Part shown: piece by piece, positions 1-32,000 of the stretch
Position numbering within the stretch: the first letter of the stretch is position 1
Layout of the letters: each line of letters opens with the position of its first letter
Origin: Gottschalkia acidurici 9a
GTDB lineage: Bacteria > Bacillota > Clostridia > Tissierellales > Gottschalkiaceae
DNA: 32,000 bases
Direction of reading: 5' to 3'
Assembly (NCBI RefSeq): GCF_000299355.1
Contig: NC_018664.1
Span: forward strand, 2,991,993 to 3,023,992
Program-made: the position numbers and the translations under genes
The notes under the pieces: model-generated
The model's database searches: none
What the model saw: only the letters and a program-made list of their open reading frames with translations
What the model was told of the DNA's origin: nothing

Positions 1-1136
1 ATATTTACACATCTTAAGGTAAATACAACTGCCACCACATAAAGAATCATTTCTGTATTGTATCTAACAACATCTGATATATCAAATAAAGATACTATAG
101 ACTTTGCACTTAAGCCTATAATTATCGATAATATTACTCCAATCACAACAGATATGAAAACAAATTGATATCCATATCTTTTAGCTTTTTCTTCATCACC
201 TAAACCTATTTGCTTTCCTATCATAACTACTGAAGCGCTGGCTAAGCCAAGTATAAGTACTGTAAAGAAGTTTTGAATAGTATTATATATCTGAACAGAA
301 GCTATAGCTTGTGTCCCCATACGTCCGTATACTATTGAATATATTATTATTCCAGATCCCCAGCACAATTCGTTCAATATAACATGTGTAACTACACTAT
401 ATATTCTCCTTACAAAATCTCTATTAAAGCTTAGTAAGTCAGATAACTTTCCCAATAAAACTTTATTAGTTTTTAACATATAAATACTTAATACTATGGT
501 TTCAAACCCTCTAGCTATAATAGTTCCAATAGCAGCCCCTTTAACACCCATAGCCGGAAACCCTAGTTTACCAAATATAAGTATATAGTTTATAACTCCA
601 TTACATATTAAAGCTAAAAAACTTACTACCATTGGAGGTATAGTTCTCTCTACTGATCTTGATGCATTTGCTATACCAAATGTTATAGCTGTAAATGTGT
701 AACTTAGAGAAACTAATTTTAGGTATACACTTCCGTATTTTATAACTTCAGGATCCGTATTAAATATTGAAATAATCGTATTTGAAAATGTGAGTATTCC
801 AGTCATAAATATTAGTGAAATTATAATATTACTAATCAGGCAAACACCCAATACTTTTCTTATGTTTCTCTCTTCCTTCATTCCCCAGTACTGAGATATA
901 AACACTCCACATCCACTACTGAGTCCCACTATCATGATATTAAAAAGAAGAAATATCTGATTTGATATACCTACTGATGCTATCTGTGCTTCTCCTAATC
1001 TTCCAACCATAAGTGTATCTAACATATTTATAGAAGATGCTATAAGATTCTGTATAACTACCGGAACTGCTATATAAAATAGTGTTCTATAGTATTCTTT
1101 ATCCTTAATCATATTACTTATAAAGCCTCTAGTCAT
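1..1136 (-). CDS. MATE family efflux transporter, 3' end runs off the window
   Basis: Manual minus-strand translation from ATG at 1136 (MTRGFISNMIKDKEYYRTLFYIAVPVVIQNLIASSINMLDTLMVGRLGEAQIASVGISNQIF...). It stays open to position 1 and has MATE-typical helices. Absent from the ORF track, probably because no stop lies in the window. Confidence 0.9.
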   Translation of the reverse strand, partial: MTRGFISNMIKDKEYYRTLFYIAVPVVIQNLIASSINMLDTLMVGRLGEAQIASVGISNQIFLLFNIMIVGLSSGCGVFISQYWGMKEERNIRKVLGVCLISNIIISLIFMTGILTFSNTIISIFNTDPEVIKYGSVYLKLVSLSYTFTAITFGIANASRSVERTIPPMVVSFLALICNGVINYILIFGKLGFPAMGVKGAAIGTIIARGFETIVLSIYMLKTNKVLLGKLSDLLSFNRDFVRRIYSVVTHVILNELCWGSGIIIYSIVYGRMGTQAIASVQIYNTIQNFFTVLILGLASASVVMIGKQIGLGDEEKAKRYGYQFVFISVVIGVILSIIIGLSAKSIVSLFDISDVVRYNTEMILYVVAVVFTLRCVN

Positions 1137-1357
1137 TTTTATAATACCCCCTTTTCTAATCCTTAAATATCTTTCTTCCTTTCTAATTATACTATAATTT
1201 ATATCAATTTACATGAAATAAGATTTTATTAATAATCTTAAAACCCTTAATAATCAATAGCTATATGTTAAAAGAAATTTACCGAAATATAAAATATTTC
1301 ACAGCTATAATTAATATAAAAAACTCTTATCTCATATATTTATGATGAGGTGAGTTT

Positions 1358-2965
1358 ATGAAAATAGCTATATATTCTCGAAAATCGAGACTTACAGGAA
1401 AGGGTGAATCTATTCAAAACCAAATTGAATTATGTAAAGAGTATGCAAATAAGCATTTCGATGTAGATGAGTTTTTAATATATGAAGATGAAGGATTTTC
1501 TGGTGGCTCATCTGATAGACCCCAATATCAACTTATGATAAAAGATGCTAAAAAAAACGTTTTCAATATATTAATGTGCTATAGATTAGATAGAATAAGT
1601 AGAAATATATCTGATTTTTCTGATACTATAGCAACTTTGCAATCTAATAATATTTCATTTATTTCTCTTAGAGAACAATTTGATACTTCTACTCCTATGG
1701 GTAGAGCCATGATGTATATTGCTAGTGTATTTGCACAATTAGAAAGAGAAACTATTGCTGAACGTATAAAGGACAATATGCTAAGATTAGCCCGTTCTGG
1801 AAGATGGCTTGGTGGTAACTGCCCTACAGGATATACTTCAGAACCTATGGAGTACTATGATGATAATATGAATAAAAAGACCATGTATATGTTATCGCAA
1901 GTTCCTAAAGAACTGTTTATAGTCAAAAAAATATTTAGTAATTATCTAGAGCTTGGAAGCTTAAATCAAGTAGAAGTATGGTCTATTCAGAATAATATTA
2001 GAACTCCTAATAATAACTACTTTGATATAACCTCCATAAGAGGAATTCTCACTAATATGGTATATGTAAAGTCCGATAAAAAAATATATGATTATTGTAA
2101 AAAGTCAGATATGGATATAGCTTCAGATATATCAGAATTTGATGGGGTACATGGCCTCATGGTTTATAACAAAAATCTTATACGAAAAGGAAAAGCTAAT
2201 AAACTTCGTCCCACTTCCGAATGGATAGTAGCCGTTGGTAAGCATAAAGGTATTATTTCTTCTGATGACTTTATTAAGGTACAAAATAAGCTTAAGAAAA
2301 ATAAGCATAAAGCTCCTAAAAAAATCTCTAATAATATAGCTCTTCTTAGTTCATTATTGACTTGTCATAGTTGTAATAGTAAATTAAGAACTACTTATGG
2401 TAACAAAAGAAAAGATGGAACTAGACCACACTATTATAAATGCATATTTAAGGAAAAATCCAAAGGTGATGGATGTAATATAAAGAATTTAAATGGTAGT
2501 AAAACTGATAGTTTAATTTTAAATGAAGTTAAAAAGATTAGTGTAAACTATAATAGTTATTATAGTTATCTAAAAAGTCAGCGAAATGATATCTTATTTT
2601 TAAACTCCTTGTATAAAGATAATTCTAGCTCTATAGAAAAGGAAATAGATAAGTACAAGAGTATGATAAGAAAATTGACGATAACTTTAAGCGAAACTAC
2701 AGATTCCAGCTCTAGCAAGCACATAATAAATCAAATAGAAGATCTAGATAAAAAAATAGTAAAAGCTACTAATGACCTTAAGGTTTTAAATTCTAAAAGC
2801 TCTTTTTCTCCCTCTGATACATCCAGTATACAATTTCTAGAGACCCTTATTGATGACTTTAATTCTGCTATAGATAGTCTTAGTTTCAGTGAACAAAAAC
2901 ATTTATTGTCTTCAATTATAAGTAAAATTTTATGGAACGGGGAAAATTTAGAGGTTCATCTATAG
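1358..2965 (+). CDS. Large serine recombinase / site-specific integrase
   Basis: 535 aa; N-terminal resolvase domain (AIYSRKSRLTGKGESIQNQIELCKEYA, YRLDRISRN, PMGRAMMYIASVFAQLERETIAERI), recombinase domain, zinc ribbon CHSC...C...C, C-terminal coiled coil. Confidence 0.95.
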   Translation: MKIAIYSRKSRLTGKGESIQNQIELCKEYANKHFDVDEFLIYEDEGFSGGSSDRPQYQLMIKDAKKNVFNILMCYRLDRISRNISDFSDTIATLQSNNISFISLREQFDTSTPMGRAMMYIASVFAQLERETIAERIKDNMLRLARSGRWLGGNCPTGYTSEPMEYYDDNMNKKTMYMLSQVPKELFIVKKIFSNYLELGSLNQVEVWSIQNNIRTPNNNYFDITSIRGILTNMVYVKSDKKIYDYCKKSDMDIASDISEFDGVHGLMVYNKNLIRKGKANKLRPTSEWIVAVGKHKGIISSDDFIKVQNKLKKNKHKAPKKISNNIALLSSLLTCHSCNSKLRTTYGNKRKDGTRPHYYKCIFKEKSKGDGCNIKNLNGSKTDSLILNEVKKISVNYNSYYSYLKSQRNDILFLNSLYKDNSSSIEKEIDKYKSMIRKLTITLSETTDSSSSKHIINQIEDLDKKIVKATNDLKVLNSKSSFSPSDTSSIQFLETLIDDFNSAIDSLSFSEQKHLLSSIISKILWNGENLEVHL

Positions 2966-2986
2966 TTCGATTACTTTTATACCTAG

Positions 2987-3727
2987 ATTGACTCTGCTAT
3001 ACAGTGGGTTATAGAAACAAAAGATAAATATAAAACTAAGATATTAAATCTTTCTTTAGGTACACCTGCTAATAACCCGCTAAATTCAGACCCTTTAGTT
3101 AGAGCAGTAAATGAAGCTGTAAATGCTGGATTAACTGTTGTTGTTGCCGCAGGTAATAGTGGTCCTAACTCCCAAACTATACTTTCTCCTGGAAACAGTC
3201 CATCAGTTATAACAGTTGGTGCTGTAAATGATAGAAGTGCTAATGATAATAGTTATACAATAGCTCCATTCTCAAGTAGAGGGCCAACTAAAGAAGGACT
3301 AAGAAAGCCTGATGTAGTAGCTCCAGGGGTAAATATCAATTCATTATCTAGTGCGAAATTAGATCAGTATAAATCTTTGAGTGGAACATCTATGGCAACT
3401 CCTGTAGTATCAGGTTGTCTTGCAGTTCTACTTAGTCAGGATAGTAGCTTAGGTTCAAAGCAATTAAAGTCTCAAATTATAAACTCTTGTACTAGTCTTA
3501 ATGAAAGATCAGAGAATCAAGGTGCAGGTGTAGTTAACTTGAGTAAGCTATTTAAACATAATAGAAAGCCTGTCCTTACACCTAATAAATCACGCCCTTT
3601 ACCTGATAATGCACGTCCTTTACCTGATAATGCAGACAGTGGTGAAAGAATAAATCAACAAGATTTCATTTCTAGCGGATTAATTTTTATGCTATTCTTA
3701 ATTCTGCTTTTGATAAGAGTAATATAA
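2987..3727 (+). pseudogene. 5'-truncated S8 subtilisin-like serine protease with C-terminal TM segment (C-terminal part of a split gene)
   Basis: Continuous open frame IDSAIQWVIETKDKYKTKILNLSLGTPANNPLNSDPLVRAVNEAVNAGLTVVVAAGNSGP...FSSRGPTKEGLRKPDVVAPGV...LSGTSMATPVVSG. The oxyanion Asn (AAGNSG) and catalytic Ser (GTSMATP) are present; the Asp (DTG) and His motifs are missing. An in-frame TAG sits at 2984..2986. Confidence 0.88.
3591..3632 (+). repeat. Two 21-bp tandem units CACG[C/T]CCTTTACCTGATAATG
   Basis: 3591..3611 and 3612..3632 differ at one base; encode repeated RPLPDNA upstream of the C-terminal TM segment. Confidence 0.85.
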
Positions 3728-3734
3728 TAAAAGA

Positions 3735-3786
3735 AAAAGTCCAAAAAGAAATTTTAAGTTTAAATCATTTCTTTTGGACTTTTTTA
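3735..3786. terminator. Rho-independent terminator, probably bidirectional, between convergent protease remnant and M23 gene
   Basis: AAAAGTCCAAAA(A)GAAAT / ATTTCTTTTGGACTTTTTT inverted repeat with flanking A and T tracts. Confidence 0.8.
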
Positions 3787-3802
3787 TTTTTTCTCTTACT
3801 TT

Positions 3803-5215
3803 TTAATTTAAATAACTTTCAGGATTTTGAGCTACTCCATTTTTTCTAACTTCAAAGTGTAAGTGTGGACCCGTACTTCTTCCTGTATTACCTACTGCTG
3901 CTATAACATCACCTTTTGCAATCTTGTCACCTTTGTTAACATAAAGTTTACTACAATGAGCATATCTTGTCACATATCCATTCCCATGGTCTATTTCCAC
4001 CATATATCCATATCCGCCATTGTTGTATCCTGAATAAATTACAGTTCCACCATCTGATGCCGTTATAGGAGTTCCTATCCTTGCTCCTATATCTATTCCT
4101 TGATGACTTTTTCCCCATCTAGCTCCGAATCTAGATGTAATAGTGCCCCTTGCAGGTGTCATAAAGTGCCCAGTTGCAGCATGTATAGGAATTGCTTTAG
4201 TTCCTTTTACTATAACTTGAGCTATAGGTTGTGAAAGTATTGTTTCACTCAATATCTCTTTCGCTACTTCTATTCCATTATGCTTTTCTACTTTAGCAAC
4301 TACTTCAGTTTTTCCTGACACACCTTCTACTTTTATTTTTTGTTCATTTGTATATAGTGAATCATCAACTTCATATTGAGTATCAAATGCTACTTCCTCT
4401 GTATGTTTTTGTTCTTCATAAGTTGCTACAGTTATAAACGGTTTATGTATAGGTATATTTACCTCTTCACCTGGCTTTATATTTTTAGCATCTTTCCCAG
4501 GATTGGCTTCCTCTATGTCCTCCATATTTACATTATAATCTAGAGCCATAGTCCAATAATTTTCGTTCTCTTTTACTAAATGTTTAGTTTCTTCAATATT
4601 TCCTGTTTTAAGTGTTTCTAATGTGGTATCTATATCAGTAATAAGTGATACAGGAACTTTCTTTTTTACTAACTTTACATCTTCTAGTATTTTTACATCT
4701 TCTACTTTTACATTCTCATCATCTGATGCATGTGAGAATGGTTCTTTAAATTTTTCTATTGCTTGTTTTGCTACTTCTTCAGATTTAACATAAGCTGCAT
4801 CTTTATCGTTTACTTTTATAGCATAGCCAACTGCACTAAATGTTAAGCTATCATTTATATTCTTTTTGATAGTATTTTTTGAAGTAAGTTCTTCGTCTTT
4901 TACGTGAGTACTTACAAAAGCTATCTTTTCATTTATTTTTATTTTATTATCATACTTTTTAGATAAGTCTTTTTCTATTTCTTTTACTAAACTAAGAACT
5001 TCCTCTTTATTTCTAGCTATACCCACGTCTTTTTTACCAAATACAACTTTTACTGCTCTAGTAGCTATCTCATATCTTTTATATTGAACTAATCCAACTA
5101 TTGATATGACCGTAATTAATATCAGCACTATATTCATCTTATTATTTTTAAAATTATTTAAGTTTAATGTTTCCTTAAACTTTTTTATTTTCTTATTTAA
5201 AAGCGAATTACTCAT
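3803..5215 (-). CDS. M23 family peptidoglycan metallopeptidase with G5-like domain
   Basis: 470 aa; N-terminal TM segment; G5-like region (VEGVSGKTEVVAKVEKHNGIEVAKEIL); M23 motifs HQGIDIGARIGTPITASDGGTVIYSG and GPHLHFEVRKNG. Confidence 0.92.
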   Translation of the reverse strand: MSNSLLNKKIKKFKETLNLNNFKNNKMNIVLILITVISIVGLVQYKRYEIATRAVKVVFGKKDVGIARNKEEVLSLVKEIEKDLSKKYDNKIKINEKIAFVSTHVKDEELTSKNTIKKNINDSLTFSAVGYAIKVNDKDAAYVKSEEVAKQAIEKFKEPFSHASDDENVKVEDVKILEDVKLVKKKVPVSLITDIDTTLETLKTGNIEETKHLVKENENYWTMALDYNVNMEDIEEANPGKDAKNIKPGEEVNIPIHKPFITVATYEEQKHTEEVAFDTQYEVDDSLYTNEQKIKVEGVSGKTEVVAKVEKHNGIEVAKEILSETILSQPIAQVIVKGTKAIPIHAATGHFMTPARGTITSRFGARWGKSHQGIDIGARIGTPITASDGGTVIYSGYNNGGYGYMVEIDHGNGYVTRYAHCSKLYVNKGDKIAKGDVIAAVGNTGRSTGPHLHFEVRKNGVAQNPESYLN

Positions 5216-5552
5216 GGTTTCGCTCCTTTCTTTTTTGCCGTACGTTTAATTATAATTTAATTCTTTTGTAATATTTTTGTAACATATTTTAGAATCACGA
5301 ACCTATTATATCACATATTAATTCTAATTCAATCATTATTTATGCTTTTATATACTATTTTCCAATATATTTTTTTATATTATGTAGAATTGTTGCCATT
5401 ATTCTTATTTTTATTACATTTTTTATTCACTTAATCAACCTTTATATTCTACTTTAGAAATTATTTGCATCAAAAACAAATATTCAGTAAGGAAATATTT
5501 TACCCATATTATGATATAATATTATTTAGATTTAATAGGCAGGTGATTTTAT

Positions 5553-6650
5553 ATGTCTTTTTTTATTGAAACCACAGATATAGATTTGGGTGACACTTCT
5601 ATAGAAAATATATTTTTAAACGACTTCATGCCCATGGCAGACGGCACTTATGTAAAGGTTTATCTCCTTGGATTCAAGTATGCTAAGGACAATGATAGAA
5701 ATTTATCTATAAGTAATGAGGTTATATCAAGACACTTAAATATTCCTCTTTCTGATGTTTTAAGAGCCTGGGACTTTTGGCAGGATAAGGGCATTATTAA
5801 AAAACATATTAAAGAAGACAGCAACGATTATGACTATAAAGTAGAATTTTTAAATCTTAAACAACTCTACATAAAAAATAATTATAAGCCTGTCTCATCC
5901 TCTACCACTAATACTACTTCTACTACTTACACATGCTCTTCAGAGGACTTGGTTGAGGCTAATAGAATTCAAGGAATTAATGAAATGTTTAAATCTATAG
6001 ATTATATAGTAAGAAGACCTTTAGTTCCTAATGAAAAGAGAAAAATTTTAGAATGGCTCTATAATTACAATATGAGTACAGATGTAATAGTTAAGGCTTT
6101 TTTCTATAGTATAGAAAAGAGAGGAAAGAAAAATTTAAATTATATCGAAGGTATAATCAGAAACTGGTACGATATGGGCATTACTAATGTTGAAAGCTTA
6201 AATGATTATTTCAAAAACCAAGACGAAAAGTTTTATAGATATGATAGAATTATGAAATCTTTAGGTATTGGATTTAGACAACCTACTGAGAGTGAAATGA
6301 AAGTAATGAGTAAGTGGTTTGATGATTGGAATTTCAGTATGGATTTAGTTCTAAAAGCTTGTGAAAGTAGTAGTAAGACTGCAAACCCTAGTGTCAACTA
6401 TATAAACTCAATACTATCTTCATGGCACAGTAAAGATATTAAAACTATAGATGATATAGCAGTAAAAGATGTCAATCAAAGTAATAAAGCCACTAATCAA
6501 ACATATAAAAATAATTATGGAAGATCTAATCCTAGTAATGCATCAGTAAAAACTAAGTTTCATAACTTTGAACAGAGAACTTCTAAATATACTCCCGAAG
6601 AGCTGGAGCAAATGGTTCTTAGGAAAAAACATAGGAGTGATATACTATGA
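5553..6650 (+). CDS. DnaD domain protein, putative replication initiation/helicase loading factor
   Basis: 365 aa; DnaD-like repeats (KRKILEWLYNYNMSTDVIVKAF...YIEGIIRNWYDMGITN; INSILSSWHSKDIKT). Overlaps the loader ATPase start by 4 nt. Confidence 0.85.
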   Translation: MSFFIETTDIDLGDTSIENIFLNDFMPMADGTYVKVYLLGFKYAKDNDRNLSISNEVISRHLNIPLSDVLRAWDFWQDKGIIKKHIKEDSNDYDYKVEFLNLKQLYIKNNYKPVSSSTTNTTSTTYTCSSEDLVEANRIQGINEMFKSIDYIVRRPLVPNEKRKILEWLYNYNMSTDVIVKAFFYSIEKRGKKNLNYIEGIIRNWYDMGITNVESLNDYFKNQDEKFYRYDRIMKSLGIGFRQPTESEMKVMSKWFDDWNFSMDLVLKACESSSKTANPSVNYINSILSSWHSKDIKTIDDIAVKDVNQSNKATNQTYKNNYGRSNPSNASVKTKFHNFEQRTSKYTPEELEQMVLRKKHRSDIL

Positions 6651-7636
6651 ACAAATCATTCATTAGAGAAGTTTTAAGAGACTATGAAAAACGTAGAGAT
6701 GATTCAATATATAGTCAAAAGATAAGACAAGAAGAAGTATATTCAAAGATACCGAGAATAAAGGAAATTGATATGGAAATATCAAAAACAGGATTTCTTA
6801 TATCTAAAGCTATTCTTCAAGATCCAGAATCATATGAGGAAAAAGTTAACGAGATAAAAGAAACAATGGATAGTTTGAAAAAAGAAAAAGCAATCCTTAT
6901 GACTGAAAATAACATACCTCTTGAGTATCTTGATATAAACTATAACTGCAATAAGTGCAAAGATACTGGTTTTTTAGAAAATGGTAATAGATGCAATTGT
7001 TTAAGACAAGTGCTCATAGAAAGATCTTATAGAATGTCTAACCTTGGAAATCTTCTTCAAAAAGAAAACTTTAAAACTTTTAATATAGATATATTTTCCA
7101 CAGAACCTTTTGAAGATGAGAAACTTACTCCTCGGGAAAATATATTAGATATTCTACAAATATGTGAGGGATTCTGCTTTAACTTTGATGAGAAAAATGA
7201 AGAAAATCTTTTACTTTATGGGACAACCGGCTTAGGTAAGACATTTATGTGCAACTGTATAGCTAAAAATCTTTTAGACAGAGGAAAAATAGTTATATAT
7301 CAAACTGCGTTTAATATTCTAGACATAATTAGTAAACACAAATTTCAACCAAGCTATAGTGTAAGTATAGACGAATCTGAGTATAACCTATTGTTTCAAT
7401 CCGATCTTTTAATAATAGATGACTTAGGTACAGAGCTTACGAATAGTTTTACAAATACAGAGATATTTAATATAGTTAATTCTAGGCTTATAAAAGGTCA
7501 GAAAACTATTATATCTACAAATCTAGCTCCTATGGAAATAGCTAATGTTTATACAGATAGAATATTTTCTAGATTATTTAGTCAATTTACACCTCTAAAA
7601 TTCTTTGGTCCTGACTTAAGATGGGAAAGAAAATAA
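6647..7636 (+). CDS. DnaC/DnaI-like AAA+ ATPase, helicase loader
   Basis: 329 aa; CNKCKDTGFLENGNRCNC zinc motif, Walker A GTTGLGKT, Walker B LLIIDDLG. Confidence 0.9.
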   Translation: MNKSFIREVLRDYEKRRDDSIYSQKIRQEEVYSKIPRIKEIDMEISKTGFLISKAILQDPESYEEKVNEIKETMDSLKKEKAILMTENNIPLEYLDINYNCNKCKDTGFLENGNRCNCLRQVLIERSYRMSNLGNLLQKENFKTFNIDIFSTEPFEDEKLTPRENILDILQICEGFCFNFDEKNEENLLLYGTTGLGKTFMCNCIAKNLLDRGKIVIYQTAFNILDIISKHKFQPSYSVSIDESEYNLLFQSDLLIIDDLGTELTNSFTNTEIFNIVNSRLIKGQKTIISTNLAPMEIANVYTDRIFSRLFSQFTPLKFFGPDLRWERK

Positions 7637-7672
7637 CCGTAAGAGAACACTTTCTCTTACGGTTATTTTTTA
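7630..7672. terminator. Rho-independent terminator between the loader ATPase and ddh
   Basis: AAATAACCGTAAGAG...CTCTTACGGTTATTTTTTAA inverted repeat with T tract; overlaps the stop codon of the ATPase. Confidence 0.85.
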
Positions 7673-7708
7673 ATAATATATTTAAAATCAACATAAAAAA
7701 TATGTCTC

Positions 7709-8686
7709 TTATAATATGTCTCTTCTTAATTCTTCAGCTGACTTAGGTGAAAGATATGCAAATGGTATATCAAATACTGTTAGTGCCCCTGTTCTTCCTT
7801 CTTTTGAGTATTTATATACTGCTCTTGCATAAGCTGTTGCAACACTTGAAGTAAATCCTGGATTACTACCTAACTTAAGATTAAACTCTATGATTTGTCT
7901 AGCTCCTTCTTCAGTAGTACCTGAACGGAATACACTTCCTCCGTGCGGCATACCTGAGTGGTTAGCTTTAAATTCTTCTTCTGATATAAAGTTAACTGTC
8001 GTTTTATATCCTACAAAGTAGTTAGGCATATTTTTTATCTCTTGCTCTATCTTATCTTTATCTGCATTTTCAGCCGGTACTATATAACAAACACGCTCAT
8101 GTCCATCATTCCCTTTAATTTCTATTTCTTCTCCAGCTCTAACTTTTTGTAATGCTTCGTCATTAGGTATAGTATATTGAATTCCTAACTTTACTCCTTC
8201 AACTCTTCTTATCGCATCTGAATGTCCCTGACTAACTCCCTTTCCCCAAAAAGTATAATCAACACCTTGTGGTAGTACACTTTGTCCTAAAAGTCTATTT
8301 AATGAAAATAGCCCTGGATCCCAACCTGTAGATATAAGGCTTACTTTTCCTGATTCTTTTGAAACGCTGTCCATACTTTCAAAGTATTCTGGAATCTTCG
8401 CATGTGTATCAAAGCTATCTACAGTATTAAAGTGCTTAGCTATGCTAGGACCTTGTACTACTAAATCTGTAGCTGAACCACCACATAGCATCATAACATC
8501 TACTTTATCTTTATATGACTCTATTTCAGATATGTTAACTAGTTTTGAACTACCATTAGCTATTGTTTTAACATCTCTTCTTGAGAAGATAGCTACTAAT
8601 TCCATATCTGGGTTTTGCTTAATAGATCTTTCTACACCTTTTCCTAAGTTTCCGTATCCAACTATACCTATCCTTATTTTACTCAT
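7709..8686 (-). CDS. ddh: meso-diaminopimelate D-dehydrogenase
   Basis: 325 aa; IRIGIVGYGNLGKGVE NADP-binding start, FDTHAKIPEYFESMD, STGWDPGLFSLNRLLG, VRAGEEIEIKGNDGHERVCYIV. Confidence 0.93.
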   Translation of the reverse strand: MSKIRIGIVGYGNLGKGVERSIKQNPDMELVAIFSRRDVKTIANGSSKLVNISEIESYKDKVDVMMLCGGSATDLVVQGPSIAKHFNTVDSFDTHAKIPEYFESMDSVSKESGKVSLISTGWDPGLFSLNRLLGQSVLPQGVDYTFWGKGVSQGHSDAIRRVEGVKLGIQYTIPNDEALQKVRAGEEIEIKGNDGHERVCYIVPAENADKDKIEQEIKNMPNYFVGYKTTVNFISEEEFKANHSGMPHGGSVFRSGTTEEGARQIIEFNLKLGSNPGFTSSVATAYARAVYKYSKEGRTGALTVFDIPFAYLSPKSAEELRRDIL

Positions 8687-8909
8687 AATATCCTTACTCC
8701 TCTCGTTAGTAGTAAATTATAATCTATTCTCATTTTACCCGTTAACTTACAGTTTAGGCTAAAAATTTATTCAAATTCATTCTTTAGACTAAAGGGTATT
8801 TTATCTATATATATTAACATGTTATTATGAATTTTTGAAACATTTTTTTGAAATAAAAAAAAGAGCCCCAAAATCTCACATTTTGAAACCCTTCTTTTAT
8901 AATTTTTAT

Positions 8910-8986
8910 TGGAGCTGGTGAGAGGACTTGAACCCCCAACCTACTGATTACAAGTCAGTTGCTCTACCGATTGAGCCACACCAGCA
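8910..8986 (-). tRNA. tRNA-Thr (TGT)
   Basis: GCTGGTGTGGCTCAATCGGTAGAGCAACTGACTTGTAATCAGT...TTCAAGTCCTCTCACCAGCTCCA; cloverleaf with encoded CCA. Confidence 0.95.
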
Positions 8987-8996
8987 ACTTACTTAT

Positions 8997-9072
8997 GGCG
9001 ACCTGGAAGGGACTCGAACCCTCGACCTCCAGCGTGACAGGCTGGCATTCTAACCAACTGAACTACCAGGCC
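8997..9072 (-). tRNA. tRNA-Asp (GTC)
   Basis: GGCCTGGTAGTTCAGTTGGTTAGAATGCCAGCCTGTCACGCTGG...CCA; anticodon loop CTGTCAC. Confidence 0.95.
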
Positions 9073-9094
9073 ATATTGTTTTTTACTTATTTTA

Positions 9095-9170
9095 TGGTGG
9101 GCGTGACAGGGCTCGAACCTGTGACCCCCTGCTTGTAAGGCAGGTGCTCTCCCAGCTGAGCTACACGCCC
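9095..9170 (-). tRNA. tRNA-Val (TAC)
   Basis: GGGCGTGTAGCTCAGCTGGGAGAGCACCTGCCTTACAAGCAGG...CACGCCCACCA. Confidence 0.95.
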
Positions 9171-9208
9171 ATAACTACATTATGGTATCTGGGAAAATAT
9201 TATTTGTT

Positions 9209-9283
9209 TGGTGACCCTACCGGGATTCGAACCCGGGTTACCGCCGTGAAAGGGCGGTGTCTTAACCGCTTGACCATAGGGCC
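9209..9283 (-). tRNA. tRNA-Glu (TTC)
   Basis: GGCCCTATGGTCAAGCGGTTAAGACACCGCCCTTTCACGGCGG...TAGGGTCACCA. Confidence 0.95.
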
Positions 9284-9291
9284 TTTTAAGT

Positions 9292-9367
9292 TGGTGACCC
9301 ATCCGCGACTCGAACGCGGGACACCCTGATTAAAAGTCAGGTGCTCTACCGACTGAGCTAATAGGTC
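9292..9367 (-). tRNA. tRNA-Lys (TTT)
   Basis: GACCTATTAGCTCAGTCGGTAGAGCACCTGACTTTTAATCAGG...ATGGGTCACCA. Confidence 0.95.
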
Positions 9368-9409
9368 TCATTTTGTTGCTGAGGAACTGCTCTCTTAGGA
9401 ACATATACT

Positions 9410-9438
9410 ATATTATAAAAAATTTATCTAAGTGTCAA
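9410..9438 (-). promoter_or_regulatory. Putative sigma-A promoter of the Lys-Glu-Val-Asp-Thr tRNA operon
   Basis: Minus strand TTGACA (9433..9438), then CTTAGATAAATTTTT and TATAAT at 15 bp, or TAATAT at 17 bp; about 45 bp upstream of tRNA-Lys. Confidence 0.65.
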
Positions 9439-9597
9439 CACTTTTTTTAAAGTTTTTTGTCGATTCTTTGATTTCTATGTTATGAACAAAGTTATCAACA
9501 GCTTATGGTGTTTATAATTGTCGTTTTTATCAAATTTAATGCTATTTTAACAATGTTATCAACATATCCACAAAGATATGCACAATAGTTATCTTTT

Positions 9598-10191
9598 TTA
9601 TGTGAATAAAAAATCTTTATAGTCATTTTTTCCTAATCTCATCTTATAATAGTATCCATATAAGGTATCTTTTTTAATAATAAAGTAATTCTTTGTATCT
9701 TCTAGTTGTATATCATTTAAATTAATGTCATTATTTTTCATAGTATATTCTTTAATTATCTTAAATCCACATTTTTCATAACATTTTATAGCTCTTATAT
9801 TATGTTTTGCCACATCTAGATACATAGTTCTCATATTCATACTATCAAAGTAGTATTTTAGTAATACTTTTAAAGCCTCTGTCCCATACCCTTTATTTAT
9901 ATACCTTGGATCAAAAGCTATACCTAGATTAGCCGTCTTCAAAAGTTTTCTAATATCCTTTATGCTTATAAAGCCAATAGTTTTTCCATCTTCATTTAGT
10001 ACGCCAAAACTTTCACAATCTTTTTGAGATGTTTTTATATCAAACCATCTTTTTATCTCGAAATCTTCTAATTCCGGAAAGTTGTAGTCATCGAAAAGTG
10101 GATCTTCATGATTCCCCCAACTTCTCATTTCATATACGTTCACTAAGTTTAAAGACTCTAAGTATACTTTCTTTCCTTTTATAGTAACCAT
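9598..10191 (-). CDS. GNAT family N-acetyltransferase
   Basis: 197 aa; LGIAFDPRYINKGYGTEALKVLLKYYFD...LYLDVAKHNIRAIKCYEKCGFKI acetyl-CoA binding motifs. Confidence 0.9.
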   Translation of the reverse strand: MVTIKGKKVYLESLNLVNVYEMRSWGNHEDPLFDDYNFPELEDFEIKRWFDIKTSQKDCESFGVLNEDGKTIGFISIKDIRKLLKTANLGIAFDPRYINKGYGTEALKVLLKYYFDSMNMRTMYLDVAKHNIRAIKCYEKCGFKIIKEYTMKNNDINLNDIQLEDTKNYFIIKKDTLYGYYYKMRLGKNDYKDFLFT

Positions 10192-10299
10192 TATAATCCT
10201 CCCTCAAATACTAGTTACATTTGAACCTGAACTAGTATTTTGCAAAAAAATATTGTACTAGTTATCTATATCATCTATTTATAACTAACTAGTACAACA

Positions 10300-11637
10300 C
10301 TATTGATTCTCTGCATACCTTTCCATGTTCAAGAATTTAGTATATTCACCCATAAATACTAAGTCTACAGTTCCAATAGGACCGTTACGATGTTTTGCAA
10401 TTATAACCTCTCCTATATTTTTCTTTTCTGAATCTGGATGATAGTACTCATCTCTATATAAAAACACAACTATATCCGCATCTTGCTCTATTGCTCCAGA
10501 CTCACGTAGATCTGATAGAATTGGTCTATGATCCGATCTTAACTCTGGCGCACGTGATAGCTGTGATAAAGCCACAACAGGGCAGTCCATTTCTTTAGCG
10601 AGACCTTTTAGTCCCCTAGATATATTAGATATCTCTTGTTGTCTATTTTCATTTCTTCCGTCTCCAGACATCAGCTGTAAATAGTCAATCATTACTAGGT
10701 CTAATCCTTTTTCAATTTTAAGTTTTCTACACTTTGCTTTAAGTTCCATTAAGGTTATTCCCGGGGTATCATCTATATATATTCCTGCTTGTGATAATGG
10801 CCCCATAGCTCTGACTAACTTTGGCCAATCATCCTCATTTAACTTCCCGTTTATAATTTTTTGTAACTCAACATGAGATTCCGCACTTAACATACGTTGA
10901 ACTAGCTGATCCTTGGACATCTCTAGGCTAAATATTGCAACTGATCCTTTTCCTTTTAACGCAGCATTTAATGCAACATTCAACGCAAATGCTGTTTTTC
11001 CCATTGCAGGTCTTGCAGCTACTAGTATTAAGTCTGATCTTTGAAGTCCTGATGTCTTATTATCTAAATCTATAAATCCTGTTGTAAGTCCTGTTATTCC
11101 CCCAGAACTTTGAGACAACTGCTCTATCTTGGTAAAGCTATCTAGAAGTATTGTCTTTATAGACTCTAGTCCTTCTTGATTTCGCTTTTGAGTTATATCA
11201 AATATCCTTTTCTCTGCTAATTCCATTATATTTTCTATATTTTCTTCATCTTCATAACCTTTTGCAATTATGTCATTAGAGGCCTTTATAAGATTTCTTA
11301 ATATAGACTTTTCCTCTACTATCTCACAATAGTATTTCATATTTGCCGTAGTAGATACACCTTCTGATAAATTAGCTAAATACATTATTCCACCTATAGA
11401 GTCTAATGTATTACGTTTCTTTAACTCTTCAGATAGTGTTATAAGATCTACAGGCTCATCTCTTGCAAATATGTCTGTTACAGCTTCATATATTTCCTTA
11501 TGAGCTTCTTTGTAAAAATCTCCAGGTCTTAATATTTCCGTACCTGTAACTATAGCTTCCCTATCTAGAATCATAGAACCTAAAACTGATTGTTCTGCTT
11601 CTATATTATGAGGAGGTATTTTACCTAAATTCTCCAT
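10300..11637 (-). CDS. dnaB: Replicative DNA helicase DnaB
   Basis: 445 aa; PPHNIEAEQSVLGSMILD, VAARPAMGKTAFALN Walker A, DLVMIDYLQLMSG, SRAPELRSDHRPILSDLRESGAIEQDADIV. Confidence 0.98.
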   Translation of the reverse strand: MENLGKIPPHNIEAEQSVLGSMILDREAIVTGTEILRPGDFYKEAHKEIYEAVTDIFARDEPVDLITLSEELKKRNTLDSIGGIMYLANLSEGVSTTANMKYYCEIVEEKSILRNLIKASNDIIAKGYEDEENIENIMELAEKRIFDITQKRNQEGLESIKTILLDSFTKIEQLSQSSGGITGLTTGFIDLDNKTSGLQRSDLILVAARPAMGKTAFALNVALNAALKGKGSVAIFSLEMSKDQLVQRMLSAESHVELQKIINGKLNEDDWPKLVRAMGPLSQAGIYIDDTPGITLMELKAKCRKLKIEKGLDLVMIDYLQLMSGDGRNENRQQEISNISRGLKGLAKEMDCPVVALSQLSRAPELRSDHRPILSDLRESGAIEQDADIVVFLYRDEYYHPDSEKKNIGEVIIAKHRNGPIGTVDLVFMGEYTKFLNMERYAENQ

Positions 11638-12012
11638 AATTTAATCTCCTATCATCAAGTAGTATAGAGTAAAAACATTGTCTAATAAATATCATACTTA
11701 GATATATTTTTTCCATTTAGTAACTTATTAGACAAGCAATATGTGAATGAGTTAAGACTCAATTTGCTATATATCTAGATCAAATGTATAACAGATCAAA
11801 CATATATTTTGATTCTTTACCTAAATACAAGATACTAAATGCATATATTAGCAATAGTATCTTGTATTTTTACAATGGCTATCCCTATATTAGGGATAGC
11901 TTGAAAGCTAAAAATTTCACCTTATAGATTAATTTTAAGGTATTTATACTTAGTATATTATTTAAAATAAAGTTTAAATAACCAAAGTATTCTATATAAT
12001 TTAAGCTTTATT

Positions 12013-12461
12013 CTATTCTTCTGTTACTTGTATCTTCAGCTCTGAAGTAACTGATGGATACACTTTTACTTCTGCAATAGTAGTTCCCATTGATTTTATA
12101 TTTCCGCCATCAATGATAATTTTTCTCTTGTCAATTTTTATATCGTGCTCTTTTTCTAAGATTTCACAAATATCTTTACTCGTAATCGAACCGAAAAGTC
12201 TACCATTTTCTCCTGCCTTAGTTTTTATTACTACTTTAGTATTTGAAATTTTTTCTGCTAATTCTTTGGCTTCTTTAAGTTCTTGTTCTTTTTTAATTTA
12301 TCTGAACCCTTTTTCTCATTTAATTCTTTTAAATTTGCAGTATTAGCTTCTTCCGCTAAATTTCTTGGAAATAAAAAATTTCTAGCATATCCATCCTTAG
12401 AATTTACTACATCACCTTTTTTACCTAGTCCTTTTACGTCTTTTAATAGTATTACTTTCAC
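12013..12461 (-). pseudogene. rplI: 50S ribosomal protein L9, reading frame interrupted by an apparent 1-nt deletion in an A tract
   Basis: GTG start at 12461 gives [56 protein letters not shown], then the frame breaks at A6 (12289..12294). The other frame continues [18 protein letters not shown]... to ...VYPSVTSELKIQVTEE and a stop at 12013..12015. Confidence 0.9.
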
Positions 12462-14455
12462 TATTTCTCACCTTCCTCAAGATATTCTATAATAGCTTTC
12501 TTAAGCTTTTCTTCTGCCTGCTGGATAGTAGCATTTTCTATTTTAGCTCCTGCCACTGTCATATGTCCTCCTCCTCCTACTTTTTCCATAATGAATTGGA
12601 CATTTATATCATCAGTGGATCTTCCACTTATGTGTACTTTATCACCATTCTTAGCTAATACAAAAGAAGCTACTATTCCTTGTATATTTAATAGCTCATC
12701 TGCAACTTGAGCAGCTACTAATATACCTCCATCAGTATCCTTTTCTAGCTTTGATATAGCTATTCCTTCTTTAAAAATATTAATGTTTTTTATTATCTCT
12801 CCTTTAAGTATAAAGGTATCTATGTCATTTTTAAAGAGTTGTCTAACCTTTAATGTATCTGCACCTTTTTTTCTTAAAAAGGATGCTGCTTCAAAAGTTC
12901 TCACACCTGTGTTAACAGCAAAATTCTTAGTATCTACAGCTATACCTGCTAGAAGTGCATCTGCATCAAATTTTGTCATATATATATTCTCTTCGATATA
13001 GTATAGTAGCTCTGTGACAAGCTCAGAGGTAGAAGATGCATACGGCTCTACATAAGTTAAAATAGGATCTTCTATAAAGCTTGCACCCCTTCTATGATGA
13101 TCTATTACTGCTACTTTATCAACTTTATTTAAAATTGCTGGTACTTCTGTATGCTCTGGCATATGTGTGTCTACAACTATACATATAGAAGATTTATATG
13201 ACATATTTTTTATTTGATCATAAGTCACTATATCCTCTAAATAATCAGGTTGTTCTTTTTTAAACTCTTCATATATATTTTTTATAGAGAGATTAACGTC
13301 GTTTAATACTATATAGCATCTTTTCTTTTTATTCTTAACTGCTCTATATATTCCTATAGATGCACCAAATGAGTCCATATCCCCTATTCTATGTCCCATT
13401 ATAAGAACTACTTCAGATTGATTAATAAGTTGCTTTAGCGCATATGATATAACTCTTGCTTTTACCTTTGTTCGTTTTTCTAGTGTCTTAATTTTACCAC
13501 CGTAAAAACTTAACTCATCTACATCTTTGACAACTGCCTGATCTCCACCTCTACCTAGAGCTATATCCATAGCACCCCTAGCATACTCATAAGTATCACT
13601 AAGAACCTTTCCACCGATTCCTATCCCTATGCTCAGTGTCACGGGTATCTTATTCCCTAAGTCTATATGTCGTATCTCATCTAGTATCTCAAATTTATCA
13701 TTCTCTAGGATATTAAAGTATCTATTTTCGAATACAATCAAATACTTATTTCTATCAGTCTTTTTTATAAAACCATTAACCCTTTTTGCTAGCTTATTTA
13801 GCCTCTTATCTATTTCTGCTAATACACTTGACTTATATATCTCATCCGTATCTGACATTAGTTCTTCGTAATTATCTATATAGATAAATCCAATATCTAC
13901 TCTCTCACCCACATACTTGCATTGTAGATCTATATACTCCGTTCTATCAATAAAATAAAGCATAATCATATACTTTATTTTATTGTCACTAGATTCAGAT
14001 ATATTTGCCATATTGTATAGCACATCATAAGTTCTACTTTTATGAGTTACCTGTATTGGTATGTTTTCTTTGCTTATATTTATATCTTTTAAGTCGATTT
14101 CTGGAATTATTTCATAAATGCTTTCATTAATCATTTCTTTATTCTTAAACATCTCTGATGATTTATAATTATACCACACTATTTCATCATTATTGTCTAT
14201 CATTATTAGAGGAGTTGGCATATTTCCAATTGCATAGTGAGTTGCTATATCTATTTCTTTATTTCTCTTTTCTATATATTTTGAAAGTTCTCTATTTCTA
14301 TTAATCTTAATTTCATACAAATACAAAACTAGTATTATTATCACTATTCCTAACAGACCTTCGTTATAACTATATTTCATAGATAATATCGAAATAACAA
14401 AAGCTAGCATTACTATATAAAATCTATAGTCTGTGAGTAAGGAACCTTTCTTCAT
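12461..14455 (-). CDS. gdpP: DHH/DHHA1 cyclic-di-AMP phosphodiesterase GdpP
   Basis: 664 aa; two N-terminal TM segments, PAS-like region, degenerate [42 protein letters not shown], and DHHA1 [12 protein letters not shown]. Stop codon overlaps rplI start (TAGTG). Confidence 0.95.
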
Positions 14456-14464
14456 AGTTACCTC

Positions 14465-15409
14465 CTACAAGTTTTCCGCATCTCTAAGCTTTCTAAAGTC
14501 TACTAATGAATCTATTATACCTATAGAGAATAGTGCTAAGTTTAGAAAACCACTTAATATTATTATAACAACTAACAAATACTTAAGAAATCCTGCCATT
14601 TTAGCTTTATTCATGAGAAATACAACTAGTGACAGTCCTTCTAGTATGAATATATAAAATATTAGTACTACTACATTCAACATCATTTGTTCATAATTAA
14701 TATTTCCAAAATATCTTAGCAAAAATGTTAGTATAAATATAACTCCTAATCCGGACATAATATTTTTAGGGAAAATTAGTCTTGAAAAGTATGGTACATA
14801 TATATCTTCTCTTCCTAATTTCCTAAGTAATTTAGTTGGTATTAGGTAATTTATATATGCCACAACTGTAGATGATACTATTAGTAATGCTGGCATTAAA
14901 ACAACGATATAATTAGTCATATTATTTAAAAGACTTTTTATATTAGATATCTCATTTGGTGGAAAATTACCTTGCTTTAAGATCTCTTCACTCATTAACG
15001 CTAAAGAATTCTCAAGTCCTGTTACATAGTTTATACCCGTAATATACCATTCTAACCCCATATATATGATAGATGTCCCCAAAATTAAAAGAGTACTTCC
15101 TACCATAATTTGAGAAGGCTTATATCTTTTATTGATCATATATGTTGCACCTAATGATAGAATTCCGTACTCTATAAGTATAAGAACCGACTCAATAGAT
15201 CCACTTATGACTCCTACCAGGGCACATGATATAATTAAAGATATTATATTATACTTTATACCATTTTTAACTCCTATTAGAGTTAGTAATATAGGGTATG
15301 CTACTGCTATAATAGGCATTGATATTCCCATAACTCCTGCTATGGTAGCAAGTACTGTTATCATTAATACTTGAAAGGTAGTATTATTTTTATGCATATT
15401 TAAATTCAC
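14465..15409 (-). CDS. YybS-like (DUF2232) multi-pass membrane protein
   Basis: 314 aa, many hydrophobic helices, immediately upstream of gdpP as in many Firmicutes. Confidence 0.75.
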   Translation of the reverse strand: MNLNMHKNNTTFQVLMITVLATIAGVMGISMPIIAVAYPILLTLIGVKNGIKYNIISLIISCALVGVISGSIESVLILIEYGILSLGATYMINKRYKPSQIMVGSTLLILGTSIIYMGLEWYITGINYVTGLENSLALMSEEILKQGNFPPNEISNIKSLLNNMTNYIVVLMPALLIVSSTVVAYINYLIPTKLLRKLGREDIYVPYFSRLIFPKNIMSGLGVIFILTFLLRYFGNINYEQMMLNVVVLIFYIFILEGLSLVVFLMNKAKMAGFLKYLLVVIIILSGFLNLALFSIGIIDSLVDFRKLRDAENL

Positions 15410-15411
15410 CC

Positions 15412-15726
15412 CTAATTTCTTCTTTTTATGTGATTCAATAAGTTAGTCAAATCTCCATACCACTGTTCAATATTATGCTCTTCTATACGTCCTAATTTAG
15501 CTTTATCTTCTATTTTGGCATCTATACTTTCAAATGATAGCCCTAATCTTTTCCCTAATAAGTATGTAATGAGTATTATATTTGCTATAATATCTAAAAC
15601 TAATTCTTGACTATTCTTAATTCCTTTAACCAAGGTCTCAAATAGTAATGCTATGGCAGTTAACAATTCACTTTTAAGCCACTCTATCATTTTTATATTC
15701 TTAGTTATATCTATTTTATTCCTCAA
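15412..15726 (-). CDS. MazG-like family protein
   Basis: 104 aa; TKNIKMIEWLKSELLTAIALLFETLVKG...SQELVLDIIANIILITYLLGKRLGL; conserved position between DUF2232 gene and rpsR. Confidence 0.6.
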   Translation of the reverse strand: MRNKIDITKNIKMIEWLKSELLTAIALLFETLVKGIKNSQELVLDIIANIILITYLLGKRLGLSFESIDAKIEDKAKLGRIEEHNIEQWYGDLTNLLNHIKRRN

Positions 15727-15816
15727 AGTAATCCCCCCGCGAATATAGTATATATATTTAAGCTTATATTTATATTATAACAAATAAATGGTATAAAAAC
15801 TCCCCTAATATACAAA

Positions 15817-15840
15817 TAAAGAGGGGATATCCCCTCTTTA
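15817..15840 (-). terminator. Terminator of the rpsF-ssb-rpsR operon
   Basis: Perfect palindrome TAAAGAGGGGATATCCCCTCTTTA directly downstream of rpsR, followed on the minus strand by TTTG. Confidence 0.75.
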
Positions 15841-16074
15841 TTAGTCTGTTGTATATGGTAATATAGCAATTTGTCTTGCTCTTTTTATAGCTATAGTTAA
15901 TTTACGTTGGTGTATAGCACAGTTTCCTGAAATTCTTCTTGGAAGTATTTTTCCTCTTTCAGTAACATATTTTTTAAGTTTATTTACATCTTTATAGCTT
16001 ATTTCGTTGTTGTTTTTATCAGCACAGAAACTACAAACTCTTTTTCTGCTTCTAAACTTTCTTCCACCTGCCAT
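15841..16074 (-). CDS. rpsR: 30S ribosomal protein S18
   Basis: [64 protein letters not shown]. Confidence 0.97.
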
Positions 16075-16088
16075 TCTTATCCCTCCTT

Positions 16089-16550
16089 CTAGAATGGAAT
16101 ATCATCTTCGTCTACTGGATGAAATCCATCTCCAATAAATTCGTCTGACTCTGTTCTTGTATTTGAATCTATATTCGTATTTCTTGATGAACTGTCGTTC
16201 CATTCAAGAAACTCTACTCTTTCTCCAATTACATCTGTAGTATATCTCTTAGTACCATCGGCTGCAGTATAACTGCCCGTTTGTATTCTTCCTTGAATAG
16301 CCACAAGTCTTCCTTTGCCTAAGTAGTTAGCACAATGCTCTCCTTGTTTTCCCCATACTACTATATTTATAAAGTCCGCAGTAGGTTGTCCTTTACTTTC
16401 GAACTCTTGTCTTTTTTCTCTCGAAAGATCTTTGTCTACTGCTAAGGAAAATCTACATACAGCAGTACCACCATTAGGTAAGTATCTAAGTTCTGGATCT
16501 CTAGTGAGTCTCCCGATAAGTGTTGCACTATTCAATAAAAGCACCTCCAA
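16089..16550 (-). CDS. ssb: Single-stranded DNA-binding protein
   Basis: [30 protein letters not shown]...[33 protein letters not shown]; acidic tail DDIPF. Confidence 0.98.
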
Positions 16551-16560
16551 TGGCTCTTTA

Positions 16561-16857
16561 TTATTTTTCGTCTTCTCTAACTATCATATGTCTTATGATA
16601 CCGTCAGTGATTCTTGTAACTCTGTCGATTTCATCTATAACATCTGAACCAGCTTCAATGTTTAAAAGAATATAGTATCCTTCAGTTAAGTCATCGATTT
16701 CGTAAGCAAGTTTTCTACTTCCCCACTCATCTATGCTTAAAAGTGATCCATTAGTTTCTATTATCCCTTTAAATCTTTCTATTAAACCATTTCTTCTTTC
16801 TTCATCTACGCTTGGAGCGAAGATAAATACAGCTTCGTATTTTCTCATATTTTTCAC
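16561..16857 (-). CDS. rpsF: 30S ribosomal protein S6
   Basis: RKYEAVFIFAPSVDEERRNGLIERFKGII...DEWGSRKLAYEIDDLTEGYYILLNIEA. Confidence 0.97.
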   Translation of the reverse strand: MKNMRKYEAVFIFAPSVDEERRNGLIERFKGIIETNGSLLSIDEWGSRKLAYEIDDLTEGYYILLNIEAGSDVIDEIDRVTRITDGIIRHMIVREDEK

Positions 16858-16864
16858 CTCCCTG

Positions 16865-16960
16865 TGGACTATGCGGCCTCATATATTTCAATGAAGCAAG
16901 GATTTCTCTACATCTAGTTATTATATCACTCAATGTACAATTTAACAAGTATATTTATCT
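16865..16960 (-). promoter_or_regulatory. Candidate S6:S18 autoregulatory leader of rpsF
   Basis: Minus-strand leader ...GAGGCCGCATAGTCCACAGGGAGGTGAAAAAT-ATG. The CCG-containing segment just upstream of the RBS resembles the described S6:S18 leader; motif judged by eye only. Confidence 0.4.
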
Positions 16961-16973
16961 ACTTTTCTAATAT

Positions 16974-17177
16974 TTATTTTTCATTGCTTTCTACACTGCT
17001 AAGAACTTTTTTTACTCTTCTGTTAAATTCCATCCTTGCTATCCATACTTGTCTATCACACCCTGTACATCTTATCTTTATATCTGCACCAGTTCTCATT
17101 ATCTCCCATCTATTTTCTCCACATGGATGACCCTTTTTAAGCTGAACTATATCCCCAACATTAAATTTTGCTATCAT
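16974..17177 (-). CDS. DUF951 domain-containing protein
   Basis: 67 aa; FNVGDIVQLKKGHPCGENRWEIMRTGADIKIRCTGCDRQVWIARMEFNRRVKKV. Confidence 0.9.
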   Translation of the reverse strand: MIAKFNVGDIVQLKKGHPCGENRWEIMRTGADIKIRCTGCDRQVWIARMEFNRRVKKVLSSVESNEK

Positions 17178-18028
17178 AGTAAATCATCCCTTTCTAAGAC
17201 TACCTTTCTTCTATCATTTATAGATATTCCGTGTTTTTGGAATTCTTCTTTAATCGCTTTTCTAAGATTTCTTTCGACTTGCCATTGTTCCATAGGTCTA
17301 GTCATAGCCATCATAGATAAGGTTATTCCTTCTTTTGTAAGACTTGTAACACCTAGAACTTTAGGTCCAGATACTATTGTTTCTTCATTGGACATTGATT
17401 GTGCTACTCTTTCAAGTACCCTAAGAGCTTTATCGATATCTTCTTCGTAATTTATCCTAACCTCTACTAATGCCCTCATATCTCCTCTACTTCTATTAGT
17501 TACTATTTCTATTTTTCCATTAGGCATAATATGCAAGTCACCCGAGAAATCTCTTATTCTGGTTGATCTTATCCCTATTTCTTCTACTACTCCTTCATAC
17601 TCTCCTGTTTGAATATAGTCTCCTACAGAAAAATAGTCTTCGAACAGTATAAAAAATCCTGTTATAACGTCTTTAACTAAGCTCTGCGCTCCAAATCCTA
17701 TCGCAAGACCACCAACTCCTGCAGTTGCTAATATTGATTTTGTCTCTATGCCGAATTGATCTAGTATAGGTATTAAAGCTATGAAATAAAAGATGTATTT
17801 ACATAAACTTTTTAATATAATTGCTAAAGTATTTGCTTTTCTTTCTTCTATTCCTATCTTTAAGTTTTGTTGTCTCTTAAAAAATTTATCTATCATAACA
17901 TATGATATTTTAGTTATAATTTTAACACATATAAGGATTATTGCTATTTTTAATGTTTTTTCTAGAATTGTAATATGTTTGTCTTCTCCTAAAAGCCATC
18001 TATTTATTTCATTAAATACTTCTATCAA
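17174..18028 (-). CDS. MscS-family mechanosensitive ion channel
   Basis: 284 aa; ILATAGVGGLAIGFGAQSLVKDVITGFFILFEDYFSVGDYI, EEIGIRSTRIRDFSGDLHIMPNG. Confidence 0.95.
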   Translation of the reverse strand: MIEVFNEINRWLLGEDKHITILEKTLKIAIILICVKIITKISYVMIDKFFKRQQNLKIGIEERKANTLAIILKSLCKYIFYFIALIPILDQFGIETKSILATAGVGGLAIGFGAQSLVKDVITGFFILFEDYFSVGDYIQTGEYEGVVEEIGIRSTRIRDFSGDLHIMPNGKIEIVTNRSRGDMRALVEVRINYEEDIDKALRVLERVAQSMSNEETIVSGPKVLGVTSLTKEGITLSMMAMTRPMEQWQVERNLRKAIKEEFQKHGISINDRRKVVLERDDLL

Positions 18029-18041
18029 TATACCACCATTT

Positions 18042-18305
18042 CTAATTAATTTTTTGAGCTAATCTTACTCCTTCTTCTCTCTTCATTTCATATATTCCTT
18101 TTATAGATAGGTCACTGTTGTCTATAGTGCTTTGTACTTCTTGCAGATCTTCTTCTTCAAATCTTATAGAAAGACCGCAACTAGCTGTTATTTCTCTCGG
18201 TGTAGGCATCATCTTTATATTTAAATTATGCTCTTTAAAAAGCTTCTCTCCTTTTATTGCATGATGCGTAGAATTAAATGATATTACAAAAAATTTTTCT
18301 TCCAT
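18042..18305 (-). CDS. DUF3343 domain-containing protein
   Basis: 87 aa; FVISFNSTHHAIKGEKLFKEHNLNIKMMPTPREITASCGLSIRF; next to yedF. Confidence 0.85.
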   Translation of the reverse strand: MEEKFFVISFNSTHHAIKGEKLFKEHNLNIKMMPTPREITASCGLSIRFEEEDLQEVQSTIDNSDLSIKGIYEMKREEGVRLAQKIN

Positions 18306-18352
18306 AAAATCATCCTTTGCATTATAATTTTTGAACTAAAATAAATTTTAAA

Positions 18353-18952
18353 TTATAGAGTTATAGTATTTTGTGCATTGTTCATTTCATCAGCTATTAC
18401 ATACATATTACCTATTTCTCCTACTAATAACTTCTCTTTTAAATCGTAATAGTCTAAGCATGTTCCACAAGAAACTATTTTAACTCCTTTTTCTTCTAGC
18501 TTTTTAAGATCATTTATGACTTCTGATCCTTCTGTAGTTAATAGTACTCCACCGTTAACAAATAAAAGTGTCTTTGGTATTTCTTCTAACTCCGTTAAGG
18601 TATATATATATCCTTTTATAAGAACCTTTCCTAGCTCATCATTTCCATGTCCCATTTTATTTTTAGTAAACAGTATTACATTATCTTTAAAGTTAGTTAC
18701 ATCACAAACTCCATGGTCTGAATCTGTAGTTTCTTTAGAATCCTTGTTTATTGTAATGTAAAAGTCTCCTTCTTTAGACTCTACGTTATATTCAAGACCA
18801 ATACTTTTAGCTAATTTAGAAACATTTTCTTTAGCAACTTCATTATCAACTATTGTAAGTATAGTTCCACTTTGTATTTCATCTAATGCCTTTTTAGTCA
18901 TTATAAAAGGCTTCGGACAGTTTTCTCCTCTAGCATCTATCTCTTTTATCAT
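18353..18952 (-). CDS. yedF: YedF-type sulfurtransferase-like selenium metabolism protein
   Basis: 199 aa; TusA-like N-terminus IDARGENCPKPFIMTKKAL plus DsrE-like C-terminal domain (KTLLFVNGGVLLTTEGSEVINDLKKLEEKGVKIVSCGTCLDYY). Confidence 0.9.
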   Translation of the reverse strand: MIKEIDARGENCPKPFIMTKKALDEIQSGTILTIVDNEVAKENVSKLAKSIGLEYNVESKEGDFYITINKDSKETTDSDHGVCDVTNFKDNVILFTKNKMGHGNDELGKVLIKGYIYTLTELEEIPKTLLFVNGGVLLTTEGSEVINDLKKLEEKGVKIVSCGTCLDYYDLKEKLLVGEIGNMYVIADEMNNAQNTITL

Positions 18953-19175
18953 TTTAATCCTCTCCTAATACATATTCTCGTTAAATATATTATATATTTT
19001 CTTATCATAGTTATTCAAATAGTATATATCAATAAATTAACTATATTATATCATATTTTTCAATTATCCTATTAATGATACTTCTATAATAAGTCTTTAT
19101 TTTGGCAAAGATATATTATAAAGAGTTAAAAAACTTATCCTTAAATCTTTGTGATGAGAGAAAGTAGGTGATATC

Positions 19176-19526
19176 ATGAAAAAAGAATCTATAGGAAAAT
19201 GTCCTATATGCAGTGAGCAAATAACTATTACTAAAATGCATTGCGAATATTGTGAAACTACTATAGAAGGTAACTTCTATCTTTGTAAATTTTGTGAACT
19301 AGATAATAAACAAAAAGAGTTTCTTGAAATATTTATAAGATCAAGAGGTAACTTAAAAGAAGTTGAGAAAGAAATAGGTATTTCTTACCCTACTATTCGA
19401 AATAAGTTAGAAGAAATTACAAATATCCTAAATGGTAATTGTGAAGAAAGAAACCTTAATAAAGAGGAAATATTATCTAGAATTAATTCTGAAGATACTA
19501 ATTCTATTAATATAATCGAACATTAA
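19176..19526 (+). CDS. DUF2089-like zinc ribbon / HTH protein
   Basis: 116 aa; CPICSEQITITKMHCEYCETTIEG...CKFCELDNKQKEFLEIFIRSRGNLKEVEKEIGISYPTIRNKLEEI. Confidence 0.85.
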   Translation: MKKESIGKCPICSEQITITKMHCEYCETTIEGNFYLCKFCELDNKQKEFLEIFIRSRGNLKEVEKEIGISYPTIRNKLEEITNILNGNCEERNLNKEEILSRINSEDTNSINIIEH

Positions 19527-19549
19527 ATAGATATTTTAATCTCCACAAG

Positions 19550-19587
19550 AAAGAGGGAAAATAGTATTTTAAAAATCTTCCCTCTTT
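19550..19587. terminator. Bidirectional terminator between the DUF2089 gene and hisC
   Basis: AAAGAGGGAA / TTCCCTCTTT perfect 10-bp stem between convergent genes. Confidence 0.75.
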
Positions 19588-19605
19588 AAATATTTAAATA
19601 TTAAA

Positions 19606-20667
19606 TTAAGAATTTAGAATTTCTTTTACACCTTTAACAAAAGCATCCATTTCTTCATCAGTCCCTATACTAACTCTTAAGAAGTTATCTATTCTAGGGC
19701 TGTTAAAGTATCTAACTAATATACCCTTTTCTTTTAATTTTATAAACAGTTCCTCTGCATTCACTGATGAGTGACTAATAAACACAAAATTTGCCTTAGA
19801 TTCTATTACATAGAATCCTATATTCTTTAGTTCATTTGATATTCTTTCTCTAGTATTTATTATTTTAGTTCTTGTTTCTTCAAAATATCCTTCATCTTTT
19901 ATTGCTTCTATTGATCCATATAGTGCCAGCGTGTCTATCGTATATGAATTTATAGAGTTCTTTATTCTATTCAATCCTTCTATTAGATCCTCATGTCCTA
20001 ATGCAAATCCCACTCTAAGTCCTGCTAGTGAACGTGACTTAGATAGTGTTTGAATTACTAATAAATTTGGATATTTATTAACTAGTTTAGCTGAAGATAT
20101 CCCTCCGAAGTCTATATAAGCTTCATCTACTATTACAACTTTATCCATATTCTTTTTCAAAATTTCTTCAATATATTCAATATCTATATATTTACCAGTT
20201 GGTGCATTTGGGTTTGGAAATATAATTCCACTATTTTTTTCACTAAAAGATTCTATTGGTATAGAAAAATTATCATCTAAAGATATTAAGTTATAATTTA
20301 TTTTAAATAAGTTGGCGTAAACTGGATAAAAGCTATATGTTATATCAGGGAAAATTATGGTTTCTCCTGGATTAAAAAATGCCATAAAAGCGAAGGCTAA
20401 AACTTCATCAGATCCATTTCCTATAAATACTTGTGTATTTTTCAGAGAGTAGTACTCACCTATTGTATCTCTAAGTTTTTCCACTGTTGGCTCTGGATAT
20501 AACTTTAATTTCTCATTTGCTGTATTCTTTATAGCTTCTATAACTCTTTTTGAAGGTGGATATGGATTTTCATTAGTATTAAGTTTAATATAAGTTTTGT
20601 CCTTTGGCTGTTCCCCAGGTATATATGGTTTTATTTCTTTTGTTATTTCACTCCAGTACTTACTCAT
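19606..20667 (-). CDS. hisC: Histidinol-phosphate aminotransferase
   Basis: 353 aa; PLP-dependent class I/II features: YIKLNTNENPYPPS, FIGNGSDEVLAFAFMAF, FPNPNAPTGKYI, VVDEAYIDFGG, QTLSKSRSLAGLRVGFALG. Confidence 0.9.
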   Translation of the reverse strand: MSKYWSEITKEIKPYIPGEQPKDKTYIKLNTNENPYPPSKRVIEAIKNTANEKLKLYPEPTVEKLRDTIGEYYSLKNTQVFIGNGSDEVLAFAFMAFFNPGETIIFPDITYSFYPVYANLFKINYNLISLDDNFSIPIESFSEKNSGIIFPNPNAPTGKYIDIEYIEEILKKNMDKVVIVDEAYIDFGGISSAKLVNKYPNLLVIQTLSKSRSLAGLRVGFALGHEDLIEGLNRIKNSINSYTIDTLALYGSIEAIKDEGYFEETRTKIINTRERISNELKNIGFYVIESKANFVFISHSSVNAEELFIKLKEKGILVRYFNSPRIDNFLRVSIGTDEEMDAFVKGVKEILNS

Positions 20668-20764
20668 CTATTCTTCGCTCCTTTAAGTGGTGTTCAGAAG
20701 CTTTATACTAGCTCCTAGATCCATAGTTGTATTCTTAATGAATATTCTATCATAAAGTTGATCT

Positions 20765-21871
20765 TTATTGACTTACAATCTCAAATATATCTATTTTATT
20801 GTTTGTAAATATAAATACTTTGTTATTAGCTTTATCAACTTTCTTTGCCTTTTCTTTTATTCTATACTTTAAGTTTATTTTTTCTTTTTTTATTCCTAGT
20901 AACTCTTCATCCCCTGCTAAGATAATATCATCATTATCAATAATTATCTGATTATATATCTTGTTAAATGTCTTTTTATATTTTCTATCTCCGTCATTAT
21001 CTAAAACTTCTAAGTTTGTATTTTTGTCCCCATATAATATATATATTTCTTTACTACCTAAAGTTTTTATGTCCTTTAAGTTGTAATCTATATCTTTACT
21101 CCATAATACTTTACCTTTATTATCAATACATATTATCTGTTTATCCTCTACTAAAACCATCTTTTTATTATCTAAAAACAAGGTATTATATATTAGTTTT
21201 TTCTCTAAATCTTTTTCCCAAACTATATTTCCTTTGTTATCTAAATAAGTTAAATCACTTTTTAATTCTGTAGATTTTTTATCAATATCAGTTACTATAT
21301 AATTATTCTTGTCCTGTGATACATTTGCTGATAGTATTTCTTTGTTGTTTTTATCATTACTTAAAACTTCATTTCCATTTTGATCTAATATCGTAATTCT
21401 TCTTATATCCTCATTTACCTTAGAATATATAAATAAGTACTCTTGATTTTCCGATATAGTGTATATCGGGTACTTTGTATCGTATGACCATATTTTCTTT
21501 CCATCTATATCAATTTTATCTATGTTTCCTTTTTCTTTATCTCCTATATATATTCCCTTTTCTCCTAAGCATACTATCTCTTTATCTTCGTCAATATTCC
21601 TATGCCAATTTTTTTGATTATCGAAACTGTAAGATACCAACTTCCCATCATCAGTAATCATTACAGAGTCATCATACCCTTTCATATTAATCTTTTCATT
21701 CCAATTAACTTCTATATGTCCTCTGTTTATTAATTTTTTCTCTCTAACGCTAGTTATATCTTCTATCTTCTCTTTTACAAGAGTTATAGTAAATATAAGT
21801 ATTATAAATGAGATTAAAGATATAGATGCTCTCCTTTTATTAACTTTTGTTTTTGATGTCAATTTTTTCAC
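20765..21871 (-). CDS. Membrane-anchored PQQ-like beta-propeller protein of unknown function
   Basis: 368 aa; N-terminal TM segment and repeats such as SYSFDNQKNWHRNIDEDKE, IDIDGKKIWSYDTK, LDNKGNIVWEKDLEKK, IDNKGKVLWSKDIDY. Confidence 0.7.
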   Translation of the reverse strand: MKKLTSKTKVNKRRASISLISFIILIFTITLVKEKIEDITSVREKKLINRGHIEVNWNEKINMKGYDDSVMITDDGKLVSYSFDNQKNWHRNIDEDKEIVCLGEKGIYIGDKEKGNIDKIDIDGKKIWSYDTKYPIYTISENQEYLFIYSKVNEDIRRITILDQNGNEVLSNDKNNKEILSANVSQDKNNYIVTDIDKKSTELKSDLTYLDNKGNIVWEKDLEKKLIYNTLFLDNKKMVLVEDKQIICIDNKGKVLWSKDIDYNLKDIKTLGSKEIYILYGDKNTNLEVLDNDGDRKYKKTFNKIYNQIIIDNDDIILAGDEELLGIKKEKINLKYRIKEKAKKVDKANNKVFIFTNNKIDIFEIVSQ

Positions 21872-21891
21872 TCCTTAGTTCTTAAACAAAT

Positions 21892-22989
21892 CTAGCGTGA
21901 GGTCTTTGCAAATATCTTTTTATATATGCTTATAAATACAAATAAAAATAAAAATAGTGATCCTATATACCCAAATATAGGATAAAAAGTACTTACTAAA
22001 TTAGAAAATCCTATTCTCGCAAAAGGAACTGTTACGGCACAAAGTACTATTGCAACTATTTTAAAGTTTATTTTAGTAACTACACTAACTCTACTTATAA
22101 GCCCAAATCCGTTTCCTACCGCAGTAGTAAACATAGCGATCCAAAGTATAACACTATACATAACCTCTCCGCCTGATCCTATATATGAAGCTGCCTTTAT
22201 CATAGGTATTTCAATTTGATATACGTCTTTGTATAATATTAGTAAAGGTAAAATTATAAATAGAGACAACAAGCCTAATCCTAGGCCTCCCATTATACCA
22301 CCTGTTATAGCTGACCTCTTGTTCTTAATAATAGGTAAAAGTGAAGATAGTACTGCCACTGCAGATAATATATTATAACTTACATATAATATTGAAGAAA
22401 TAAACCAGTTATATTTAAAAGGTTTATTAGGTCCTATATATGTCGTATTTACTCCTTCTACATTAACAACAAGAAGTCCTATAACAACGATGACAATTAT
22501 TAAAAATGGTATCAATATAGTATTAACTATAGATATCCCTCTCACGCTATACATCATTGTAATCAGTGCTAGAACAGCCATTACCGCAAGTCCTATATCA
22601 TATGACATATTCAACTGATTTTTAAATAATGTACCGCTTCCTGCTAACATTATACAAAAACTCATAAATAGATAAGACAACATAAAAAGTTCTATTATTA
22701 TACCTAGCTTCTTCCCCAATACAGGAAATATGATGTCCTGATAACTTTGATATTTTCCTGTATATACTTTTAGCAAAATTACTGCAGCTATTATAGCAAA
22801 TAGTATAGACGATAATATTATTCCAAATATTCCTTTCGTTCCATAGTCCCCGAAAAATTGTAATATTTCTTTACCTGATGCGAAACCCGCACCTATTACC
22901 GTACCTATGTAGATACTTGCTATTTCCTTCCACTTTGTTTTATTCTCAATAGTATTTATTCCTCTCAGTCTAATATCCGTTGTTATCAA
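21892..22989 (-). CDS. YkvI-like membrane transporter
   Basis: 365 aa, about 10 TM segments; IASIYIGTVIGAGFASGKEILQFFGDYGTKGI. The TTG start at 22989 is uncertain. Confidence 0.8.
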   Translation of the reverse strand: MITTDIRLRGINTIENKTKWKEIASIYIGTVIGAGFASGKEILQFFGDYGTKGIFGIILSSILFAIIAAVILLKVYTGKYQSYQDIIFPVLGKKLGIIIELFMLSYLFMSFCIMLAGSGTLFKNQLNMSYDIGLAVMAVLALITMMYSVRGISIVNTILIPFLIIVIVVIGLLVVNVEGVNTTYIGPNKPFKYNWFISSILYVSYNILSAVAVLSSLLPIIKNKRSAITGGIMGGLGLGLLSLFIILPLLILYKDVYQIEIPMIKAASYIGSGGEVMYSVILWIAMFTTAVGNGFGLISRVSVVTKINFKIVAIVLCAVTVPFARIGFSNLVSTFYPIFGYIGSLFLFLFVFISIYKKIFAKTSR

Positions 22990-23220
22990 AAATCTACTTA
23001 GTTAGGTCTCCGCAATGTTCTTAGATTCTTGATAACTACCTCCTTTCTTACTATACTTTTAAATAAATTATTGAACATTGTTTTTAAAACCCTTTTATTA
23101 TGTATACTCCGGGATATTAGCAAATACTACTAATATTTATTATATATCTTTTAATGGAACTTATCTATATTTAGCACTTAATATGATACCTGGAAAGAAT
23201 AGGATACCCTCAAAAAATAA

Positions 23221-23248
23221 AAAAGAACTCAGTCATCTGAATTCTTTT
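23221..23248 (-). terminator. Terminator downstream of the XRE regulator
   Basis: Minus strand AAAAGAATTCAG-ATGA-CTGAGTTCTTTT followed by TATTTTTT. Confidence 0.6.
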
Positions 23249-23374
23249 AATCCTTTTTTCATAATCTTTTACTAGAAAAAATTCATCCCAGTACAACAAT
23301 ACTTTTCTTATTCACACACTATCTTTAATTATTATATAAGAATAATATTGATCTTTTCATCTTCCCTAATATCC

Positions 23375-23593
23375 TTATTTTCTTTTATAAGGTCTACTTT
23401 CATCCGTACCCTCAACCAAATAATCGATACTTGTGTCAAATAAATCAGCAATCTTGATAAGAGCTTGAATTGAAAAGTTAGATTTACCTAACTCATATTC
23501 TGAATAAGTTGTTTGATGAATATTAAGGTAATCGGCCATTTCTTTTTGTGTCATATCTCTATCCTCTCGAAGGTTTCTTATTCGCTTAAACAT
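23375..23593 (-). CDS. XRE-family helix-turn-helix transcriptional regulator
   Basis: 72 aa; IRNLREDRDMTQKEMADYLNIHQTTYSEYELGKSNFSIQALIKIADLFDTSIDYLV. Confidence 0.93.
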   Translation of the reverse strand: MFKRIRNLREDRDMTQKEMADYLNIHQTTYSEYELGKSNFSIQALIKIADLFDTSIDYLVEGTDESRPYKRK

Positions 23594-23624
23594 AATAATA
23601 TCACCTCTGTATATTATTATGTAT

Positions 23625-23666
23625 TAAGGGCTACACCCTTATTGACCCTTAAGGGTAATTCCCTTA
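23625..23666 (-). promoter_or_regulatory. Cluster of CCCTTA/TAAGGG half-sites upstream of the XRE gene
   Basis: TAAGGG 23625..23630, CCCTTA 23636..23641, CCCTTAAGGG 23646..23655, CCCTTA 23661..23666. Confidence 0.5.
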
Positions 23667-23960
23667 GAATAGAACTGATTTTCGAACTCCTTGAATAAGA
23701 AAAAAATTAGTTAAGCTATTTTCAGATTTTTATGTAGAAAATTTAAGATTCAAAAAATGGTCGATAGTGAACTTTATAGGTTCTAGTTGATAAGTTCTTA
23801 GAATTGACAAGGCAAAGCGCCGTACTGAAAAGATTGACAATAAAAGTATTATACAATTTTATTGATTATATTATAGTTCATCATAGAAGAAAACAAGCAC
23901 TGTTATAATCAAAGATTAGATATTTACCTTAAATACACTTGTAGTTGTCTACTAAAAATA

Positions 23961-23997
23961 AAAAAGTAGTAATAACAATCTTGACTGTCATTACTAC
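23961..23997 (-). terminator. Terminator of the rRNA/tRNA operon
   Basis: GTAGTAAT...ATTACTAC hairpin; on the minus strand it is followed by TTTTTTATTTTT. Confidence 0.8.
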
Positions 23998-24010
23998 TCA
24001 CTTTTCACAT

Positions 24011-24087
24011 TGGTCGGGGTGGAGGGACTCGAACCCCCGGCCCCATGGTCCCAAACCACGTACGCTACCAAACTGCGCTACACCCCG
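24011..24087 (-). tRNA. tRNA-Pro (TGG)
   Basis: CGGGGTGTAGCGCAGTTTGGTAGCGTACGTGGTTTGGGACCATG...CACCCCGACCA. Confidence 0.95.
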
Positions 24088-24135
24088 ATATATATCATTT
24101 GATTTTAATAAAAATCCAAACTAATTAAGCATTAT

Positions 24136-24224
24136 TGGCGGAGGAGGTGGGATTCGAACCCACGTGGGCTTGCACCCTAACGGTTTTCAAGACCGCCCCG
24201 TTATGACCACTTCGGTACCCCTCC
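24136..24224 (-). tRNA. tRNA-Ser (TGA)
   Basis: GGAGGGGTACCGAAGTGGTCATAACGGGGCGGTCTTGAAAACCG...long variable arm...CTCCTCCGCCA. Confidence 0.93.
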
Positions 24225-24228
24225 GGAT

Positions 24229-24304
24229 TGGTGATCCATCCGCGACTCGAACGCGGGACACCCTGATTAAAAGTCAGGTGCTCTACCGACTGAGCTAATA
24301 GATC
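24229..24304 (-). tRNA. tRNA-Lys (TTT), second copy
   Basis: GATCTATTAGCTCAGTCGG...CTTTTAA...ATGGATCACCA. Confidence 0.95.
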
Positions 24305-24320
24305 ACAAAATATTTACTTC

Positions 24321-24396
24321 TGGCTGGGGTAGCAGGACTCGAACCTACGCATGCCAGAATCAAAATCTGGTGCCTTACCAACTTGGCGATACCCCA
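24321..24396 (-). tRNA. tRNA-Gln (TTG)
   Basis: TGGGGTATCGCCAAGTTGGTAAGGCACCAGATTTTGATTCTGG...ACCCCAGCCA. Confidence 0.95.
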
Positions 24397-24416
24397 ACAT
24401 GTTATATATTATTTAT

Positions 24417-24493
24417 TGGCGTGCCTACAGGGATTCGAACCCCGGACACTCGGCTTAGAAGGCCGATGCTCTATCCAGCTGAGCTATAGGCAC
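24417..24493 (-). tRNA. tRNA-Arg (TCT)
   Basis: GTGCCTATAGCTCAGCTGGATAGAGCATCGGCCTTCTAAGCCGA...TAGGCACGCCA. Confidence 0.95.
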
Positions 24494-24501
24494 TCGTTTT
24501 T

Positions 24502-24575
24502 TGGAGCGGGTGAAGGGAATCGAACCCTCGCAACTGGCTTGGAAGGCCAGGGCTCTACCACTGAGCTACACCCGC
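24502..24575 (-). tRNA. tRNA-Gly (TCC)
   Basis: GCGGGTGTAGCTCAGTGGTAGAGCCCTGGCCTTCCAAGCCAG...CACCCGCTCCA. Confidence 0.95.
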
Positions 24576-24586
24576 ATATTATATTT

Positions 24587-24672
24587 TGGTGGAGGAGACT
24601 GGATTCGAACCAGTGAAAGCGAAGCTAACGGATTTACAGTCCGTCCCCTTTGGCCAGCTCGGGAACTCCTCC
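24587..24672 (-). tRNA. tRNA-Tyr (GTA)
   Basis: GGAGGAGTTCCCGAGCTGGCCAAAGGGGACGGACTGTAAATCCG...long variable arm...CTCCTCCACCA. Confidence 0.95.
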
Positions 24673-24676
24673 ATAT

Positions 24677-24752
24677 TGGTGGGCGCGACAGGGCTCGAAC
24701 CTGTGACCCCCTGCTTGTAAGGCAGGTGCTCTCCCAGCTGAGCTACGCGCCC
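24677..24752 (-). tRNA. tRNA-Val (TAC), second copy
   Basis: GGGCGCGTAGCTCAGCTGGGAGAGCACCTGCCTTACAAGCAGG...CGCGCCCACCA. Confidence 0.95.
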
Positions 24753-24787
24753 GTAATTTTATTACGGATTTCTGGGATTTTCTTTTT

Positions 24788-24862
24788 TGGTGACCCTACC
24801 GGGATTCGAACCCGGGTTACCGCCGTGAAAGGGCGGTGTCTTAACCGCTTGACCATAGGGCC
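24788..24862 (-). tRNA. tRNA-Glu (TTC), second copy
   Basis: Same sequence as the copy at 9209..9283. Confidence 0.95.
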
Positions 24863-24869
24863 ATCTATA

Positions 24870-24946
24870 TGGTAGCGGTGAACGGATTTGAACCGCTGAC
24901 ACTGCGGGTATGAACCGCATGCTCTAGCCAACTGAGCTACACCGCC
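24870..24946 (-). tRNA. tRNA-Met (CAT), elongator type
   Basis: GGCGGTGTAGCTCAGTTGGCTAGAGCATGCGGTTCATACCCGCA...CACCGCTACCA. Confidence 0.9.
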
Positions 24947-25024
24947 ATATTCAACTCGTAAAACTGATTTTTTCCAAGTTAATACTCAGCCTTAAGCTGA
25001 GTTCATGTTTTAGTTTATATATTT

Positions 25025-25099
25025 TGGTTGCGGGGACCGGATTTGAACCGATGACCTTCGGGTTATGAGCCCGACGAGCTGCCGCTGCTCCACCCCGCG
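25025..25099 (-). tRNA. Initiator tRNA-fMet (CAT)
   Basis: CGCGGGGTGGAGCAGCGGCAGCTCGTCGGGCTCATAACCCGAAGG...CCCCGCAACCA; unpaired first base and GGG/CCC anticodon stem. Confidence 0.93.
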
Positions 25100-25112
25100 A
25101 TAATAGTTATCT

Positions 25113-25223
25113 AGCAACGTCTTACTCTCCCAGGCAGTTTCCCACCAAGTACCATTAGCGCTGAAGGGCTTAACTTCTGTGTTCGGTATGGGAACAGGTG
25201 TGACCCCTTCGCTATCGTCACTA
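25113..25223 (-). rRNA. rrf: 5S ribosomal RNA, distal copy
   Basis: Plus strand AGCAACGTCTTACTCTCCCAGGCAGTTTCCCACC...GTGTTCGGTATGGGAACAGGTGTGACCCC...TCGTCACT. Ends approximate. Confidence 0.92.
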
Positions 25224-25241
25224 AATATAATAACATTTTTT

Positions 25242-25330
25242 TGGTGCCGAGGACCGGAATCGAACCGGTACGATCTTTAAGGATCGCAGGATTTTAAGTC
25301 CTGTGCGTCTGCCAGTTCCGCCACCCCGGC
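25242..25330 (-). tRNA. tRNA-Leu (TAA)
   Basis: GCCGGGGTGGCGGAACTGGCAGACGCACAGGACTTAAAATCCTG...CCTCGGCACCA. Confidence 0.95.
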
Positions 25331-25336
25331 AAAAAA

Positions 25337-25411
25337 TGGCTCTCAGGGTGGGACTCGAACCCACAACCTACCGATTAACAGTCGGGTGCTCCACCGTTGA
25401 GCTACCTAAGA
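25337..25411 (-). tRNA. tRNA-Asn (GTT)
   Basis: TCTTAGGTAGCTCAACGGTGGAGCACCCGACTGTTAATCGG...CCTGAGAGCCA. Confidence 0.94.
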
Positions 25412-25420
25412 ATAAAAACC

Positions 25421-25532
25421 AGCAACGTCTTACTCTCCCAGGCAGTCTCCCGCCAAGTACCATCAGCGCTGAAGGGCTTAACTTCTGTGTTCGGTATGGG
25501 AACAGGTGTGACCCCTTCGCTATCGTCACTGG
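25421..25532 (-). rRNA. rrf: 5S ribosomal RNA, proximal copy
   Basis: Same 5S signature sequence, adjacent to the 23S 3' end. Ends approximate. Confidence 0.92.
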
Positions 25533-25604
25533 ATTTCTTTGCTTTTTTAAAGATGTTTTGCACCTTCAAAACTACACAGCGATTAGATTATTCTTTAATA
25601 TATT

Positions 25605-28537
<2,933 letters not shown>

Positions 28538-28707
28538 CAGTTAGTAAGTAAATATCAAATAAGTTTGACATTCACTACTCAATTTATTATTGAGATTTAA
28601 TTTTCCTTAATATATTAATATATCTCGGTTAATTGTATTTTAATCTATTTCGCTGTGTAGTTTTCAAGGTACAAATGAAATTACGACAACATCTTATAGG
28701 TTTTTAT

Positions 28708-28783
28708 GGTGGAGATGAGGAGATTCGAACTCCTGACCCCCTGCTTGCAAGGCAGGTGCTCTCCCAACTGAGCTACACCCCCG
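28708..28783 (-). tRNA. tRNA-Ala (TGC) in the 16S-23S spacer
   Basis: GGGGGTGTAGCTCAGTTGGGAGAGCACCTGCCTTGCAAGCAGG...CATCTCCACCA. Confidence 0.95.
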
Positions 28784-28874
28784 CATACCTAAAGTCGTCT
28801 CTGAAATCTAAGATTTCTTCGTAACTTCTATTTCTGAGAGTTTTGGTCTCTCAAAATTAAACAGTAAAAAGCGT

Positions 28875-30407
<1,533 letters not shown>

Positions 30408-30531
30408 TAAAAGTTTTCTGTCTCAGCTTCTGCTGACTGCTCTATTTGATGTTGAGCTTCATTTGTTATTAATTCTAGGAATTAACTTGCTTTTTACTGT
30501 TTAATTTTCAAAGACCAAAGTCTGCTTTATT

Positions 30532-30560
30532 ATTCTAACATTCTTTTAAGTTCTTGTCAA
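30532..30560 (-). promoter_or_regulatory. rRNA operon promoter, proximal
   Basis: Minus strand TTGACA (30555..30560) - 17 bp - TAGAAT (30532..30537). Confidence 0.8.
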
Positions 30561-30626
30561 GAAGTTTTTTAAACTTTTTTATCACTTCTTGTTTTTATTT
30601 GTCGCTTTCTTGTGGCGACTCTTATT

Positions 30627-30655
30627 ACTTTACCAGATTTCTTTTTCTTTGTCAA
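30627..30655 (-). promoter_or_regulatory. rRNA operon promoter, middle
   Basis: Minus strand TTGACA (30650..30655) - 17 bp - TAAAGT (30627..30632). Confidence 0.75.
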
Positions 30656-30749
30656 CACTTTTTTCAAACTTTTTTATTTATCTTTTAAGTTCCATTAAGT
30701 ATCTCTAAGAAAGTTCTATTGTTCGCCATCTCTCGTGGCGGCTTTTACT

Positions 30750-30778
30750 ACTTTATCAAATCTCACCTATCATGTCAA
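30750..30778 (-). promoter_or_regulatory. rRNA operon promoter, distal
   Basis: Minus strand TTGACA (30773..30778) - 17 bp - TAAAGT (30750..30755). Confidence 0.75.
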
Positions 30779-30993
30779 TACTTTTTCTAAATTTTTATCC
30801 ATATTATTTATCAAGTCTTAATCTTTATTAAAGTAAGAAGTTATGAGAATAGGTCTTTATCCCTACTCTCATAACTTCTTTATATTCCTAAACATTATCC
30901 TATTACTTTTATCTTAATTAAGAATTTTTTATTTTTCTATTAGCATTTTCATTTGATAACTAAATGCTTATAATTAAATATGCTTATGGTAAC

Positions 30994-32000
30994 CTACTTA
31001 AGGTTAGTTAAATAATATTTATCGCCAACTTTCTGAACGTCATATTGCCATGTATGTTTAACAATATTTTCACCGCCATCAGCTTTATACACTTTGTGAC
31101 TTTCAGACACCGTAAGGTAATATTTAGCGTTATCAATTTTTTGTACTTTTATAAGTTCATGGCTTATATAGTCTTCCTTTATTCCTTGTTCATTTAAATT
31201 CTTTATGAGTTTAAGCTGGGCATTGTATAGATTACTTCCCTTTAGTATATAAGGTGATGCATAGCTAAAATCATTATAATTTATAGCATTTACTAACCCA
31301 ACTTCATAGTTGTATACTAATTCATTCAATGTTTCTTCAATTGAGTTTTCTTTGTCTTCTAAATTTAATTTGTAGCTTGTACTATGATTTACTACTTTCT
31401 CATCACTTTCTATTATCCCGTTCTCTGCTGTTGCTTTACTCTGTATGGTTATGGATCCATCTAAAGGAATTGGGCCAAAGTTATGAATATCTTTTACTAG
31501 TAATCCTGTATCTTTGCCATTTACGTACAGTTTAGCATCATCTCTATTAGAATATATATCTATATATCCAATATTTAAATCTAGTGAAACTTCAATAGTA
31601 TCTTCTACTTCATTCCATATCTTTATCTTTTCAGTTATCTCTGACTTTCCGTATTTACCGCTATATTCTACCTTTACATTATACTCTCCTGGAATTATAT
31701 TTTTATAGTGTAACTTACCCTCATCATTAGTTTCTCCTATGGCCTTATTATCTAAGTAAACTTTTGAGTTAGGTGCATTCGTAGTTAGTACTAGATTGAT
31801 TGTGTTTACATTTATAACAAATTTATCATATAAAAGCTTTTCTTTTCCGTCTTTTGATATAAACACGTTATAGCTATCATCTACTTCTTTATCAAATATT
31901 CTTATATCCATACTGCCCATGTTATTTAGTAGATTAGTTATCTTTTTTACATCTTCGTCTATTAGATGTGTCTTTCCTTTAACCTTAATGTATTTACCTA
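30994..32000 (-). CDS. TcaA-like protein with PEGA-like domains, 5' end beyond the window
   Basis: ORF track gives 308 aa from an internal ATG at 31920, but the frame stays open to 32000 (GKYIKVKGKTHLIDEDVKKITNLLNN-MGSMD...). Repeats NSKVYLDNKAIG and DAKLYVNGKDTG; C-terminal SESHKVYKADGGENIVKHTWQYDVQKVGDKYYLTNL. Confidence 0.75.
   Translation of the reverse strand, partial: GKYIKVKGKTHLIDEDVKKITNLLNNMGSMDIRIFDKEVDDSYNVFISKDGKEKLLYDKFVINVNTINLVLTTNAPNSKVYLDNKAIGETNDEGKLHYKNIIPGEYNVKVEYSGKYGKSEITEKIKIWNEVEDTIEVSLDLNIGYIDIYSNRDDAKLYVNGKDTGLLVKDIHNFGPIPLDGSITIQSKATAENGIIESDEKVVNHSTSYKLNLEDKENSIEETLNELVYNYEVGLVNAINYNDFSYASPYILKGSNLYNAQLKLIKNLNEQGIKEDYISHELIKVQKIDNAKYYLTVSESHKVYKADGGENIVKHTWQYDVQKVGDKYYLTNLK

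Follow-up and report, generated by a model that had tools for sequence, protein, structure and literature searches.

A miniature large serine recombinase element within an S8 protease gene of Gottschalkia acidurici, a candidate skin-like gene-intervening element

Gene-intervening elements illustrate how mobile DNA can join a developmental programme, and skin, SPbeta, vfbin, vrin, gin and yin are the precedents. Described target genes are few (sigK, spoVFB, spoVR, spsM, gerE and yabG), and the elements can be as large as SPbeta, with its 134 kb. The heterocyst elements of cyanobacteria, hosted by nifD, fdxN and hupL, are excised in development from genes whose products are required in terminally differentiated cells only; XisA of the nifD element is a tyrosine recombinase and XisF of the fdxN element a serine recombinase. 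As for the partners of such recombinases, CD1234 of the C. difficile skin is a protein of 72 aa without database similarity, whose gene has a sigma-E/SpoIIID promoter (PMC5025042; PMC7438776 Table S6), and gin, found in gerE of Bacillus cereus ATCC 10987, encodes the large serine recombinase (LSR) GirC and the small factor GirX (PMC5595907). Excision of yin restores yabG and yields a circle (PMC10747680).

A putative element of this kind was analysed in the spore-forming soil bacterium Gottschalkia (Clostridium) acidurici 9a, in a window of 32,000 nucleotides (NC_018664.1, positions 2,991,993 to 3,023,992; features are listed in Table 1). Spores, terminal or subterminal in position, are produced by both G. 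acidurici and G. purinilytica, which possess spo0A, sigF, sigE, sigG and sigK (PMC5737214, PMC3519856). The recombinase gene of the window was assigned to the LSRs because its product carries the Resolvase (PF00239, residues 3-150, E 4e-37), Recombinase (PF07508, 185-315, E 5e-18) and Zn_ribbon_recom (PF13408, 329-392, E 1e-8) domains. It also matched PHROG 95 'integrase' (E 8e-105), and its catalytic motifs YSRKS and DRISR displayed no variation in alignment A1. Prophage integrases are common among its relatives, and it is distant from the integrases of cultured phages (~40% identity). The divergent MATE gene crosses the left edge of the window, with its first 378 codons inside and about 76 outside; orthologues (454-461 aa) are found at the corresponding position within the element in L004, L005, L006, L167, L171 and L172.

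An earlier note on this DNA had placed a 246-codon protease frame 21 bp behind the recombinase stop (TAG, 2963-2965), and both coordinates and Pfam matches agreed with this. The frame extends from 2987 to 3724 (stop 3725-3727), is preceded by an in-frame TAG at 2984-2986, and matched Pfam Peptidase_S8 at profile positions 101-288 of 288 only (E 1e-35), so that it holds the C-terminal 60% of the protease domain. Motif and frame scans were likewise in line with the claim that the oxyanion Asn and the catalytic Ser are retained while the Asp and His motifs and a start are missing: neither motif was present in this C-half, nor was any in-frame ATG, GTG or TTG upstream of 3377. LSR and protease fragment are co-oriented, as had been stated, both being on the + strand. 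As the C-half lacks a start codon and is preceded by a stop, the S8 gene is not expressible from the vegetative or germ-line chromosome.

The missing N-half had been expected past the MATE gene, and it was recovered there. Protein AFS79829.1 (204 aa), four accession numbers ahead of the LSR AFS79833.1 and hence beyond the MATE gene, contains DTG and HGTH and ends in ...NTSDIVSAIQ*. Joined in silico to the C-half of the window, it gave a protein of 444 aa with a single uninterrupted Peptidase_S8 match (positions 1-288, E 7e-58), and only after this joining were all S8 catalytic residues (Asp, His, Ser and oxyanion Asn) found in one domain. The comparison with uninterrupted homologues that the note had proposed also agreed with the prediction: their sequence, ...TSDI(I/V)SAI(Q/E)WVIETKD..., runs through the break point, and the in-silico excision products (...TSDIVSAI(Q/D/A)WVI...) matched it. 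The two halves are accordingly intact, co-oriented and precisely re-joinable in an endospore-forming host, as in known intervening elements. Homologues bear the JGI name 'serine protease AprX'; the gene is not among known sporulation genes. Downstream, the hairpin in host DNA (RNA fold of -18 kcal/mol, z = -3.6, equalled by none of 200 shuffles) is probably a two-way terminator.

Table 1. Features of the element's right end and of the adjoining host DNA (window coordinates)
Feature	Position	Strand	Basis or remark
MATE-family efflux transporter gene (cargo)	1..1136	-	Pfam MatE, E 4e-48 (translation)
Intergenic region between divergent MATE and LSR genes	1137..1357	.	
Candidate sigma-E-type promoter of the LSR gene: TAATATA, 14 nt spacer, CATATATT	1312..1340	+	PWM
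LSR (535 aa; AFS79833.1 / WP_014968967.1), predicted integrase/excisase of the element	1358..2965	+	Pfam, PHROG
Element-side (attP-derived) arm of attR, TTCGATTACTTTTATACCTAGATTGAC	2966..2992	+	Homology with the arms of attR in L004 and L172 (..ATTACTT.TTTA..)
Core TCTGC common to attL and attR	2993..2997	+	Sole block common to attL and attR in L004
3' half of the S8 (AprX-like) protease gene	2993..3727	+	Homology from Ser 2993; frame open from 2987
Oxyanion-Asn motif AAGNSGP of the S8 C-half	3146..3166	+	
Catalytic-Ser motif GTSMATP of the S8 C-half	3383..3403	+	
Pro-rich linker of the S8 C-half, RPLPDNA twice	3593..3634	+	
C-terminal membrane anchor of the S8 C-half	3677..3724	+	
Hairpin between the convergent S8 and M23-peptidase genes	3733..3785	.	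Host DNA

Complete elements could be delimited in relatives, where the order is S8 N-half, an ORF of 55-57 aa, in some cases a polysaccharide deacetylase gene, MATE, LSR and S8 C-half, over 3.3-4.4 kb. Gene order was identical in the 3.3 kb elements of L167, L004, L005 and L006 and in the 4.4 kb elements of G. purinilytica (L171/L172), and the S8 halves were co-oriented in all of these. By comparison with them, the G. acidurici element very probably continues beyond the left edge with a 57-aa ORF and a gene for a polysaccharide deacetylase. The LSR/S8-C junction lies at identical codons in at least eight independent contigs, and the arrangement is not due to chance. No phage structural, replication or lysis gene was present within the complete 3.3-4.4 kb elements, which comprise the small ORF, the deacetylase gene where present, MATE and LSR only; a prophage or defective prophage was rejected on these grounds, though the LSR itself belongs to the phage-type integrases. 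The same Ser-Ala-Ile (SAI) codons are used by elements of very different sizes, namely those of 3.3 and 4.4 kb, that of Brassicibacter, which has a prophage adjacent, and a 74-kb element of Sporosalibacterium. In S. faouarense no LSR adjoins the truncated S8 gene, the LSR being located within the 74-kb element. The catalytic HGTH codons constitute a second insertion hot spot in the S8 gene.

A short repeat bounding the element, as the earlier note had predicted, was found in the relatives with both ends visible, in which the element is flanked by a short direct repeat (core TCTGC) with inverted arms. In L004 and L172 the arms of attL and attR are inverted counterparts of each other. The attP sites reconstructed for relatives (n = 4) were imperfect palindromes, with 15-19 of 26 arm positions complementary and the best dyad centre at TC. 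This is the organization of LSR attachment sites, an imperfect dyad of about 40-50 bp around a central non-palindromic dinucleotide; of these sites the window contains attR alone, and a putative G. acidurici attL was deduced by reference to relatives and to the N-half protein. Crossover is predicted at the dinucleotide TC (2993-2994), with which the Ser codon of ...SAIQWV begins. The att arms are conserved, and the attP arms contain the stop codons of the LSR and of the small ORF.

The small ORF, outside the window in G. acidurici, belongs to a conserved family of 55-63 aa without a family match in Pfam or PHROG. Its homologues were found beside members of the LSR subfamily at 20 further loci, 12 of them in divergent orientation at 146-255 bp from the LSR, and the family appears to be a strong candidate for the directionality factor that serves the whole subfamily. 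Other members of the LSR/small-ORF family split a gene for an ABC-transporter ATPase, which is no recognised sporulation gene. A conserved putative promoter box, GAATAG(T/G)ACAA-15-(C/A)ATAnnnT, precedes these homologues and has the architecture of the C. difficile sigma-E promoters of CD1884 and of CD1234, the skin directionality factor. Scores of these promoters with a C. difficile sigma-E PWM were moderate (median of 7.3 bits vs 9.8 bits for the 95th percentile of controls). For the LSR gene, the candidate promoter, which ends 17 nt before the ATG, ranked first among 63,936 scored window positions (18.2 bits vs 13.1 for the next best and 11.8 for the training median) with this PWM, trained on 37 sigma-E promoters of C. 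difficile, a species of another family than the host. A site of 11.8 bits occurs at the matching position in G. purinilytica; the score before the LSR was high in G. acidurici, G. purinilytica and L004, and not high in L167 and L006. Upstream of the S8 N-half no consistent sporulation promoter was observed, the sigma-K-like matches in L172, L170 and L167 being weak and inconsistent.

Purifying selection acts on both S8 halves and on all element genes, the small ORF and the LSR among them (dN/dS 0.08-0.27, dS of about 0.7-2). The values were 0.10-0.23 for S8-N and 0.12-0.27 for S8-C, at dS of 0.7-3, and 0.08-0.23 for MATE. Those of the S8 halves equal those of the flanking genes for WalR, M23 peptidase, DnaD and DnaI. 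The absence of inactivating mutations, noticed earlier for the retained protease portion, extended to both halves, in which neither stops nor frameshifts were seen in any of about seven lineages at dS of about 1. LSR and MATE identities followed S8 identity (r ~0.89, 10 pairs). Catalytic-domain phylogeny recovered the Gottschalkia clade as monophyletic, with all 15 tips interrupted at the SAI site; a truncated gene without recombinase, which had been named as the contrary case, was not found in this clade. Outside it, interrupted and full-length alleles were mixed, sometimes among close relatives (P0040 vs P0046). Purifying selection on the halves, together with the co-divergence of element and host, implies that the split S8 gene is still used. 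Agreement between element and host in divergence and dS, conserved gene order and the interruption of all members fit a single old insertion, vertically inherited in the Gottschalkia clade, rather than many young ones.

We infer that the S8 split is a skin-like developmental interruption, based on this selection and co-divergence, on the top-scoring sigma-E-type LSR promoter and on a candidate directionality factor preceded by a promoter similar to that of CD1234. The explanation that we consider probable for the whole is an intervening element whose LSR and small ORF would rebuild the S8 gene by excision in the mother cell. The window contains the right end of an integrated element of the 4-kb class in the G. 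acidurici 9a chromosome, inserted within the Ser-Ala-Ile codons of a gene for a tail-anchored, AprX-like S8 protease. The LSR, with the small ORF product as putative recombination directionality factor, would recombine attL with attR at the TC of TCTGC, freeing a circle with a palindromic attP and rejoining the halves into the 444-aa protease gene. Excision would be timed by mother-cell transcription, through the sigma-E-type promoter of the LSR and, as seen in relatives, the sigma-E / SpoIIID-like box of the small ORF; sigma-E dependence and a role of the protease in the mother cell, like excision itself and its timing, are predictions. Confined to the terminally differentiating mother cell, excision would leave the element in the spore, and this would account for its vertical inheritance through the whole Gottschalkia clade.

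Other readings of the split gene have to be weighed against this one. Excision in vegetative cells could turn the protease on as a reversible or stress-triggered switch unrelated to sporulation, with re-integration through an efficient attP x attB reaction, comparable to the 'active lysogeny' of the Listeria comK prophage. Purifying selection requires rejoining somewhere, the place being unspecified, and the walRK and M23/LysM/G5 cell-wall peptidase genes that adjoin the split S8 gene could reflect a vegetative role in the cell envelope instead. In addition, LSR relatives occupy the non-sporulation ABC ATPase gene, and yin of C. botulinum occurs as integrated and excised sub-populations in a growth-phase dependent manner (PMC10747680). 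However, a non-replicating circle would be lost at division, so that cured lineages with an intact gene would be expected, and there were none among the 15 Gottschalkia tips in a search limited by protein length. The strongest promoter signal before the LSR is moreover of the mother-cell sigma-E type, and the promoter of the partner ORF is similar to that of CD1234. We therefore regard such a switch as unlikely.

Two further readings are far less probable. If the insertion were one-way, with a dead protease gene and an element fixed as a remnant that no longer excises, the missing start codon of the C-half would be accounted for, as would the premature stop that removes 26 codons of the LSR in L005 vs L006, from one metagenome population. 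The excised form was indeed not found in the databases searched: none of five proteins rejoined in silico was present in a collection of 15 billion proteins, and no junction-spanning fragment of the Gottschalkia clade was retrieved by a search that reached proteins of up to 1.75 times the query length only. But stops and frameshifts are expected in a dead gene, whereas the halves are open and keep all catalytic motifs with synonymous sites near saturation (dS 0.7-3). Their dN/dS (0.10-0.27) is that of essential neighbours, purifying selection also acts on the LSR and the small ORF, and the att arms are conserved; we hold this reading to be very improbable. Very improbable, too, is a currently mobile mini-element, made of the LSR cassette and MATE, that would hit the S8 site repeatedly and recently, leaving the halves intact because the insertions are young. 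Interspersed alleles outside the Gottschalkia clade, very differently sized elements at the same codons, the second hot spot and the frequency of prophage integrases among LSR relatives would all agree with mobility. Within the window's clade, however, element and host genes share divergence pattern and dS, the order of the genes has been retained and the interruption is present in all members. Transposons with an LSR of the Tn4451 / Tn5397 type (TnpX, TndX) use GA-centred target sites, are excised and inserted by their LSR without a partner, and have resistance or conjugation genes as cargo. An element of this type was rejected in view of the predicted crossover at TC rather than GA, the single fixed site, the co-divergence with the host and the MATE cargo.

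Under the favoured reading, that of a mother-cell excision, the element would be a miniature, non-phage and new addition to the skin-like gene-intervening elements, and the gene for a tail-anchored S8 protease a previously unreported target. Its size is unusual, 3.3-4.4 kb being sufficient for a recombination module and a transporter, and long vertical co-divergence provides direct evolutionary evidence for continued use of the split gene. The host is a type strain in culture whose genome is complete, so that a simple PCR would be sufficient to test the prediction. Serine integrases are genome-engineering tools whose directionality factors are hard to find, and the candidate factor family is for this reason of practical interest. 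For annotators, the paired 'truncated S8 peptidase' genes in many Tissierellia genomes should not be taken for pseudogenes. A wider proposal is more speculative, and we hold it to be possible rather than probable: the S8 enzyme may be an unrecognised mother-cell sporulation or germination protease gated by DNA rearrangement, its gene a preferred landing site with two independent hot spots (SAI and HGTH codons) across Tissierellia and Gottschalkiaceae, and the LSR/small-ORF module, with its GAATAG(T/G)ACAA...CATA promoter, a widespread recombination unit wired to sigma-E/SpoIIID. Should it be true, many integrated elements of Clostridia, including prophages in non-sporulation genes such as that of the ABC ATPase, would leave the mother-cell chromosome in sporulation.

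Among known systems, skin (skinBs with SpoIVCA in B. subtilis, skinCd with CD1231 and CD1234 in C. difficile) resembles the present element in that an LSR element splits a gene of an endospore former into co-oriented halves, between att sites with a short common core and inverted arms. Both spoIVCA of skinBs and the LSR gene described here have a sigma-E-type promoter, in our case by sequence prediction, and the small ORF shares with CD1234 its nature of small orphan ORF and a predicted GAATAG(T/G)ACAA...CATA promoter. However, skin interrupts a sigma factor gene and not an S8 protease gene, skinCd has 19 genes and skinBs 48 kb as against 3.3-4.4 kb devoid of phage genes, and the present element carries as cargo a MATE transporter, accompanied in some cases by a polysaccharide deacetylase; excision is a prediction here.

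The gin element is similarly a non-prophage intervening element in which an LSR and a small extra factor, for which the small ORF is our candidate, serve for rejoining. Its att sites, a 9-bp common sequence in an imperfect inverted repeat with predicted cleavage at the central dinucleotide, are organized in a similar way (PMC5595907). With 28.6 kb and three recombinase genes (PMC5595907) it is about 7-fold larger than the present element, which has one, and it is apparently a recent transfer (identical copies in two strains), whereas the element described here has co-diverged with its hosts across the whole family. Like yin in yabG of Clostridium botulinum (PMC10747680), the present element interrupts the gene of a protease in a spore former of the Clostridium type, but yabG encodes a known sporulation-specific cysteine protease and the S8 enzyme has no assigned role; yin is prophage-like and comes from a single isolate, while the interruption reported here has become fixed throughout a clade and recurs in many taxa. 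As to SPbeta in spsM, with SprA and SprB, and the concept of a 'site-specific recombination unit', an LSR, its small directionality factor and the att sites together constitute a portable module there, and sporulation promoters of the factor time excision. The LSR/small-ORF pair, recurring as a module in many elements, agrees with this concept, with the difference that SPbeta is an active phage and no phage genes are found here. Heterocyst elements belong to another phylum and another cell type, but they share with the present element a recombinase at one end, the interruption of a gene and vertical inheritance.

Domain searches and an analysis of open reading frames bore out in every detail the description of the right end of the element in the earlier note: the stop codon of a large serine recombinase (LSR) is followed after 21 bases, beyond an in-frame TAG at 2984-2986, by a 246-codon open frame (stop 3725-3727) encoding the C-terminal half of an S8 protease (S8-C). 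This frame covers positions 101-288 of the 288 of Pfam profile Peptidase_S8 only, and no start-type codon was found in it ahead of 3377. The LSR protein matched PHROG 95, a phage 'integrase' family, and exact-sequence look-up identified it as AFS79833.1 of Gottschalkia (formerly Clostridium) acidurici 9a, and the DnaD protein encoded further to the right as AFS79836.1. Other host housekeeping genes to the right of S8-C were those for an M23/G5/LysM peptidase, DnaI, Ddh, DnaB helicase, rpsF-ssb, tRNAs and an rRNA operon. In the proline-rich linker ahead of the C-terminal membrane anchor, seven codons are perfectly duplicated in tandem, and linker length differs widely among relatives, resulting in rejoined proteins of 428-457 aa. 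Scans of 1100..3850 yielded sigma-70 promoters at chance level and no terminator, and an inverted-repeat search around attR (the element end in S8-C) alone was uninformative, the partner arm being located at attL (the end in the N-terminal half, S8-N), beyond the window.

Features of the window around the right end of the element and in its neighbourhood
Feature	Position	Strand	Remark
MATE transporter gene	1..1136	-	runs past left window edge
Sigma-E-type promoter candidate	1312..1340		TAATATA-14-CATATATT; ends 17 nt ahead of LSR start codon
LSR	1358..2965	+	535 aa; Resolvase, Recombinase and zinc-ribbon recombinase domains (domain search); stop 2963-2965
S8-C motif AAGNSGP	3146..3166	+	translation
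S8-C motif GTSMATP	3383..3403	+	translation
Linker duplication	3593-3634		RPLPDNA RPLPDNA
S8-C C-terminal hydrophobic anchor	3677..3724	+	preceded by proline-rich linker
Second tRNA cluster	8913..9367		five tRNAs
rRNA operon	24014-30409	-	two 5S copies interleaved with long tRNA array
5S copies	25109..25225, 25417..25533
23S	25603..28538	-
16S	28885..30409	-

The missing half had been predicted to lie past the MATE gene. A search with the N-half of a relative retrieved it from the same genome as AFS79829.1, a 204-aa 'peptidase S8/S53 family protein' whose C-terminus reads ...GGGNTSDIVSAIQ before the stop. With an accession number four lower than that of the LSR gene product, it is separated from the LSR by three genes. 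Both element ends were present in four metagenome contigs (L004, L005, L006 and L167) and in the sister species G. purinilytica (L171, L172). The gene order there was S8-N (203-207 aa, plus strand), a small ORF (54-57 aa, minus), a polysaccharide deacetylase gene (minus, in Gottschalkia only), MATE (454-461 aa, minus), then LSR and S8-C, both on the plus strand. The element measured 3.3 kb without the deacetylase gene and 4.4 kb with it, and the three genes implied by the accession numbers in G. acidurici fit the 4.4-kb version. In L171/L172 the deacetylase gene occupies 10997-11752, between small ORF and MATE; for G. acidurici it would lie left of the window. The element is not mentioned in the genome paper.

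A core, TCTGC, was common to both ends in these relatives, in line with the att-like repeat anticipated by the earlier note. In L004 it is the sole block shared by attL and attR, and the crossover therefore falls inside it. The circle junction (attP) obtained by joining the element-side arms was an imperfect palindrome; the arms were complementary at 15-19 of 26 positions in four reconstructions, and in all four the best dyad centre was the dinucleotide TC opening the core. For the window this puts the core at 2993..2997, with the crossover at 2993-2994. The predicted attL arm of G. acidurici, about ..TAGGTATAAAAGTAATCGAA, would be an approximate complement of window 2966..2992. Since the stop codons of LSR and small ORF both fall within the palindromic arms, the circle would hold a very compact attP squeezed between two convergent genes. 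Excision in silico restored ...TSDIVSAI(Q/D/A)WVI..., as in uninterrupted homologues, the comparison proposed earlier, and the rejoined G. acidurici protein (444 aa) gave one Pfam S8 match spanning the whole profile. That the element splits an S8 protease gene can be regarded as established. One genome scan and one metagenome scan with an LSR alignment returned no further S8-interrupting element and 160 more distant LSR loci. Contigs L005 and L006 differ at 5 of 4,900 positions; a T>A change at 9950 turns an LSR Leu codon into TAA, with loss of the last 26 residues, which is either an assembly error or a possible sign that the recombinase of one population is decaying.

When lineages were compared in pairs by the Nei-Gojobori method, dN/dS values were 0.10-0.23 for S8-N, 0.12-0.27 for S8-C, 0.08-0.26 for the small ORF, 0.08-0.23 for MATE and 0.10-0.24 for LSR; the flanking host genes (WalR, M23 peptidase, DnaD, DnaI) were in the same range, with dS from 0.7 to above 2 throughout. 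No stop or frameshift was found in the S8 halves of any compared lineage. LSR and MATE identities followed that of the S8 protein (r about 0.89, five taxa), and a neighbour-joining tree built on the catalytic domain recovered a monophyletic Gottschalkia clade (G. acidurici and G. purinilytica, plus 13 protein clusters) whose members are all interrupted at the same S-A-I codons (SAI site). Most simply, this reflects a single old insertion that has been passed on vertically, selection maintaining both halves. The purifying selection is also the strongest evidence against a one-way insertion after which the split gene is never rejoined: selection of this kind would not persist on a gene that is always silent, and there must therefore be a stage of the life cycle at which the halves are rejoined. 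Five proteins rejoined in silico had no exact match in a look-up for excised or uninterrupted alleles, and the relatives retrieved with a query across the junction were all at <=68% identity and read through the site. This absence of full-length S8 proteins from the Gottschalkia clade is weak evidence, because the search did not return proteins longer than ~1.75x the query (queries of 246, 203 and 141 aa had longest matches of 431, 353 and 247 aa, respectively) and uninterrupted clade members, expected at 444-457 aa, could be missed. The selection data strongly imply continued excision of the element, with restoration of the S8 gene.

As to when this takes place, G. acidurici and G. purinilytica are endospore formers with a full set of sporulation sigma factors (PMC3519856, PMC5737214). 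A sigma-E position weight matrix (PWM) was built from 37 experimentally supported C. difficile promoters (Table S6, PMC7438776). Among 63,936 window positions on both strands, its top site was the candidate just ahead of LSR, with 18.2 bits on this C. difficile matrix; the runner-up reached 13.1 bits, and leave-one-out scoring of the training promoters gave a median of 11.8. A site of the same type occurred at the corresponding position in G. purinilytica (11.8 bits) and another in L004 (14.3 bits), and the PWM found none before LSR in L167 or L006. Such a promoter agrees with the sigma-E dependence of B. subtilis spoIVCA, which requires sigma-E and SpoIIID (PMC517825). The timing with the best support, and on balance a probable one, is excision in the mother cell during sporulation, the main rival being a vegetative or stress-triggered switch. 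Upstream of S8-N, consensus-string and PWM scans revealed no consistent sporulation promoter; weak sigma-K-like sites were present in three of five loci. A WalR-box reading of this region was dropped because of unsuitable repeat spacing.

For the small ORF, Pfam and PHROG searches gave no family. With a profile built from four copies, homologues (54-82 aa) were nevertheless detected at 20 other loci, chosen solely for encoding LSR relatives, and in 12 of these (L010, L012, L014, L015, L018, L019, L020, L023, L035, L041, L075, L087) the small ORF was divergent and 146-255 bp upstream of LSR. It is thus a conserved partner of this LSR subfamily, a pairing that would be expected of a cognate recombination directionality factor, for which it is a candidate. 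The divergent partner family (54-63 aa) extends across Clostridia and IMG/VR prophages with the pattern ..I.V.VNIPDKE...LM.RAIA.II..RINKLP...R...Y..IL..LK. In nearly all small-ORF copies a box, GAATAG(T/G)ACAA-15-nt spacer-(C/A)ATAnnnT, was located 17-28 nt before the start codon. Its TAG(G/T)ACAA part fits the B. subtilis SpoIIID consensus, WWRRACAR-Y. Sigma-E PWM scores of these promoters were moderate (median 7.3, against a median of 2.2 and a 95th percentile of 9.8 for control upstream regions). A sigma-K reading was ruled out, the AC-to-CATA spacing being 13 nt and not 16-17. Two C. difficile sigma-E promoters share the box architecture (PMC7438776 Table S6), namely those of CD1234, the skin directionality factor (GTATAAGACAAG...CATATTTT), and CD1884 (GAATAGGACAAT...CATAAAAT).

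Outside the Gottschalkia clade, interrupted and intact S8 alleles were interspersed in the tree. The S-A-I codons are also broken in Brassicibacter mesophilus, Clostridiisalibacter paucivorans and Sporosalibacterium faouarense. In B. mesophilus LSR adjoins the break, next to a prophage with a tyrosine integrase; because this block has its own integrase, the element is composite or nested. The prophage-like block lies directly upstream of LSR (L001:1-8168) and encodes the tyrosine integrase, an M78 peptidase/cI-like pair, AntA and RecT. In S. faouarense (JAETGO010000017.1) the halves (L170:10001-10624 and L003:10001-10696) are on the same strand of one contig, 74 kb apart, with a different palindromic attP (core TATAGTTAGTGC, arms CATTGCATTTTA), and the LSR inside is the closest genomic relative of that of the window (59% identity). 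The 74 kb also hold a GerA operon, two-component systems, a methyltransferase, a MORC-like ATPase, Fic and a small resolvase. A second hot spot of breaks was located ~45 codons upstream of the SAI site, in the catalytic HGTH motif, where ~30 N-terminal fragments (P0137, P0140, P0148-P0180) end in ...DDNGHGT(Q/H)VPCTV... and ~17 C-terminal parts (P0017, P0019, P0025, P0031, P0040, P0043, P0078, P0109-P0120) start with MVHGTHVAG.... Many lineages of Tissierellales, Sedimentibacter and Schnuerera have this break, in some cases with the intact gene in a close relative (P0040 vs P0046), and one junction was seen in DNA (L169 position 7354, region 7340-7370; GTTCACGGTACCCATGTG). L169 (P0013) had been considered a further SAI-site case and was rejected, as its break falls in the His motif. 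Like sigK, the S8 gene has thus been hit repeatedly by mobile elements. The LSR family also splits a gene with no known link to sporulation, since an ABC-transporter ATPase gene is represented by its 3' fragment (...DIAEA.SMSD.V.VL...REAPEF..YF..IWKEL) directly after the LSR stop in L009:11627-11830, L017:11563-11840 and L022:5825-6040. LSR relatives at 40-55% identity are common in prophages.

The S8 protein has an N-terminal pro-region without signal peptide and its anchor at the C-terminus; some sources name its homologues AprX-like or 'intracellular serine protease'. The sigma-E-dependent promoters of C. difficile include that of an intracellular S8 protease, CD2000, marked 'P-SigE?', and those of the polysaccharide deacetylase genes CD1319, CD3248 and CD3257 (Table S6, PMC7438776), which makes a mother-cell role of the S8 protease plausible, if unproven.

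Literature searches returned intervening elements in sigK, spoVFB, spoVR, spsM, gerE and yabG, and none in an S8 protease gene. As the earlier note suggested, the element resembles skin, as well as gin and SPbeta, in combining an LSR and att sites within a gene with a small ORF, here a candidate directionality factor, and by this architecture it would qualify for the group of sporulation gene-intervening elements. It differs from these three in its very small size without phage genes, in carrying a MATE transporter gene, alone or together with a deacetylase gene, in its target, an S8 protease gene, and in being fixed and co-diverging with its hosts through a bacterial family.
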